From an uncultured virus (IMG/VR IMGVR_UViG_3300020469_000013) (lineage: Duplodnaviria > Heunggongvirae > Uroviricota > Caudoviricetes > Kyanoviridae), in the IMG/VR virus record IMGVR_UViG_3300020469_000013: DNA of 64,000 bases; one strand, 5' to 3'. A model generated the notes under the pieces. The model was not told where the DNA came from. It searched no databases and worked only from the letters and a program-made list of their open reading frames with translations. Each line of letters starts with the position of its first letter. Within the stretch, counting starts at the first letter, position 1. Shown piece by piece: positions 1 to 64,000 of the stretch. A program made the position numbers and the translations under genes.

Positions 1-2
1 TT

Positions 3-263
3 AAAGATGTTGCTAGGGCAATCTGTTATTTAATGTCTAGTACATATACTGGACATATAGATGTTGGAACAGGTGAGACTACAACAGTCAAGGAATTGGC
101 AGAAGGATTTGGGTATATGAACCTACCAGTCAAAGAAAATACACCAGGCGAAAGAGACATTACATGTGCCGACACTACTGCCTTGCGTAGTCTGGGTTGG
201 TTTCCTAGAGAAAAAGTGTTAGAATGTATTCCTGAGGGAAAACCGAACTCTTTTTTCAGATAA
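3..263 (+). CDS. NAD-dependent nucleotide-sugar epimerase/dehydratase, C-terminal part (truncated by window start)
   Basis: Frame is open from position 3 (KDVARAICYLM...IDVGTGETTTVKELA...PGERDITCADTTALRSLGWFP), typical of extended-SDR epimerase C-termini. Confidence 0.75.
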   Translation, partial: KDVARAICYLMSSTYTGHIDVGTGETTTVKELAEGFGYMNLPVKENTPGERDITCADTTALRSLGWFPREKVLECIPEGKPNSFFR

Positions 264-311
264 TCGGGAAAAAAAACTCCGCAAATTTTTTGATCCACAG
301 GATTTTGTAAA

Positions 312-479
312 ATGCTTTCAACAAAACAAAGAGTCAGACTTATTGATATTTGCGTTGAAATCGTAAATGGGAGAACTGTTCCTTTAGATGATATGATTTG
401 GGCAGAGAAATTAGCAAAATATAACAATCACGCATACAAAATGCTCAAAGAATCAAGGGACAATATTAAACCTTTATAA
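312..479 (+). CDS. Small hypothetical protein (55 aa), paralogue of the N-terminus of ORF 8315..8614
   Basis: Hand translation MLSTKQRVRLIDICVEIVNGRTVPLDDMIWAEKLAKYN... shares MLST..R.RL..IC..I..G..V.LDDMIWAEKL with 8315..8614. Confidence 0.75.
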   Translation: MLSTKQRVRLIDICVEIVNGRTVPLDDMIWAEKLAKYNNHAYKMLKESRDNIKPL

Positions 480-482
480 AAC

Positions 483-498
483 TGTATCATAAATTACA
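483..498 (+). promoter_or_regulatory. Putative NtcA binding site
   Basis: TGTATCATAAATTACA matches the NtcA consensus tGTA-N8-TACa, just upstream of a sigma70-like promoter. Confidence 0.6.
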
Positions 499-505
499 AA
501 AGTGG

Positions 506-534
506 TTGCATATATACTTAAAGTATGTTAGTAT
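506..534 (+). promoter_or_regulatory. Sigma70-like promoter
   Basis: TTGCAT (506-511), 17 nt, TAGTAT (529-534) with TGn extension; places the start just before the riboswitch. Confidence 0.55.
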
Positions 535-544
535 TAGCATACAG

Positions 545-779
545 CGTTCATCCCCTTAGGGGACGCAAGTAAGTCGCGGAACGGAGCGTTCATCCTTGTA
601 TCACATCCTGCTCAGTCTAATAGCTATCGGTGCTCCACTTGATTGTGAACACACTGCTGAACTATTAGAAAATGTCGCTAAGAATCCTAATAAAACCGAG
701 AGATTGGAATTAACTAGGGTTATTATTGCACACACTGATCCAGCATGTTTTCCAAAGACGAAAACGACTGAAGGAACGG
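545..779 (+). ncRNA. Tandem glutamine riboswitch (glnA / Downstream-peptide class)
   Basis: Two CGTTCATC 5' strands (545, 587) and two GGAACG 3' strands (ending 583 and 778); GACGCAAGTA and GACG..CGACTGAAGGAACGG hallmarks; lies upstream of a DUF4278-type peptide. Confidence 0.75.
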
Positions 780-784
780 TCTAA
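596..784 (+). CDS. Hypothetical protein (62 aa, hydrophobic N-terminus, two Cys) nested in the second riboswitch aptamer
   Basis: TTG start with GGAG 9 nt upstream; ORF track. Confidence 0.55.
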   Translation: MYHILLSLIAIGAPLDCEHTAELLENVAKNPNKTERLELTRVIIAHTDPACFPKTKTTEGTV

Positions 785-812
785 ACAACCTAATCCTACA
801 GGAGAAACCCAA

Positions 813-935
813 ATGGCACAAGTCACATACCGTGGTATTAAGTACAATACCAACGATAAGAAGCAAACTAATTCTAACAAGGTTCAAGAAACCTATAGAG
901 GAATCAAGTTTGAAAAAGAAGTTGTTACTGCATAG
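813..935 (+). CDS. DUF4278-family small protein (Downstream peptide)
   Basis: MAQVTYRGIKY...ETYRGIKF, two TYRG repeats typical of DUF4278; SD GGAG at 801-804. Confidence 0.85.
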   Translation: MAQVTYRGIKYNTNDKKQTNSNKVQETYRGIKFEKEVVTA

Positions 936-955
936 TATCAATTTCTAATTGATCT

Positions 956-984
956 AAAAGAGGGTTACTTACACCCTCTTTTTT
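956..984 (+). terminator. Rho-independent terminator
   Basis: AAAAGAGGGT-loop-ACCCTCTTTTTT hairpin plus U-tract. Confidence 0.8.
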
Positions 985-1005
985 ATATAAATTATACTAA
1001 AAGCT

Positions 1006-1236
1006 ATGGATCGCCAAGTTTTAAAAGGCATGGTATTAATGCTAAAACAAGTTCTATCAGAACTAGAAGCTGAAGTTTATTCCGATAAGGAAGCGTATGC
1101 TAAAGCTTCTGAAATAGATGCTGATAGATTTGACATGTATGGTTCATCACAGGCAGAAGATGCATTTTCTACTGTAGTAAAACCTAAATCACAAGATTAT
1201 GAACTCTACGATGAAGATGATGGATACCCAGATTAG
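1006..1236 (+). CDS. Hypothetical acidic protein
   Basis: ORF track; ends YDEDDGYPD, cyanophage-type small ORF upstream of thyX. Confidence 0.7.
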   Translation: MDRQVLKGMVLMLKQVLSELEAEVYSDKEAYAKASEIDADRFDMYGSSQAEDAFSTVVKPKSQDYELYDEDDGYPD

Positions 1237-1414
1237 AGATCAAACTCTAAAGTTGCTCCTTAAGTATTTTGGCAACACTCATACAAATCGTGCGATTTAT
1301 GAGTGTGCTGATGATTGGTCGTCCAAGCAAAAAACCACTAGCGGATTAGTGTCGTATTTTAAAGCGTATTACGGACAGCATGAAAGACAAGAAGGCAGCA
1401 AAGAAACTGATTAA
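1199..1414 (+). CDS. Hypothetical protein (true start probably 1217 or 1220)
   Basis: ORF track; fits tightly packed operon. Confidence 0.55.
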   Translation: MNSTMKMMDTQIRDQTLKLLLKYFGNTHTNRAIYECADDWSSKQKTTSGLVSYFKAYYGQHERQEGSKETD

Positions 1415-1640
1415 AAGAGCAAAACACCATCTTGACTGGTATACACCAGAAGATGTAAAGTATGCTAAAATGATGAGAAAGCAACTAGAGTATGAATGTA
1501 AAATTAATCCAGACGACCCCAGATGCCGAGAAATTAATGGGGTACATAGCGAGAGTAAGCAATCCAAAAAATCAGGAAAATCCAGAAGTCGCTGGATTGC
1601 TAAAATATTGCATAAAGCACGGTCATTGGTCGGTCTTTGA
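1380..1640 (+). CDS. Hypothetical basic protein; 3' part overlaps thyX
   Basis: MKDKKAAKKLIKRAK...WYTPEDVKYAK; 3' end uncertain. Confidence 0.5.
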   Translation: MKDKKAAKKLIKRAKHHLDWYTPEDVKYAKMMRKQLEYECKINPDDPRCREINGVHSESKQSKKSGKSRSRWIAKILHKARSLVGL

Positions 1641-2124
1641 GCAAGCATTTATGACGGTAGAGATTGAAACTACCAGAGGTCTTGCTGCTCAGATATTGCG
1701 TCATAGATCATTTACCTTTCAAGAATTTAGTCAAAGATACGCTAATACGACTCACTTAGGTAATATACCCTTACCAGAACTTCGTAGACAAGATAATAAA
1801 AATAGACAGAATAGTATTGATGATATTGACGATGAGCAAGTTAAGTTTCTTAAAAAAGAAATAGCACTGCATTTTGCTGCAGCAAAGGATTTATACAATG
1901 AACTAATTCGTCAAGGAGTCGCCAAGGAGTGTGCTCGTTTTGTATTACCCTTAGCAACCCCTACTAAACTCTATATGACAGGTTCCTGTCGCTCTTGGGT
2001 GCATTACATCGACCTTAGGAGTGGACATGGTACACAAAAGGAACATATGGACATTGCAAATGAAATTAAAGATATATTTTCTCAACAATTCCCTATTGTT
2101 GCTGAAGCATTAAGTTGGTCATGA
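1492..2124 (+). CDS. thyX: FAD-dependent thymidylate synthase
   Basis: HWSVFEQ, RHRSFTFQEFSQRY (ThyX RHRX7S motif), ECARFVLP. Confidence 0.95.
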   Translation: MNVKLIQTTPDAEKLMGYIARVSNPKNQENPEVAGLLKYCIKHGHWSVFEQAFMTVEIETTRGLAAQILRHRSFTFQEFSQRYANTTHLGNIPLPELRRQDNKNRQNSIDDIDDEQVKFLKKEIALHFAAAKDLYNELIRQGVAKECARFVLPLATPTKLYMTGSCRSWVHYIDLRSGHGTQKEHMDIANEIKDIFSQQFPIVAEALSWS

Positions 2125-2765
2125 CAAGAGGAATTCGTTTTGTTAGTGAATCTCCAGAAACTGTTTTTGCACCAGTTTGGGATTATAGTATTGCTATTAA
2201 ACCAATTGTTATTAATACAGAAGATATTGCTAAAATAGTATTACAAAAAGAGAAAGAAATAATAGATAAGTACTCTGGAGATGATGATGGCAATACAGGA
2301 TTGGGTGTAGATAGTCTAACTGCTAGATTTAAACACTATAATGTGCTAAAATGGCAGGAAGTTGTTATAGCACAATTACATCAAGAAATTCGTATTTTTC
2401 ATGATGAATATTTTGCTCAGGTAATTGGTTCTGAACCACCACCTCTAAAAGTTCGATGTTGGGCAAATGTAATGCGTAAAGGTCAACAGATCAAAAAGCA
2501 TACACATTCCACACATCCACACTCTTATCTTGGTGGACACTTCTGTGTAACTGCTGAGAATACTTCAACTTCGTATATGCATCCATATACTCAAGAAGAT
2601 TATGTTGTAGAGAATAAACCTGGTGAAATTACATTGTTTCCCAACTATTTGACACACTATACATCTGTTCATGAATCAGATGTTCCTAGAATCAGTATTG
2701 CATTTGATCTAGTGACATATAAGAATCTAGTTCATGTGGATGATGACAATCTTGTCATACTCTAA
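2115..2765 (+). CDS. Putative 2OG-Fe(II) oxygenase (TIGR02466-like)
   Basis: WANV...HTH...YLGGHF...PGEITLFPNYLTHY...RISIAFD. Confidence 0.75.
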   Translation: MVMTRGIRFVSESPETVFAPVWDYSIAIKPIVINTEDIAKIVLQKEKEIIDKYSGDDDGNTGLGVDSLTARFKHYNVLKWQEVVIAQLHQEIRIFHDEYFAQVIGSEPPPLKVRCWANVMRKGQQIKKHTHSTHPHSYLGGHFCVTAENTSTSYMHPYTQEDYVVENKPGEITLFPNYLTHYTSVHESDVPRISIAFDLVTYKNLVHVDDDNLVIL

Positions 2766-2788
2766 ATAACTATCCTATGTAAACTTTT

Positions 2789-3043
2789 ATGGCTACCTAT
2801 CCTGTAATTAACAAAGAGACTGGCGAACAGAAAGAAGTTGTGATGAGTGTTCATGACTGGACTAAATGGACAGAAGATAATCCAGATTGGTTGAGAGATT
2901 ATTCTGACCCATCAACAATGCCTGGTGTAGGAGAAGTCGGTGAGTGGAAAGACAAACTAAGAAAGAATAAACCTGGTTGGAATGAGATCCTAGGGAGAGC
3001 ACAAAAAACAGGTCAAAATCGTCAAAAACTAACACTCGACTAA
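2789..3043 (+). CDS. Conserved cyanophage hypothetical protein
   Basis: MATYPVINKETGEQKEV...GEVGEWKDKL..PGWNEIL; usual neighbour of phoH. Confidence 0.75.
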   Translation: MATYPVINKETGEQKEVVMSVHDWTKWTEDNPDWLRDYSDPSTMPGVGEVGEWKDKLRKNKPGWNEILGRAQKTGQNRQKLTLD

Positions 3044-3044
3044 T

Positions 3045-3818
3045 ATGACAACTAAAAAAAGAAGGAATACTAATAGTCAACATCGTGATAATAAAGTTGG
3101 TGCTGGTTTGACTGCCAAACAAATGAGAAGGAAAAAACCTATTAACCATGACCTTCTTGTCAATATTGAACCCCTAACACCTAATCAGGAAATACTCTTT
3201 AATGATTATGCTAGAGGTAAAAATATCTTTACTTATGGTGCAGCAGGAACTGGTAAAACTTTTATCGTTTTATACAATGCTCTTAAGGATGTATTAAGCG
3301 ACATGACACCATATACTAAGGTGTATATTGTCCGTAGTCTTGTATCCACAAGAGAGATTGGTTTCCTACCAGGTGACCATGAAGACAAATCATTCCTTTA
3401 TCAGATTCCTTATAAGAATATGGTAAAGTATATGTTTAAGATGCCTACAGATCAAGATTTTGAAATGTTATATGGCAATCTTAAACAGCAAGAAACTATT
3501 TCGTTCTGGTCTACCTCATTTCTTAGAGGAACTACCTTTGATGATGCGATTATCATCATAGATGAATGCCAAAACTTGAATTTTCACGAATTAGATAGTA
3601 TAATAACAAGAGTGGGTGAAAACTGTAGAATTCATTTCTGTGGTGACGCTGCACAAACTGACCTTATAAAACAGAATGAAAAGAATGGAATCCTTGATTT
3701 CATGAAAATTCTTGAACAAATGGAGTCTTTCTCTATGATTGAATTCACTGTTGATGACATTGTTCGTTCTGGACTTTGTAAGGAATACTTGAAGACTAAA
3801 TTAGCACTTGGAATGTAA
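3045..3818 (+). CDS. phoH: PhoH-family ATPase
   Basis: GAAGTGKT Walker A, EIGFLPG, FLRGTTF, IIDECQN, TRVG, GD..QTDL. Confidence 0.95.
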   Translation: MTTKKRRNTNSQHRDNKVGAGLTAKQMRRKKPINHDLLVNIEPLTPNQEILFNDYARGKNIFTYGAAGTGKTFIVLYNALKDVLSDMTPYTKVYIVRSLVSTREIGFLPGDHEDKSFLYQIPYKNMVKYMFKMPTDQDFEMLYGNLKQQETISFWSTSFLRGTTFDDAIIIIDECQNLNFHELDSIITRVGENCRIHFCGDAAQTDLIKQNEKNGILDFMKILEQMESFSMIEFTVDDIVRSGLCKEYLKTKLALGM

Positions 3819-4498
3819 TGTTTAATCATGTACCTGTGATACTTCCTCCATTAGAGAGGGAAACTGTTGATGGCGTTCGATATTATCAAGTTCCTGATAA
3901 TGACGAACTATTAAAATTAGTTTCTATAACCTCAGTAACTTCGTTCTATAATAGAGCAAAGTTTGCTTCTTGGAGAAAAAAGATTGGTGAAGAAAAAGCT
4001 AATGAGATTACTGCGAAAGCAACATCTCGTGGTACTGACACTCACACTGTGATAGAGCATTATCTCCTCAATGAGGAAACTCTACCAGAAGTTCAACCAA
4101 TATCAGATTTTCTTTTCAAGATAGCAAAACCAGAACTGAATAAAATTGACAATATTCATGCATTAGAAGGTTCTCTCTTTAGTAAGAATTTGGGTGTTGC
4201 AGGTACAGTTGATTGTATAGCAGAGCATGATGGTGAATTAGCAGTCATTGACTTTAAGACTTCTAAAGCACCTAAACCAAGAAAATGGATTGAGGGTTAT
4301 TTTGTTCAAGCAATGGCATATGCTGCTATGTACTATGAACAGACTGGCAAAATTGCTAAAAAACTTGTTATAATAATGACATGTGAAGATGGAACTTGTA
4401 AAGTATATGAAGAGCGTAACAAGAAGAAATATATGAAACTACTCGTACATTACATTAGAAACTTTTTAGACTTTCAACTACAATTAAATGGAAAATGA
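3818..4498 (+). CDS. PD-(D/E)XK exonuclease
   Basis: SITSV, RGTDTH, AGTVDCIAE..IDFKTS, QAMAYA motifs. Confidence 0.85.
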   Translation: MFNHVPVILPPLERETVDGVRYYQVPDNDELLKLVSITSVTSFYNRAKFASWRKKIGEEKANEITAKATSRGTDTHTVIEHYLLNEETLPEVQPISDFLFKIAKPELNKIDNIHALEGSLFSKNLGVAGTVDCIAEHDGELAVIDFKTSKAPKPRKWIEGYFVQAMAYAAMYYEQTGKIAKKLVIIMTCEDGTCKVYEERNKKKYMKLLVHYIRNFLDFQLQLNGK

Positions 4499-4742
4499 AC
4501 TAACCAAAGCATTAGATAAAAAATTCATGAATGCTGCTAAGTTTTCTCTTGAAGTAGAGAAACTAGTATTGGAAGAAAAAGTAAATTATATCGATGCTAT
4601 AGTTCTATTCTGTGACAAAAATAGCATTGAAGTTGACTCTGTTACTAAATTAATTTCTAAACCATTAAAGGAGAAATTAAAGGCAGACGCTATTAATCTG
4701 AACTTCATGAAAAAGACCACTCGTGCTAAACTACCCTTATAA
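4488..4742 (+). CDS. gp33: Late promoter transcription co-activator gp33
   Basis: FSLEVE..V....YIDAIV.FC....E..SV.KLISKPLKEKLK..A..LNF. Confidence 0.9.
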   Translation: MENELTKALDKKFMNAAKFSLEVEKLVLEEKVNYIDAIVLFCDKNSIEVDSVTKLISKPLKEKLKADAINLNFMKKTTRAKLPL

Positions 4743-4745
4743 ATA
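4738..4745 (+). promoter_or_regulatory. T4-type late promoter
   Basis: TATAAATA overlapping the gp33 stop codon. Confidence 0.6.
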
Positions 4746-4753
4746 CTAGTATT

Positions 4754-5083
4754 ATGTCTGATTTCTTTGCGTCAGAGCAAGTTCAAGAATCTATAAATGA
4801 GATCAATAGAATGCAAGAAGAGATCTATGCAAAGATCTTCGCATTTGAGAAATTGTCTCATAAAGAGAAGATGGAACATGTTGATCAGTTGGAGACACTT
4901 TTAGATAAGCAAAGAAATTTTTACATGAGATTAAAACTATCGGATGATCCTCGTGCTAAAGATATGATGGAACAAATTCATCAGTCTGCACAATTAGTAG
5001 GTTTTCCTAAAGATGTTAATCCAGATCTCTTGTTTAAAAACATGCAAGAGACTCTTTCAAACCTTCGCAAGAATTTTGGTTGA
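4754..5083 (+). CDS. DUF1825-like protein
   Basis: FF.SE.VQ...L..LL.KQR.FY.RL.LSDDP.A. Confidence 0.75.
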   Translation: MSDFFASEQVQESINEINRMQEEIYAKIFAFEKLSHKEKMEHVDQLETLLDKQRNFYMRLKLSDDPRAKDMMEQIHQSAQLVGFPKDVNPDLLFKNMQETLSNLRKNFG

Positions 5084-5108
5084 CATGGGAGCACTGTCGC
5101 CCTATAAT
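5080..5108 (+). promoter_or_regulatory. Consensus sigma70 promoter for gp32
   Basis: TTGACA, 17 nt, TATAAT. Confidence 0.85.
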
Positions 5109-5148
5109 AGACCAGTACACAAGCCAAATCTAACAAAAAGCCAAATCT

Positions 5149-6033
5149 ATGTCTTTTGCATCACTTAAAAAGCAATCATCCCTCGGTTCTCTAACAGCAA
5201 AACTTGTTAAAGAAGTCGAGAAGACCAATAAAACAGGTAACGGTGCCGATGAGCGTCTTTGGAAACCAGAGGTTGACAAAGCAGGTAACGGTTACGCAGT
5301 TATTCGTTTTCTTCCTGCACCAGATAAGGAAGATCTTCCTTGGGCAAAACTGTATTCACATGCATTTCAAGGTCCAGGTGGATGGTACATTGAAAATTCT
5401 TTAACCACTGTTGGTGGTAAAGATCCTGTTTCAGAATATAACACTGAATTGTGGAATTCTGGCACTGACGCTAACAAGCAAATTGCTCGTACCCAAAAGC
5501 GTAAGTTATCATATTTTACTAACATCTATGTTGTGAAGGATCCTTCCAACCCAGATAATGAAGGAAAAGTTTTCCTTTATAAGTTTGGTAAGAAAATCTT
5601 TGACAAGATCATGGGTGCAATGCAACCTGAGTTTGAGGATGAGTCACCAATCAATCCTTTTGACTTCTGGCAAGGTGCTAACTTCAAAGTTAAGATTAAG
5701 AAAGTCGCAGGATACTGGAACTATGATAGTTCTGAATTCGCTGCTCCTTCTGCTCTTCTCGATGATGATAAAGCATTGGAAGATCTTTGGAAGACGGAAT
5801 ACTCACTCGCTGAGATTACCGATGCCTCTCAGTTCAAAACTTATGATGAACTGAAAAAGAGGTTTGATTATGTCCTTGGTAATAAGAAATCAACTGTAAG
5901 TCAAGCATTTGACGAAGAAGTTGCATCTGAGGAATTGCCACCAAGACCCGAAGAAGAGGTAGCCACTAACATTGGTTCTTCTGATGAAGGCGATGAAGCA
6001 CTTTCATACTTCCAGCGTTTAGCTGAAGAGTAA
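5149..6033 (+). CDS. gp32: Single-stranded DNA-binding protein gp32
   Basis: DERLWKP..DKAGNGYAVIRFLPA, HAFQGPGGWYIENSLTT, acidic C-tail. Confidence 0.95.
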   Translation: MSFASLKKQSSLGSLTAKLVKEVEKTNKTGNGADERLWKPEVDKAGNGYAVIRFLPAPDKEDLPWAKLYSHAFQGPGGWYIENSLTTVGGKDPVSEYNTELWNSGTDANKQIARTQKRKLSYFTNIYVVKDPSNPDNEGKVFLYKFGKKIFDKIMGAMQPEFEDESPINPFDFWQGANFKVKIKKVAGYWNYDSSEFAAPSALLDDDKALEDLWKTEYSLAEITDASQFKTYDELKKRFDYVLGNKKSTVSQAFDEEVASEELPPRPEEEVATNIGSSDEGDEALSYFQRLAEE

Positions 6034-6035
6034 CA

Positions 6036-6070
6036 TATAAATAAAGGAGAGGTAGATCCTCTCCTTTTTT
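6036..6070 (+). terminator. Late promoter TATAAATA abutting a rho-independent terminator
   Basis: TATAAATA 6036-6043; AAAGGAGAGG-TAGAT-CCTCTCCTTTTTT. Confidence 0.75.
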
Positions 6071-6088
6071 GTTTTAACGATTAATTTA

Positions 6089-6247
6089 ATGTCTTATTCA
6101 GCAAATAGGTATGCAGTAACCTTTAATTTGGGTTCTGACACCAAAAAAGTAGAAATGTATGCGGAAGATGATACAAAGGCAAGAGCCAGAGTACTTCAAC
6201 TATTTCCAGACGCAACAAGTATAGTACCATCTACTCTAACTGACTAA
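6089..6247 (+). CDS. Small hypothetical protein (52 aa)
   Basis: Hand translation MSYSANRYAVTFNLGSDTKKVEMYAEDDTKARARVLQLFPDATSIVPSTLTD. Confidence 0.6.
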   Translation: MSYSANRYAVTFNLGSDTKKVEMYAEDDTKARARVLQLFPDATSIVPSTLTD

Positions 6248-6249
6248 TC

Positions 6250-6654
6250 ATGGCAAGAGATAAGGTCATTGTCTACAATGGATCTGATGGTTTCTGTCGT
6301 GTAGTTATTCCATCGGAACAATGTGTTTTGTCTGACGAAGACATTATCGCAAAAGATATTAGTGCGAGTGAATATTCATTGGTGGATAATAGTTCCTTAC
6401 CTTCAAAGTATTGGAGAAATGCATGGAAATATAACCACAGTTCAAAGGCAGTCGAAGTGGATATGACATCTGCTAAGACTTTATGCCAAGAAGAATTGGA
6501 AGCAAAATATATTTCTATAGCAAAAGAAAATTCAGATATACAGACAATAGCAGACATGAAGGGAGAATCTGCATCTCTTAAATCCAACCCTGCAGTTCCA
6601 TATTCAAGTATTACATCAGCAACTACAGTTTCTGACTTAGATGCTTTAATTTAA
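6250..6654 (+). CDS. Hypothetical protein, possibly tail-fibre-assembly type
   Basis: IIAKDI...LPSKYWRNAW..VEVDM..AK pattern. Confidence 0.6.
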   Translation: MARDKVIVYNGSDGFCRVVIPSEQCVLSDEDIIAKDISASEYSLVDNSSLPSKYWRNAWKYNHSSKAVEVDMTSAKTLCQEELEAKYISIAKENSDIQTIADMKGESASLKSNPAVPYSSITSATTVSDLDALI

Positions 6655-7295
6655 GCAAGATTGTTAGAAGCAACTTTACCAGTACTTCTTGTATATTGTG
6701 AAGAACTCTGATATTGCATTAAATTCTTAGTATCATTAACGAGTGTTGATAGGTATTCTCTTTTGATTACCTTGATCGCTCTTTTTTTATCGTTTTTTCT
6801 TGTCTCTACTAACCAGTTACTTACAGCAACAGTTGGGTTAAGTGTTAAATTATAATTGTCTGGATCTTGAATAGTAAAATCTGAATCGACTACTAATTTA
6901 CCAGGTAATATTAATCTATCTTCACTGTCTTTAACTTCTTTAGTTTCATAGTGATGAACTGCATTTAGGTTTTCTCCGTACTTTTCATTAGCAATATCCC
7001 ATAAAAGACCCTCTGATATTGGCCATTCATTTTCTACATTGACAATATTAGCAGATAATAGAACTACCCAGTCATACTTTGCACTTGCATATAATCCTTC
7101 TGCTATGCTATCTGGTCTTTCTCCATCTTCTATCATATAGTCATTAAAATTCAAAGCAAACTGAAATACATCACTTTTCAGTCTTATTCTCTTAAATATA
7201 TTTTTAACTTCAATATATTGATCCCTCTTTCCACCTTCTTTGAGTGGACTGAGGTATTTGAAGTTTGGTAATAGGTTAAAGTAAGCTATTGACAT
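6651..7295 (-). CDS. gp53: Baseplate wedge subunit gp53
   Basis: YF..LPN..Y, GERPDSIA..LY....DWVVLLSANIVN..EWP, HHYET. Confidence 0.9.
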   Translation of the reverse strand: MSIAYFNLLPNFKYLSPLKEGGKRDQYIEVKNIFKRIRLKSDVFQFALNFNDYMIEDGERPDSIAEGLYASAKYDWVVLLSANIVNVENEWPISEGLLWDIANEKYGENLNAVHHYETKEVKDSEDRLILPGKLVVDSDFTIQDPDNYNLTLNPTVAVSNWLVETRKNDKKRAIKVIKREYLSTLVNDTKNLMQYQSSSQYTRSTGKVASNNLA

Positions 7296-8278
7296 TAGAA
7301 ATCGATGTAAGACTCTTCATAATCTTCTCTGTATATTGGTTCTAACTCAGTAAATGCTAAATCCAAATTCATATGAACAGGTGTGCCATCTTCATATGTC
7401 GAGTACTGACCAGATCCAGTATAATTAACTCCTACAGAAGTTAAAGCACATATCTTAAATTTATTTAAGAAAGGATGAGCACTACCACCTTTTCTATAAG
7501 AAATTCTAAACACATCTGGACTTTCCAAAAATGCCATGTCACCTTTAACTCTTTTGGGTGCAGAACGCATTTTTAATTGCATAAACATTTCTTTGACTAC
7601 TTTAGATTCTTTAGTATCTCTAGGAGCTATATCCCATCTAAATCCAAAAGGTCTTAATGATACACTATTAAAGAGCAGTTCTAAGTTTTGATTTATGATC
7701 TGCCCAGAATTCCTTGCCATTATTTGATCGGCATTGATATTACTACCTGCTGCTGCATTTACTACTGCAGCTGCTGACTTCGCTTTTACAAAGTTTTTTA
7801 TGCGAGATGTATCGGAACCTACTGCTCTAAAATCACCTTCTATAGAATTAGCCAGAGCACCAGCACCAGCAGAAAAACTTTGAAATAAATTTTTCTGTGG
7901 ATCTTTAGTTGCTTCAGTAAGAAACTTATCAACACCACCAGCAGCAACTCCTGTCAATGCATTCATATTTCCACCTTGCCAACTTACATTATTCTTTGAA
8001 CCTATTCCATTAGGAACTGGAAGAATAAAATTTCTTTCTGATTGTGCTGCTTTAAGTTTATTAAATGTTCCTGCTCCACCAGCAAAACTAGGAGTTCCAC
8101 CTGATTTATATGCGAGTGCTTCTATTAAAAAATAGTCAGTATCAGCATCCATAATATCATATGGATACCTAAGTATGGAGTTATTTGCTTGACTAGAACT
8201 CCCTGTTCGAGATGATAAACCCTTAACAAGTGCTCCAGCTCCAAACTTTGCTGCTTTTTTTATGAAGCCTAAAGGCAT
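7295..8278 (-). CDS. gp48: Baseplate tail tube cap gp48
   Basis: LRYPYD, IINQNLELLFNSVSLRPFGF, CALTSVGVNYT, LAFTELEPIY. Confidence 0.85.
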   Translation of the reverse strand: MPLGFIKKAAKFGAGALVKGLSSRTGSSSQANNSILRYPYDIMDADTDYFLIEALAYKSGGTPSFAGGAGTFNKLKAAQSERNFILPVPNGIGSKNNVSWQGGNMNALTGVAAGGVDKFLTEATKDPQKNLFQSFSAGAGALANSIEGDFRAVGSDTSRIKNFVKAKSAAAVVNAAAGSNINADQIMARNSGQIINQNLELLFNSVSLRPFGFRWDIAPRDTKESKVVKEMFMQLKMRSAPKRVKGDMAFLESPDVFRISYRKGGSAHPFLNKFKICALTSVGVNYTGSGQYSTYEDGTPVHMNLDLAFTELEPIYREDYEESYIDF

Positions 8279-8297
8279 GACATATACTATTTTTACT

Positions 8298-8305
8298 TAT
8301 TTATA
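8298..8305 (-). promoter_or_regulatory. T4-type late promoter for gp48/gp53
   Basis: TATTTATA on + strand = TATAAATA on - strand; another copy at 8639-8646. Confidence 0.7.
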
Positions 8306-8314
8306 GAGGTACAC

Positions 8315-8614
8315 TCAATCTCTTTGCCTCCAGTCATCTGACCTTTCTTGATGAAACCAGTCCACCACTTCTTCTGGACTTCCGAAACCCCTGCGGTGGT
8401 TACTTGAATCGGGGTCTCCTATATTCAAGTTATTCAGAAAAGACTCGTCTGGATTCGTTGCCATTTTCCTTGCTGTTTGCAGCATCCCTCTTGCACTCGT
8501 ATTTGCTTTTGACAGTTTTTCTGCCCAGATCATGTCGTCTAGACTAACATCGGTTCCTGCAGCGATATCCTTACAGATTGCTGCTAACCTCAAACGATAT
8601 TGAGTGGAAAGCAT
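8315..8614 (-). CDS. Conserved cyanophage hypothetical protein
   Basis: MLSTQYRLRL..IC..I...LDDMIWAEKL...DDWRQRD. Confidence 0.8.
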   Translation of the reverse strand: MLSTQYRLRLAAICKDIAAGTDVSLDDMIWAEKLSKANTSARGMLQTARKMATNPDESFLNNLNIGDPDSSNHRRGFGSPEEVVDWFHQERSDDWRQRD

Positions 8615-8641
8615 AAGGTCAATATATTTAATTTTTTTTAT

Positions 8642-8989
8642 TTATAGTGACATTCTAAATTTGGCATAAGGTATAGATCTGGCATCTGAAATTTCACTAG
8701 ATAGCACGAGATGCATTTGTCCCAAAACCTCTTCCCAAGTATAATTTCTCATTGTACTCCAGTGATAATTAAATCCCTTGAATCCCCATCTTTGAACTTC
8801 AGTACAGGCTATTAAAGGAAATTCATCATACCTAATGTTGGGTGTCTTTGCTCTGTATATAAAAGTATAAAAATTTCCTGGTTCAGGAACAATTTCTATA
8901 TCTGTTAACGCTTCTGTAATTTTTAACATGAGATCATCTGGTTCTTCTAAACCATTCATCTCATCAATTATAGGTTGTAATCTACTCAT
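8642..8989 (-). CDS. gp2-like DNA end protector (short form)
   Basis: PGNFYTFIYRAKTP..YDEFPLI...GFKGFNYHW; adjacent to gp4. Confidence 0.55.
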   Translation of the reverse strand: MSRLQPIIDEMNGLEEPDDLMLKITEALTDIEIVPEPGNFYTFIYRAKTPNIRYDEFPLIACTEVQRWGFKGFNYHWSTMRNYTWEEVLGQMHLVLSSEISDARSIPYAKFRMSL

Positions 8990-9420
8990 ACTCCTAAATG
9001 ATCCTCTGTCAAAATTTTAAAAGTTAAACTCCTATCAAGACAATATTCTTTTGCTGCTTTCCACTTTGCTTGATTCTTAGCATATTCATATACTTCACGG
9101 ACATATGCCTTAGTTTTTCTCTTTTTAATTTGTGGTTCTATACATTGCTTCTTTGGTTTAACCTCTATAATATACTTTTTAATCTGACCAGTGTTCTCAC
9201 GAACTTTAATATAAAAGTCTGGAAAATACCTATGAATACGATTATCCAAAGGACTACGATATGGGATAATTACCTCTTCACTACCCCATTCTAGTATGTT
9301 CGGGTTCTTATCACAATACTTCATAAATTTGCGTTCCCACAAACTACGATAAATAATGTTTAGATGGTTCCCTCTATACTTTTCAATATTAATAGGTCTG
9401 AACTTACCTGAATAAGCCAT
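8986..9420 (-). CDS. gp4: Head completion nuclease gp4
   Basis: YSGKFRP..KYRG, YRSLWE, WGSEE..IPY, HRYFPDF, IEVKP, NQAKWKAA. Confidence 0.92.
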   Translation of the reverse strand: MAYSGKFRPINIEKYRGNHLNIIYRSLWERKFMKYCDKNPNILEWGSEEVIIPYRSPLDNRIHRYFPDFYIKVRENTGQIKKYIIEVKPKKQCIEPQIKKRKTKAYVREVYEYAKNQAKWKAAKEYCLDRSLTFKILTEDHLGV

Positions 9421-9448
9421 CGTACTATAACCGCTTTAGGTATTTATT

Positions 9449-10255
9449 GTGTCAAGAGATGGATCGCCAAGATTAAGAAGAACTTCCGACATCTTACCGT
9501 TGTTTACAAAAGTAGCAACAACAAGTCATTACGAGTTATCATTTCCAGCATTGCCTTGGCAATTGTTGAACTATATCAAGATGAATAGTAATGATCTAAT
9601 CGATAATTCATTTGTTTTTAGAGATTTAGGTTTATTGTGTAAGAATGCACAGTTACCAGGAACTGCATATGCTACAGCTCAGATCAATGGTAACTATATG
9701 GGTATTAATCAAAAGTATGCTCATACAAGAATATATACAGACTCAGCATTTACTTTCATAGTTGATGATGATTATAGAGTAATTAAGTTCTTTGAACTAT
9801 GGCAAGAATTTATTTCAAGTGGATCAGATAGTAATAGAAGTAGAAAAGCTTTTTATCATAGAATGAAGTTTCCTGCAGAATATAAATGTGATACAATGCG
9901 TCTTCAAAAATTTGATAAGAATCATGGTGCTAGTGTAGAATATACATTCCTCAGTGCATTTCCTGTCAACATTACTCCTGTTTCAGTTAGTTATGATCAA
10001 AGTCAAATTTTAGAAATATCAGTATCATTTGCTTATGATAGATACTTCTTTGGTAATCTTAGAAGACAGGATACAAGAAGCAATCAAAATAGTGGTATGG
10101 CAACCAATCCTTATCCTAAAGATTTCTTAGATCATGCTGGTAATGCTGTAGGTATGGATAAGACTACAAAAATAAAGAATGTGGAAGTTGATGTAAAGAG
10201 GGATCAAAATAACGATGCTACTTCAGGGTTTCCAGACGGTCCTTACATAGCATAA
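9449..10255 (+). CDS. Tail tube / baseplate tube initiator (gp54/gp19 fold)
   Basis: LLCKNAQLPG, FFELWQEFI, YTFLSAFP.NI....VSYD, SVSFAYDRY. Confidence 0.7.
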   Translation: MSRDGSPRLRRTSDILPLFTKVATTSHYELSFPALPWQLLNYIKMNSNDLIDNSFVFRDLGLLCKNAQLPGTAYATAQINGNYMGINQKYAHTRIYTDSAFTFIVDDDYRVIKFFELWQEFISSGSDSNRSRKAFYHRMKFPAEYKCDTMRLQKFDKNHGASVEYTFLSAFPVNITPVSVSYDQSQILEISVSFAYDRYFFGNLRRQDTRSNQNSGMATNPYPKDFLDHAGNAVGMDKTTKIKNVEVDVKRDQNNDATSGFPDGPYIA

Positions 10256-10292
10256 TAAATGTGTTATAATATATGGTAGTGTTTATTATTAT

Positions 10293-10979
10293 ATGGGACT
10301 TGCCAAAGATTTAAAAGTAGGAACTAAACAATCTCACTCTGCTGCAGAGAATACTAAGTTTGTTTCTTCCTTCCTTCGTGGTGTAGTAAATAAGGAAAAA
10401 TATGGACAACTTGTTGCCAATTATTATTTCATATATCATACTATAGAATCAGAAGTTAGAAGATTAAAAGAAGATCCTCTTATTGGATCATTAGATATTG
10501 AAGAACTTTATCGTCATGATGCATTAGCAAAGGATTGTGAGTACTTTTTTGGTGCTGACTGGAGAGATAACATTTATCCTTCAAAGGCATGCGAACAATA
10601 CATTAACCGTATTCGTGAGGTTTCTCATGACGAACCAGAACTTCTTATAGGACATCATTATACAAGATATCTTGGAGATCTATCTGGTGGACAGATTCTT
10701 AAGAATATTGCAGAGAAAGCTCTAAAGTTAACTGATGGTGGTCTAGACTTTTATAAGTTCCCTGATATAGACAACAAAAAAGAATTTAAAGACGCATATC
10801 GTGCCACACTAAATAAGTTGCCTGTGACAGAATCACAGGTGTCTGCTATCGTTACTGAAGCAAACTACGCATTTCGTTTGAATATGTACATGTTTGATGA
10901 ACTGGATGGCAATGCGTTCAAATCTGCAGTTGCTTACTTCTGTGGAGTACTTAGAGGAAATACTGATGCCATTACCTAA
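10293..10979 (+). CDS. ho1: Heme oxygenase
   Basis: GTKQSHSAAENT.F, HHYTRYLGDLSGGQIL, EANYAFRLNM. Confidence 0.95.
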   Translation: MGLAKDLKVGTKQSHSAAENTKFVSSFLRGVVNKEKYGQLVANYYFIYHTIESEVRRLKEDPLIGSLDIEELYRHDALAKDCEYFFGADWRDNIYPSKACEQYINRIREVSHDEPELLIGHHYTRYLGDLSGGQILKNIAEKALKLTDGGLDFYKFPDIDNKKEFKDAYRATLNKLPVTESQVSAIVTEANYAFRLNMYMFDELDGNAFKSAVAYFCGVLRGNTDAIT

Positions 10980-11679
10980 AATTGTTACCCCGACCTATAC
11001 GCTGGTTATTCCTTCGTCAGGTAAAAAAATTACATATAGACCTTTCCTAGTCAAAGAAGAAAAAGTTCTTGTTATGGCAATGGAAAGTGATAATATGGAT
11101 CAAGTTGGTAGAGCAATTAAAGATGTTCTAACTGCATGTATCAATACTCGTGGAATTAGAGTAGATAAGTTATCCACATTCGACATTGAATATCTATTCC
11201 TTCATGTTCGTGGTAAGTCTGTTGGTGAAACTATTGAGGTCATGGCAACTTGCCCTGATGATGGTGAAACTAAAGTTGCTATATCAGTAAGTATTGATGA
11301 GATTGGAATTATAGAAAACCCAGAACATAATAAAGATATTAAATTAGATGATAATTTGACTCTCAGGATGAGATATCCGTCTCTCTCTGAATTTGTTAAT
11401 CAAAACTTCGGAGAAAGTGACCAAGTAACTGCATCATTTGAGGTTATTGCTTCTTGTATAGATATGATCTTTACAGATGAAGAAACATGGTCTGCAAAGG
11501 ATCATTCTAAAAAAGAATGGCTTGCGTTTGTAGAGACATTACCATCAAATTCATTTAAGCAGGTGGAGAAGTTTTTCAATACTATGCCTAAACTACAGCA
11601 TTCTGTTATGATTACTAATCCTAATACAAAAGTAGAAAGTGAAGTGAAGTTGGAGGGTTTAGCAGCTTTTTTCAGTTAG
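10966..11679 (+). CDS. gp26: Baseplate hub assembly protein gp26
   Basis: MPLPKI.TPTY.L.IPS..KKI.YRPFLVKEEK, FDIEYLFL..RGKSVGE, FF.TMPKL, EGL..FF. Confidence 0.9.
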   Translation: MPLPKIVTPTYTLVIPSSGKKITYRPFLVKEEKVLVMAMESDNMDQVGRAIKDVLTACINTRGIRVDKLSTFDIEYLFLHVRGKSVGETIEVMATCPDDGETKVAISVSIDEIGIIENPEHNKDIKLDDNLTLRMRYPSLSEFVNQNFGESDQVTASFEVIASCIDMIFTDEETWSAKDHSKKEWLAFVETLPSNSFKQVEKFFNTMPKLQHSVMITNPNTKVESEVKLEGLAAFFS

Positions 11680-11681
11680 CG

Positions 11682-11858
11682 ATGTTGCACCAAGATATCG
11701 TGGCGTATTATAAAATTAATTTCGCCCTGATGCAGCATCATAAATATAGTTTGAGTGATATCGAAAACATGATTCCTTGGGAACGAGATATATACATCAG
11801 TCTCTTGGAACAATATATTGAAGAAGAGAATCTAAAAAACCAACAAGCTAGTGGCTAA
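11682..11858 (+). CDS. gp51: Baseplate hub assembly catalyst gp51
   Basis: Hand translation MLHQDIVAYYKINFALMQHHKYSLSDIENMIPWERDIYISLLEQYIEEEN; absent from ORF track. Confidence 0.85.
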   Translation: MLHQDIVAYYKINFALMQHHKYSLSDIENMIPWERDIYISLLEQYIEEENLKNQQASG

Positions 11859-13612
11859 TGGCGGTAGATCCCAAGAAAGTATTTCCAAAATCTAGTAGAA
11901 CAGATCGACAACGAGCATCTACTGATAGGGATTTTGCTGGAAATTCTTCGGATGAAAAATCAAAAGGTTTTGTAGGACTTAATAAAAATATTTTTGCTAT
12001 TCATAAAAATCTAGGAGCAATTGCTGATTTATTACAAGCACAAGCAAAGAATGAGAAAGCAGAAGATGATGAAGAGATAAAAAAACAACAACAAGAAGAA
12101 GATGCAAAGAAAAAATCTGGGATGGAAAAAGTCCTTGAGGGGGTTTTAAGCAATACAATACTTAAACCAATAGAGAAGATCAAGAAAGTTACAATGGGTG
12201 TTTTTGAACGGTTATTGAAAGTAATGGGTGTATTGGGGATAGGTACGATTGCTATGAAAGGTCTACAGGGTATAGAAGCTTGGATGGACGGAGATAAAAG
12301 TATCCTTAAAAAATTAGCAAGAGATGTTGGAATAGTATTGGCCGCTGCTGGAGGAATATTTCTTGCTGTAAATGTAGGATTACCACTTCTTACTTCTGCA
12401 ATAGGTGGTTTGATAGGTAGTCTTGGAGTAGGTGGATCGTTTAGTGGTATTTTAGCAGCATTGGGTAATCCTTATGTTTGGTTGGGAATTATTGCTGCTG
12501 TTGGTATAGCGTATACAGGAACTGAACTTTATAAAATGTTAAAAGGTGAATATGGTCCTGATTTGGAAGGTGTTGGATCTTATGCTCCTATCAACCAAGA
12601 AGCAATAGAAGAAATTTCTAAAGTTGGTATGAAACAATATCGAATAAATGAACGAGAACGAATTGGTGCTTTACTTGAAGCAAATCCAGAGTTACTGAAT
12701 GATAATGGTGAGATGAAAAATGATGCTCAACTTGGAATTATGAGCATGAGCAATGACGCAGCAAAGTTATTACTGGCTTATAATAATAGACTCAGAATGT
12801 CTAATACTGGTAATTGGGATCAATGGGATGCTGCAAACATGAGTGACAAAGATACGAAATTATTTAACAAGATACCAGATCTTATTACTAATTTTAGAGG
12901 TGAATGGTCTAAGTTTTATTCGTTGGCAAAAGAGATCACTACCTTGATGGATGGTAAAAGAACTATGGATGAGTTGCCACAGTCAATACAAGAGAAAATT
13001 GCAGGTTTAATGAGTACGCAAGAAGGTCATAAGAGTAAGATGATTCAATTTATGGATGAGGTTAAGGCTGCACGAAAAGGCATGTCAAATGACGGTAAAA
13101 ATTATATGGATATGTTCCTAAGAAGACATAATGCTTCTACTTTACTTTATAACACTGATTGGTGGGGTAAAGTAGTAAAACCAGGTCCGATTCTAGATGC
13201 AGTTCAAGTTAAGGAAGGTAATATATCAGGATTAAGGCAGAAAGCTATTTCAACATTTTCTAACTTAGGAGCCTTAAATGAAGATCTTAAGGAGGATATA
13301 GGAAGGATGCCAGAAGGTAAAAACTTTAATTCTACTTCCTCTAACAATCTATCTAAAAATCTAGATCTTAGTTCTACTGCTGCAGCTTTTTCAAATGAAA
13401 AATTAACAACTGCAAATACTCTCTCTAATTATGATAATTTCAGTGATAAGATAAGTGTAGTTCCATTTGATATCAATAGTGAGGACGAATCCAATACTAG
13501 TCTAGTTAATTCTTCTTATTCTGCCAGTACAGAGGTACCCTCTTTTGCTATTACTGACACTGATAATTTTTATAGAGATTTAGCTGGATCTAATTATGGG
13601 GTGTTTGATTAA
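11858..13612 (+). CDS. Long helical tail-associated protein (tape-measure-like / baseplate hub associated)
   Basis: 584 aa, coiled-coil and Gly/Ala-rich hydrophobic segments, directly after gp51. Confidence 0.55.
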   Translation: MAVDPKKVFPKSSRTDRQRASTDRDFAGNSSDEKSKGFVGLNKNIFAIHKNLGAIADLLQAQAKNEKAEDDEEIKKQQQEEDAKKKSGMEKVLEGVLSNTILKPIEKIKKVTMGVFERLLKVMGVLGIGTIAMKGLQGIEAWMDGDKSILKKLARDVGIVLAAAGGIFLAVNVGLPLLTSAIGGLIGSLGVGGSFSGILAALGNPYVWLGIIAAVGIAYTGTELYKMLKGEYGPDLEGVGSYAPINQEAIEEISKVGMKQYRINERERIGALLEANPELLNDNGEMKNDAQLGIMSMSNDAAKLLLAYNNRLRMSNTGNWDQWDAANMSDKDTKLFNKIPDLITNFRGEWSKFYSLAKEITTLMDGKRTMDELPQSIQEKIAGLMSTQEGHKSKMIQFMDEVKAARKGMSNDGKNYMDMFLRRHNASTLLYNTDWWGKVVKPGPILDAVQVKEGNISGLRQKAISTFSNLGALNEDLKEDIGRMPEGKNFNSTSSNNLSKNLDLSSTAAAFSNEKLTTANTLSNYDNFSDKISVVPFDINSEDESNTSLVNSSYSASTEVPSFAITDTDNFYRDLAGSNYGVFD

Positions 13613-15099
13613 TGGCAACCTTAATGCCTACTAAAGGAGATATTACGGAGATTGGGTTTGGTATTCTTGCTATCAGAGAAACTACTCAGGGTATCCGTAA
13701 AGCTTTAGGTAAAGAAATTAAACGAGATAAAAAGGCAACTAAAAAGAAAGAGGGATTTCTCCGAAGATTGTTTACAAAGAAAAAGAAAGCAGAATCGGAA
13801 AAATTAATTGAAGCAAAGAAACCTAAAAATTTAATAGGAAAGGGGGTAGGAGCTGTTGCTGCTGCAGGTAAATCTTTCATGGAGAGAATACTTGGTGCTG
13901 CTGGAGCATTATTAGTTGGATTTCTTGTTGTTAATATACCAAAAATTATTGAAGAGATACAAAAAATTGTTGGATGGTTAAAAAATGTTAAAGAATGGGT
14001 AGATAATATTATTGATAAAGTAAAAGCAGTTAGTAGTGTCATTATAAAGACAGTTAAAGATTGGATATCTGGTATCAAAAAACAGTTTGGATTTGAAGAA
14101 GAGAAAGATGAAGTTGAAAAACAGATGGATGAATTGAATAAATCAGTTGAAACTTTATCTAAAGATTGGAATGCAGATCAAGAAAGACTTAAAAAGGATA
14201 TAGAGAAGGCTGAAAAAGAAGGTAGAGCGTCAGTTGAAGGATTGCCTAAAAATGATCAAGAATTTACTGAAGTGTCTAATGTGAGACAAAACAAGGTAAT
14301 AGAATTGCAACAAAAAAGAGATAGTGGTGAAATAGATGAGAAACAGTATGAAATTGAAGTTAATAAAGTATATGAGATCAATAAAAATGAGAATAATAAA
14401 GATCAGCAAATATTAAAAAATCAAATTGATAGAAATACTATGTCTCCTGCTGAATTCTTTGGGACTAATGAGTTTAGTGATAGTGAAGAAATAGATACTG
14501 ATATCAAACCGATAGATCTTAATACTAATAATAACTCTAATGAATCTGAAATTAAATTAGACAATAAAATTGTTCCTGTAGAAGTTGAAAAAGTAGATAA
14601 TTCTGATACTGACAAAGAGATAGTTGTAAATAAAACCAAAAAGAAAAGAAGTAACATATATCGAAAATCTAGTGCAACAGCAAGATTTACACCACCAGGA
14701 TTTGGATATGATGGATACTCTAAAGAAGAAGCAAAGGAAGAGTTTTTAGCACTTCATCAAAACGATAGCAGATCAACGACGCAAAACTTTGATTATCAAC
14801 AACTTGAGGTACTTCTTCATGATAAATTTAAGGTTAATACAGACGCTATTCAAGTTGAGGGTGCTGATGCAATAAAATTCCTTAAAGGTATGAAGTATGC
14901 TGATGAGATGAATCTAATAGGACCAACTGGTGGTAGAATTGTCACCGTTCCCATTGACATTCCCAAAAAAGAAATAAATACTGGTGGACCAAATAATCTT
15001 GGGGAACTTGATGTTGATAATGAATCTAGTTCTAGTGTTGTTGTAGTTGCAGAAAACCCAATAAAGAAAATTAATCAATTTAATAAACATTTCTCATAA
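13612..15099 (+). CDS. Second long helical tail-associated protein
   Basis: 495 aa, Lys/Glu-rich coiled coil with a hydrophobic segment; in tail module. Confidence 0.55.
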   Translation: MATLMPTKGDITEIGFGILAIRETTQGIRKALGKEIKRDKKATKKKEGFLRRLFTKKKKAESEKLIEAKKPKNLIGKGVGAVAAAGKSFMERILGAAGALLVGFLVVNIPKIIEEIQKIVGWLKNVKEWVDNIIDKVKAVSSVIIKTVKDWISGIKKQFGFEEEKDEVEKQMDELNKSVETLSKDWNADQERLKKDIEKAEKEGRASVEGLPKNDQEFTEVSNVRQNKVIELQQKRDSGEIDEKQYEIEVNKVYEINKNENNKDQQILKNQIDRNTMSPAEFFGTNEFSDSEEIDTDIKPIDLNTNNNSNESEIKLDNKIVPVEVEKVDNSDTDKEIVVNKTKKKRSNIYRKSSATARFTPPGFGYDGYSKEEAKEEFLALHQNDSRSTTQNFDYQQLEVLLHDKFKVNTDAIQVEGADAIKFLKGMKYADEMNLIGPTGGRIVTVPIDIPKKEINTGGPNNLGELDVDNESSSSVVVVAENPIKKINQFNKHFS

Positions 15100-16403
15100 T
15101 GGCAATATCACCGACTGCTGCTTCTATCTTTGAAGAATTTACTATAACTTCGGCTGACGGTAATAAAACTGTCAGTCTTATTGGTGGTATTACTACATTA
15201 CAGTACTTTGAAACTATAATGTCTCCAATGTGTACTGCTAAAGTAGATGTAGTTAATACTGGTAATACTATAGATGGTGGGGGATTATATAATGGTTTAC
15301 CTATTCGTGGTGGAGAGAGAGTATATTACAAAGTAAAGACTCCTGTTGAGGCAGAGGCAGAACAAGAGGAACATCTTGAAAATGTTTTGTATGTTAATAA
15401 GGTAACTAATGTCATATCAGATAAAGGAATTGAGACTTTTACTCTACATCTTGTCTCTAGAGAATCTCTTAGTAATGAACAAAGCAGAGTAACTAAAAAA
15501 TTCTATGGGCAAACTATAGATAAAAGTATTTCTGAGATTGTTAAATTAGTAGAACCTTTAAAGCAAGAAAAATTTGAAGAAACTGAAAACATTTATAATT
15601 TTATTGGTAATTTAAGAAAACCTTTTACTATTATATTATGGTTAGCATCTAAAGCAATTCCTGTAGGAGCAACAAGTAGAAGTGCTGGATTTTTCTTTTG
15701 GCAAACTAGAAAAGGATTTCATTTTAGATCTGTTGAGAATATGATAGAAAAAGCGGTAGAGGAAAAAGATAAATTACAAAAATATTATTATTCTCAATCA
15801 GTAGATCCTTCATTAGAAGATTCTTTGCAAAATGCTACAAAGGTTTTGGCATTTTCAGTTCAAGAGGATTCTGATGTTCTTACTGATTTGCATAGCGGTG
15901 TTAAATCTACATACCGAATATTTTTTAATCCAGTTACTTTTGAATTTACTCAACCACAGAATTCCGTATTTAAAGAAAAACCAGCATCAACTCTAGGAGT
16001 TCCTGAAGAAGAAGAACCTAAGGTTGCTGATCCAGAAAACATTCCAGCCAACATGATGGCTTCTAGAATTATTAGTTCAGTGTATGATGTTGGAACATTG
16101 GATGTAGGTGTATCAACAGCAATTAATTACGATCAAGTCGATAGCACATCACAGGCTATTACAAGATATGGTATGCTATTCAACACACAAGTGACTTTGA
16201 CAGTTCCTACTAACACCACTCTAGTTGCTGGTGATGCTATAATGGTATTCTTCCCTAAGACTACTGATGATGAACCTGTAACAGACGATAGGATTAGTGG
16301 GATATATATTATAAAGGATCTCACTCATTTATTTTTACCTAATGCATCATACACAGCATTAAAAGTTGTTAGGGATACCCACGGACTTTACCCACAAAAA
16401 TAA
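15099..16403 (+). CDS. Baseplate hub protein (gp27-like)
   Basis: YFETIMSP, LPIRGGE, GFFFWQTRKGFHFRSVE, SGIYIIKDLTH; precedes gp5. Confidence 0.6.
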   Translation: MAISPTAASIFEEFTITSADGNKTVSLIGGITTLQYFETIMSPMCTAKVDVVNTGNTIDGGGLYNGLPIRGGERVYYKVKTPVEAEAEQEEHLENVLYVNKVTNVISDKGIETFTLHLVSRESLSNEQSRVTKKFYGQTIDKSISEIVKLVEPLKQEKFEETENIYNFIGNLRKPFTIILWLASKAIPVGATSRSAGFFFWQTRKGFHFRSVENMIEKAVEEKDKLQKYYYSQSVDPSLEDSLQNATKVLAFSVQEDSDVLTDLHSGVKSTYRIFFNPVTFEFTQPQNSVFKEKPASTLGVPEEEEPKVADPENIPANMMASRIISSVYDVGTLDVGVSTAINYDQVDSTSQAITRYGMLFNTQVTLTVPTNTTLVAGDAIMVFFPKTTDDEPVTDDRISGIYIIKDLTHLFLPNASYTALKVVRDTHGLYPQK

Positions 16404-16405
16404 CT

Positions 16406-16675
16406 ATGACTACCAAAGTACCAAATCACGATCTAAACCACGAAGTTTACATAGATCCGAAGGATAAAAAAGAGCATGTTAATCATGGTATGATTGAATA
16501 TACCGAGGAAGATCTCAAGATGCACAATGATGCATTTCATTCCCATGAAGAGGATGAAGAGAATCCTGGTAATGCTAAGATTAATGATTGGCATACAAGA
16601 CATGAAGATAAGCATCTAGAAGTTTATTGTGACAATCATCCAGATTCACTAGAATGTAGAGTATACGACGATTAA
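16406..16675 (+). CDS. cp12: CP12 Calvin-cycle inhibitor with His-rich N-terminus
   Basis: C-terminal LEVYCDNHPDSLECRVYDD is the CP12 Cys-pair signature. Confidence 0.85.
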   Translation: MTTKVPNHDLNHEVYIDPKDKKEHVNHGMIEYTEEDLKMHNDAFHSHEEDEENPGNAKINDWHTRHEDKHLEVYCDNHPDSLECRVYDD

Positions 16676-18801
16676 TGATAGACGCATCGATCCTAGGCAA
16701 CAGTCAATTTTTAGGTAGAGACGGATTCCGTTGGTGGGTCGGTCAGATACCCCCTGTTGATTCACAGGAAGATCAAGTAGCAAAAGGAGAGGGAATAGGA
16801 AATAGATATAAGGTTCGTATCATGGGGTATCATCCTTTCAATGAGGATATCCCTAACGATCAACTTCCATATGCACAGGTCTTATTACCTGTAACATCTG
16901 GTAGTGGTGGAGCACAATTTGCCCAATCAGTTAAGTTGCAGCAAGGTGATACTGTATTTGGATTTTTCTTAGATGGTGATGCTGCTCAAATACCATTAAT
17001 TATTGGTCATTTTGGTAGAACATCACTGGTTAATAATGCTGATTATAGTACACCATTCTCACCTTTTACAGGATTCACTGAATATACACCTACTAATGCT
17101 AGAAATCCAATAAGCGAAGGAAACGAAGATAGTAAATTTTCACAGACACCACCAAGTAGTTCTACTAATTCTAGATTATTAGATTCAGCAGGTGGTGGAA
17201 TCAAGGTACAAGTTGCTGATACTTGTAAAAGCAATCCTATCTCAGAGATGGCAAATACTGTCGAAAATTTAGGGTTAAAAGTTAAGCAGTTATCTTTAGC
17301 TGGTGCCAGTTTACAGAATGAAATTAGATCTGCTTCTGATCTTATTGAGGTTCAGGCAAATAAATTTGTTGGTACCATGTTTACCAAACTCTTTGATAAA
17401 ATAGAGGGTCTTGGTGCTCAAGGATTAGAAAAATTATATCAAAAAATTTACCGAATAGTATTTGCAGTAACAAAATCTAGTACTGCTGCTCACAGAGCAG
17501 GAGTTGCAGGACAAACTGCTATGGTTCCTCCTACAGCATTCTTACAAGAGTCTATTGGTTGTGTTGCTTCTAAAGTAGTTGAAGGATTGGGTGGTACAAT
17601 TGAAGATTTATTGAAAGGATTTATAGATGAAGGAAGAGATTATGCTGGATGTATGGGTGCTCAGTTTACTGGTGCATTTTTAAATACAATTACGGATAGT
17701 ATTGATAATTTAATGTCAGGTCCGTTATCTACAGTAGCAAAAATTATCGCACCAGGATTTAAGGTGGGAGACTTTTTAACAAGTGCTGCTGGTAACATTG
17801 AGGATATTGCTTCATTCCTTGATTGTAATCAAACTAATAACGGTAAGTGTCCATCAGATAAGCAATATGTTGTAGGTGGTAGTAGTGAAGAGAAAGGAGA
17901 CGATCCTTTTGCATATGTTATGAATGCAATGAATATATCTAAGGGTGCTGCTGATCTAACTAATGCTTTTGAACAGAAATGGGGTAAGTGGGATATCTTT
18001 GGTGACGGTAGTTTATTGGAAGATACTGGTAGTGGTACTATTCCTGGCGGTTGTTATGGTGGGGAGAAAAAGAATTGTACAGGACCATATATTGAGATAT
18101 TTGGTGGTGGTGGATCTGGTGGTATTGCCAAACCTCTTCTTGGATATTTTGTAGATAATACACCTGGATTAAGAAAATTAGTTGGTGGAGTAAAACGAAC
18201 TGCAAGTATTTTAGGTGCTACAATCTCAACACCTGGTTCTGGATATCGTTATCCTCCTATAGTTAATTTTAGAGACAAATGTGATATAGGATATGGTGCT
18301 GTTGGTCATGCTATTCTTAATGATGAGGGTGGTATAAAAGCTATTGTTATGGATTCTATTGGAGAAAATTATCCTGCACAGGTAGATGATGATACACCAG
18401 TTCAATTAGGAATTACTACGATTCAAGTAGAAACTGGTGGATCAGGATATCAACCAGGAGATGTTATTGTACTTCCTGGCATTAGTACATCTGGTAATGT
18501 ATTCATAGATACTCCCACTGCAGTCGATGTTAGTTTCCCAGATGGAACTCCAGTAGGAGTATCTACATTTGTTACTGGACCTGGATTTGGTAAGACTACA
18601 CCAATATATGAACCTATCATAGATCCTACTACTGGTAGTATTACTCAGGTTAAGGTTCTAAATATATTGAGGTTTGATGAAGCACTTCCTACAATTATAG
18701 TTAAGAGTAAGACTGGTAATGGTGCTAAATTAAGACCCTTATTTGGCAATATTCCAACTGATACTCAGGTTGGTATTATTTCTGCAATCGACTGTATCTA
18801 A
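16675..18801 (+). CDS. gp5: Baseplate hub/spike gp5 (N-terminal OB-fold part)
   Basis: GRDGFRWWVGQ, RYKVRIMGYH, LPYAQVLLP, GDTVFGFFLDG..AQ.P.IIG. Confidence 0.8.
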   Translation: MIDASILGNSQFLGRDGFRWWVGQIPPVDSQEDQVAKGEGIGNRYKVRIMGYHPFNEDIPNDQLPYAQVLLPVTSGSGGAQFAQSVKLQQGDTVFGFFLDGDAAQIPLIIGHFGRTSLVNNADYSTPFSPFTGFTEYTPTNARNPISEGNEDSKFSQTPPSSSTNSRLLDSAGGGIKVQVADTCKSNPISEMANTVENLGLKVKQLSLAGASLQNEIRSASDLIEVQANKFVGTMFTKLFDKIEGLGAQGLEKLYQKIYRIVFAVTKSSTAAHRAGVAGQTAMVPPTAFLQESIGCVASKVVEGLGGTIEDLLKGFIDEGRDYAGCMGAQFTGAFLNTITDSIDNLMSGPLSTVAKIIAPGFKVGDFLTSAAGNIEDIASFLDCNQTNNGKCPSDKQYVVGGSSEEKGDDPFAYVMNAMNISKGAADLTNAFEQKWGKWDIFGDGSLLEDTGSGTIPGGCYGGEKKNCTGPYIEIFGGGGSGGIAKPLLGYFVDNTPGLRKLVGGVKRTASILGATISTPGSGYRYPPIVNFRDKCDIGYGAVGHAILNDEGGIKAIVMDSIGENYPAQVDDDTPVQLGITTIQVETGGSGYQPGDVIVLPGISTSGNVFIDTPTAVDVSFPDGTPVGVSTFVTGPGFGKTTPIYEPIIDPTTGSITQVKVLNILRFDEALPTIIVKSKTGNGAKLRPLFGNIPTDTQVGIISAIDCI

Positions 18802-19820
18802 TGGCTGCACAACAAAAAAATTATAACAGAAGAGTCATTGACTGTAGAGGTCCACATTTCAGGATTGATAGTGGACATCCTCAAGTTGGTGCTAGTGGTG
18901 CAGAAGTTTTTAAAATATATGCTACCAATGATAATGATGATGTATTTTTGATCGATCATACTCAAGGTGGATTATCTAGAATTACTACTGACAAAGTATT
19001 AGAGATTCGTGCTGGTGATAAAAATTCACCACAAAAAATTGATATTAGAGTAAGTGCTGCTAGTGGAAATATTGCTATTAATGCTGATAATGGTTCGGTA
19101 AATGTGGCAGCTAAAAATATTATGGTCAAAGCATCTCAAGATCTTGATTTAAACGCAGGAAGAAATGTTAACATTAGTGCAGGATCTGGTAGAGTTCATT
19201 TAAAAGCAAATACTTGTTCTGCAACAGGAAAGAGAGGTAATTTAATACATAAAACTTTTGGTCTTACTATGTTTGCAGGTTCTTATGTTCCTAACAATAT
19301 TCTTCAAGCAGCATTTGGTGCTGATGCTTCAATTACTACATTGACTAAGGGTAAAGGTGCATTCTCATCTATGCTTAGTGGTGGATTTGGAGGATCGATT
19401 GCTGACTCTGTATTATCTGAAACTGGACTTGGTGGTGCATTAGGTGGACAACTTACTGACGAGTTAGGAGGACTGTTCTCTGCTGCATCAGATTCATTAC
19501 CTGGTTTAACTGATAAACTTGGAGGTTTGACTGATAAACTTGGAGGACAATTACCAGGTATTACTGATAAATTGGGAGGTTTGACTGATAAACTAGGAGG
19601 ACAACTACCAGGTATTACTGGTAAACTTGGAGATTTAGCGAGTGCTAAATTACCTGGCGGTTTAGATAAGTTAACTAATTTATCAAAAGGACAACTAAGT
19701 AATCTAACTAACAAATTAGGTAACTTTGATAGCAGTAAGATTACTGGTGCTATTGAAGGTGGTTTAGGGAATGTAAGTAGTAGTATAGATAATCTAACTG
19801 ATAAACTAGGAGAGAAATAA
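18801..19820 (+). CDS. gp5 C-terminal-like beta-helix protein with repetitive helical tail
   Basis: I.A..GNI.I.A.NG.V...AKNI...A..DL.L.AGRNV beta-helix repeats. Confidence 0.6.
   Translation: MAAQQKNYNRRVIDCRGPHFRIDSGHPQVGASGAEVFKIYATNDNDDVFLIDHTQGGLSRITTDKVLEIRAGDKNSPQKIDIRVSAASGNIAINADNGSVNVAAKNIMVKASQDLDLNAGRNVNISAGSGRVHLKANTCSATGKRGNLIHKTFGLTMFAGSYVPNNILQAAFGADASITTLTKGKGAFSSMLSGGFGGSIADSVLSETGLGGALGGQLTDELGGLFSAASDSLPGLTDKLGGLTDKLGGQLPGITDKLGGLTDKLGGQLPGITGKLGDLASAKLPGGLDKLTNLSKGQLSNLTNKLGNFDSSKITGAIEGGLGNVSSSIDNLTDKLGEK
19497..19632 (+). repeat. Coding tandem repeat, about 2.5 x 54 bp (LPGxTDKLGGLTDKLGGQ)
   Basis: Repeated CTGATAAACTTGGAGG units visible in DNA and protein. Confidence 0.85.
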
Positions 19821-20113
19821 TGGGAATGAGTAAAGCCAAGGATGGCTCAGAGAAAACCATACTTGGTGGTTCAGTTGAGTTTCCTGATGAGACCAATTTT
19901 CTTTCTGATACAAAATTTGAGGGTGATCTCAATGTTGAGGGTAATCTAAATGTATCTGGTAAAGCTACCATAACTGGTGATATGATTGTAGAGGGATCAT
20001 TAGAGGTACAAGGAACTTTAAAAATAAAAGTAGGTGGTCAGACATTTACTATATCTGGAAGTAAATTAGGTAACGCACTTACAGCTGCAGATACAGTGTT
20101 GACAGTTTCATAG
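19820..20113 (+). CDS. Short beta-helix structural protein
   Basis: FEGDLNVEGNLNVSGKATITGDMIVEGSLEVQG 6-residue repeats. Confidence 0.65.
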   Translation: MGMSKAKDGSEKTILGGSVEFPDETNFLSDTKFEGDLNVEGNLNVSGKATITGDMIVEGSLEVQGTLKIKVGGQTFTISGSKLGNALTAADTVLTVS

Positions 20114-20217
20114 TAATGATTCGTTGTTTAATTAAAAATCCACTTGTTCAGATCAATGTCATGTTGATCGGATTTTTTATAATGGTAGAGACAATGCATG
20201 TTAATTATCATAGGGGG

Positions 20218-20246
20218 TTGACAACCTGTGAGGAGTCTGTTATTAT
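20218..20246 (+). promoter_or_regulatory. Sigma70 promoter for the ncRNA / talC operon
   Basis: TTGACA, 17 nt, TATTAT. Confidence 0.7.
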
Positions 20247-20267
20247 ACAAGAGTTGGACGCAACATC

Positions 20268-20432
20268 GGGAGTGACTGAATAAACTTACTGGCATACTGC
20301 TGGTTAAGGTGATGAGACACAGGTGGTGCTGCTGCGAAAGCAGAATCGACTTACCAGTCGGGTCTCAGGCAAGAATGTATTTACTCTGTAGTAATGCCCA
20401 TTCTTTGTTGGTATACAGGAACCCAACCTCCC
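20268..20432 (+). ncRNA. Structured RNA resembling the manA RNA motif
   Basis: GGGAG/CTCCC closing stem; GTGACTGAATAAAC, GAGACACAGGTGGTGCTGC, CTGC-GAAA-GCAG hairpin, CTGGT/ACCAG, GAGAC/GTCTC, GTTGG/CCAAC pairings; matches my recollection of manA RNA. Confidence 0.7.
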
Positions 20433-20504
20433 TCCTTTTTTTAAAGACCTAAGATGCAACTACTAAGTGGGGCAGATGGTCTTTTTTTATTTTAATGATT
20501 TATT

Positions 20505-20702
20505 ATGACCGAAGAATTTGTCGAAAAAGTTGTTGTAGATGTATGCTCTCGTAGAGTATGCTGCGTCTCTAGTAAGGGAGAGAGAAGAGTACTTGAAAAC
20601 GAAACTTATGCAGAATTTATGAATGTGTTGAATTTTATTAAATCGACTTTAGATGAAGATGAGATCGTATATACAGAAATTTTAGTAGATGAACACAAAT
20701 AA
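20505..20702 (+). CDS. Conserved cyanophage hypothetical protein
   Basis: EFVEKVVVDVCSR...SSKG...EFMNVL.F. Confidence 0.7.
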   Translation: MTEEFVEKVVVDVCSRRVCCVSSKGERRVLENETYAEFMNVLNFIKSTLDEDEIVYTEILVDEHK

Positions 20703-20919
20703 ACTTATAATCTCTGCTAGAATGGTAGGGACATATGGTATAATATTAGGATATTTTATAACATTACATGTCAGCACTTATCTTGGTGCTTGCTTCAATG
20801 TTGTATTTGAACTACTCGCTTTACCATTCTATATAAAGAACAAAATGTGGGATGTGGTAATCATGTTCATCTTCCTATTAACAATAGGATTCAGTAAAAT
20901 TGCTTTAGGAACTACTTAA
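20689..20919 (+). CDS. Small membrane protein
   Basis: Three hydrophobic segments; LPFYIKNKMWDVVIM. Confidence 0.7.
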   Translation: MNTNKLIISARMVGTYGIILGYFITLHVSTYLGACFNVVFELLALPFYIKNKMWDVVIMFIFLLTIGFSKIALGTT

Positions 20920-21575
20920 TGAAAATCTTTTTAGATACTGCGGATACAGAAACGATTAGAAAGTATTACGCTACTGGACTTATTGACGGTGTAACTACAA
21001 ATCCAACTCTTATCATGAAGAGTGGTCGTGATCCAGAAGAGGTATATCAAGAACTCATAGACATGGGGATACCTGATATAAGTATGGAAGTTGTTGGTGA
21101 CACTCATGAAATGTATTATGAAGCTAAGAGACTGATTGAAAAGTTTGGAAAAGAACATGCTACTATTAAAGTTCCTTGTACACCCGATGGACTAGCAGTA
21201 TGTAAGGAATTGTCAGCAAAACTGATTAGAGTAAATGTGACATTAATATTTGATGAAGCACAAGCAATATTGTCAGCAAAAGCAGGTGCAAGATATGTTT
21301 CTCCTTTTGTAGGTAGACTTGATGACAATTCAATTGCTGGATTAGATCTAATTCAAAGAATATCTAAGATATATAATGTTCAGAACATAAAAGGCACTGA
21401 GATTCTTTCCGCTTCTATTAGATATGTGAATAGTGTATCTCAATCATTTGCTAATGGTGCTCATGTAGTTACAATGCCACCTGCAGTATTTGATAAGATG
21501 TACAACCATGTACTAACAGATAAAGGATTACAGTTGTTTGATGCAGACTGGAAATCGGTACAGGAGAATGTCTAG
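20919..21575 (+). CDS. talC: Transaldolase (TalC/FSA family)
   Basis: IFLDTAD, GVTTNPTLI, TIKVP, VNVTLIF, YVSPFVGRLDD, ILSASIR. Confidence 0.95.
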   Translation: MKIFLDTADTETIRKYYATGLIDGVTTNPTLIMKSGRDPEEVYQELIDMGIPDISMEVVGDTHEMYYEAKRLIEKFGKEHATIKVPCTPDGLAVCKELSAKLIRVNVTLIFDEAQAILSAKAGARYVSPFVGRLDDNSIAGLDLIQRISKIYNVQNIKGTEILSASIRYVNSVSQSFANGAHVVTMPPAVFDKMYNHVLTDKGLQLFDADWKSVQENV

Positions 21576-21765
21576 AGACGATCACCCCGACATAGACTTA
21601 GATGCTAAAAAGCATCCTGAGGACTATTTTACCATCACAGCAGATGGATTCGTTTGGCCATTAGTAAATGGCAATGTAGGTGCTGATGAACCTATCTTTC
21701 ATAAGTCTGAATTAGATGAAGTGTTGGATAGGATGTATAAGACTAACAACAATGAAGGTTCTTGA
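21568..21765 (+). CDS. Hypothetical protein
   Basis: ATG 21568 with GGAG SD; ORF track. Confidence 0.55.
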   Translation: MSRDDHPDIDLDAKKHPEDYFTITADGFVWPLVNGNVGADEPIFHKSELDEVLDRMYKTNNNEGS

Positions 21766-22249
21766 TAACTTTTTACCCAAGGAAGAACATGAAAGAGTAG
21801 TATTTTTACTCCAAAATATTATTCCTTGGTTTTATAATGATCATGTAGTTAATCCCGAAGATCAATCAGATCCAATAAAATATCAAATGGTGAGTCCTAT
21901 ATGGGCATGGGGTAAATTTCATAATAAAATTTGTCTTACTCCAGAACTTGCTAGTTATTTTGAGAGGGCATTAAACATAAGATCTTGGGTAAGAATCAAA
22001 GCAAATTTTAATATTAAAAATGCAAAAATTATAGAACAAGATTTGCATACTGATGGTAATTTTGGTGACTATACTGCTGTATATTATGCTAATACTTGCA
22101 ACGGATATACATACTTCAAGAATGGGAAAAAAGTTGAAAGTGTTGCTAATCGCATGGTAATTTTTCCTAGAGAAACTATGCATAGTGGAACCACATCAAC
22201 TGATTCCTACAGACAAGTTATTAATTTTAATTATTACGGACATGATTAG
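21752..22249 (+). CDS. 2OG-Fe(II) oxygenase
   Basis: MKVLDNFL, RIKAN, HTD, TAVYY.NTCNGYT.F, SVANRMVIF...HSGT. Confidence 0.8.
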   Translation: MKVLDNFLPKEEHERVVFLLQNIIPWFYNDHVVNPEDQSDPIKYQMVSPIWAWGKFHNKICLTPELASYFERALNIRSWVRIKANFNIKNAKIIEQDLHTDGNFGDYTAVYYANTCNGYTYFKNGKKVESVANRMVIFPRETMHSGTTSTDSYRQVINFNYYGHD

Positions 22250-23114
22250 ATTCGGTGGTGCTCAAATTCCTGTAGGAACTAACATACAGGTTAACAAAAA
22301 AGAAATCTTTAAAGCTATTGATTGGGCGAAAGAAAACAAAGTCGATCATCTTTTAACACCAGAAGCTGCTTTATCAGGGTGGGAGAATAGTTGGGTTGAA
22401 AGATTAGATGAATTAAAGGATGCTTTAAAAGAAGTTGAGGAATATCAAAAAAAATCTGGTATATATTTACACTTAGGTACTAATTTTATAGAACCTGAAA
22501 TGAAGGGGAATATCTTTAGAAATGAGATTAGACATTATAATCCTGATGGTATATTGAGAGGTGCTACTTATAAGACTCTTACTGTTGATATGGAAGCAGC
22601 TTTAGGTAGAGATCCACACTTAGATGCATTTACTTTCATTGATCTCGATAAAGAAAATGGGAAACATTGTCTTGGTGCTGGATTGATATGTAATGATATG
22701 TGGGGATATGGAGAAGATCCTGTTTCTAATAAAGCAATAACTACTTTATATAAAGAATTGGGAGGAATTGATGTAATGTTACATGCAACTAATGGGGCAA
22801 AAACTGATCAAAAAAATCCATCATGGTTAGTATTTGAAAAATGGCATGATGCATTTCTTAGAATGTCTGCATGGAATACAATGATTCCTATTCTTACAGT
22901 TGATGCTTGTACTGATTGGCAATGGGATGGAAATGAAGAAGAAGTAGAGAAATACACTACATCTAGTGAGAGTGGATGGATTAATCATAAGGGATGGCAG
23001 ACTCAAGTGCCTAGAAGAGGTCGTCAGTATTTTACATATGATTATGAACCACCAGTGCGTACCGTATTAAATGATAAACATATTGATATAGGTGGTAGAT
23101 TGTATAAAAAATGA
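22242..23114 (+). CDS. Carbon-nitrogen hydrolase (nitrilase superfamily)
   Basis: AQIPV, LLTPEAALSG (Glu), TYK (Lys), GLICNDMW (Cys) triad. Confidence 0.75.
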   Translation: MIRFGGAQIPVGTNIQVNKKEIFKAIDWAKENKVDHLLTPEAALSGWENSWVERLDELKDALKEVEEYQKKSGIYLHLGTNFIEPEMKGNIFRNEIRHYNPDGILRGATYKTLTVDMEAALGRDPHLDAFTFIDLDKENGKHCLGAGLICNDMWGYGEDPVSNKAITTLYKELGGIDVMLHATNGAKTDQKNPSWLVFEKWHDAFLRMSAWNTMIPILTVDACTDWQWDGNEEEVEKYTTSSESGWINHKGWQTQVPRRGRQYFTYDYEPPVRTVLNDKHIDIGGRLYKK

Positions 23115-23159
23115 CAAAGTACAAATGCCTAAATAGAGAGGCTTAAAGCACTAATTCCA

Positions 23160-23654
23160 ATGAAAAGGATTTTACCTTTAATAATGCTTTTGATGAGTGC
23201 TCCGCTTGCAGCGAGAGCCGATATTACATCTCGATTTGCATCCAGTGTACAATTGAGCGTGGGAGGTGCCCATACTTCTGCTGAAAGAATAGGGTCATCT
23301 TTTGCGATTTCTGGTAGTAATATTGATACAACTGATGGTACGACTACTTCAACTGTTAGTGCTGGTACAATCACTGCTGGTGTATATTCTCCAGGAACGA
23401 TTGCAGCAACACAAGACACAGCAGGCTCAGCATTCAGCTTTAGCCAGTCATACACAGCAGCCGATGCTGTTCCAACTGCAGCTCCTACTGTGGGTAACGC
23501 TGTTAACTTTGGTAATATTAGTAGTACTGCTGGTGGCACTGTTGGCAGCTTAGCAGGTCAAACATCTAGTGCTCACACATTTAGTAGTGTAGCAGCAGGT
23601 GGAGCTAATACTTCAGCTACGACTCAGTTTGTAACCGAGGTAACCGTGAGATAG
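23160..23654 (+). CDS. Secreted Ser/Thr/Ala-rich protein
   Basis: Signal peptide MKRILPLIMLLMSAPLAARA; GSAFSFSQSY; CTAAATA late-type promoter at about 23129. Confidence 0.75.
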   Translation: MKRILPLIMLLMSAPLAARADITSRFASSVQLSVGGAHTSAERIGSSFAISGSNIDTTDGTTTSTVSAGTITAGVYSPGTIAATQDTAGSAFSFSQSYTAADAVPTAAPTVGNAVNFGNISSTAGGTVGSLAGQTSSAHTFSSVAAGGANTSATTQFVTEVTVR

Positions 23655-23657
23655 GTC

Positions 23658-24128
23658 ATGAAAAGGCTTATAACTATATTAGTTGTATTATTAGGTAGTA
23701 CTGGAACTGCAAGAGCAGTGCCAGTGGTCCCCAATTTTCAGCAAGGCTCTATGACGAGCCATACCGAAACTGAAAGTACAGTGACGGAAACCATAAATTC
23801 CATAGATTATAGGACAGGATGGGAATACTCAGTGACTGGGGTAGGCATCGACAACAATGGTGCGGCTTTAAATCCTCCAACAACTACATCAACAGTAACC
23901 GTCAATCCAAGCGTAGGGACAGGAGACGCAGCCATAACAGGCAGTGTAACTTCTTCGTTCGATGCTTTAGACATGTCAGCACAAAACAATTTTACAATCT
24001 CAAATCCTGGAGCAGCGTTCCAATTTACGCAAAGTTATCAAGGACCTGGGCTAACGAATCAAACAATAATACAGAGAGTGACCACTATCCAAAGCGTCAC
24101 AGATACGACAAGTACATTTACCCAGTGA
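23658..24128 (+). CDS. Secreted Thr-rich protein
   Basis: Signal peptide ending ARA then VPVVPNF; GAAFQFTQSY. Confidence 0.75.
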   Translation: MKRLITILVVLLGSTGTARAVPVVPNFQQGSMTSHTETESTVTETINSIDYRTGWEYSVTGVGIDNNGAALNPPTTTSTVTVNPSVGTGDAAITGSVTSSFDALDMSAQNNFTISNPGAAFQFTQSYQGPGLTNQTIIQRVTTIQSVTDTTSTFTQ

Positions 24129-25147
24129 TAGCAACGCTTTTGGGCGTTAACTATCTGTTACCAATAAAAGCCTTAGCTGAGGGTGTTGGCGGTGTTAGTG
24201 CCACTGCTAATCCAATCGCCAATAGTTCAGGCTCAGTGACCAACCAGGCAATACAAGTTTTACAAGGTCCATATGTAACTAACACCTACGGTGGACAAGT
24301 ATCGTGTCAAAGTACGACTCTTAACATGACACCATACATCCAGTTTGCTGATAGTAGAAAGGATCCTTGGGAAGATTTTTATAACGAACCACAATATAAT
24401 TTGTCAGATACAACTGGTAAAACAGTTACTCAAACAGTAACAGTCAAGAACTATCCTTGGGAGACATGGTACGACACCCGAACCAAAACAGATGGTAGTA
24501 GATGGTTTGACGATGGTGCAGATATGCAAATAAATGTTGATGTACCTGCAGGAGACGGTATACCAGATGCTGTGACTAATGGTAATTTGGATCCAATGTG
24601 GTATAAACCTGTAAGGACTGACATGAGAGCAAACCAGTCGTTCAATGCTGGTCTATCTGCTACATTATCAATACCATTGAACAAGAAAATGCAGAATTTG
24701 TGTAAACAGGCAGCTGAACAGCAAATAGCAATGCAAACTCAATTAGTCTCTAACAAGAGATTAGACTTTGAGATTGCAAGATTAAAAAATTGTGGTGAAT
24801 TAAAAAAAGCAGGAATATTTTTCCATCCTGCTTCTCCTTATCATAGTATATGTGCTGATGTTATGGTAACATCACCTGGCGGTAAGATACTTCCTCATGA
24901 GCATCAGATACCACAACCTAAATGGACACAACCTACTTCTTCTTCACCTTCAGAGGAGGTAACCCTTTCTTCTCCCGATACTGATCCCGAACAATATCGG
25001 ATCGAGACAACTTTGGAGGAGTCTTCCCAAGCATCTTCTGAACTTTCGCAATCGTCTTCTTCACTACAGGTTTCACAACCTTCAGGAGCAGATCTGCTAG
25101 GGGTTTGGCAAATAGGGCAGACGCAGTTGCCACAGTCGCAATTGTAG
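24125..25147 (+). CDS. Secreted hypothetical protein
   Basis: GTG 24125 overlapping the upstream stop; signal-like ALA; ANSSGSVTNQAIQVLQG, RLDFEIARLKNCG. Confidence 0.7.
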   Translation: MIATLLGVNYLLPIKALAEGVGGVSATANPIANSSGSVTNQAIQVLQGPYVTNTYGGQVSCQSTTLNMTPYIQFADSRKDPWEDFYNEPQYNLSDTTGKTVTQTVTVKNYPWETWYDTRTKTDGSRWFDDGADMQINVDVPAGDGIPDAVTNGNLDPMWYKPVRTDMRANQSFNAGLSATLSIPLNKKMQNLCKQAAEQQIAMQTQLVSNKRLDFEIARLKNCGELKKAGIFFHPASPYHSICADVMVTSPGGKILPHEHQIPQPKWTQPTSSSPSEEVTLSSPDTDPEQYRIETTLEESSQASSELSQSSSSLQVSQPSGADLLGVWQIGQTQLPQSQL

Positions 25148-25805
25148 CAGTCGTTGATATCACTGCCATCGATGGCACATACTGTTGCAATGGTGGAACA
25201 TCTTCCCATAATGTCTCACAGATTAGACCATCGGGTGTTAATTTATGACCAGTTACTCTCTCTGTACCGTCTTGATTTAGGTCTCCAATGCGTCTTCCAT
25301 TGATAGGAGGACATTCTATCTCTTCTTTAGGTCTGTCTGTTGGAGGCGGTTCTGGGGTGTTTAGATCAGGGGCAGGTGGTTCTCCAGTATCTACACCAGA
25401 AGCTTCTGGTTCTTCAGTATTAATAGTTTGCCAAGTTAAATCTCTAGCATCATAATCAGGTGGTTGATAATATGGCATACCATTATCACACAACACTACA
25501 TTACCCTTAGGGTCATTATCTACCAGCATTTTATTTTTATTTGCTGGATTTTTTGCGTTTTCTTTATGGACTTTTACACAACCAGGCATATCAACAATAG
25601 GAGTTCCTATTCTTTCAGTAACAGGAACTGCTAACGGTACTGATTGCGGTGGAGTAATCAACCATACACGATTATCTTGTACATAATTATTACCAATACC
25701 TCTCACGCCAGTATAAGGAATGATCCTAACATTGGTGCCATTGATCTGGATGTTAGGTATACTAACACCATCAGTTTCTATGTTGGGTATTTCAAATGGT
25801 TCCAT
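24933..25805 (-). CDS. Pro-rich hypothetical protein with C-terminal hydrophobic anchor
   Basis: IGTPIVDMPGCV, TTATIATVATASAL..KPLADLLLKVVKP. Confidence 0.75.
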   Translation of the reverse strand: MEPFEIPNIETDGVSIPNIQINGTNVRIIPYTGVRGIGNNYVQDNRVWLITPPQSVPLAVPVTERIGTPIVDMPGCVKVHKENAKNPANKNKMLVDNDPKGNVVLCDNGMPYYQPPDYDARDLTWQTINTEEPEASGVDTGEPPAPDLNTPEPPPTDRPKEEIECPPINGRRIGDLNQDGTERVTGHKLTPDGLICETLWEDVPPLQQYVPSMAVISTTATIATVATASALFAKPLADLLLKVVKPVVKKTIAKVQKMLGKTPPKLSRSDIVRDQYREKKGLPPLKVKKK

Positions 25806-25818
25806 AATAACGATTTAT

Positions 25819-26076
25819 TCATTTAGTCGGAATTTGGTTTTTGTAGTCTACAGGTGGTTTTAATCCTTTGACAGGACCAGAAGATTTTGGCCATGCGTTA
25901 ATCAACTGCAAATATACTTCTTCTCTAACTACTTGTCTAATTTGTTCTATTTGTGCATCTTGTCTCTTTTGAGGACCACCTGTTTGTTGGTCAATGACAT
26001 GACCACCACCGACAAATGCACCAGTACCAACTACTGCTACTGCCGTTCCTGTTGATGCTATCTTTTGAAAGTCCAT
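25819..26076 (-). CDS. Hypothetical protein
   Basis: ORF track; hydrophobic N-terminus. Confidence 0.65.
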   Translation of the reverse strand: MDFQKIASTGTAVAVVGTGAFVGGGHVIDQQTGGPQKRQDAQIEQIRQVVREEVYLQLINAWPKSSGPVKGLKPPVDYKNQIPTK

Positions 26077-26146
26077 CTATTTATCGTCACCGATGTATTT
26101 ATCGTTGACTAAATAACTGAAGCAAGTACTTTCTTGAACTTTAGAG

Positions 26147-29100
26147 ATGCCACTTAATAAGCTAGAGAACTTTATAAAGAATACTGAAGGTAAGATTCTC
26201 TATGTTAATCCAAATGACTTGGATGCGACAGACAGTATAACCAATCAGGGTAACTCCCTAACGAAGCCTTTTAGAACTATTCAAAGAGCACTATTAGAAT
26301 CTGCTCGATTTTCATATCAGACTGGATTTGATAACGATATAAACGATAAGACAACTATATTACTATTTCCTGGTGATCATTATATTGATAATAGACCAGG
26401 ATTTGCTATTAAGAAAGATCCTAGTGATCCTACAAGGGCAGTTGGTGTCTCTCCTTTAGGTGCATCTTCTCTTGCTAGTGCTGAATTTGGATTAAATTTA
26501 TCTTCGGAATTTGATCTAACTGTAGAAAATAATATACTTTATAGATTTAACTCAATAAATGGTGGATGTATAGTTCCTCGTGGTACTTCTATTGTTGGTC
26601 TTGACCTAAGAAAGACTAAAGTATTTCCTCTATATGTACCTAACCCTACAGACGATGATGTTCCTACTGCAGCATTATTCAGAATAACTGGTGCTTGTTA
26701 TTTCTGGCAGTTCTCAATGTTTGATGGGAAAGGTGATCGTTTAGTATATACTGATCACCAACAGTTCAATGAAGATAATAGATCATTCCCAATATTTTCT
26801 CATCATAAATTAACATGCTTTGAGTATGCTGATGGTCTTAATGAAGTTAAGGGATATGATAAAACAGACCTTAGCATGTATTATTACAAGTTAAGTTATG
26901 CATATCAAGAACCAACAGGTCGTGCTGTTACATATGAATGGCCAGAGAATGAGGGAGATTTTGATACAGTTAGACCAGAATATGAAATTGTTGGTGCTTT
27001 AGGAAATGACCCAATACAAATTGCGAGTATTATTTCTGGTGATGGTACCACTGCTACATCACAAGTAACAGTAACAACACAACAACCACACGAATTAAGT
27101 GAGGGTACGCCATTAAAAATTAGTGGAGTTAGTGTATCTCAGTATAATATTTCTACTATCGTACAATCTATAATAGATCCTACTACATTTACATATACTT
27201 TATCCACATTCCCTAATAATTTACCTGCTACACCATCTAATATATCAAATGCAGTAGCAACTATCGAAGCTGATACAGTAACAGGTGCATCTCCATATAT
27301 CTTTAATATCTCACTGAGATCAGTCTATGGTATGCAGGGCATGATTACTGATGGTGCAAAGGCAACTGGATTCCGTTCAATGGTTGTTGCTCAGTTCACT
27401 GGTATATCACTACAAAAAGATGACAGAGCATTTGTAAAATACAATAAAGAGTCTAGATTATACGAAGGAATAGCATATACTAAAGTTACTGGTGCTGATT
27501 TGAGTGCTCAATCATCATCAACTAATGCATCAACTGTTTATCACTTAGATAGTGGAGCAGTATATCGTACTGGGTGGGAACAAGCTCATGTTACTATTAA
27601 AAACAATGCTGTTGTACAGATAGTTTCAGTATTTGCTATTGGTTACAATGCTCATTTCTTAGGACAGAGTGGTGCTGACGCATCTATTACTAACTCTAAC
27701 TCTAACTTTGGACAGTTTGCTTTAATTGGTGATGGATTCAGACCTGACGCATTCCCAAGAGACGATCAAGGATATGTTACACATATTACTACACCACAAA
27801 CTGTAGATACATCTGCTGCAAAAATTGATAGTGTCAGTTTCTATCAGTTAGATGTTGATAAGACTCAACAAGTAGGATTATCAAGTCACTTGTACATCTT
27901 CTCCTTTGATAAGGAAGATAATCCACCTTTAAGTTTATCTCAAGGATTTAGAGTTGGTGCTAGACATGATGAAAAATTACATGTTGCTATAGGAGCAACA
28001 GATTATACTGCTAATGTCTTGATGCTTGACAACAAGATAGAGACATCTGGTATTAATACTGCTGCAGTTGGTACTAAATCTGCTGTCAAAACAACTTTGG
28101 CAACTGTCCCTAATACATTATTCCAATTAACTGTTGATGCTATTGGTTTAATCACTGGTGAAAAGATAAGAATCTTTAGTGATGATGGTGATTTACCTGA
28201 AAATATTGAATTCAATAAGATATACTATGCTATTGTAGTATCTCCTACTAACATTAAGGTTGCATCCACATTCTCTAATGCTATTAATGATGTACCCATT
28301 GAAATATATGGTGGTAGCAGTCTCAGGGTTGAGAGTAGAGTATCTGATAAATCTAGTAATGATATTGGACACCCAATACAATGGGATTCTTCTCAAAGTA
28401 GATGGTTTATTCATGTCGATACTGCTAATGCAATCTACCCACAAATTCAAACTAATGCTAATTTAGTTGGTATTGATGGTACAAACATAGCACAGGTTAA
28501 AAGATTTGAGGATAAGAGATCTATTGAGGACAAACTTTACAAGATCCGTTATGTTATACCAAAAGAAGCAACTAATTCAAGAGATCCTGTTGAGGGATTC
28601 ATATTCCAAAGTTCTTCTCTAGTAGGATATGCAAAAACTTCTGATGCTTCTGCTACTACTATAACTCTTAATGATACTAATTTTGCAAGAAATCCAGGTT
28701 TCATTGCATTTGCTAGTGAGTCGTCTAGTATAGTAACTATTAGAACCGAGCAACCTCACAATGTAGAAGTTGGTGATATTGTTAAAGTTGTAGATGTTAA
28801 AGATTCTAATAATACTAGTGGTACTGATGGTCTAGGATATAATGGATCGTTCGCAGTAACTGCTCTTATTGATTCTTATCAGTTTGCACATAGCACCACT
28901 GATATTAATGGCGTTGAAAGAAATACTGGTACATTTGTAGATACTACTAATAGTAGAAATCTATTCCAACCAAGATTCTCTATCAATGACAATAATAAGA
29001 ACTTTACTGTCTATCGTGTCAATACTATAGAACCTTATGTTTCTGGTGCAAATGATGGTGTATACATCTTAGATTTACTAAGTTGTGACTATGCACCACC

Positions 29101-31393
29101 TCAAGAATTTAATAACAAAACTTACAGACAAAATGTTACTTATCTGTATCCACAGCAGGATAGAGATAATATTGTAGAGAATGCTCCTGCTGCTTTATCA
29201 TTTGCTCGTAGAGAACCAATAGGAAAGGTTGATATCAATGATCAACTTAATTCTATAACAAGAGAAACACTTGATAAGTTCAACAAGACATTTAATATTG
29301 GTTATGGTATTTCAGCAGTTAGCGATGTATCTGCTGGTGTATGTACTATTACATTTGATAATCAGCATGACTTCAATGGACTCAAGATTCATGAGAATCT
29401 CGTAAGTGGTGTTGGATATGCTGTAACTACAGAGTATAACACTAGATTACTTAGTGGTGGTAACTGGAATGGTGCAACTGCAACTGTTACAGTTGGTCTT
29501 GGATCTACTACTATCACTGGATTTGAGGTGTTTGCACCTGGTTCAGGATTCCAAGGTGGTGAGACATTAACTGTTGAAGGATTCGCCAATGCTCAGATTG
29601 GTGTTCCTACATCTGGTATCTCAAATGCTATTGGTGATGTTGTTTCTGTTACTGGAATAGGAACTACATCTGATGGATTGTACAGGATAACATCTGTACC
29701 TAATAAAAATAGTGTTGCTATTGCTGTAACTGCTGGTGATCCTCTGATTGTTCATGGACAGTATTTGTATAGAAATAGTCCTGCTGTTTCGATAGCTTCT
29801 ACTCATTTTGATATTACTACTGGTATTACAACCATAACTACATCCACACCTCATGGATTGAGAAAGGGATCTAAGTTTAGAGTTGTAGACACCAACAGCA
29901 ATAATATAGGTGAGTTTACTATAGACACTATTGCTGGAGTTACTACATTTACTACAACCACTGTTAATGATATTAATTATGCTGCTGGACATAAAGTATA
30001 TCAGCAGACATATGCTGCAAATAATCAGTCAGTATCTATTGAAGAAACTATTGGTTCAAGATATCAAAACTTATATGCTGGTGAGACTGCAACATTAAAA
30101 GAAGAGATTACTAACTTATCTACTTCTATTAGGTTACAAGTTCCTAATTCAGGTATTGGTACTGATCTAAGATTTAGATTAGGTGATTATCTTGAAATAG
30201 ACAAGGAGATTGTAAGAGTTGTACAGCAAGGAACAGTAGGTGCTGGTGGCGATGCTCTCAATGTTATTAGAGGTGTACTTGGTACATTACCAGCAGCTCA
30301 TGTCAATAATTCATTGATTAGAAAAGTAGATGCTTTAGCTCTAGAGTTACGAAGACCATCTATACTTCGTGCGTCAGGTCACACATTTGAATATCTTGGT
30401 TATGGTCCAGGTAACTACTCAACTGGTTTACCTCAGGTACAAAACAGAACTCTATCAGACGATGAAGAGTATCTATCACAGGCACAAGAAAGATCTGCTG
30501 GTGTTGTAGTTTACACTGGTTTGAATAACAGGGGTGATTTCTATATTGGTAATAAGAGAATTAACTCTTCTACTGGTAAAGAAACATCATTCAATATTCC
30601 TATTCCTAGTGTTACTGGTGAAGCAGTATCCAGTAACTCTGTGGTATTTGATGAAGTTATCGTCAGACAGAGAATTATTGTTGAGGGTGGTCCTCAGCAG
30701 AATATACTATCTCAGTTTGATGGTCCTGTAGCATTCTCTAATGATGTTAGTTTCACTGATGATATGGTCACAAGTGGCACTGTAGAATTAGGTGGAAGCA
30801 TTGAAATTACTGGTACATTCCCAACTGGTGCTAAATTAAATTGCGTCAAAGTTGGTGTTGGTACTAATAAATCTGAAATTACTACCGATCCTGCATGTGG
30901 ATCTGATCTTGTACTAAATGCTGCACCAGGTTTTGCTGTTGCGATTGCTACTGATACAAGATATACTGCTGATGTAGTATTTGATAATCAAGTCAACATG
31001 AATGGATTTACATCATTCTCACAAAATGTATATTCTTCTGCTGGATTCGTAACATTCTGTGGAGGACCTTTGCATGTATGTGATGATATTGTTGCATTCT
31101 ATGGTCAATCATCTGATGCTACATTAAAAGATAATATTTCTACCTTAGATAACCCACTTGCTAAGGTAATGAAAATTCGTGGTACTGAATTTGATTGGAA
31201 GGATGGTAATCCTAATTACAAAGGACATGACATTGGAGTTATTGCTCAAGATGTTGAGTCTGTACTTCCTGATGCAGTATCTACAAAACCAGATGGAACT
31301 AAAGGCGTTCACTACAACAAATTAATTCCTCTACTCATTGAAGCAGTCAAGGATCTCTCCAAACAGGTAGATGATCTGAGCTCAGATAAATAA
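26147..31393 (+). CDS. Tail fibre protein with C-terminal peptidase S74-type intramolecular chaperone
   Basis: MPLNKLENF..ILYVNP.D.DATD...PF.TIQRAL N-terminus; SSDATLKDNI...IGVIAQDVE.VLP.AV....V.Y.KL.PLLIEAVK.L C-terminus. Confidence 0.85.
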   Translation: MPLNKLENFIKNTEGKILYVNPNDLDATDSITNQGNSLTKPFRTIQRALLESARFSYQTGFDNDINDKTTILLFPGDHYIDNRPGFAIKKDPSDPTRAVGVSPLGASSLASAEFGLNLSSEFDLTVENNILYRFNSINGGCIVPRGTSIVGLDLRKTKVFPLYVPNPTDDDVPTAALFRITGACYFWQFSMFDGKGDRLVYTDHQQFNEDNRSFPIFSHHKLTCFEYADGLNEVKGYDKTDLSMYYYKLSYAYQEPTGRAVTYEWPENEGDFDTVRPEYEIVGALGNDPIQIASIISGDGTTATSQVTVTTQQPHELSEGTPLKISGVSVSQYNISTIVQSIIDPTTFTYTLSTFPNNLPATPSNISNAVATIEADTVTGASPYIFNISLRSVYGMQGMITDGAKATGFRSMVVAQFTGISLQKDDRAFVKYNKESRLYEGIAYTKVTGADLSAQSSSTNASTVYHLDSGAVYRTGWEQAHVTIKNNAVVQIVSVFAIGYNAHFLGQSGADASITNSNSNFGQFALIGDGFRPDAFPRDDQGYVTHITTPQTVDTSAAKIDSVSFYQLDVDKTQQVGLSSHLYIFSFDKEDNPPLSLSQGFRVGARHDEKLHVAIGATDYTANVLMLDNKIETSGINTAAVGTKSAVKTTLATVPNTLFQLTVDAIGLITGEKIRIFSDDGDLPENIEFNKIYYAIVVSPTNIKVASTFSNAINDVPIEIYGGSSLRVESRVSDKSSNDIGHPIQWDSSQSRWFIHVDTANAIYPQIQTNANLVGIDGTNIAQVKRFEDKRSIEDKLYKIRYVIPKEATNSRDPVEGFIFQSSSLVGYAKTSDASATTITLNDTNFARNPGFIAFASESSSIVTIRTEQPHNVEVGDIVKVVDVKDSNNTSGTDGLGYNGSFAVTALIDSYQFAHSTTDINGVERNTGTFVDTTNSRNLFQPRFSINDNNKNFTVYRVNTIEPYVSGANDGVYILDLLSCDYAPPQEFNNKTYRQNVTYLYPQQDRDNIVENAPAALSFARREPIGKVDINDQLNSITRETLDKFNKTFNIGYGISAVSDVSAGVCTITFDNQHDFNGLKIHENLVSGVGYAVTTEYNTRLLSGGNWNGATATVTVGLGSTTITGFEVFAPGSGFQGGETLTVEGFANAQIGVPTSGISNAIGDVVSVTGIGTTSDGLYRITSVPNKNSVAIAVTAGDPLIVHGQYLYRNSPAVSIASTHFDITTGITTITTSTPHGLRKGSKFRVVDTNSNNIGEFTIDTIAGVTTFTTTTVNDINYAAGHKVYQQTYAANNQSVSIEETIGSRYQNLYAGETATLKEEITNLSTSIRLQVPNSGIGTDLRFRLGDYLEIDKEIVRVVQQGTVGAGGDALNVIRGVLGTLPAAHVNNSLIRKVDALALELRRPSILRASGHTFEYLGYGPGNYSTGLPQVQNRTLSDDEEYLSQAQERSAGVVVYTGLNNRGDFYIGNKRINSSTGKETSFNIPIPSVTGEAVSSNSVVFDEVIVRQRIIVEGGPQQNILSQFDGPVAFSNDVSFTDDMVTSGTVELGGSIEITGTFPTGAKLNCVKVGVGTNKSEITTDPACGSDLVLNAAPGFAVAIATDTRYTADVVFDNQVNMNGFTSFSQNVYSSAGFVTFCGGPLHVCDDIVAFYGQSSDATLKDNISTLDNPLAKVMKIRGTEFDWKDGNPNYKGHDIGVIAQDVESVLPDAVSTKPDGTKGVHYNKLIPLLIEAVKDLSKQVDDLSSDK

Positions 31394-31419
31394 TAAAAAG
31401 GTCTCCTTAGCATAAGATA

Positions 31420-34227
31420 ATGCCTACCAATTATAAGACTATCATTAATTTTAGAGATGGTATTCAGGTTGATGCCAATGATCTAGTCTCTAACAATGGA
31501 CTGGTAGGTATCGGAACTACCATTCCAAGAGAGGAACTCGATGTTCGAGGATCGATCATTGTCGAGAATCAGGCGAATTTAAGAGATATAAATGTTGTTG
31601 GACAATCTACATTTTACGGTAATATTAATGTTGCTGTTGGAAATTCGGTAGGTATAGGAACTACAATTCCTGAAGCAACATTCCAAGTTGGCGTAGGGAC
31701 TACAGGAGTTACTGTTGATGCTAATACTGGTAAGGTAACTGCGGTATTATTCAGTGGTTCAGGTGCTGATCTAACAGATCTTCCTACTGCAGTATGGACT
31801 AATCCTTATCCTGGTGCTGGTAGTACTATCAATGCTTTTAGACCTGTTGGTATATCTGTAACACTACCTCAGGCAGATTTTGCTGTTGGTGATATTATAA
31901 AACTTGATGCTATTAGTGGTATAGGTACATTTGAAGAGGTATCTCTTAAAAAGTTAAATCTAATAGGTAACGCCCAACAGGGTAATATTGAAATGGTTGG
32001 ATCCATTAGTGGTATTCAATCAATCACAGGTGGTACAGGTAATTTTGAGACTGCTGGTGTCGGTTCATTTGGAGCATTGGATATTGCTTCTGGTGTTGTA
32101 ACTGGAACATCTGGTGGTTTAACATTTAAAGGAGATAGTAAGACTATTGACTTTAATCAAGATTTTGTAAATGCAGATAAGAGAGTTGGTGTAAGATTTA
32201 TTGAGACTTCTACAGGTTCATCTATTGATGACACTGCAGTTGCTCAGATATTATATAACGGTGGTGTTACTGGAACTGGTGGTACTGAGAGTGGACAGGT
32301 AGAATTTTGGGGAGACAATGGAACTGATAATGTTCCTAGAGTAATAATAACAAGAGAGGCAAATGTTGGTATAGGTACATCAAGATCAAGAGGATTCAAT
32401 CTTGATGTAGTTGGAACTGGTACAGTCACAGGTTCAATGGGTGCTGCTGGTGGATTCTATGGTAACTTAGTTGGTGACATTGATGGAGTTGCTACAGTAG
32501 CAGCAGGATTAACCAACAGTCCAGACATTACAGTAGATGATATAGATTCTTTAGGTATTAATAGTATATTCATTAGAAATACTGGTGTATCTACATTTGG
32601 TGGAGAGGTCTCGGTAGGTAACTTCTTAGGTGTAGGTGCCACATCTTCTGCTCTAGGCAGGGGTATGGGTGTTATTGGTGGTGCTGATTTCTCAGGTGGT
32701 GGTTCATTTGGTGGTGACTTATCAGTTGAAGGTAACTTATCAATTGGTGGTACATTTGGCGGATCTGTAAATATTACAGATGTGACTGCTGCAGAAATTA
32801 TTGCGACTGGTATTATTTCAGGAACTACATCATCTAGTGCCACATTACATGATACAACTATAACAGGAAATCTAGTACAGTCGGCAGGTAAAAATCTATC
32901 AGTTGGACAAAATCTTTCTATTGGTGGAACAACTACATTTGGATCACAAATAAACTTTGGTGACGCAACAACACAAGTATCTGCTGCAGGTACACTCTTT
33001 GCTAACTTGAGTGGTATTATTACAACTGGTGCAATTACTGTTGGGGATCTTGATGTTGGTGGTAATTTCAATTACACTGGTGGAAGCATAGCAACATTTG
33101 GTTCGATATTATTAAATGGTGTTAGTGGATTTGTATCATGTAAATCTCTGGATGCAGGTACAGGTATTATAAGTTGCACAGGATTAAATGCTAGAACTGG
33201 AGAAATTACTGGTGGTGGATTAAATCTTACAGGTCCTACTACATCAAATAACTACTTCCAATCAACTGCTGGTGTATCTACATTCTTTGATATTGATATA
33301 ACTGGTGGTAATAATAGTAATCTTAAATTAACTAGACTAGGATTTAATACTTCTCTATCTACTTTAGGTATTACTGAGGGTATAGCGTTATGGGATAATG
33401 CTGAAATCTTTGTTGATGACTCACCTGGTGGTGGTATTGGTATTGGTACTACTGCAGGTAAGAGAGATAGTAGTGTTGCTCTATATGTTGGATATGGAAG
33501 AGATGCTTCAGGTAACTTTATCAATGGTGAGACAGTATTTGAAGGTGGTGTCGGTATCGGTACAATGGTGGGAAATAATGATGGTAATATGTTGGAAGTA
33601 TATAAAGAAACCGTATTCCATTCATATCATACAGGTATAGGTGGTACTGATGCTGGTCCTGCTCGTGTTGGATTTGAAACTAATAAACCACGCACAACTC
33701 TTGACTTAGGATTTGTTACTAGTGGATTCTTAAGAATACCAAGTTACTTTAATGATGATCCTAACAATACAGTTCCAAATGGATCAGTTCAGGGTACTGG
33801 TTGTTTATTCTTTGATACTGCAAGTAATACAGTTGCTGTTAAAAATAGTAATGATAATTGGGTTGGTCTTTCAACTGTATTAAATACAGGTGACGATCCT
33901 GCTCAATATGTGCAGGAACTTGGTTTCATAGGTGGTGTTACTACTCAGGCAGAGAGATTAACTGCTGAACAAGGAGTTGCAAACATCATTCAACCTTATG
34001 ATGAGGTAGGAGCTCAAGGAATTGGATGGGGTACTGCACATATGTGGTACAATAAGACTTTCAATAAACATCAGTACAAAACCAATCAAGGTATTGGAGT
34101 TGCTACTCACTATAGATCATATGTTTCTACAGGAACATCCGCTATAGATATCGAACTAGATAGTAGTGGTACTAAAGTTTATATCACATTACCTGGTATA
34201 GGATCTGCTACATTGAACTTAGTTTGA
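31420..34227 (+). CDS. Tail fibre-like protein
   Basis: Recurrent VGIGTT motifs, Gly/Thr-rich beta repeats, NFRDGIQVD N-terminus. Confidence 0.8.
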   Translation: MPTNYKTIINFRDGIQVDANDLVSNNGLVGIGTTIPREELDVRGSIIVENQANLRDINVVGQSTFYGNINVAVGNSVGIGTTIPEATFQVGVGTTGVTVDANTGKVTAVLFSGSGADLTDLPTAVWTNPYPGAGSTINAFRPVGISVTLPQADFAVGDIIKLDAISGIGTFEEVSLKKLNLIGNAQQGNIEMVGSISGIQSITGGTGNFETAGVGSFGALDIASGVVTGTSGGLTFKGDSKTIDFNQDFVNADKRVGVRFIETSTGSSIDDTAVAQILYNGGVTGTGGTESGQVEFWGDNGTDNVPRVIITREANVGIGTSRSRGFNLDVVGTGTVTGSMGAAGGFYGNLVGDIDGVATVAAGLTNSPDITVDDIDSLGINSIFIRNTGVSTFGGEVSVGNFLGVGATSSALGRGMGVIGGADFSGGGSFGGDLSVEGNLSIGGTFGGSVNITDVTAAEIIATGIISGTTSSSATLHDTTITGNLVQSAGKNLSVGQNLSIGGTTTFGSQINFGDATTQVSAAGTLFANLSGIITTGAITVGDLDVGGNFNYTGGSIATFGSILLNGVSGFVSCKSLDAGTGIISCTGLNARTGEITGGGLNLTGPTTSNNYFQSTAGVSTFFDIDITGGNNSNLKLTRLGFNTSLSTLGITEGIALWDNAEIFVDDSPGGGIGIGTTAGKRDSSVALYVGYGRDASGNFINGETVFEGGVGIGTMVGNNDGNMLEVYKETVFHSYHTGIGGTDAGPARVGFETNKPRTTLDLGFVTSGFLRIPSYFNDDPNNTVPNGSVQGTGCLFFDTASNTVAVKNSNDNWVGLSTVLNTGDDPAQYVQELGFIGGVTTQAERLTAEQGVANIIQPYDEVGAQGIGWGTAHMWYNKTFNKHQYKTNQGIGVATHYRSYVSTGTSAIDIELDSSGTKVYITLPGIGSATLNLV

Positions 34228-34236
34228 GGAAATTAA

Positions 34237-35940
34237 ATGGCAGCAAATAATTGGAGTAAAACAACTCAACAACTACTTACTGGTACACCTGGCACACAAA
34301 TTTCATTTGGTGAGATTCGTGCTGCTATAGGTGATACTAGCAAATCTATTTCTGCCTCAGAATTACACAGACAAACAGACCTTGATGCACCATATGATTT
34401 TAGTCAAGGTAAATATCCATCATCAAGCAATTCGCATCTACCATATGTTTTAGATTCTACTGAGAATGTTGGTGTACCTACCAGTGGTGCAATTACACCG
34501 CAGGATGTTAGAGGAGTCATTAAAGAATATGTAATTGAACAAGATGCACTGACAGAGGAATATAATTTTAATGCTACTACTTTGAGTAGTCCTACAACCC
34601 CCAGTGTAAATGCTGATTGGAACTCAAACTTAAATAAAAATATAACAAAGTATCTTAAGATTAAGGGTAGACTTGTAAGCAATAGTGTATCATCCCCTGC
34701 TGCTGTTGCAGATCAACCATCATCTAATTTAACATTATTTGTTAACAATGCACCTGCATCTTATGGTGTATATGGTGCTGGTGGTGCTATCAATCAACCT
34801 GGTGGACATGCTTTTAATATTAATCAACCAGCAGGTCCAGCAATAAGAAAAGTATTTGTAGAGTGTGAAGGATCAGACGCTAGAATATATGGTGGTGGTG
34901 GAGGTGGAAAAGACGGTGTTGATGGTCAAGATGGTTCAGATGGTAGTGGAGCGACTTCTGGTTCACCTGGTTCACCTGGTAGTAGCGGTTCTAGTGGTAG
35001 TAGTGGTGGCGATGGTAGTTCAGGAGGTGATGGTGGTTCAGGATCTGATGGTTCATCAGGTTCATCAGGTTCACCTGGTATGCAAAGAACCACATTCCAA
35101 CAGAGAGCTACAGTACAAAATAGAACAACTAATCAAAATAGGAGTTCTCGTCGTAGGAGATTTGGTGGGTGGCCTCGTAGTCGTCGTGGACAAATTCAAG
35201 GTAGGACATCATCTCAAGCAACAAGTAGTGGACAAGCAAGGACAACATCACAGTATAAAGTAGCATGTTTCGGAGGATCTGGAGGATCTGCAGGATCTGG
35301 CGGTTCAGGAGGATCTGGCGGTGGTGGTGGACAAGGTGGTTCAGGAGGATCTGGTGGTGGAGGAGGTTCAGGAGGATCTGGTGGACCTGGCGGTTATTCG
35401 GGGCAAGGTGGTGTTCATGGTATAGGTGGTATTGCTGCACCTGGTCGTGGTTGGAATTATAAAACTGGAAATATTGCAGGAAGTGCTGGAACACCTGGTA
35501 CACCTGGAACACCTGGTGGAGGTGGAGGTGCTGGAACACCTGGTACACCTGGTGGAAGTGGACAACCTGGTTCATCTGGTACACCTGGCGGTGGCGGTGG
35601 TTCGGGAGGTAGTGGAACACCTGGTACACCTGGCGGTTCAGCAAGTTGTAGTGCAGCATCACCTGGTACACCTGGCACACCTGGCACACCTGGTAGTGGT
35701 GGATCAAGTGGCACACCAGGCGGTGATGGTCAACCTGGAGGTAGTGGAACACCTGGCACACCTGGCACACCAGGAAATGCTGGAACACCTGGTCAACCTG
35801 GTGGTCCTGGTCAACCTGGTGGTCCTGGTGGTGACTGGGGTGAAGCAGGTGGGTCACAGGGTGGTAACGCAGGTCGTGCAGTCAATGGTAGTAAGTATGA
35901 AGTTAAACCGAATAATGGAGATATCAAGATCATCTACTAA
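34237..35940 (+). CDS. Glycine-rich gp38-like adhesin / Gly-X-Y repeat fibre protein
   Basis: YGAGGA..GGHAF, IYGGGGGG, GGDWGEAG..GGNAGRAV as in T-even gp38 adhesins; long G-X-X tracts. Confidence 0.6.
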   Translation: MAANNWSKTTQQLLTGTPGTQISFGEIRAAIGDTSKSISASELHRQTDLDAPYDFSQGKYPSSSNSHLPYVLDSTENVGVPTSGAITPQDVRGVIKEYVIEQDALTEEYNFNATTLSSPTTPSVNADWNSNLNKNITKYLKIKGRLVSNSVSSPAAVADQPSSNLTLFVNNAPASYGVYGAGGAINQPGGHAFNINQPAGPAIRKVFVECEGSDARIYGGGGGGKDGVDGQDGSDGSGATSGSPGSPGSSGSSGSSGGDGSSGGDGGSGSDGSSGSSGSPGMQRTTFQQRATVQNRTTNQNRSSRRRRFGGWPRSRRGQIQGRTSSQATSSGQARTTSQYKVACFGGSGGSAGSGGSGGSGGGGGQGGSGGSGGGGGSGGSGGPGGYSGQGGVHGIGGIAAPGRGWNYKTGNIAGSAGTPGTPGTPGGGGGAGTPGTPGGSGQPGSSGTPGGGGGSGGSGTPGTPGGSASCSAASPGTPGTPGTPGSGGSSGTPGGDGQPGGSGTPGTPGTPGNAGTPGQPGGPGQPGGPGGDWGEAGGSQGGNAGRAVNGSKYEVKPNNGDIKIIY

Positions 35941-35948
35941 TTTTTATT

Positions 35949-36548
35949 ATGTCAATTTATCCTTTGAGTCCTTGCCCTAATTTTCAGGGTGAGACATCAT
36001 ATCAAACATGGGAAGATGGATTCACCTTAAATGAGTGTCATCGCATTATTAATCATGGTGAGTCCCTTAATCCAAGACCTGCTACAGTTGGTAATGATAG
36101 TGATACCAGTGTAGTTGATAGTATTCGTACATCTAAGACTGCATGGATAGAATGCAATAAAGATACAAAATGGTTATATGAGCGTTTAGGTAATATATTA
36201 AGAGTAACTAATGGTATGTTCTGGAAGTTTGATATCCGTGGATTTCATGAACATATACAATACACAGTATATGAAGGAGACGATAAAGGATTTTATAGAT
36301 GGCATGTAGATAATAATATGCAGTCAGATGTACCACCAAGAAAATTGAGCATGACAGTTCAGTTGAGTGACCCTAGTGAGTATACTGGTGGTGAATTGCA
36401 GTTACATGATGGTGAAGTACAGACAGCAGTAAATAGTAGAGGGCATGTTATAATATTTCCCAGTTATGTATTACATAGGGTTCAACCTGTTACTTCTGGT
36501 ATTCGTAGAAGTTTGGTAGTCTGGGCAAATGGTCCTGGATTCAAGTGA
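35949..36548 (+). CDS. 2OG-Fe(II) oxygenase (prolyl-4-hydroxylase/PKHD type)
   Basis: IRTS..W, YRWHVD, RKLSMTVQLSDP..Y.GGEL, FPSYVLHRV.PV.SG.R.SLV.W. Confidence 0.9.
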   Translation: MSIYPLSPCPNFQGETSYQTWEDGFTLNECHRIINHGESLNPRPATVGNDSDTSVVDSIRTSKTAWIECNKDTKWLYERLGNILRVTNGMFWKFDIRGFHEHIQYTVYEGDDKGFYRWHVDNNMQSDVPPRKLSMTVQLSDPSEYTGGELQLHDGEVQTAVNSRGHVIIFPSYVLHRVQPVTSGIRRSLVVWANGPGFK

Positions 36549-36605
36549 TAGTCAGTCATTTAAGTGTCCACTCAACCCCCATTATGAGGTAAAATCGTGT
36601 ATAAT
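36548..36605 (+). promoter_or_regulatory. Early-type promoter, quasi-palindrome copy 1 of 9
   Basis: AAGTGTCCAC (36562-36571), 28 nt, TATAAT (36600-36605). Confidence 0.6.
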
Positions 36606-36611
36606 ATAGGT

Positions 36612-37775
36612 ATGAAGAATACCCATCTTGAACACCTAGAAGACGAAATCCTCAATGCTGGCACTGCTGGTGGATTTAGTGTCGTTTCTGTACTCAGATC
36701 ATTTGGTAATATGCTTACAGGCAGTAAGTCTGATTTAAGTGTTAGTACCAAGTGGGATGGTGCTCCTGCAATTATTTGTGGCACAGATCCTGTTACTGGC
36801 AAATTCTTTGTTGGTACTAAATCAGTATTCAATAAGGTTACACCTAAAATATGTTATGACGATGTAGATATTGATCGTTTCTATCAAGCAGAGATACTTC
36901 GTAATAAGTTAAAGGATTGTCTTAAGTATCTTTCTCAATTAAATATCAAAGGTATTATTCAAGGAGACTTACTATTCTCATCAGGAGATAAGAGATATGC
37001 TAATATTGGTGGACATAGAGTTATTACATTTAATCCTAATGCTATTACCTATGCAGTATCATGCAAATCAAGTCAAGGTATGGCAGTAGAGAAAGCAAAG
37101 ATTGGTATTGTATTCCATACAGTATATCAGGGTAGCACAATACAGGACTGTAAGGCAGTATATAAAGCACCATTATTTGTAGGAACTGAAGATATATTCA
37201 TCCCCAATGCTAACTTTAAGGATGCTCAAGGTATTAGTCGTTTTGATAATACTCAGAAGATCAAGTATATTGCTACTATCAATCGTGCAGAAGGTTCACT
37301 CAAGAGAGCATCAAGGTTTCTTGATATCATGCAGAGTCATGGACAGTCAAGGTTCTTAATGCCAATACTATTCAAGCAGTTCTTTAATCAACAGATTCGT
37401 AGTGGCAAAAGTATTCTAAACACTAGAAGGACAGTTGCACAGTTTGCTAAGTTTTATTCTGACAGATTAGATGCAGAAATGAATGCTAAAACAAGTGTTA
37501 AAGGTAAAGAGAGATATAAACAGATGAAGTTAGAGGGTCTCAACTTTATTGCTAGGTATCAGAATGAGATATATTTTACATTTGCATCATACATTTCTAT
37601 TCGTGATGCCAAGAGAATGGTCATAGCACAGTTAAATAAGGTTGGTCAGATAAGAACATATATAGGAAGCACACCAACAACTCCAGAAGGATATGTTGTT
37701 TCTACTAACAACTATGCTATCAAGTTTGTTGATGATGACTTTAGGAAAGCAAACATTCTCTTTGGAATACAATGA
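36612..37775 (+). CDS. DUF6267-like protein with KxDG (ligase-type nucleotidyltransferase) motif
   Basis: MKNTHLEHLED, TKWDGAPA, FFVGTKSVFNK, QGDLLF, PEGYV, KFVD. Confidence 0.7.
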   Translation: MKNTHLEHLEDEILNAGTAGGFSVVSVLRSFGNMLTGSKSDLSVSTKWDGAPAIICGTDPVTGKFFVGTKSVFNKVTPKICYDDVDIDRFYQAEILRNKLKDCLKYLSQLNIKGIIQGDLLFSSGDKRYANIGGHRVITFNPNAITYAVSCKSSQGMAVEKAKIGIVFHTVYQGSTIQDCKAVYKAPLFVGTEDIFIPNANFKDAQGISRFDNTQKIKYIATINRAEGSLKRASRFLDIMQSHGQSRFLMPILFKQFFNQQIRSGKSILNTRRTVAQFAKFYSDRLDAEMNAKTSVKGKERYKQMKLEGLNFIARYQNEIYFTFASYISIRDAKRMVIAQLNKVGQIRTYIGSTPTTPEGYVVSTNNYAIKFVDDDFRKANILFGIQ

Positions 37776-39079
37776 AAAAGATTGCTGTAATTGGTGCAGG
37801 TGTTATTGGTATTAATTCTATTCTACAATTGATAGAAGAACGAACCAAGGCAGATACAGAGAATGATTATAAAATCGTGTGGATATATGATACATCAGTG
37901 GACATATTTGGTATTGGAGAGTCAACAACACCATCTTTATCAGGACAAATTGCTAGTCCACCATCATATTTGAGATATGATTCTAAAGATTATTTTGATG
38001 CCACTATCAAGTTTGGTAATAGATTTGTAGGATGGGGTAAAAATGGTGGAGACTTCACCAGATATTTTCCTATGAGTACTGCTGCTATTCATTTTGATAC
38101 CAGATTATTCAGTAGTTTCTTTATTGAGCATTTAACTAATGAGAGTTGCTATAACTTTGAAGCAAGAGATACTAAGATAAAGTCAATATCTTTCGATCAA
38201 GATCCTATAGGTGGGCATTGCTTTGGTGTTGTTGTTGATGGTGAGGTATTTGATTTTGTATTAGATTGTAGTGGTGGCAGATCACTGGTAAATGATGATT
38301 ATTATTTTGATTCACCTTTTGAAACATGTAATACAGTTCTTGCTACTAGATTACCAGAACCTGCAGACTGGGGTTATACATTAACACAAACTACTAGAAA
38401 TGGTTGGATGTTTGGAATTCCATTGCAGAGTAGGAGAACTTATGGTTATGCATATAATTCAAATCTAACTTCAGAAGAGGAAGCACAACAAGAGTTTAGA
38501 AGTTTAGTACCTCAGGATGGATATCAATATAATAAGTTTACTTGGAAATCTAGATTCTCTAACTATCTAATGCATCATAGTGGTAGATATGCTCGTAATG
38601 GTAATGCGTTGGGATTTCTTGACCCACTTGAAGCGTTGGCAGGTATGTATTATGATAATGTGACAGATAAGATGGCAAGTTATGCTCTTGGCGATACATA
38701 TAATAATATAGACCTTGTTAATAATATCAACAGTTGGTATTATGAGGAGGTTGTTGGGGATTGGTTATTAAATTCTGCATGGATGTATCATTTTGGTTCA
38801 GAACATGACACCCCATTCTGGCAACAAATCCAGAAAAATGCTAGAGACATATTAAATAATAAGGAGATAAATCCTTGTCGTTTAATAAGTGATGAACAAA
38901 CATTTACAGATGATTTGTTTAATATTATAGGTGATGACCCAGAAATGAAAAAGTTATTTGTTAACGATCTTCTTGATGTTGAGTTTACTTTCGATTTCTG
39001 TCGTGACTACTATAATTTCAGTTCATTTACTAGAGGAATGAGTGCAGATTATGCTAACAAGTTTCCTACATTTACATAA
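37772..39079 (+). CDS. Flavin-dependent (tryptophan-halogenase family) halogenase
   Basis: VIGAGVIG, GIGESTTP, ATIKFG, HFD, DCSG, GWMFGIPL, FLDPLEA, TPFW. Confidence 0.85.
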   Translation: MKKIAVIGAGVIGINSILQLIEERTKADTENDYKIVWIYDTSVDIFGIGESTTPSLSGQIASPPSYLRYDSKDYFDATIKFGNRFVGWGKNGGDFTRYFPMSTAAIHFDTRLFSSFFIEHLTNESCYNFEARDTKIKSISFDQDPIGGHCFGVVVDGEVFDFVLDCSGGRSLVNDDYYFDSPFETCNTVLATRLPEPADWGYTLTQTTRNGWMFGIPLQSRRTYGYAYNSNLTSEEEAQQEFRSLVPQDGYQYNKFTWKSRFSNYLMHHSGRYARNGNALGFLDPLEALAGMYYDNVTDKMASYALGDTYNNIDLVNNINSWYYEEVVGDWLLNSAWMYHFGSEHDTPFWQQIQKNARDILNNKEINPCRLISDEQTFTDDLFNIIGDDPEMKKLFVNDLLDVEFTFDFCRDYYNFSSFTRGMSADYANKFPTFT

Positions 39080-39082
39080 CTT

Positions 39083-40468
39083 ATGACTAGAAAAATTGCT
39101 ATTATTGGTGGTACTGATGCAGTACAAGTATTATTGAATTGCGTGTCACATAGAGATACTCTTGAAGGAGTATATCAGGACGATGAAATAGTTTGGATTC
39201 GTGATTGTTCTCATATTATTGATGACTATGGGATACAAACTGAATCCGAGTGGGGAGAAATACTTGGAGAGAATACTACATTAAGTACAGTACATCTATC
39301 AAGATTGTTAGATGGTAAACAGAAGTGGGGTAAAAAGTTTATTGGGTTTGGTAATATAACACCTCATAATTTCTATGTAATGTATGAACCAACTCATGTA
39401 GGTTGGCACTTAAATGGTAGAAAACTTGTAGATTTATTTTGGAATAGTTATACCAATACTGCAAAAAATGTAAGAATGATTGATAGTCATGTAGAATATA
39501 TTGATGTACAACAAGATCATGTTAAAATACTTGGAGAACAGTATGATTTTGTAATTGATTGTACTAGAGGTGCAATATGGGATCATAATTCTTATAGTGA
39601 AGCATTATATAAACCAACAAATGCAACTCTAACTGTTAATAAAAAGGTAGAGGGTAAATGGAATTACACTGCACATATTGCAGGTAAACATGGATATTTA
39701 ACAGGCATCCCCATTAAAGATGCTCAAACATGGATATATTCATATGATAAGAATTTAACAACACTTGATGATGCTATTAAAGATTTCAATGAGCATTGTG
39801 AAATAAGTGTAGGTGAGTTGCCAAAAGCAATAGAATATGATAATATGTTATCAGATTATTGTATTCATTCTAATAACAGATATGCAAGATGTGGTCGTGC
39901 GTTGGGGTTTAATGATGAGTTAAACAACTTTAAAAACTATCTTGAAGGAGACATAGCAGAAGCAATAGCAGAGTATTTGTTTCAAGATCCTGAGAGACAA
40001 CAGACAGAATATCAAAGATTAGATGTGGAAGATAGATATGAAGATGGCAAAATTGATTGTGCTGCATCTTTAGGTTTCTATCTACAGGAAGGTTCTCAAT
40101 ATAAAACTAAGTTCTGGGAACAAACTAGAACTAATGCATGTTTATGTTTAGAGAACAGAGAATATTTTGATATATCCACAAATCTCATACAACATGAGTA
40201 TCTTAAAATGAATGAACTTATACCTATACATGAGAACATTCGTTTAGATTATTTTAGGAGACTATCCGAAGATGAGCAGCGTTTAAGACAAAAACAAACT
40301 GCTGTATCTGATGAACCTTACAGATTGTTAGGAAATTATCAGATATTTACTGAAACTATTAATGGTCTCGGTTCACCTTATGCTCACCTATTCCCACTAA
40401 TGACTGAATTATTACCACCAACATCCGAACCGTTCGGAGAAATCAACCTCGACCCAATAACATGGTAG
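39083..40468 (+). CDS. Divergent halogenase-family protein
   Basis: Colinear with upstream paralogue (IAIIGG, KQKWG, YDFVIDC, GYLTGIPI, RYARCGRALGF, TKFW) but motifs degenerate. Confidence 0.7.
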   Translation: MTRKIAIIGGTDAVQVLLNCVSHRDTLEGVYQDDEIVWIRDCSHIIDDYGIQTESEWGEILGENTTLSTVHLSRLLDGKQKWGKKFIGFGNITPHNFYVMYEPTHVGWHLNGRKLVDLFWNSYTNTAKNVRMIDSHVEYIDVQQDHVKILGEQYDFVIDCTRGAIWDHNSYSEALYKPTNATLTVNKKVEGKWNYTAHIAGKHGYLTGIPIKDAQTWIYSYDKNLTTLDDAIKDFNEHCEISVGELPKAIEYDNMLSDYCIHSNNRYARCGRALGFNDELNNFKNYLEGDIAEAIAEYLFQDPERQQTEYQRLDVEDRYEDGKIDCAASLGFYLQEGSQYKTKFWEQTRTNACLCLENREYFDISTNLIQHEYLKMNELIPIHENIRLDYFRRLSEDEQRLRQKQTAVSDEPYRLLGNYQIFTETINGLGSPYAHLFPLMTELLPPTSEPFGEINLDPITW

Positions 40469-40842
40469 AAACTCTAATTAAGGAATTCCCCCTTACAGAC
40501 ATAGGAGGTCAAATGACAGAAGAAAGAATAAAAAAGTATACCTACACTAAGGAAGAGGTGGATAGGATGATTGCTCATGCAGTCGAGGTTGCGGTAGCAG
40601 AAGCACAACGGATTGATGAAGAGTCAATGCGTAAACATAATCGTGATGCTACTGTTATTAGTATGATATTAGGGTTTACCGCACTCGCACTATTCGTTGA
40701 TGGTTTGCTAAGATTGTTAGGTATCATTCCACCATTCATGCACATTGACATCGATGTACTTGATAAAATTGTAGAGAGAGTTGAAGTGGATGTGATAGAT
40801 AAAATAAAACAAGTACCCATACAAAAACTTTTACATCGTTAA
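40462..40842 (+). CDS. Hypothetical membrane protein
   Basis: KHNRDATVISMILGFTALALFVDGLLRLLGIIPPF. Confidence 0.7.
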   Translation: MVETLIKEFPLTDIGGQMTEERIKKYTYTKEEVDRMIAHAVEVAVAEAQRIDEESMRKHNRDATVISMILGFTALALFVDGLLRLLGIIPPFMHIDIDVLDKIVERVEVDVIDKIKQVPIQKLLHR

Positions 40843-40844
40843 TT

Positions 40845-41132
40845 ATGATCTCATTTTTATTCTCAATGGCAAGTCTATTGAATCTGTTATTTTACATTTA
40901 TGCTATTGGTTTTCTAATCTCACTAGGATTAGAACAGTTGATCAAGGTTAGACCTCTATCCGTTGATGAATCAATGAATGAGAGAAACAACTACATAGTC
41001 CAGAACAACAGAAAATACTGTTGGAGACAGGCATGGGTTGTAAACATCAACTGGTTTGCATGTAATGTAGGTTTATATTTTATTTCAAGGAACATGGCAT
41101 CCCCAGTAGATACATTCTGGAATGGTATGTAA
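40845..41132 (+). CDS. Hypothetical membrane protein
   Basis: ORF track; two hydrophobic segments. Confidence 0.65.
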   Translation: MISFLFSMASLLNLLFYIYAIGFLISLGLEQLIKVRPLSVDESMNERNNYIVQNNRKYCWRQAWVVNINWFACNVGLYFISRNMASPVDTFWNGM

Positions 41133-41203
41133 TATATGTGGTATATTATATTTTGGACACTATTAACAATTTACATTTTAAAACAAGTAGGAGTATTTAA
41201 AAA

Positions 41204-41467
41204 ATGATCTTTCTATCATGCCCACCTGTATATCATTTACCAGGAACATGGACTAAGTGCAAAACACCTCTAATCAATCATCTTAATCTTACACCCGATC
41301 AAGGATTTATATTATTCTTTGGTTTACTTGTCTTCTCGTTAATTGTTTATGGACTTTACAATACATTTGGTGCAGGGAAGAAAAATTTGAAAGATCAGAT
41401 AGATGAACACGCTAAAATGCATGAACTAGGAATTGCACATGGACATTCACCTAAAAAGAATCGATGA
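41204..41467 (+). CDS. PsbN-like protein
   Basis: TM helix then YGLYNTFG....LKDQIDEH, resembling PsbN YALYTAFG..S..LRDPFEEH. Confidence 0.55.
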   Translation: MIFLSCPPVYHLPGTWTKCKTPLINHLNLTPDQGFILFFGLLVFSLIVYGLYNTFGAGKKNLKDQIDEHAKMHELGIAHGHSPKKNR

Positions 41468-41685
41468 AATTCGACCCTAACAGTATCCCATTAAGGAATA
41501 CCGCACAAGAATTTGAATATGAGAAAATATCAAGAGAGATTGATAGGTGTGATGATGTAGAGGAATTGCAGAATATGTGTAAGTTTCTACTCAAGTTAGA
41601 AATGAAAACTAGGGAGACATATAGTATTATGATTGCTGATACTATTGAAGCAATGAATTCGGACATACCACAGGACAATTTGTAA
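41464..41685 (+). CDS. NblA-like phycobilisome degradation protein (tentative)
   Basis: L...QEFEYEKISREI..C.D.EEL......LKL...RE.Y helix-loop-helix pattern. Confidence 0.45.
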   Translation: MKFDPNSIPLRNTAQEFEYEKISREIDRCDDVEELQNMCKFLLKLEMKTRETYSIMIADTIEAMNSDIPQDNL

Positions 41686-41729
41686 AGTGTACACTAGGTG
41701 GTTGTCAGACCTATTGAATCGTGTATAAT
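41671..41729 (+). promoter_or_regulatory. Early-type promoter, copy 2
   Basis: CAGGACAATT-TGTA-AAGTGTACAC, 29 nt, TATAAT. Confidence 0.7.
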
Positions 41730-41730
41730 A

Positions 41731-41990
41731 GAAGAGCGAAACAGTTAAGGGTTCATCTACTCTAACAGTTTTGAGAATGGGCAAACGCAAGGCAAGGGTA
41801 GGGAATCAATTCAGAAGCGTCTTTGATCGCACACTGTGGAAAACCTTTTAAGACGAACCTCTTGTACTCACAGTTTGAAACTGTCAACTTAGTTGCATGA
41901 GTTTTGAAGTTGTAAGTCCCACTCTCAAACAAGAAGTAGAGACATGACGATGAATTAAAATTACATTCCCCTTAATGTTTCGCCCACTCT
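41731..41990 (+). ncRNA. Unassigned structured RNA, about 255 nt
   Basis: Nested long-range complementarities (GCGAAACA/TGTTTCGC, TTAAGGG/CCCTTAA, TCTACT/AGTAGA, TTTGAGA.TGGG/CCCA.TCTCAAA, CGTCTT/AAGACG, ACTCA/TGAGT); starts right after a -10 box; no convincing ORF. Confidence 0.65.
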
Positions 41991-42006
41991 TTATATACAA
42001 CATTAC

Positions 42007-42141
42007 ATGAACAAGTTCAGCATGAAAAACACTAAGACTGAATTGCTTAGTGCTATCAAGCAAGACTCAAATGTATTAGAAGAGAGAAACTTTCTAGCAT
42101 GGGCATTTTTCATAGTTCTAGCATGGGGTTTACTCTTCTAA
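42007..42141 (+). CDS. Small membrane-anchored protein (44 aa)
   Basis: Hand translation MNKFSMKNTKTELLSAIKQDSNVLEERNFLAWAFFIVLAWGLLF. Confidence 0.6.
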   Translation: MNKFSMKNTKTELLSAIKQDSNVLEERNFLAWAFFIVLAWGLLF

Positions 42142-42198
42142 GGACAATTAAATAACTGTAACAAGAGACATGCACATGTCTCTTTTTTATTGTAGAAT
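42140..42198 (+). promoter_or_regulatory. Early-type promoter, copy 3, with embedded terminator
   Basis: AAGGACAATT-AAAT-AACTGTAACA, 29 nt, TAGAAT; hairpin AAGAGACATG-CA-CATGTCTCTT-TTTT in the spacer. Confidence 0.65.
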
Positions 42199-42219
42199 TA
42201 GTATATACGAAACAAATCA

Positions 42220-42369
42220 ATGAATTCAGTAACAGCAGATCGCATCGCTGATGCACTTGAGAGAATTGCTAATGCACTAGAGCATTTCAACATAGAGCAT
42301 GCTCATATAGATGAGATAGACCATAATCATGTTGAAGGTGATGTAAACACACATAACAAAACATGGTAA
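42220..42369 (+). CDS. Small His-rich hypothetical protein (49 aa)
   Basis: Hand translation MNSVTADRIADALERIANALEHFNIEHAHIDEIDHNHVEGDVNTHNKTW. Confidence 0.6.
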   Translation: MNSVTADRIADALERIANALEHFNIEHAHIDEIDHNHVEGDVNTHNKTW

Positions 42370-43073
42370 TGAACTCAATACTAGCAGGGAAAAAAGCAAA
42401 AAGTGATGGACACAAATATGAAGAGATTTGTGTTGATCTTTTAAATGAACGATATGGTGGAGATCATCAAACTGATGGTCGTCCACAAACTAAGGTAGAT
42501 GTATATGACAATGAAGGAACTAACAAATATTCAGTAAAGAATGTATCTAAGAACCATACTCAAGTAGCATTATTATCAAGTAAGAAGTTTATAGATCATT
42601 TTGATCTTAGAGATAGTAATTGCGAATCTTTTATCAATATGTTCTTTGGATATCCTAATAAGGAATTAATATCTATTGTTGAGAGTATCCATCAAAACTT
42701 ATCACTTAGTGATGCTGAGATACGACAGAATAGAGTTTATAGAGATAATATATCCAATGATATTATTGATAGTTTCTTATTATTCATGAACTCTTACAAA
42801 CTAGAGATATTTGATATTATTGTAAGACGAGGATTTAATGGTGATAGTGTTAATCGTATAGTATGGAGAAATAAGATAACAAATAATGTTGATATCATAA
42901 ATGTTGATTCTCTAGTATCACTAATAGAAAATGGTTCATGGAAAATAAATAATACTACACTAGAGTTTAGAACTAGTGACAATTTCAAACTATTCCATTT
43001 ACAAATGAAAGGAAGCGGTAAAAAATATAATAGTGGTTATCATGGTATGATGTTTCATATGTATTGGAGGTAA
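42369..43073 (+). CDS. Putative restriction-endonuclease-like PD-(D/E)XK nuclease
   Basis: GHKYEE, KVDV, YSVKN, TQV, HLQMKGSG pattern. Confidence 0.55.
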   Translation: MNSILAGKKAKSDGHKYEEICVDLLNERYGGDHQTDGRPQTKVDVYDNEGTNKYSVKNVSKNHTQVALLSSKKFIDHFDLRDSNCESFINMFFGYPNKELISIVESIHQNLSLSDAEIRQNRVYRDNISNDIIDSFLLFMNSYKLEIFDIIVRRGFNGDSVNRIVWRNKITNNVDIINVDSLVSLIENGSWKINNTTLEFRTSDNFKLFHLQMKGSGKKYNSGYHGMMFHMYWR

Positions 43074-43158
43074 TATGAGAACAGATACCACACTTGAAGA
43101 GAAGGATGAAATATGGTATAATAATCAACATATACATCCAATAGCGAGAGAAGATGTA

Positions 43159-43217
43159 GTGGACAGTCAGGAAAGTGACTACAGACCTGCATATTGGCAA
43201 TAATTATACACTATAAT
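43159..43217 (+). promoter_or_regulatory. Early-type promoter, copy 4
   Basis: GTGGACAGTC-AGGA-AAGTGACTAC, 29 nt, TATAAT. Confidence 0.7.
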
Positions 43218-43244
43218 TAGAATATACGAAACATCATTAAATCA

Positions 43245-44519
43245 TTGATTACACTAAGACCTCATCAAGAACGAACACTTGACAAACTAAAACAGTTCGA
43301 TAAGGGTTGTGTGTATGTTCCTACTGGTGGTGGTAAGACTATCATCATGTTGGAAGATCTAGTGCAAAGATTAGAAACTGCTGCTGCTCCATTAACTGTT
43401 GTTATTGTTGCACCTCGTTTACTACTAGCAAATCAATTATGTTCTGAGTTTCTAGAGTATACTCAAGACAATGATAACATAGTTCTCAACGACAACTTAA
43501 ACATATTGCATGTACATAGTGGAGAGACATCTTTCGATTCATCTACTAAACCTCGTTACATTCATGAGTGGATAGTTGATAGACAATTTCAATTACAACA
43601 TCAAATCATATTTTCTACATATCACTCACTAGGCAGACTAGATGATGCTATGATAGATGTTGATATCATGTATTGTGATGAAGCACATAACGCAACTCAA
43701 AAAAATCATTTTGTTGGAGTTGCTGCTACTGCTACCAATGCAACTAACAGTTATTTCTTTACTGCTACACCAAAATATACTAGAGAAGTTAATGGTCGTG
43801 GTATGAATAACACCGATGTATTTGGTAATACATTAATTAGTGTACCAGCACCAGAATTAATTGAGAATGGTAGTATTATACCACCAAAACTAGTAGTTCA
43901 TGAAACAGATCATGTAAGAACTAAGAGAAATGCACATGATGTTGATCGTGAAATGGTATTAGAAATACTTGACGATTTAACAGAAGAGCAAAGTGCTAAA
44001 GTTTTAGTTGCTGCTCCTAATACTAGAATATTATGGAGAATGCTATCACAAACTAATCTTTTAGATGTCCTAAAACAATTAGGTTATGATGTATTACATA
44101 TTACATCAAAGCATGGTGCATATGTCAATGACAAAAAAGTTGGTCGTGATGTATTCTTTAATACTCTAACAGAGTGGGGTCGTGATGACAACAAAAAGTT
44201 TGTTGTATTTCATTACTCTATATTATCTGAAGGCATCAATGTTCCAGGATTAACTCATACAATACTATTGAGAAATCTACCTGTTATCGAAATGGCACAA
44301 ACGATAGGAAGAGTCATAAGACTACATAAAGATGATGCAGAAAATATTGCTAATGGCAATATTCCAGTTGGTAATTATCAATTATATCGTAAATCTCATG
44401 GAGTGGTTACAGTTCCGTTATGTGGTAAAGCATCACTCTCAACTAGGAATAGACTTCAGAAGATTATTGAATTAATCTTTGAAGATGGACTTCCTGCTCA
44501 CTCTTTCGCTAACTCTTAA
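43245..44519 (+). CDS. Superfamily 2 (DEAH-box) helicase
   Basis: LRPHQ, PTGGGKT, STYHSL, DEAH, FTATP, LSEGINVP, QTIGRVIR. Confidence 0.9.
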   Translation: MITLRPHQERTLDKLKQFDKGCVYVPTGGGKTIIMLEDLVQRLETAAAPLTVVIVAPRLLLANQLCSEFLEYTQDNDNIVLNDNLNILHVHSGETSFDSSTKPRYIHEWIVDRQFQLQHQIIFSTYHSLGRLDDAMIDVDIMYCDEAHNATQKNHFVGVAATATNATNSYFFTATPKYTREVNGRGMNNTDVFGNTLISVPAPELIENGSIIPPKLVVHETDHVRTKRNAHDVDREMVLEILDDLTEEQSAKVLVAAPNTRILWRMLSQTNLLDVLKQLGYDVLHITSKHGAYVNDKKVGRDVFFNTLTEWGRDDNKKFVVFHYSILSEGINVPGLTHTILLRNLPVIEMAQTIGRVIRLHKDDAENIANGNIPVGNYQLYRKSHGVVTVPLCGKASLSTRNRLQKIIELIFEDGLPAHSFANS

Positions 44520-44521
44520 CA

Positions 44522-44683
44522 ATGGCATTCCTACACACTATTTTTTATAAAGAAAACAATAGTGGTTCTATGTTAGAATCAACTATTATAGCAGCATCAC
44601 CTGATGACGCTAAAACTACATTCTTATCAACAAATCCTGATGCATATATTGATAAGATATTAACAACCGTACCTGCTAAGTAA
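44522..44683 (+). CDS. Small hypothetical protein (53 aa)
   Basis: Hand translation MAFLHTIFYKENNSGSMLESTIIAASPDDAKTTFLSTNPDAYIDKILTTVPAK. Confidence 0.6.
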   Translation: MAFLHTIFYKENNSGSMLESTIIAASPDDAKTTFLSTNPDAYIDKILTTVPAK

Positions 44684-44688
44684 ACATC

Positions 44689-44844
44689 ATGTTTTTTGAA
44701 ATTCGCAAACAAGAAGTCGTCTTCTATAGTCCAAACTTAGGACTTCAGAGTGTTATTGTAAATAGCAATAATCCTGATGGTGCTAGACAATTAATACTAG
44801 AACAATATGGTAATGTGGATATTAAGAGAGTTAACTCTCTATAG
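44689..44844 (+). CDS. Small hypothetical protein (51 aa)
   Basis: Hand translation MFFEIRKQEVVFYSPNLGLQSVIVNSNNPDGARQLILEQYGNVDIKRVNSL. Confidence 0.6.
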   Translation: MFFEIRKQEVVFYSPNLGLQSVIVNSNNPDGARQLILEQYGNVDIKRVNSL

Positions 44845-44902
44845 TGACAGTTCACAAAGAGGCACAAGCACCTGTCAAAAGGTGCTTTTTTATTGCTATA
44901 CT
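44843..44902 (+). promoter_or_regulatory. Early-type promoter, copy 5, with embedded terminator
   Basis: AGTGACAGTT-CACA-AAGAGGCACA, 30 nt, TATACT; AAGCACCT/AGGTGCTT-TTTT hairpin in spacer. Confidence 0.65.
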
Positions 44903-44928
44903 ATTAGTATAAACAAAGCAAATGAATT

Positions 44929-45423
44929 ATGCCAAACACACCACCAATGCAAATTGATGAACGAAATGTGAAATCAGCACCAACTGATGCTCAGGCAATA
45001 CAGGCAGATGTTCTCAACTATACAGAATTTCTAACTCAAATACTAGAGCAACATTATAGACAGTACCATAAAAACATGCTTACAGGCAATTCTTTAAGAT
45101 ACGAGGGAGAACTATCTCAGTATGCTAAAGATCAGTTGGCATCAATGGAAGATGGGACTGCAAATCTAATGAAGTTCAGAATACAAAAAGGTAAGAAATT
45201 CCTTAAAGTCATTCAACAAGAATTCGATACATTCCAAGATAGAAATGAGTATCGTGATGGAAGTGTTCATGCATTCATCGATAAAAACACTGGTGATGTA
45301 TACAAACCAGCAGGATGGAATGGTCGTGCAAAGCATGTAAGATACAACTTACTTGACCCTAAATCTCGTGAGTTATGTTACATCAATGCTGATTGGGTCG
45401 GTTCATATCTCTATCTAAGGTAA
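44929..45423 (+). CDS. Conserved cyanophage early-region hypothetical protein
   Basis: GKKFLKV, SVHAFIDK.TGDVYKPAGW...AKHVRYNL, ADW.GSYLY. Confidence 0.8.
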   Translation: MPNTPPMQIDERNVKSAPTDAQAIQADVLNYTEFLTQILEQHYRQYHKNMLTGNSLRYEGELSQYAKDQLASMEDGTANLMKFRIQKGKKFLKVIQQEFDTFQDRNEYRDGSVHAFIDKNTGDVYKPAGWNGRAKHVRYNLLDPKSRELCYINADWVGSYLYLR

Positions 45424-45483
45424 TACAAAATGATATCAATGTCAACCATAACTAAACAACAATTCATTCAAGGTGATTACACT

Positions 45484-45681
45484 ATGAACAATCTCGATCT
45501 TTTAAGTGATGTATTAGAGGACTTTTGTACTAAACATAATTTACCATTTATGAGTGCTGATGATCTATTATATGGTCATGTATATGCTGAAATCAATGGA
45601 CTAACCGAGTATCAACAAAACTGGTTAAACAATTACATCCAAGTGTGGGATTTAACTCAAGATCAGGGGATTACATCATGA
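45484..45681 (+). CDS. Hypothetical protein
   Basis: ORF track (internal ATG 45484); DFC.KHNLPFMSADDLL. Confidence 0.65.
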   Translation: MNNLDLLSDVLEDFCTKHNLPFMSADDLLYGHVYAEINGLTEYQQNWLNNYIQVWDLTQDQGITS

Positions 45682-45893
45682 GACAAGTTATTAATTATTC
45701 TTTTAGAATAGAAGTTGTAGGTGATACAGATGCACCAAATCCGTTGCATTTATGTGAAGAAATACAGGCATATCTCAATGCTCATGTATGCTTGGATGAT
45801 GGAGGAAGTGGTGAGTTCGCAGATGCTCAAGTAGTAGGATATCATGTTAAAAGAGATAATTTTACCCCATTTATTGCACAAGAGGAGTATTAA
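45678..45893 (+). CDS. Hypothetical protein
   Basis: ORF track (ATG 45678 overlapping previous stop). Confidence 0.6.
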   Translation: MRQVINYSFRIEVVGDTDAPNPLHLCEEIQAYLNAHVCLDDGGSGEFADAQVVGYHVKRDNFTPFIAQEEY

Positions 45894-46082
45894 ATGGCAT
45901 TAAAGATATGCAAAGACCTTAGAAAGTTGATGAAAAAGTATGACTTTAAACTTGAAAAGGTCGGCAAACATTATACATGGCATGGTGCAAATGGTGCTAT
46001 AATAGTAACATCTAAAACACCAGGAAAAGCACGATATTTAAAAGAAATAGAGTGCAACATCCGAAAATCCCTTAACAACTAA
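45894..46082 (+). CDS. HicA-like small basic protein
   Basis: DLRKLMKKYDFKL...GKHY.W......IVT..TP; HicA-like G(S/K)H motif and size. Confidence 0.5.
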   Translation: MALKICKDLRKLMKKYDFKLEKVGKHYTWHGANGAIIVTSKTPGKARYLKEIECNIRKSLNN

Positions 46083-46095
46083 TCACCTTAATTAC

Positions 46096-46305
46096 ATGAC
46101 TAAAAAGTTATTTAAACCTGCAAATCCTGCTTCTATTGATGATAACGAAGTAGGATATATGACCTACCTTGATTTACTAACAGAGTTGCAATCTATGGAT
46201 GAAGATAAACTTTTAGAGACAGTAACAGTTTATGATACATTGGATGATGTATTTTTACCAGTCGGTAGAATCATATCAAGATTTACAACTTGTTTAGAGG
46301 TGTAG
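46096..46305 (+). CDS. Hypothetical protein
   Basis: MTYLDLL..LQ.M....L...VTVYD...D.F.PV. Confidence 0.65.
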   Translation: MTKKLFKPANPASIDDNEVGYMTYLDLLTELQSMDEDKLLETVTVYDTLDDVFLPVGRIISRFTTCLEV

Positions 46306-46364
46306 TGTGCCAGTTGACAAAGTTGCACACTAGGACTAGAAAATGATCTTGTATGGACTATAAT
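46306..46364 (+). promoter_or_regulatory. Early-type promoter, copy 6
   Basis: TGTGCCAGTT-GACA-AAGTTGCACA, 29 nt, TATAAT. Confidence 0.7.
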
Positions 46365-46392
46365 AGTAGTATACAAACAAAGTTCAGAAATT

Positions 46393-46578
46393 ATGCGAAA
46401 AGGATTAAACATCGAAGTCACATCTTCACAGTACGATTATCTTTATGAAGTGCTAATGGAAGCATACTCAAACGATGTAGCAGAGCAAAAAGATTGGGAT
46501 GTCCAAACATTTGACAATCTAATAGACAATCTATGTCAAGCAAAAGAGACTAACCTCTCAAATTCAGTTAAAGGTTAA
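46393..46578 (+). CDS. Hypothetical protein
   Basis: ORF track; first gene after promoter copy 6. Confidence 0.65.
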   Translation: MRKGLNIEVTSSQYDYLYEVLMEAYSNDVAEQKDWDVQTFDNLIDNLCQAKETNLSNSVKG

Positions 46579-46582
46579 ACTA

Positions 46583-46870
46583 ATGAAATACTACTCACAT
46601 AACCGAATGAAGGAAGTAAACAAAGAGTTTACACCCGAATTAATCAAAGAATTAAAATCTTTCTTTGTTGAGAGACTTGTTGATAATATGTCAACAGAAG
46701 ATTTAGTTGAATATGTAACAACTGATATGGATAAGTATGTTGATACTCAATTTGATGAAGATTTCCTCAATGATGCTATGGATTACTGGGGAGATCATTT
46801 TGATGATGTAGTAGAAGAAATAGAAGAGTATGCAAATTGCGATTTCAAAAAAGACAGGAGAGCAAACTAA
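46583..46870 (+). CDS. Hypothetical acidic protein
   Basis: ORF track; VERLVDNMSTEDLVEYV. Confidence 0.65.
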   Translation: MKYYSHNRMKEVNKEFTPELIKELKSFFVERLVDNMSTEDLVEYVTTDMDKYVDTQFDEDFLNDAMDYWGDHFDDVVEEIEEYANCDFKKDRRAN

Positions 46871-47100
46871 TGAAACCTAATCTATTCGAGCAAATGTTTC
46901 AAACAGTCATTTCAGAACATTTTGGTAGAACATTTTGGTTAGATAAAGAAATGGAGTTATGTTCAGCACCAACTTATACAGATGGTTCAACTGACTGGGA
47001 TACATGGGATTATGTATCAGAGTGGACTGAATTAGATGGTTTAAATCTAGATAGATTATTATCTATTCATAGAGATCTAATTAAGAATTACAATGTGTAA
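46870..47100 (+). CDS. Hypothetical protein
   Basis: ORF track (ATG 46870); SAPTYTDGSTDW..WDYVSEW. Confidence 0.65.
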   Translation: MKPNLFEQMFQTVISEHFGRTFWLDKEMELCSAPTYTDGSTDWDTWDYVSEWTELDGLNLDRLLSIHRDLIKNYNV

Positions 47101-47278
47101 ACAATTTACAAATCACAAAATGATGAAACTAAGACAAAAAACAATCACAGTAGAATTGACATTTGATGAATTATATCAAATGAACAAATTACATGAGACA
47201 ATGTTAGATATGGATATGTTGGATGACCTACCCAATGAAATTGAAGCAGTTTTTGACAAAATTCGTGATGCAAAGTAG
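47093..47278 (+). CDS. Hypothetical protein
   Basis: ORF track. Confidence 0.55.
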   Translation: MCKQFTNHKMMKLRQKTITVELTFDELYQMNKLHETMLDMDMLDDLPNEIEAVFDKIRDAK

Positions 47279-47333
47279 ACAGTTTGCAAAGTGTCCACTA
47301 ATACCACTAAATGCATCTGGTATGGACTACAAT
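47275..47333 (+). promoter_or_regulatory. Early-type promoter, copy 7
   Basis: GTAGACAGTT-TGCA-AAGTGTCCAC, 29 nt, TACAAT. Confidence 0.7.
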
Positions 47334-47358
47334 TAGTATATACAAACGAAATTCTAAA

Positions 47359-47553
47359 ATGAACTACCGAATGACTAAATCTCAAGCAGTTGCATCTTTC
47401 AGAGAAATGTGGGCAGATGTAGTAAAATCTGACCCTATGTGGAGAGGAGACAAAATTGCGAAGAGAACAGCATTCAATGATTTTGTTGATGGTCTTAACA
47501 AAGATGGTATGGTAACAGATTATCAGGCATATAACTGGAGCAACCCATTTTAA
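47359..47553 (+). CDS. Hypothetical protein (single-gene cassette)
   Basis: MTKSQAV..FR..W....GDKIAKR.AFNDFVDGL.KDG.VT..Q...W.NPF. Confidence 0.75.
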   Translation: MNYRMTKSQAVASFREMWADVVKSDPMWRGDKIAKRTAFNDFVDGLNKDGMVTDYQAYNWSNPF

Positions 47554-47610
47554 GGACAGTTCACAAAGTGTCCACTAACACCTGATAAACACCTCATCAT
47601 CCTTTATAAT
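47552..47610 (+). promoter_or_regulatory. Early-type promoter, copy 8
   Basis: AAGGACAGTT-CACA-AAGTGTCCAC, 29 nt, TATAAT. Confidence 0.75.
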
Positions 47611-47638
47611 AGTAGTATACAAACGAAATTCAGAAATT

Positions 47639-47881
47639 ATGAACTCAAAAGCAACTTACATCGAACCAGTAAACCGAATCAAGCAGAGAATTCTGTTTGA
47701 TGACAATCTTTCAAATGTTGCATGCTTATGTGCCAATTGGGAAGAGTATGTCATCGAGATCTCAGAGTGGGGCATCTACAAGTTAGGAGGAGTTGATTTT
47801 GATACTCTAACTCAAGATGATATTTCAAAACTTGATGCTTTCATGGTTTCAGAAAATGGTTACATCAGAGAGGAAGTTTAA
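47639..47881 (+). CDS. Hypothetical protein
   Basis: ORF track. Confidence 0.65.
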   Translation: MNSKATYIEPVNRIKQRILFDDNLSNVACLCANWEEYVIEISEWGIYKLGGVDFDTLTQDDISKLDAFMVSENGYIREEV

Positions 47882-48076
47882 ATGAAAACATTTACTAGAA
47901 AAGAATACAACTTAGTTGCAAATGCTCTTCAAAACTATAATCTGTATATGTCAGATAGTGAGAAGAAGATCGCTGAAATAATACAAGATAAATTATATTA
48001 TTTCAATGTAGATAAGGAAGTTGATGCTTTATCATCATCAATTGATAATGAAATCAAATCACTTAATTTTAGATAA
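47882..48076 (+). CDS. Hypothetical protein
   Basis: ORF track. Confidence 0.6.
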   Translation: MKTFTRKEYNLVANALQNYNLYMSDSEKKIAEIIQDKLYYFNVDKEVDALSSSIDNEIKSLNFR

Positions 48077-48258
48077 TGAGCAACATACATAACGAGACAA
48101 TCCTAGAAAACCTATATGATGAAGTATGGGAAGAATATAGGATTAAAAATAATCTAACTAATGATCAACTTTATACATTAGAACAAAATACAGATACAGG
48201 AACTATTGTTGAAATAGTAATAGAAACTACTAGAAGATTCGATGCTATGTGTCAATAA
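48076..48258 (+). CDS. Hypothetical protein
   Basis: MS..HNE.ILENLYDEV...RF..MCQ. Confidence 0.65.
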   Translation: MSNIHNETILENLYDEVWEEYRIKNNLTNDQLYTLEQNTDTGTIVEIVIETTRRFDAMCQ

Positions 48259-48474
48259 CTGTTCTCTCACTAATTAACAATGTGGCATTCTAATTAGACA
48301 CACAATGTGTTAGGATGATGTAAGACCACTAATTAACACTAACTGTTTTTTACTAATTAACAACAATGACTCTACAATCTGTACCATTTGTTAACATTGA
48401 CCTTGACGCAGTTTTCGAGGATGCAAAAACTGGAAATGACATTCTAGCGGTATTATCTGAATTAGTGGGCGAAT

Positions 48475-48534
48475 AAAACCACTTCACAAACTGGCACACT
48501 AACCCCCCTTTGGGGGTTTTTTATTGGTTATAAT
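48475..48534 (+). promoter_or_regulatory. Early-type promoter, copy 9, with embedded terminator
   Basis: AAAACCACTT-CACA-AACTGGCACA, 30 nt, TATAAT; AACCCCC-CTTT-GGGGGTT-TTTT hairpin in spacer. Confidence 0.65.
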
Positions 48535-48560
48535 AGATGTATACCAAACAAAGAGACCTT

Positions 48561-48878
48561 ATGCGAATCATCGAAAAGAACATGAATCAGGCAATCAGAA
48601 ACAACTCTGACTTCAGATCTTCAAATACCGAGGTAGTGAACATCAGGGGCAACTCATTTGTTTATTTACATGGCAATCACATTGCAACCGTATCAAACAA
48701 TTCAATTCAAATCTTCGATGGCGGTTGGCAGTCAAACACCACTAAATCTAGACTCAATGCACTATTAGATGAATTTTCATATGGCATGAGAGTTTTTCAA
48801 AAGCAATTTGAGTGGTTCGTATCTTACAAAAATGTCAGCGAAGATTTCGTATCTGGCATGGAACTAGCAATAGATTAA
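48561..48878 (+). CDS. Conserved phage hypothetical protein
   Basis: MR.IE..MN.AI, VYLHGNHIA, DGGWQSNTTKSRLNAL, VFQK.FEWFV. Confidence 0.8.
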   Translation: MRIIEKNMNQAIRNNSDFRSSNTEVVNIRGNSFVYLHGNHIATVSNNSIQIFDGGWQSNTTKSRLNALLDEFSYGMRVFQKQFEWFVSYKNVSEDFVSGMELAID

Positions 48879-48932
48879 TGAAAACATCCGCTTATTTCTT
48901 TCTTTCAATCGTCCTTTATCATTCTTTAAATT

Positions 48933-49190
48933 ATGTCAGCATACAACAGTTTATTTAATTTCGTAGATTATGTGTGGTCATTCTATGGCAATGAAGATCC
49001 ACTTTACCCAATCGAGGGGTTAACTAAGAAGCACATTTTTGATGCTATCTTTATATACAGAGACAAATTAGTCAAAGCAGAGACCGAGGGCAATGACAGA
49101 TATACATGGGGTGATGGTGATTCACTAGACAGAGAGAGAGTAAGAGATATTATACTGGATGAGTTTAACTTAACTAGTGGGTGGGTGTAA
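48933..49190 (+). CDS. Hypothetical protein
   Basis: FVDYVWSFYG...LYPI...GDSLDRERVRDI. Confidence 0.75.
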   Translation: MSAYNSLFNFVDYVWSFYGNEDPLYPIEGLTKKHIFDAIFIYRDKLVKAETEGNDRYTWGDGDSLDRERVRDIILDEFNLTSGWV

Positions 49191-49193
49191 CAA

Positions 49194-49364
49194 ATGCCAC
49201 TAAATCGTAAAATCTTTGATAGAATAGCAACAGAGCGAGGACTACCAAAGATGAGATCAGAGAGTGTAAATCCATCCCTTACACTTTATAAGGACAAAAT
49301 GTTATCTTACGATAACGATTTCTATTCACAAATTATTACTTATCAGGAGAACTTCTACCTATGA
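49194..49364 (+). CDS. Small hypothetical protein (56 aa)
   Basis: Hand-found ATG 49194 to TGA overlapping next start. Confidence 0.5.
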   Translation: MPLNRKIFDRIATERGLPKMRSESVNPSLTLYKDKMLSYDNDFYSQIITYQENFYL

Positions 49365-49621
49365 AAAACAAAAAAGAACCACAATTACCTGACTTCATTA
49401 ACAAGAAACACACATCACAATTAGAAAAAGATATTGCTTACTGCATAGACTTTCTCGAACTAAGTAACAATCAGATAGGTGAAATGCTTAGAGCATGTGA
49501 AGATTTAGGTATGATATCTGTTCAATACTTTTGTGAAGAATTCATATTTATGAGTGAACCAGATGAGTTAGAACGGTATCATGATAGTAACTATCTACAA
49601 ATAAGATGGGGGTTAAAGTAA
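49361..49621 (+). CDS. Hypothetical protein
   Basis: ORF track; SVQYFCEEF. Confidence 0.65.
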   Translation: MKNKKEPQLPDFINKKHTSQLEKDIAYCIDFLELSNNQIGEMLRACEDLGMISVQYFCEEFIFMSEPDELERYHDSNYLQIRWGLK

Positions 49622-49932
49622 TGCCGAGGAAGACTAAATTGTCTATGGATAAGTTATCATCAGGGATAGCATATTTCACAGGGGTTAGTGCTACTTTAGT
49701 GGTCGTATTTGCTGACAGTTATAATAACTATTCAGTTGTTAATTTTCTCACTAAATATCAAGATGAGTTGGGAATCGCCCTAAAAAATGATACATATCAA
49801 GAAGACTTGGATGGTTGGTTGTTATCAGTAGAAGCAAGTTCATCAAAGGATATTGATAGAATATGTGCTATAATAGAGGAGGATATAGACATTGACGAGT
49901 GCTATGTTCAATCACTAACTAACAACAATTAA
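49621..49932 (+). CDS. Hypothetical protein
   Basis: ORF track (ATG 49621). Confidence 0.55.
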   Translation: MPRKTKLSMDKLSSGIAYFTGVSATLVVVFADSYNNYSVVNFLTKYQDELGIALKNDTYQEDLDGWLLSVEASSSKDIDRICAIIEEDIDIDECYVQSLTNNN

Positions 49933-49940
49933 ATATTAAT

Positions 49941-50144
49941 ATGATACACAATGTACAACTTAGTCATGAACAGTTAAGTTTACTTAGGGTGTTTATTATG
50001 AACTATCGAGTAAAGTGGGCAAAAAATAATACATCCCTTCCTTTACATATAGTAGACTTATTAGACAGTACTGATTATCAATTAAGATGCACAAATTCAC
50101 CAAAGGAAACTATGTACAATTCCCCGACAATATGCGAGGAATAG
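49941..50144 (+). CDS. Hypothetical protein
   Basis: ORF track. Confidence 0.5.
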   Translation: MIHNVQLSHEQLSLLRVFIMNYRVKWAKNNTSLPLHIVDLLDSTDYQLRCTNSPKETMYNSPTICEE

Positions 50145-50326
50145 TAGATTTTGTTGATGATACTTACATAACAGTTTGTGTTAGTGTAAAGAAAAATGTG
50201 TGTGGTCATTCTTTACAACCAATGAGTAAATGTTGCCTGTTAGTGTATCCCAGAGAACAAGAACAGTTAGTGTTAATTAGAGAGACAAGTACCCTCGCAG
50301 ACATATACAAACCTAATACAGATTAA
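50087..50326 (+). CDS. Hypothetical protein
   Basis: G.VDFV...YITVCV....CCLLVYP. Confidence 0.6.
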   Translation: MHKFTKGNYVQFPDNMRGIVDFVDDTYITVCVSVKKNVCGHSLQPMSKCCLLVYPREQEQLVLIRETSTLADIYKPNTD

Positions 50327-50589
50327 CACCTCTCTGAGTGTCATTTAGAGGGGTTACATAGGGGTTAGTAAGTATACACGGAAAGTTATTAAATACCTTT
50401 TTAAATATACCTGTGTGTTTTATCTTTCTCTCAATATATGTTAATAACTGTGTGTTCACTAAGTGTTATTTAAGACCTATTAATAGTGCGGAGTTGTTGT
50501 TAGGTAAGCGAGTGTACTATGGATGGAACAAAATGTCAACTATCAGGTCACAATATGCTCACAGTTCTTATTAATTAACAGAGGAACAT

Positions 50590-50618
50590 TTGACAACTGC
50601 CTGATACTTTGCTATAAT
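50590..50618 (+). promoter_or_regulatory. Consensus sigma70 promoter
   Basis: TTGACA, 17 nt, TATAAT. Confidence 0.8.
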
Positions 50619-50649
50619 ACAGTTATTAACACTGAAGGACTGCAATCAC

Positions 50650-50787
50650 ATGGCAGGTTATTACTTTGAGCATGAAGATTACCAGGCAGAAACTAACAAC
50701 AACTCAGAGTATAATGATGACCTTGATTATTACCCACGGACAGGCTATTATGAGACACTAAGTAATAACTACTATTGTAATTACTGA
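50650..50787 (+). CDS. Small Tyr/Asn/acidic peptide (45 aa)
   Basis: Hand translation MAGYYFEHEDYQAETNNNSEYNDDLDYYPRTGYYETLSNNYYCNY after a strong promoter. Confidence 0.45.
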   Translation: MAGYYFEHEDYQAETNNNSEYNDDLDYYPRTGYYETLSNNYYCNY

Positions 50788-50961
50788 CACTAAGTAACAT
50801 CGAAAATCACAGTTGTTTCGTTGTTATATGTTATCGTGCCCCCTTGTGATGCGTTTAAATCGAAGGAACCTTTGTAAGCTATAAACGACCCAGATCGACC
50901 TTGCTATATCTCTCTATAAAAAAATAATCCAATATATAAAAGCGAACCACAGGATTCGTTA

Positions 50962-51123
50962 GTGAAAAAAAATATTGAAAAAATAAAAATCGCCATAAGG
51001 TATGACCATGCAGAGGATAAGTTGGTATTAGATCTGCCTGAGAGCGTATGCAACCAGTTTGATTGGTATGAGGATGGGGAAATAACTATGACTGTAGAAA
51101 GTGACGGAGTGTTTCTAGATTAA
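50962..51123 (+). CDS. AbrB/MazE-like small DNA-binding protein (tentative)
   Basis: Hand translation ...KLVLDLPESVCNQFDWYEDGEITMTVESDGVFLD; swapped-hairpin-like pattern. Confidence 0.5.
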   Translation: MKKNIEKIKIAIRYDHAEDKLVLDLPESVCNQFDWYEDGEITMTVESDGVFLD

Positions 51124-51134
51124 AACAAGAGTCG

Positions 51135-51163
51135 TTGACTGTGACTATATAATCTGTTATAAT
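51135..51163 (+). promoter_or_regulatory. Sigma70 promoter
   Basis: TTGACT, 17 nt, TATAAT. Confidence 0.75.
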
Positions 51164-51184
51164 ATATGAAGTACATTATTCATT

Positions 51185-51940
51185 ATGGCTAAAGGATTTA
51201 CTGTAAAGGCGAAAACACCAAAGAAAACTGCCGAACCCGAATGGGACTACGACAAGGCATGGGAGATGTTAAAAGGAAAGGCAATAGTATTCTGTATGCC
51301 TGGTAGAGGATGTTCATTCCAGTTCTTGAAGAGTTTCGTTCAACTCTGCTTTGACTTAGTACAGCATGGGGCGAGTATTCAAATATCTCAAGACTATTCT
51401 AGTATGGTTAACTTTGCTAGATGTAAGTGTCTTGGGGCAAATGTCTTAAGAGGACCAGACCAGATTCCTTGGGATGGTAAGTTAAACTACGACTACCAAC
51501 TATGGATTGATAGTGATATCGTCTACGGAACTGAGAAGTTCTTACAACTTGTTCTTATGGACAAAGATATTGCTGCTGGTTGGTATATGACTGAAGATGG
51601 TCGTACTACTAGTGTTGCTCATTGGTTAGATGAGGGCGACTTCCGTAACAATGGTGGAGTCATGAATCACGAAACAGGTGAGACAATGACTAAGAGAAAG
51701 AAACCATTCACTGTAGACTATACAGGTTTCGGATGGACACTGATTAAGAAAGGAGTATTTGAGAACGAAGGCATTAAGTATCCTTGGTTTGCTCCTAAGA
51801 TGCAAGTCTTTGAATCAGGCGATGTTCAAGATATGTGTGGAGAAGATGTGAGTTTCTGTCTCGATGCTATAGAAGCAGGGTTCGAGATATGGTGCGATCC
51901 TCGTGTGAGAGTAGGTCACGAGAAGATGAGAGTTATCTAA
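51185..51940 (+). CDS. Glycosyltransferase-A-fold conserved cyanophage protein
   Basis: WIDSDI (DxD), VDYTGFG..LIKKGVFE, GEDVSFC, W.DP.V.VGHEK. Confidence 0.75.
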   Translation: MAKGFTVKAKTPKKTAEPEWDYDKAWEMLKGKAIVFCMPGRGCSFQFLKSFVQLCFDLVQHGASIQISQDYSSMVNFARCKCLGANVLRGPDQIPWDGKLNYDYQLWIDSDIVYGTEKFLQLVLMDKDIAAGWYMTEDGRTTSVAHWLDEGDFRNNGGVMNHETGETMTKRKKPFTVDYTGFGWTLIKKGVFENEGIKYPWFAPKMQVFESGDVQDMCGEDVSFCLDAIEAGFEIWCDPRVRVGHEKMRVI

Positions 51941-52107
51941 TGCCAAAGACAGTTTACACAATCTATATCGGTGGAGTTGAGAAGCACACCGATATAAGTG
52001 AGACTGACTTTCTGGATCTGATGAGCGACTATGCTCAATCTTTCTATGAGATTTCCTACCCAGATCCATCAACAATATCACATACTATGAAAGAAATTAA
52101 TGGCTAA
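51940..52107 (+). CDS. Hypothetical protein
   Basis: ATG 51940 overlapping upstream stop; F.DLM.DYAQ.FYE...PDPS.I. Confidence 0.6.
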   Translation: MPKTVYTIYIGGVEKHTDISETDFLDLMSDYAQSFYEISYPDPSTISHTMKEING

Positions 52108-52246
52108 AGTATTCACAAACTTATCAGGTGGCAGTTGGATTGAAAAGACACCCAAAAAGACTCGACAAGGACAAGGTAAGCACTCCAAATTTTCTAGCAC
52201 CGCCCGAAACGCTGCTCGTAAGGCATACAGGGGGCAAGGCAAATGA
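52100..52246 (+). CDS. Small basic conserved cyanophage protein (48 aa)
   Basis: Hand translation MAKVFTNLSGGSWIEKTPKKTRQGQGKHSKFSSTARNAARKAYRGQGK. Confidence 0.75.
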   Translation: MAKVFTNLSGGSWIEKTPKKTRQGQGKHSKFSSTARNAARKAYRGQGK

Positions 52247-52425
52247 ATGTAGTCGAAGCATGGAACAACATCTCTTGGGCAGAAGCAGTTCCTTTCCTGT
52301 TAGTATTAGCAGGAGTATACTGGGTAAAGGTAAAGATCGATACTAGAGCAGGTCTTGGTAAAAAGAAACTAAGGCAACTTAAGAGTGTCATTAAAGAAGC
52401 AATCATTGAGGCAAACAATGACTGA
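52243..52425 (+). CDS. Small membrane protein
   Basis: ORF track; single TM helix. Confidence 0.65.
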   Translation: MNVVEAWNNISWAEAVPFLLVLAGVYWVKVKIDTRAGLGKKKLRQLKSVIKEAIIEANND

Positions 52426-52702
52426 GAAAAGAAATCATCTACACCTAGTGAGTGATGATACTGAATATAAGGACTATGCGTTATCTGTATTGGATGACGC
52501 AATTTATGATGCTATCATTTCAGACGCAGATGAGTATGACATATACAACTGTATAATGAATGCTATTAGAAGTAGAGGTTCACATCACCAATTAGCAGCA
52601 GATAGATGTAAGAAGTTGTCAGATTTATTAGAAGGAGAGATAACAAAAGATAATAATTTTAACGAACCTGACCCTGCTTATAATCCTAAGGAGTGGGATT
52701 AA
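52418..52702 (+). CDS. Hypothetical protein
   Basis: ORF track (ATG 52418). Confidence 0.6.
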   Translation: MTEKRNHLHLVSDDTEYKDYALSVLDDAIYDAIISDADEYDIYNCIMNAIRSRGSHHQLAADRCKKLSDLLEGEITKDNNFNEPDPAYNPKEWD

Positions 52703-52724
52703 ATCTATATCTTACGGAAACTGG

Positions 52725-52732
52725 TATAAATA
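52725..52732 (+). promoter_or_regulatory. T4-type late promoter for gp25-gp6-gp7
   Basis: TATAAATA 23 nt before gp25. Confidence 0.75.
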
Positions 52733-52755
52733 ATCGAGATACCTAGAGCCGCTGT

Positions 52756-53154
52756 ATGGCTGAATCTAATTCCAAGGCATTTAAAGATATAGATCTTTCT
52801 TTTTCGCCCCACCCTGTTTCTGGAGATGTACGAGTCCTTAAAAATGAGGATGCGATCAAGAGAGCTGTAAGGAATTTAATCCAGACTATAGGTGGCGAAA
52901 GACCTTTTCAGTCTAATCTTGGTACAGATGTGACTAGATCTTTATTTGATTTTGTTGATTATGGTACAGCAAGTGTCATAACTCAGCAAATTTTTGATGT
53001 TTTAAAGGGGTTCGAGGGTCGTATTGCAAATACTGCAGTGAGAGTGGAACCCAAACCCAACGATAATACATTTGAAGTATTTGTTGCTTATGATATTGTA
53101 GGACAGGACTTCCCAAGTCAAGAATTTGACTTCATGTTGGAATCATCTAGGTAA
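52756..53154 (+). CDS. gp25: Baseplate wedge subunit gp25
   Basis: FKDIDLSF..HPV..D...LKNEDAIKRAVRNL..T..GERPF. Confidence 0.92.
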   Translation: MAESNSKAFKDIDLSFSPHPVSGDVRVLKNEDAIKRAVRNLIQTIGGERPFQSNLGTDVTRSLFDFVDYGTASVITQQIFDVLKGFEGRIANTAVRVEPKPNDNTFEVFVAYDIVGQDFPSQEFDFMLESSR

Positions 53155-53159
53155 TAGGA

Positions 53160-55079
53160 ATGCCATTTACTAAATTTACTAACTTAAATTTTGCTGAAAT
53201 CAAGGAATCTGTAAAGGATTACCTGAGAGCTAACTCTGATTTTAAGGATTTTGACTTTGAAGGGTCAAATATGTCGATCATTGTCGATATATTAGCGTAT
53301 AATTCATATATAACTGCCTTTAATAGTAATATGGTTGCTAATGAGTCCTTCTTGGATTCAGCAACACTACGAGAAAATGTTGTTTCTTTAGCTAGAAACA
53401 TAGGATATGTACCAAGATCACGAAGATCTGCTGAAGCAGTGGTTGATTTTGAGTTTAAATTTGCAGGAAATAGTAATACTGTCACTTTAAAGAAAGGTTT
53501 GGCACTAGTTGGTGCTGTAAGCAACACAAGTTATACTTTTTCAGTCCCAGAAGATGTAACTGTAACCAGTCCTTTGGACTCTGGAGGGATAGGTGGTAAT
53601 AATTCTCCTAGAACTGGTAAATTTTCTGGATTAACTGTCTATCAAGGTACACTTTTAACTAAAAAATTTACTGTAAATGGTAGTTCTGATCAAAGATTCA
53701 TTCTCGACAACTCATTTATTGATTTAAACTCACTTAAAGTAACTGTTAAGAAGTCTGGATCGTCTGCAGGACTATCATTTTCACGAATTGACAATATTAT
53801 TGAGGTTACTCCAGTCTCAAATGTATATCTAATACAAGAAATTAAGAATGAGACCTATGAATTACTATTTGGAGATGGTCTGTTTGGTAAAAAACTAGAA
53901 ATTGGTGATGAAATTGATATTTCTTACATTATAACTGATGGTAAGGATGGGAATGAAGGTAAATTCTTTACTTTCTCAGGAAATATAGTAGATGATGCAG
54001 GAAATTCACTCTCATCTACAAACAATGTAACAGTAATTGCTAGTCAGACCGCTAGAAACGGTACTGATATCGAAGCAATTGACTCTATACGATATTTTGC
54101 ACCTAGAATGTACTCCGCACAGAACAGGGCGGTTACACCTAGGGATTATGAAGCAATAGTTCAGTCTGTTTATCCAAATACAGAGTCTGTTTCTGTTGTT
54201 GGTGGTGAGGAATTGGATCCTCCTGAGTTTGGAACTGTAGTTTTAAGTATAAAACCTAAAAATGGTACATTCTTATCTGACTTTACTAAGCAGAACATAC
54301 TGAATGACTTAAAACAGTATGCAATTGCAGGAATTAACCAACGAATTGAAGATTTAAAGATTTTGTATGTAGAGTTGGACTCTTTCGTCTATTATAACAA
54401 CAGTATTATGGATGATAAAGACCAACTTAAGGCAGAAGTCAGTACATCTCTTACTGAGTACGGAAGATCTGCTAATTTGAACGCATTTGGTGGTAGATTT
54501 AAGTATTCTGAGTCTCAACGAATCATTGATCAGACAGATTCAGCAATTACTTCCAATATTACGAAGGTTACTATTCGTAGAGACCTAAAAGCACTCATAA
54601 ATCAGTCTGCTCAATATGAATTATGCTTTGGTAATCAATTTAATGTAAAAACAGGTGGTGGAACTATCAAATCTACTGGATTTGGTATTAGTGGTGTTGA
54701 AGGTGAAGTGTATTTTACTGATATACCAAGATCTAATGGTATTATGGGTGATATTGCTGTATTTAAACCTGCTACTTCCGCATCAGAGGATGCAGTTGTT
54801 GTTGTTCCTAATGCTGGTACTGTAGATTATGTAAAAGGTGAAGTAATACTCAATACTATCAACATTTCATCAACAGTTAAGGATAATGACATCATTGAAA
54901 TTCAGGCATATCCAGAATCTAACGATGTTATAGGATTAAAGGACATTTACTTAAGTTTGGACATGTCAAATACTACGATAAATATCGTAAGAGACACAAT
55001 ATCATCTGGTCAGCAAATTTCTGGCATAGGATATAAAGTCACCTCTAGTTACTCTAACGGATCGCTAATCAGACAGTAG
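53160..55079 (+). CDS. gp6: Baseplate wedge subunit gp6
   Basis: NSDFKDFDFEGSN, ESFLDSATLRENVVSLARNIGYVPRS, QNRAVT..DY. Confidence 0.93.
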   Translation: MPFTKFTNLNFAEIKESVKDYLRANSDFKDFDFEGSNMSIIVDILAYNSYITAFNSNMVANESFLDSATLRENVVSLARNIGYVPRSRRSAEAVVDFEFKFAGNSNTVTLKKGLALVGAVSNTSYTFSVPEDVTVTSPLDSGGIGGNNSPRTGKFSGLTVYQGTLLTKKFTVNGSSDQRFILDNSFIDLNSLKVTVKKSGSSAGLSFSRIDNIIEVTPVSNVYLIQEIKNETYELLFGDGLFGKKLEIGDEIDISYIITDGKDGNEGKFFTFSGNIVDDAGNSLSSTNNVTVIASQTARNGTDIEAIDSIRYFAPRMYSAQNRAVTPRDYEAIVQSVYPNTESVSVVGGEELDPPEFGTVVLSIKPKNGTFLSDFTKQNILNDLKQYAIAGINQRIEDLKILYVELDSFVYYNNSIMDDKDQLKAEVSTSLTEYGRSANLNAFGGRFKYSESQRIIDQTDSAITSNITKVTIRRDLKALINQSAQYELCFGNQFNVKTGGGTIKSTGFGISGVEGEVYFTDIPRSNGIMGDIAVFKPATSASEDAVVVVPNAGTVDYVKGEVILNTINISSTVKDNDIIEIQAYPESNDVIGLKDIYLSLDMSNTTINIVRDTISSGQQISGIGYKVTSSYSNGSLIRQ

Positions 55080-55080
55080 A

Positions 55081-58000
55081 ATGATCGAAACATATTCTCC
55101 CTTAAGTCCTAGGGTAAAAACTTATCAAGTCGTTAGCGAAATTATACCAGAATTTGCTAAGTCAGAGAATCCTCTGTTCTCCAAATTCTTAGAACAGTAT
55201 TATATCTCTCAAGACTTCCAAGGTGGACCTGCAGACATTGCGGAGAATATTGATGCGTATATTAAAGTTGATAATTTAACTACTGATGTAATAAGAGGTA
55301 CAACTACACTTGTTGGTACTATTTCATCAACAGATACTACAGTTACAGTAGATAGTACTGATGGATATCCTCAAAAATATGGTCTTTTTCAGATCGATAA
55401 TGAAATATGCAGTTATAGTGGCGTAACTACAAATAGTTTTACTGGTGTTTGGCGTGGTTTTAGTGGAATCTCTACATTTTCCAAACAAAACGACCCAGAT
55501 GAATTAGTATGGCAACAAACTATTGCTGGAATTCATACTACTGGTGCAAATGTAGTAAATCTTAGTTCTTTATTCTTAAAAGAATTTTATAAGAATTTAA
55601 AAGCGATGTATGCTCCTGGTTTAGAGGGAGTAACGCTTTCACCTCAGTTAGATGTTAATAATTTCATAAAAGAAGCAAGAAGTTTATATGAAGCAAAGGG
55701 AACTCGTGCATCTTTTAAAATTCTTTTCAAAGCACTGTTTGGAGTTGATCCAAAAATCAATGATTTAGAGAAATATCTAATAAAACCATCTTTTGCGAAT
55801 TATTTGCGTAGAAAGACTGTTTCTGTTCAATTAATATCTGGTAATCCTCAAGAATTAGTTGGTCAGACACTTTTCCAAGATAATGATCCAACAAACCCTC
55901 AATTAAACGAAGCGTCAGGTCCTATTTCTGAAGTATCGCTAATTAGAGACGATTATTTCAAACTTTCTCTCTTTACAGGTTTTGATGAACGAGGTTTGAC
56001 TGATGGTACCTTCGTAGTACCTGGACGAAGTAGTAATATTGGAATAATTGGTATTGGTGCGTCTGTTATTACCGTAGATTCTACAATTGGGTTTTCTAGC
56101 ACTGGTACAATCAAAGTTGGTGAAATTGGCACATCATTTTATCAGACATTTACATATGACTCAAAAAGCATCAATCAATTCTTTGATGTTGCTCCTCCAG
56201 TTAGTATAGAGATACCAAACAACAGTACAGTATCTACTTTTAACATTGTTTATGGGTATGAGGGTGGAGATTCTACTAAAAAGGTAGAAATGCGTCTAAC
56301 TGGTGTACTTTCTAAATTTAATACTAGCAGACCTCTCCGAAATTTAAAATCTACCTCGGCTATCAAGGTAAAGAACTTAGGACGCTATATTGCCAACCCA
56401 GTTATCAGTAAATCCTATGAAGAGGTGTTTTTTAATAGTTGGGTTTACAATACATCTACTAGATACGAAATTTTAAGTTTTGCTGGATCCATATTTACCC
56501 TTGTTGGTACTATTGAAAAAAGCAGTTTAAAAGTTGGTGATAAAATTGAAATTTTGCGTAGAAACAGCGAAGTTCTTGTTGCTAGCTCTCTAATTGTTGA
56601 TAGTATTGATACAACTGCTTCATCTATCAGTCTTGACGGTAGTATTCCTACTCTTGACCCTCTTTTATTATATGATGTGCGAAGATTGCAAAATAAAGTA
56701 AAATCTTCAATTGTTCCAGTAAAAGGTGGACAAGAACAGTTATTAACAGATATTAATAATGCATATATCGTAGATGAGTCTAAATCAGCATCATCAAAGA
56801 GAGAAGGTTATGTTGCTTCTAGTTCTCTTCCTAGTTACACTATAGATTCTGATAGAATTCATGCGGAGTTGATAAATCCTTCTATTGCTTCTGGAAACTG
56901 GGAAGGATACGATAGTGTAGAAAACAGATATAGTATTATTTCTTTTGCAGCAGATGTTCCATTTGAAACTGGAGATGAAATCATATATGCACCAGAACCA
57001 GGAACACAGGTTATTGGTGCGTTAGATTCTCCAAGTTATTTTGTAGAAGTACTAAGTTCAAAAAATAAAATAAAATTATATCCATCTCGTTCTTTTATTA
57101 AAGCAAATTTACCATCATTCTTTGTTGCACCAACTTTACCCACAGGTAGACATGATTTTATACTTGCTAGTCAAGGAAAAAGGAATATCTTCCCTGCAAG
57201 ACCTATAAAAAGATATGTTTTAGAGCAGCAACTCAAAAGCGGTAAAGAAGGTCAAACTACTTCCGAAATTACCGTAGATGGTAATACAGGAATGCTTGTG
57301 AATGGTATTGAGATATTAAACTATAAAGGTGCGGATACACTCTTCTACGGTCCTGTAAATAAACTCAATGTTTTAAACAGTGGTGCAGGTTATGATGTTC
57401 AGGCACCTCCAAACATCACTATTACTGACGAAACTGTTAGTATCGGAAATACTGCAGGTGCAGTTCCAGTTTTAAGCGGAATTGTATCAAGTATTCTTAT
57501 TGACCCATTTGACTATGACCTTGATAAGGTTATTAGCGTAGAAATTTATGGTGGTAATGGTAGTGGTGCTATTGGTAGAGCATTAGTTGAAGAACGATTT
57601 AGACAAGTATTTTTTAATGGTATTAGCACTAATCTTGGTGGTGATGTTAGTTCAACTTATAATTCATTCAATCTTAATAAAGATCATAACTTCTTAACTG
57701 GAGATAGACTTGTATACGATAATAACGGTGGTACCAACATTGGTGTTGCTACAACAGGAGGAGTTAATGATACTTTAACATTATTTGGTGGTCAAGATTA
57801 TTATATTAATGTTATTAACTCAAAAGACTTTACTCTTCATAATAATAAGCAAGATTCGATTATTGGTATTAATACAATATTAATTGAAGAAAATGCTGCT
57901 GCAAGTAACGCAGGTCTTCATATTTTCCGTACTTTTGATAAAAAACGCACTATTAGTAGAATTAGTTTAGAAGATACTGGTTCAGGTTACGCAAATAGAA

Positions 58001-61000
58001 ATATTTTAGTAAAACCAGTTGGAATTAATACTTTTAATGATTCTGTTGAGTTTATTAATCATGGACTTACAGATGGAGAAGTAGTTGAGTATGAAAATGG
58101 CACAAACGCTGTCATAACAGGTCTCAGTACAACGAAACAGTATCAAGTACTAAAGATAGACGACGATAAGTTTAGACTTGCGGAAGCAGGTAACAAAGGC
58201 GATAGAGAGGCAACGGAAACAAATTATGTTAATCGTCAGAATGTATACCTAGACTCTATGGGTGCTGGTTCTGGATATCACCTTTTCAAATATCCGCCAA
58301 TTGTATGTAAAGTTAAAGTATTAACTAAAGATCAACAAGAAAAAGAACCTACAGCGACTCCAGTTGTTAAGGGACAGATTGATGATATTTTAGTGTATAA
58401 CCAAGGTTCAAACTATGGATCCACAATTTTAAATTTCCCAAATCCACCTATCATTAGTGTCCCTACAGGAAATTTGGGTCAGATTGGTATCGTTGTTGCA
58501 AATGGTAGTGTTACTGATGCATTTGTTGCGAATGGAGGAAGTGGTTATGTAGGACCTCCTGATCTCAATGTGGTTAGTGTAGCAACTACATCTCAAGGTG
58601 CAATCTTAAGAGCTATTGTAAATGATAGTGGTTCAATCACAGATGTTAAAGTTATATCTGGCGGTGTTGGATATGCAGCAACTAATACTAGTGTTAATGT
58701 TGTGCCTGTTGGTTCTGAGTTTAAGGCAGAAGCGACTGTAAGGGGTTTAACTGTTAATAAGGCATATCGCTTGAATCAGTCCGAAATGGACTTCCTACAA
58801 CCAATTGGAGACGGTCTAGCACTTAACATTGTTGGATACGGTAATACTATTAGAAATTTCTTTGCAGATGATGGAACAGGGCATTCTCCTATCATTGGTT
58901 GGGCATATGATGGAAATCCAATATACGGTGCTTATGGATCTGTTGATGTTGATAGTGTTCAGTCTGATGTTAAGAAGATGGTATCTAGTTATGATATATC
59001 AGCGACCAATATTGAAAATAGACCTCCTTCATCATTATTCCCATATGGATATTTTATAGACGATTATGTCTACACTGGAAACGGAGATTTAGACGAACAT
59101 AATGGAAGGTTTACTAAAACTCCCGATTTCCCTCAAGGAGTCTATGCGTATTTTGCCACAGTAGATCTTTTAAATGATCCCCAATTCCCATTCTTTGTTG
59201 GTGACACATATAGATCTTTTGCTATTGAAGAAAATACTGTAAAAGGTAAATTACTAGATCAAGTTACTTTTGACTTTAATAATTCAGAACTTGTAAGAAA
59301 TACACAACCATATAACTTATTTGGAGATGGTGTTAGTTATGATTATCTGTTCCAACCATATAGAACTAATAATCAGGTTTCAAATCCAAGCAATCTATTG
59401 CAAGGTGCTGTAGAAACCATTGATATCTTAAGTAGAGGTTCTGGATACAGTATTGGTGAGAAAGTAATTTTTGATAATACAGGCACAAATGGTGTTGGTC
59501 TAGATGCAGAAGTTAAGAAACTTCACGGAAAACCAATTGATAATATTAGTAGTTCTGTAATTACATTATCAAATCTTCCTATCAAACACACCAGACAGGG
59601 TGTTGTTTTCAAAGCAACTCCGTATCATGAATTTAAAGGATCAGATACTGTAAGAGTAACTGGCATATCAACTTATATTAAAGGATTAGAAGGATTTAAA
59701 AAGATTGCAGTTGCAAGTTATTCCGCATCTTTGACAGATAATGGTTATACTGGTATTATCACAGATCTAAGAGTTGACTTTGTTCCTGATAATGTTGCAG
59801 TAGGTGACTCTATTGGTATTGGTACAGAAACTGCTCGTATTCTTGGTTTCTTCCCTAATGAAAAAATTGTTAGAATAGAAAGATATGCTGGTTTTACTAC
59901 TGCTGCAGTAGGATCTGCTGTTACATACTTTACTAGTGAGTTCACAGTTCCTGTAGAGACAAATCCTTTTGACTCTAGTTTTCAGAATTTAATCTATTTT
60001 AACCCTAAAGAATCTGTTGGTGTTGGAACAACGGTTGGAATCTCGACTAGTGTTGATGTATCTCTTAACGGAGTTACTAAACAAAGATCTATTCTTGCAC
60101 AAACTATACATTTACCTAATCATGGTCTTAAAACTAATGCTAAGGTCACCTTCGACAAACGAGGTAATACTGACCTTTTTGCTACTGATTCCATAAGTCC
60201 GTATACTGCTCCAAGTGCTTTGAGTGGTGATTTTTATGTTATCAATAAATCACCTGATACTATTGGTCTTAAAACTAATACAGACGGTCCTGCTCTGTTC
60301 TTTACTACAACAGGTGATGATAAGGCAAATTATTCAGTAGTAACTAACTATAAACAAGAAACTGCAACTGTTAGAAGAAGTCAGGTAACTATTCAAACAA
60401 CTGAAGATCATGGTTTAGAAGAAAATGATAGATTTGATTTAATAGTCAAAACAGGATTGACTACTGGTATTGGTACTTCTACAAGAGCAACGGTTAAACT
60501 GATTGACGGTTATACAGTTATTAATCCTTTAGATATTCCTACAAGCGGAGTTAATACCACAACTAGTATATTTACTGTTGAGGATCATGCTTTAGATACA
60601 GGATTTAAAGTTTTAATGTATGGTTCTGGTGGAGATCCATCTCAACTTCCTGCTGGATTAGAACAAAGAACATATTATGTTTTAAAGATTGACGCAGATC
60701 AATTCCAACTAGCAAATACCGAAAAACAACTTCGTGCGGATCCACCTGAAGTTGTTGGATTTACATCTGTAGGATATAGTGGACAAACTATCAATCCTAT
60801 CAATCCACCAGTTACAGTATTCCGTGAAAATAATATTGTATTTGACCTTAATGATCCTAGTCTATTAGGAGCAAAACTCAAATTCTTCTATGATAGAAAT
60901 AATTTTAACGAATATGTCGGAACAGGATCTACTGCAAATCTAGAAGTTGTTGGAGTGGGTACAGTTGGTATCGGAACAACAAATCCTCCTGATCTACCAT

Positions 61001-64000
61001 ATAAGCAGATTAATTATAGTGATAGTCTTAAAAACACTCTTTATTATGCAATAGAGAAAGGTGGATATATTACAACTAGCGAAACTGATGTATTATACGG
61101 AAATGAGATAAAATATGCTGACAGTGGGTATAATGCAAAGCAGTATATTGCAACTGGAGTAGCTGGAACTGTATTTACTGCTAACATTGGTGCAGAACCA
61201 GAAAAAGATCATTACACTCAAGAAGATTGTGCTGAATTATATTATAGTCATACAGGTGCTGCAGCAACTGGCGGTATATCGCAAATAAGAATTATTAACG
61301 GTGGATTTGGATATCAGAGACTTCCTGCTGTAACTTCTGTTGGATCTAGTGGTATTAGTGCGGAATTAGAATTATTTGGAACAGATATCAACCTACTAGG
61401 AGATGTAAGTGTTCCTACAGATGTTTATGGATATCCTTCTGATGGTACATTGAACCCAGATGCATTCTTACCTAGAATTCTACTAATTAAGAATGCGAGT
61501 AAGGTTCTCTCCGCATCAGTTCTATTTGGTGGTAGATCATATCTTAATGCACCTGCTCTTGCTGTATTTGATAAGACAACTGGAGAAATAGTTACTAATG
61601 GTCTTCTTACTGCGGAATTGAGTGATACTGCTGTAAACAAAGTCAATGTTATTGTTGAACCTAGAGGTTTAACAGGTAACGATTATGGTATTGCACCTTT
61701 AAGAAATAGTAATGGTATTAGTATTATTGAGGCATTTTCAGATGTAGGAGTTCTTACTTGTAAAATTACTACGCCTATTCTTGGATATGACACGGAACCA
61801 TTTACTATTGGCGAATCTGTTTTTCTTGAGGGTATAGATTTTACTGCTGGTACTGGAGACGGATTCAACTCTGGAGATTATAAATTTATTGATTTTCAGA
61901 TAGCAGATTATAATAGTGCAGTAAACCCAAGACAGGTTACATTTACATACACTGGATTGAGTAGTAATCCTGGTATTGGTGCAACTGTGGTTACTGGTTT
62001 TGGTCAAATTGTAAAATCTGGAGATCTTGCGAGATTTGATGCAACTAAAACATTCTCAGAATTTAGAACTAATGAACCATTAAGAAGAAACAGTGATTTA
62101 TTCACAGATTTGATAATGACCGATATTGATGTCAATACAGGCATCATGGTTGTTAGTGGATCTATAAATCTTCAAATTGACGATAAATTACTAGGAACTA
62201 ATAGTGGTGATGTATGCGAAGTTCAAGCAATTACAGAATTTGATGGTTATTTTGAAATTGCATCAACAATTGATACGAATGTAGGTTGGGCAGATAATAT
62301 TGGTCTAATTGGTGATAATAATCAATTCTTACCAGATAATGATTACTATCAGAATATGTCTTATGCTATTGAGAGTGAAAAGACATATGAAGAACTAATT
62401 ACATATGTTAATGATATTGTACACCCTGCAGGATTTAAAAACTTTGCAAACACTCAAATTTTAGCAAAAGGTAATGCTGGTGATACATTTATTCCTGCTG
62501 CAGATGCTGGTGGATTAGTTCTTGACTTTGTTAGTGATCCACTTAGAGTAGATTCTATTTACAATTTTGATATTGCTAGAGATGCAAATTCTGCTGATAA
62601 TCTATCTAAGTTTATAGAACTTCAGCAAACAAGACTTGCAGATTTTATTCTATGTAAAACAAATAGAGTTCTCTTACATGATGACATTAGTTCCCAATTC
62701 ATTAGCAATGAATCAAACGATTTAAGTGACAGTAGAGTTATTGCTGCTACTATTGCTGGTAGATATTTCTCAAGATATCTTGTACAAACAATACACGAAG
62801 CACAAGATCCAGCTAAGAATCATTTTCAATTAAATGAATTAATTCTTATTTCATGTAATGATGATACTTTCTTAGTTCAAAAGAGTGCTCTCAACAATAC
62901 AAACCAAGTTGGTTTAGCAACTGGATATGGTGAGTTCTTTGCTCAATATAATATTAATAATGGACAAACACAGGTAAGAATTAAACCTTACGAACCATTT
63001 GATACAAACTATGATATTAAAGCATTCCAGCAAGGTTTTGCTGATGCTGTTGGTACTGGTCAAACTGAATTAGGTAATGCAGAAGTTAGGAGTGTTAATA
63101 TTTCAGTAGGTTCGGGCACAACAACCGATATTGTAGGAATCAATACAGTTAATTTGGCAGGTGTTCATGGACATATCGTAGTCATTAATAAAAACTCTAA
63201 TAAAGTAGATTATCATGAGGTAGTCTTACAACATGATGGTGTTGATACTTATTTGACTGAGGTAGGAGCATTTAATAATAGGCAAAGTCTTGGTGGATTA
63301 TCTTCTCCACAGTTTATGGGAACATTTACTTCTTCTATTGATACTGGTGCAGGTGGAGTTGTAAAACTTAAATATGTTCACAGTGAGGCAAATAGCATAG
63401 ACCTTAGATGTAAGTTCTTAAATTTCAATCCTGTTGGATATGGAACTACATCAGTGAAGCACTTTAACATTCCATTTACACCCGAAGGATCGGAAAGAAG
63501 TGGAAGAATAGTTGTAGGTTCCTCTGCAACAACAGGAATTGCAACTGTATGTGGAATTACATCATTTACTGATCTATCTTTCAAATCTACAGTTTCTGTA
63601 AGTTACGGAAGTACTCAAACATTCCATCAAATATATGTTTTATCAGATCCAGTTAAAGTAGATACATTCTTATCTCAAGGACCTATTGCTGCAGTTGGAA
63701 CGACTACTGGTATTGGAACATTTGGTGCTGAGTTTAGTGGTGACCAAGTTAATCTAGAATTCTATCCAGATGCAGGAGTAACAGGTATTGTTAGTATCTT
63801 CTCTTATAATGAGATAATATATCAACAAAATGATCCTAATGGACTTCTTGCTGGTATTGGATCATTTAACTATGGACAAGTATTTGAAAATCAAACTCAA
63901 AATACTTACTTGGGTATAAACAATAGAAACCTTAGAAAGTTTGGATTAAAGTATCAAAGTACTCCAATTTACCAAAGAGCATTTAACCCTCAAAATGTTA
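55081..64000 (+). CDS. gp7: Large baseplate wedge initiator gp7-like protein (partial, >2970 aa, runs off window end)
   Basis: Starts MIETYS...IPEF....FLEQYY.SQ..QGGP.DI..N.D.Y.KVD; contains HSPIIGWAYDGNPIYG near 58880; not in ORF track because no stop in window (frame spot-checked, not every codon). Confidence 0.85.
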   Translation, partial: MIETYSPLSPRVKTYQVVSEIIPEFAKSENPLFSKFLEQYYISQDFQGGPADIAENIDAYIKVDNLTTDVIRGTTTLVGTISSTDTTVTVDSTDGYPQKYGLFQIDNEICSYSGVTTNSFTGVWRGFSGISTFSKQNDPDELVWQQTIAGIHTTGANVVNLSSLFLKEFYKNLKAMYAPGLEGVTLSPQLDVNNFIKEARSLYEAKGTRASFKILFKALFGVDPKINDLEKYLIKPSFANYLRRKTVSVQLISGNPQELVGQTLFQDNDPTNPQLNEASGPISEVSLIRDDYFKLSLFTGFDERGLTDGTFVVPGRSSNIGIIGIGASVITVDSTIGFSSTGTIKVGEIGTSFYQTFTYDSKSINQFFDVAPPVSIEIPNNSTVSTFNIVYGYEGGDSTKKVEMRLTGVLSKFNTSRPLRNLKSTSAIKVKNLGRYIANPVISKSYEEVFFNSWVYNTSTRYEILSFAGSIFTLVGTIEKSSLKVGDKIEILRRNSEVLVASSLIVDSIDTTASSISLDGSIPTLDPLLLYDVRRLQNKVKSSIVPVKGGQEQLLTDINNAYIVDESKSASSKREGYVASSSLPSYTIDSDRIHAELINPSIASGNWEGYDSVENRYSIISFAADVPFETGDEIIYAPEPGTQVIGALDSPSYFVEVLSSKNKIKLYPSRSFIKANLPSFFVAPTLPTGRHDFILASQGKRNIFPARPIKRYVLEQQLKSGKEGQTTSEITVDGNTGMLVNGIEILNYKGADTLFYGPVNKLNVLNSGAGYDVQAPPNITITDETVSIGNTAGAVPVLSGIVSSILIDPFDYDLDKVISVEIYGGNGSGAIGRALVEERFRQVFFNGISTNLGGDVSSTYNSFNLNKDHNFLTGDRLVYDNNGGTNIGVATTGGVNDTLTLFGGQDYYINVINSKDFTLHNNKQDSIIGINTILIEENAAASNAGLHIFRTFDKKRTISRISLEDTGSGYANRNILVKPVGINTFNDSVEFINHGLTDGEVVEYENGTNAVITGLSTTKQYQVLKIDDDKFRLAEAGNKGDREATETNYVNRQNVYLDSMGAGSGYHLFKYPPIVCKVKVLTKDQQEKEPTATPVVKGQIDDILVYNQGSNYGSTILNFPNPPIISVPTGNLGQIGIVVANGSVTDAFVANGGSGYVGPPDLNVVSVATTSQGAILRAIVNDSGSITDVKVISGGVGYAATNTSVNVVPVGSEFKAEATVRGLTVNKAYRLNQSEMDFLQPIGDGLALNIVGYGNTIRNFFADDGTGHSPIIGWAYDGNPIYGAYGSVDVDSVQSDVKKMVSSYDISATNIENRPPSSLFPYGYFIDDYVYTGNGDLDEHNGRFTKTPDFPQGVYAYFATVDLLNDPQFPFFVGDTYRSFAIEENTVKGKLLDQVTFDFNNSELVRNTQPYNLFGDGVSYDYLFQPYRTNNQVSNPSNLLQGAVETIDILSRGSGYSIGEKVIFDNTGTNGVGLDAEVKKLHGKPIDNISSSVITLSNLPIKHTRQGVVFKATPYHEFKGSDTVRVTGISTYIKGLEGFKKIAVASYSASLTDNGYTGIITDLRVDFVPDNVAVGDSIGIGTETARILGFFPNEKIVRIERYAGFTTAAVGSAVTYFTSEFTVPVETNPFDSSFQNLIYFNPKESVGVGTTVGISTSVDVSLNGVTKQRSILAQTIHLPNHGLKTNAKVTFDKRGNTDLFATDSISPYTAPSALSGDFYVINKSPDTIGLKTNTDGPALFFTTTGDDKANYSVVTNYKQETATVRRSQVTIQTTEDHGLEENDRFDLIVKTGLTTGIGTSTRATVKLIDGYTVINPLDIPTSGVNTTTSIFTVEDHALDTGFKVLMYGSGGDPSQLPAGLEQRTYYVLKIDADQFQLANTEKQLRADPPEVVGFTSVGYSGQTINPINPPVTVFRENNIVFDLNDPSLLGAKLKFFYDRNNFNEYVGTGSTANLEVVGVGTVGIGTTNPPDLPYKQINYSDSLKNTLYYAIEKGGYITTSETDVLYGNEIKYADSGYNAKQYIATGVAGTVFTANIGAEPEKDHYTQEDCAELYYSHTGAAATGGISQIRIINGGFGYQRLPAVTSVGSSGISAELELFGTDINLLGDVSVPTDVYGYPSDGTLNPDAFLPRILLIKNASKVLSASVLFGGRSYLNAPALAVFDKTTGEIVTNGLLTAELSDTAVNKVNVIVEPRGLTGNDYGIAPLRNSNGISIIEAFSDVGVLTCKITTPILGYDTEPFTIGESVFLEGIDFTAGTGDGFNSGDYKFIDFQIADYNSAVNPRQVTFTYTGLSSNPGIGATVVTGFGQIVKSGDLARFDATKTFSEFRTNEPLRRNSDLFTDLIMTDIDVNTGIMVVSGSINLQIDDKLLGTNSGDVCEVQAITEFDGYFEIASTIDTNVGWADNIGLIGDNNQFLPDNDYYQNMSYAIESEKTYEELITYVNDIVHPAGFKNFANTQILAKGNAGDTFIPAADAGGLVLDFVSDPLRVDSIYNFDIARDANSADNLSKFIELQQTRLADFILCKTNRVLLHDDISSQFISNESNDLSDSRVIAATIAGRYFSRYLVQTIHEAQDPAKNHFQLNELILISCNDDTFLVQKSALNNTNQVGLATGYGEFFAQYNINNGQTQVRIKPYEPFDTNYDIKAFQQGFADAVGTGQTELGNAEVRSVNISVGSGTTTDIVGINTVNLAGVHGHIVVINKNSNKVDYHEVVLQHDGVDTYLTEVGAFNNRQSLGGLSSPQFMGTFTSSIDTGAGGVVKLKYVHSEANSIDLRCKFLNFNPVGYGTTSVKHFNIPFTPEGSERSGRIVVGSSATTGIATVCGITSFTDLSFKSTVSVSYGSTQTFHQIYVLSDPVKVDTFLSQGPIAAVGTTTGIGTFGAEFSGDQVNLEFYPDAGVTGIVSIFSYNEIIYQQNDPNGLLAGIGSFNYGQVFENQTQNTYLGINNRNLRKFGLKYQSTPIYQRAFNPQNV

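What the first reader, a model, noticed from the sequence alone, without database searches (positions are those of the whole stretch)
545..784. Interlocked double glutamine riboswitch with a whole ORF inside the second aptamer
Seen: aptamer 1 is CGTTCA-TCCCC/GGGGA-CGCAAGTA-AGTCG-CGGAACG (545-583). Aptamer 2 opens with CGTTCATC (587) but only closes about 160 nt later with GACGAAAA-CGACT-GAAGGAACG (757-778). A 62-aa ORF (TTG 596, SD GGAG 583-586) fills its P2 loop, and the start codon lies in a P2 stem (TCCTTG/CAAAGA). AGTCG (572-576) of aptamer 1 is complementary to CGACT (765-769) of aptamer 2, flanked by AGTA/GAA (loop-E geometry). Established: glnA and Downstream-peptide RNAs are cyanobacterial glutamine riboswitches. 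Inference: the two aptamers fold as one composite unit, and translation of the nested ORF would unfold it, coupling ribosome traffic to glutamine sensing.
Basis: partly seen in the sequence, partly recalled or inferred. Interest (0 to 1): 0.85.

Follow-up and report, generated by a model that had tools for sequence, protein, structure and literature searches.

The report
Small gene nested in glutamine riboswitch
In this marine cyanophage, the glutamine-sensing RNA leader of a small nitrogen-regulator gene is built from two sensor cores folded one inside the other, and one of its hairpins closes around a real 62-codon gene, although this phage's copy of the inner core and gene is weakened.

Summary
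Every motif is at the stated coordinates, and the layout recurs in 148 distinct cyanophage elements.

The interpretation needs one correction: the two units are nested, not interlocked.
- The first CGUUC (545-549) pairs with the last GAACG (774-778). AGUCG/CGACU (572-576/765-769) is P3 of that canonical outer aptamer.
- The inner GGAACG-GAG-CGUUC (578-591) closes a second, circularly permuted core that shares P3.
- The long-range "linchpin" pair decides it. Nested partners pair in 98 of 98 and 95 of 98 ORF-bearing relatives; interlocked partners pair in 49 of 98.
- Rfam's glutamine model scores six short relatives above threshold as one aptamer spanning the whole tandem.

The nested ORF is a real gene (phrog_504, two invariant cysteines). 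It is intact in 95 of 97 insert-bearing relatives.

The window's copy is the outlier. It has a TTG start, a one-base deletion that carries the frame 6 nt past the aptamer, a C·A mismatch in the closing stem and a broken inner linchpin.

The downstream gene (813-935) is DUF4278, IF17-like.

Coupling between translation and sensing is inferred, not shown.

This scan has noted the same layout on other DNA. I found no paper describing it.

The parts
529..534 (+). Possible -10 box (TAGTAT), 10 nt upstream of the first CGTTCA. A weak -35-like TTGCAT lies at 506-511.
   Evidence: Read by eye. Relatives carry TATAAT-like hexamers at the same distance (sequences printed). The consensus scan did NOT report it, so this is inference only.
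545..549 (+). Outer P1, 5' strand (CGUUC). It pairs with 774-778.
   Evidence: These positions are invariant in relatives, so the pairing partner is inferred from the linchpin test and from the Rfam alignment of short relatives.
551..563 (+). Outer P2 hairpin (UCCCC-UUA-GGGGA).
   Evidence: In 15 short relatives, 3 of 4 stem pairs show changes on both sides.
564..571 (+). Junction CGC plus the loop-E 5' half AAGUA. C566 is the outer linchpin base and pairs with G779.
   Evidence: The c3:j+1 pair is C-G in 49 and G-C in 49 of 98 relatives, all paired.
572..576 (+). P3 5' strand (AGUCG). It pairs with 765-769 and is shared by the outer and inner cores.
   Evidence: Covariation is seen (AGUCA/UGACU, GGUCG/CGACU, AGUCG/CGGCU; in the 8-nt form the terminal pair is U-A 81, G-C 18, A-U 6, U-G 2).
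578..591 (+). Inner P1' hairpin: GAACG 579-583 pairs with CGUUC 587-591, closed by the loop GAG 584-586. GGAG 583-586 is the likely Shine-Dalgarno of the nested ORF. G584 is the inner linchpin base.
   Evidence: This hairpin forms in the minimum-energy folds of short relatives and when only the outer helices are enforced in the window. The linker GAG (or GAGC/GAGT) occurs in 29 of 97 ORF-bearing elements and 0 of 51 short ones.
593..598 (+). Inner P2' 5' strand (UCCUUG), containing the TTG start. It pairs with 753-758 and has a C595·A756 mismatch.
   Evidence: The window is the only one of 97 ORF-bearing elements with just 2 consecutive pairs at the junction; the mode is 5.
596..784 (+). Nested ORF of 62 codons, phrog_504 family, TTG start. 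Its C-terminus is frameshifted relative to the family.
   Evidence: phrog_504 match at 29.3 bits, E 1.1e-6. 85% identity to the L067 protein. DNA alignment shows a 2-nt gap at the ATG and a 1-nt gap before CGAAAA.
753..758 (+). Inner P2' 3' strand (CAAAGA).
759..764 (+). Inner junction CGAAAA. Relatives have CGCAAA, CGCACA, CGCAGA or CGGAAA. A761 faces G584, so the inner linchpin is broken.
   Evidence: The window is the only one of 148 elements with A at this position.
765..769 (+). P3 3' strand (CGACU).
770..779 (+). Loop-E 3' half GAA (770-772), outer P1 3' strand GAACG (774-778) and linchpin G779.
801..804 (+). Shine-Dalgarno GGAG of the regulated gene.
   Evidence: It is conserved before the ATG in relatives.
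813..935 (+). Regulated gene: a 40-aa DUF4278 (IF17-like) protein with two YRG motifs.
   Evidence: Pfam PF14105 at 28 bits against a cut-off of 25.3. phrog_5049 at E 2.1e-16. DUF4278 is part of IF17, the glutamine synthetase inactivating factor (Klahn 2018, PMC6212724, passages read).
956..985 (+). Terminator-like hairpin followed by a U run.
   Evidence: Fold of 940-1000: -13.0 kcal/mol, z -3.48. The simple terminator scan did not list it.

Best explanation
Bases about 540-985 form one small transcription unit. Its leader is a nested double glutamine aptamer in front of an IF17-like (DUF4278) gene.

Outer aptamer. This is a canonical type-1 (glnA) glutamine aptamer:
- P1 545-549/774-778
- P2 551-563
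- loop E AAGUA 567-571 with GAA 770-772
- P3 572-576/765-769
- linchpin C566:G779

Inner core. P3 is not capped by a loop. It is capped by a second, circularly permuted aptamer core:
- P1' 579-583/587-591, closed by GAG
- P2' 593-598/753-758
- junction CGAAAA
- it uses the same P3 helix in the opposite sense and has no loop E of its own

Nested gene. The P2' loop holds a real small gene (596-784, phrog_504). Its start codon lies in the P2' stem and its Shine-Dalgarno lies in the P1' loop.

How it works (inferred). Glutamine bound to the outer aptamer fixes P1 and G779 and thereby sets translation of the IF17-like gene. By analogy with cyanobacterial leaders this is probably an ON switch. A ribosome reading the nested ORF must melt P2', P3, loop E and, in this phage, P1 as well. 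Translating the nested gene and sensing are therefore mutually exclusive on one RNA.

In this phage the inner core is weakened: linchpin A761·G584, a C595·A756 mismatch, a TTG start and a shifted C-terminus. Probably only the outer aptamer still senses.
For: SHOWN
1. All motifs are present at the stated coordinates.
2. The layout is conserved: 187 of 244 sequences examined, 148 distinct, 97 with a long insert and 51 with a short hairpin.
3. P3 covaries. In the 5-nt form all 37 elements pair 5 of 5, including AGUCA/UGACU and AGUCG/CGGCU. In the 8-nt form d8:i1 is U-A 81, G-C 18, A-U 6, U-G 2 of 107. d1:i8 pairs in 106 of 107 with four pair types. These changes would break the two-pair mini-hairpins drawn in the published alignment.
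4. Nested, not interlocked. On 98 ORF-bearing rows the outer linchpin is C-G 49 and G-C 49, all paired, and the inner one is paired in 95 of 98. The interlocked partners pair in 49 of 98 each. Over 148 elements the cell counts are 287 of 296 against 144 of 296.
5. Rfam's Glutamine model scores 6 of 7 short 5-nt-type relatives as ONE aptamer spanning the whole tandem: 38.4-43.6 bits against a threshold of 35, with P3 AGU/ACU around 38 nt.
6. Minimum-energy folds of short relatives give the nested fold.
7. The ORF is real. There are 93 of 97 canonical ORFs plus 2 that stop a little early. The family is phrog_504 and has two invariant cysteines in 50 proteins. The 16 closest pairs have dN/dS 0.15-0.63. 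The predicted fold is confident in its core.
8. Paralogous ORFs sit in the outer P2 loop of 21 of 22 relatives that lack a nearby first CGTTCA. hhalign gives probability 96.3%, E 1.7e-9.
9. The downstream gene is DUF4278.

INFERRED
- Glutamine binding.
- The direction of the switch.
- Competition between ribosome and fold.
- Loss of function of the inner core.
Against: - The P1 and P1' strands never vary, so the choice of partners rests on a single linchpin pair. Its two states each fill a large clade, which means few independent events.
- On the 15 short relatives the two topologies score identically.
- Thermodynamics does not discriminate in the window: nested -53.3, tandem -53.2, unconstrained -55.6 kcal/mol. 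The whole-leader fold has z -0.46.
- In the 8-nt type P3 has two conserved A/C mismatches (6 of 8 pairs), and Rfam there prefers separate units.
- The inner linchpin is unpaired in 9 of 148 elements.
- No ligand-binding, probing or ribosome data exist for any of these RNAs.
- The expression platform of the marine type could not be resolved.
- Ames and Breaker 2011 and Ren 2015 could not be read and might already treat the tandem fold.
Confidence: 0.65

Rival explanations
1. Interlocked fold. Each CGUUC pairs with the nearest GGAACG (545-549/579-583 and 587-591/774-778), and AGUCG/CGACU is a pseudoknot tying the two aptamers together.
For: The same helices and covariation in P2, P2' and AGUCG/CGACU are compatible with it. 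On 15 short relatives it scores the same as the nested fold. In the window its energy without the pseudoknot equals the nested one. Unit 1 alone gives a weak Rfam match. During transcription 545-583 could fold this way for a time, before 765-778 exists.
Against: - The linchpin partners it requires pair in only 49 of 98 rows each, and in 144 of 296 cells over 148 elements.
- Loop E can form only between AAGUA of unit 1 and GAA of unit 2.
- Only one base (C577) links the far end of the P3 strand to the GGAACG that would have to return to P1. This steric objection is my own inference.
- Rfam aligns short relatives as one outer aptamer.
Confidence: 0.1
2. Two independent tandem riboswitches, as in the published view: pseudo-cooperative, each with its own tiny P3. 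The AGUCG/CGACU complementarity would then be a by-product.
For: The Weinberg 2010 seed alignment lists such units as separate aptamers with an AG-CCGA-CU mini-P3 (supplement parts read). Sherlock 2022 counts 157 doublets and 4 triplets as pseudo-cooperative systems (passage read). Rfam scores single units of the 8-nt type at 32-40 bits.
Against: - The 5-nt type, which includes the window, has no possible mini-hairpin.
- Unit 1 lacks GAA and unit 2 lacks GUA of loop E.
- Changes such as AGCCGACA with UGCCGACU, or AGCCGACG with CGCCGACU, break both mini-hairpins but keep the inter-unit helix.
- The linchpin crosses the units.
- Unit 1 of the window scores below Rfam's threshold and unit 2 is not found at all.
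Confidence: 0.07
3. The nested ORF is a passenger. Hairpin loops tolerate insertions, and a small phage gene settled there to use the leader's promoter. Its translation has no regulatory meaning for the riboswitch. In this window it may already be decaying.
For: - 51 of 148 elements do without any insert.
- Paralogous ORFs occupy either hairpin.
- 2 of 97 inserts carry no normal ORF: L219 is cut to 20 codons and the window has a TTG start and a shifted end. Two more stop early.
- The window copy lacks ATG and the family's C-terminus.
- The fold search gave no functional hint.
Against: - The start codon sits 3-5 nt after CGUUCA in 92 of 93 canonical ORFs, and the stop straddles the P3/loop-E border in all 93. 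The last residues (W)DAND/DAKAD are therefore encoded by the aptamer core. That points to long coexistence rather than random insertion.
- The GAG linker, which creates GGAG, is found only with ORFs, although this could be a lineage effect.
- Whatever the origin, a translating ribosome must open the sensor.
Confidence: 0.3

Closest known systems
Type-1 glutamine riboswitch (glnA RNA, Rfam RF01739), e.g. the Synechocystis gifB (IF17) leader (Klahn 2018, PMC6212724)
   Same: Same conserved core (CGUUCA, CG[C/G]AAGUA, GAAGGAACG). Same three-way junction with loop E and a long-range linchpin pair. Same kind of downstream gene (DUF4278).
   Different: P3 closes around 188 nt instead of a short loop. 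That insert holds a second aptamer core and a protein gene. Rfam's model does not reach its threshold here (27.6 bits against 35).
Tandem 'pseudo-cooperative' glutamine riboswitches (Weinberg 2010, PMC2864571; Sherlock 2022, PMC9481103)
   Same: Two glutamine aptamer cores in a row in one leader, common in marine sequences and cyanophages.
   Different: In print they are treated as separate aptamers. Here the units are incomplete on their own, share one helix, and exchange P1 and linchpin partners.
Tandem glycine riboswitch (two aptamers, one expression platform; listed as 'dual aptamer' in the table of Sherlock 2022 seen; its inter-aptamer contacts are recalled, not checked)
   Same: Two aptamers for the same ligand that touch each other and act as one sensor.
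   Different: Glycine aptamers lie side by side and dock by tertiary contacts. Here one core is inserted into a helix of the other and shares that helix.
Glutamine-II riboswitch (Downstream-peptide motif, RF01704; Huang 2019, PMC6698751)
   Same: Same ligand pocket sequence and the same linchpin logic. Found before DUF4278 genes in marine picocyanobacteria.
   Different: That class is a pseudoknot without loop E or a three-way junction. The window scores 25.3 bits against 33.
Leader-peptide attenuators, where translation of a short upstream ORF remodels the mRNA (general knowledge, recalled)
   Same: A ribosome on an upstream ORF decides which RNA fold can form.
   Different: There the peptide is only a sensor of tRNA or drug. 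Here the ORF encodes a conserved protein family and lies inside a ligand-binding aptamer.

Membership tests
Type-1 glutamine riboswitch (glnA RNA, RF01739) | Conserved P1 strands CGUUC and GAACG | tested here: met
   545-549 with 774-778 (outer) and 587-591 with 579-583 (inner). Both are invariant in relatives.
Type-1 glutamine riboswitch (glnA RNA, RF01739) | P2 hairpin directly after CGUUCA | tested here: met
   551-563. It covaries in relatives. The inner P2' 593-598/753-758 has a C·A mismatch.
Type-1 glutamine riboswitch (glnA RNA, RF01739) | Loop E (AAGUA opposite GAA) between P1 and P3 | tested here: met
   It exists only as a composite of 567-571 (unit 1) and 770-772 (unit 2). The inner core has none.
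Type-1 glutamine riboswitch (glnA RNA, RF01739) | P3 helix | tested here: met
   572-576 with 765-769, five Watson-Crick pairs. It covaries in relatives. It encloses 188 nt instead of a loop.
Type-1 glutamine riboswitch (glnA RNA, RF01739) | Long-range linchpin pair (third base of CGN with the base after GGAACG) | tested here: met
   Outer C566:G779 is met, and the pair is kept in 98 of 98 relatives with both C-G and G-C. Inner A761·G584 is NOT met in the window.
Type-1 glutamine riboswitch (glnA RNA, RF01739) | Score at or above Rfam's gathering threshold | tested here: not met
   27.6 bits against 35, for 543-587 only. Nothing at gathering level. Short relatives reach 38-44 bits as whole tandems. 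A model built here could not span the insert.
Type-1 glutamine riboswitch (glnA RNA, RF01739) | Selective binding of L-glutamine | not testable with these tools
   Needs in-line probing or calorimetry.
Type-1 glutamine riboswitch (glnA RNA, RF01739) | Lies in the leader of a nitrogen-related gene (mostly DUF4278/IF17) | tested here: met
   813-935 is DUF4278, 28 bits against a cut-off of 25.3. The association is described in Klahn 2018.
Independent tandem (pseudo-cooperative) glutamine riboswitches | Each unit is a complete aptamer with its own P3, loop E and linchpin | tested here: not met
   Unit 1 lacks GAA and a P3 partner. Unit 2 lacks GUA. The linchpin partners cross the units.
Glutamine-II riboswitch (RF01704) | Pseudoknot architecture and Rfam score at threshold | tested here: not met
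   25.3 bits against 33. The match covers only the shared core of unit 1.
phrog_504 small phage protein (nested ORF) | Profile match and two conserved cysteines | tested here: met
   E 1.1e-6, 29.3 bits over residues 9-52. C17 and C51 are invariant in 50 sequences.
phrog_504 small phage protein (nested ORF) | ATG in the P2' stem, and a C-terminal DAND/DAKAD with the stop at the P3/loop-E border | tested here: not met
   The window has a TTG start, and a 1-nt deletion gives ...KTKTTEGTV with the stop at 782-784. 93 of 97 relatives are canonical.

The most novel reading that the evidence does not exclude
The leader is a two-way translational switch in which the ribosome itself acts as the anti-aptamer.
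- At low glutamine the inner core stays open and the nested two-cysteine protein is made. Each passing ribosome erases the sensor.
- At high glutamine both cores lock around the shared P3. This buries the nested gene's start codon and Shine-Dalgarno and turns on the IF17-like gene.

One RNA would then choose between two small proteins according to nitrogen status. Aptamer-embedded genes would be an evolved expression platform, shared by many cyanophages.
Probability: 0.25. Interest if true: 0.85.

Novelty: new variant of a known kind. Interest (0 to 1): 0.7.

Why it matters
Riboswitch aptamers are taken to be compact non-coding domains, and tandem glutamine riboswitches are filed as two independent sensors.

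Here the evidence points to one aptamer core inserted into a helix of another. Conserved protein genes are threaded through the hairpins, so the same bases act as ligand-pocket neighbours, helix strands and codons.

Three consequences follow:
- Standard scans miss these leaders. Rfam scores the window below threshold.
- The small genes involved (phrog_504, phrog_6471) are currently annotated without context.
- The system offers a natural test of how translation and ligand sensing compete on one RNA.

It also bears on how cyanophages read and manipulate host nitrogen status through IF17-like proteins.

The window's degraded copy is a natural mutant. It should bind one glutamine where relatives may bind two.

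Tried and rejected
- A covariance model of the nested tandem built from 15 short relatives matched only unit 1 in the window (543-585, 26.8 bits). It could not span the 166-nt insert, so it gave no membership score for the composite.
- The window's own assembly is not held. The nearest record, G001, is a 33-kb fragment without this locus.
- My scan of genome contigs used too loose a pattern. It therefore says nothing about cellular genomes.
- Single-sequence folding does not single out the structure (z -0.46). Constrained energies do not separate nested from tandem.
- The consensus fold of the region between the aptamer and the downstream start gave only a weak 3-pair hairpin. The expression platform and the direction of the switch in the marine type stay open.
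- Foldseek against the PDB gave no match at E <= 0.001 for the ORF model.
- Pfam has no family for the ORF.
- RNA-library contigs were laid from 4 runs of 4 studies. X1 covers 566-890 with 0 differences, X3 covers 568-864 and X16 covers 566-813, each with 1. This shows that the window's allele exists in nature and that contigs bridge ORF, aptamer end and downstream start. Contigs cannot prove transcription, ends or translation. The stretches without cover (428-555, 908-939) carry no weight.
- The promoter and terminator scan found neither the -10 box I read by eye nor the hairpin at 956-985.
- My recollection that DUF4278 is PirA was wrong. The papers say IF17.
- Papers not held: Ames and Breaker 2011 and Ren 2015.
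Full report
WHAT IS THERE

The window is from a T4-like cyanophage.
- It carries a manA RNA.
- Its best relatives at this locus are Prochlorococcus and Synechococcus myoviruses. 424 phage records match part of 480-960. None covers 80% of it. The best are MED4-213, P-HM1 and P-HM2 at 76-79% identity over 561-856.

The order is:
- CGTTCA 545
- hairpin 551-563
- CGCAAGTA 564-571
- AGTCG 572-576
- C, then GGAACG 578-583
- GAG
- CGTTCATC 587
- TTG 596
- about 155 nt of ORF
- CAAAGA 753-758
- CGAAAA 759-764
- CGACT 765-769
- GAAGGAACG 770-778

The ORF 596-784 (62 aa, TTG start) is in the mechanical list.

- The stem UCCUUG/CAAAGA has a C595·A756 mismatch.
- The ORF ends 6 nt beyond the aptamer.

Rfam at curated thresholds sees nothing here. 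At relaxed thresholds only 543-587 matches: Glutamine 27.6 bits against 35, and Glutamine-II 25.3 against 33.

The gene after the leader (813-935) is DUF4278. This domain is part of IF17, the glutamine synthetase inactivating factor, and it is the usual partner of glutamine riboswitches (Klahn 2018, passages read). A hairpin with a U run follows at 956-985. The unit is therefore a leader, a nested ORF, an IF17-like gene and a terminator.

RELATIVES

Six annotated phages show the same order, and in them the nested ORF is annotated as a hypothetical protein.

Two pattern scans of viral contigs brought 117 and 120 loci. They are therefore biased towards tandems.

Of 244 sequences (243 loci plus the window), 187 parse as the element and 148 are distinct. 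97 have a long insert in the second hairpin and 51 have a short hairpin.

THE HELIX BETWEEN THE UNITS IS REAL

Call the segment after AAGUA "d" and the segment before GAAGG "i".

In the 5-nt type, which includes the window, all 37 distinct elements pair 5 of 5:
- AGUCG/CGACU in 32
- GGUCG/CGACU in 3
- AGUCA/UGACU in 1
- AGUCG/CGGCU in 1

In the 8-nt type (107 elements):
- the terminal pair d8:i1 is U-A 81, G-C 18, A-U 6 and U-G 2
- d1:i8 is A-U 102, C-G 2, G-C 1, G-U 1 and A·C 1
- two inner A/C mismatches are conserved, so 6 of 8 positions pair

The published seed alignment draws each 8-mer as its own AG-CCGA-CU mini-hairpin (Weinberg 2010 supplement, parts read). The changes AGCCGACA with UGCCGACU, and AGCCGACG with CGCCGACU, break both mini-hairpins and keep the inter-unit helix.

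On the 15 fully short relatives the whole structure is 96% paired, and no shuffle of 500 reaches it.

NESTED OR INTERLOCKED

The two CGUUC strands are identical and the two GAACG strands are identical, so P1 itself cannot decide. On the short set the two topologies score the same.

The known long-range pair can decide. It joins the third base of CG[C/G] after P2 to the base after GGAACG. This is C19:G41 in glutamine-II, with an equivalent pair in glutamine-I (Huang 2019, passages read).

Over 148 elements:
- 68 have C, G, C, G in the order outer junction base, base after the last GGAACG, inner junction base, base after the first GGAACG
- 69 have G, C, C, G
- 2 have G, C, G, C
- 8 have G, C, C and then A or U in place of the last G
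- the window alone has C, G, A, G
- nested partners pair in 287 of 296 cells; interlocked partners pair in 144 of 296

On a tool alignment of 98 ORF-bearing rows:
- the outer pair is C-G 49 and G-C 49, all paired
- the inner pair is paired in 95 of 98; the window is misaligned by two columns there and is really A·G, so the true figure is 94
- the interlocked partners pair in 49 of 98 each

Caveat: the two states fill two large clades, so the number of independent double changes is small.

Independent support:
- Rfam's Glutamine model aligns 6 of 7 short 5-nt-type relatives as ONE aptamer spanning the whole tandem. Scores are 38.4-43.6 bits against a threshold of 35, with P1 formed by the first CGUUC and the last GAACG, and P3 AGU/ACU around 38 nt.
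- For the 8 relatives of the 8-nt type, Rfam prefers single units.
- Minimum-energy folds of short relatives give the nested fold.
- Loop E can form only from AAGUA of unit 1 and GAA of unit 2.
- In the interlocked fold a single base would have to bridge from the top of P3 back to P1. This last point is my own inference.

THE RESULTING ANATOMY

The outer aptamer is canonical. P3 is capped by a three-way junction made of:
- GAACG-loop-CGUUC, a P1 closed by a loop
- the long hairpin P2'
- the junction CGCAAA

This is a circular permutation of the aptamer core. It uses the same P3 in the opposite sense and has no loop E.

THE ORF IS A GENE

- In 93 of 97 long elements an ORF of 49-66 codons starts at an ATG 3-5 nt after CGUUCA (10 nt in one case). 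It ends at a UGA or UAA that straddles the P3/loop-E border.
- Two more are intact but stop a little earlier. One is cut to 20 codons.
- The proteins belong to phrog_504: 88.5 bits for S-SSM4 and 29.3 bits for the window.
- They share two invariant cysteines.
- dN/dS is 0.15-0.63 in the 16 closest pairs. The median is 0.60 over 587 usable pairs, and many of those pairs are saturated.
- The predicted fold is a two-helix hairpin with mean pLDDT 77.9 and a core above 90. It has no significant PDB match.
- In 21 of 22 relatives that lack a nearby first CGTTCA, the outer P2 loop also holds an ORF of 61-69 codons. Its start is in the stem, and its stop is in the stem or in AAGUAA.
- That family (phrog_6471 for P-HM1) is homologous to the inner one: hhalign probability 96.3%, E 1.7e-9.

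THE WINDOW'S COPY IS THE OUTLIER

Against its closest relative (L067, 81.5% DNA identity) the window differs in four ways:
- It lacks two bases at the ATG, leaving TTG.
- It lacks one base before the junction, so the frame misses the family stop and runs to TAA 782-784.
- Its closing stem has only 2 consecutive pairs at the junction. That is 1 of 97; the mode is 5.
- Its junction reads CGAAAA, which breaks the inner linchpin. That is 1 of 148.

The allele is not an assembly error. Contigs from RNA libraries of three studies match 566-890, 568-864 and 566-813 with 0-1 differences. Contigs cannot show transcription or translation.

MECHANISM

Shown: the architecture and the coding status.

Inferred:
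- Glutamine binding to the outer aptamer fixes P1 and G779 and so controls initiation at 813.
- In relatives whose linchpin base is C, the bases right after it pair with the Shine-Dalgarno (CUCUUUA with UAAGGAG, or CGCUU with AAGCG; sequences). This fits the ON model of Klahn 2018.
- For the marine type, which includes the window, I could not resolve the platform.
- Any ribosome on the nested ORF must open P2', P3, loop E and, here, P1. Sensing and translation of the nested gene therefore exclude each other.
- The nested gene's start codon (in the P2' stem) and GGAG (in the P1' loop, next to the inner linchpin) would be hidden in the folded state.
- With its inner core weakened, the window probably senses with the outer aptamer alone.

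KNOWN OR NEW

Tandem glutamine riboswitches in cyanophages and marine DNA are known:
- Weinberg 2010, main-text passage read
- Sherlock 2022, 157 doublets and 4 triplets called pseudo-cooperative, passage read

I found no mention of a shared P3, a nested core or genes inside the hairpins in the following places:
- the full-text searches
- the passages read
- Weinberg's seed alignment, searched for ORF-bearing strings

Ames and Breaker 2011 and Ren 2015 are not held, and supplements of other papers were not read, so priority remains open.

This scan has noted the same layout on other DNA at least eight times. Some of those notes call it nested and some call it interlocked. I reached my reading before seeing them and tested it here.

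Noticed in passing
window 20252-20437 (+): A full-length manA RNA (Rfam RF01745) at 185.5 bits against a threshold of 55.2. It is the only Rfam match in the window at curated thresholds.
   Followed up: no
L001-L003 409-609; L007 243-428; L029 234-431 and others: In 21 of 22 relatives the FIRST hairpin (outer P2) also encloses a 61-69-codon ORF with two cysteines. Its start is in the stem, and its stop is in the stem or in the loop-E AAGUAA. The family is homologous to the inner ORF family (hhalign probability 96.3%).
   Followed up: yes
L021, L048, L078, L057, L088 and others, just downstream of the element: In a subset of relatives the gene after the riboswitch is not DUF4278. It is another small protein beginning MNTLNLIKKQI....
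   Followed up: no
L046, L070, L102, L114, L119, L029, between GGAACG and the downstream Shine-Dalgarno: Some relatives carry an extra conserved stretch of about 30-40 nt with a small hairpin (ACGGAUC...GAGAAGGU...) between the aptamer and the ribosome-binding site. An Rfam scan of four of them gave no family for it.
   Followed up: partly
window 1492-2124 and 2115-2765 (+): Neighbouring genes: ThyX (Pfam Thy1, E 8.6e-49) and a putative 2OG-Fe(II) oxygenase (E 9e-12), both.
   Followed up: partly
8-nt form of the shared helix in relatives (e.g. L062, L096): Two A/C mismatches are conserved at positions 3 and 6 of the 8-pair helix. They even swap sides (C·A to A·C in L034). This suggests a specific non-Watson-Crick role rather than a defect.
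   Followed up: partly
L272 and L325 (genome contigs): Two contigs filed under bacterial genome bins carry the ORF-bearing element. One is a 3.8-kb contig in a bin labelled Acetobacteraceae, which is probably a mis-binned phage fragment.
   Followed up: no
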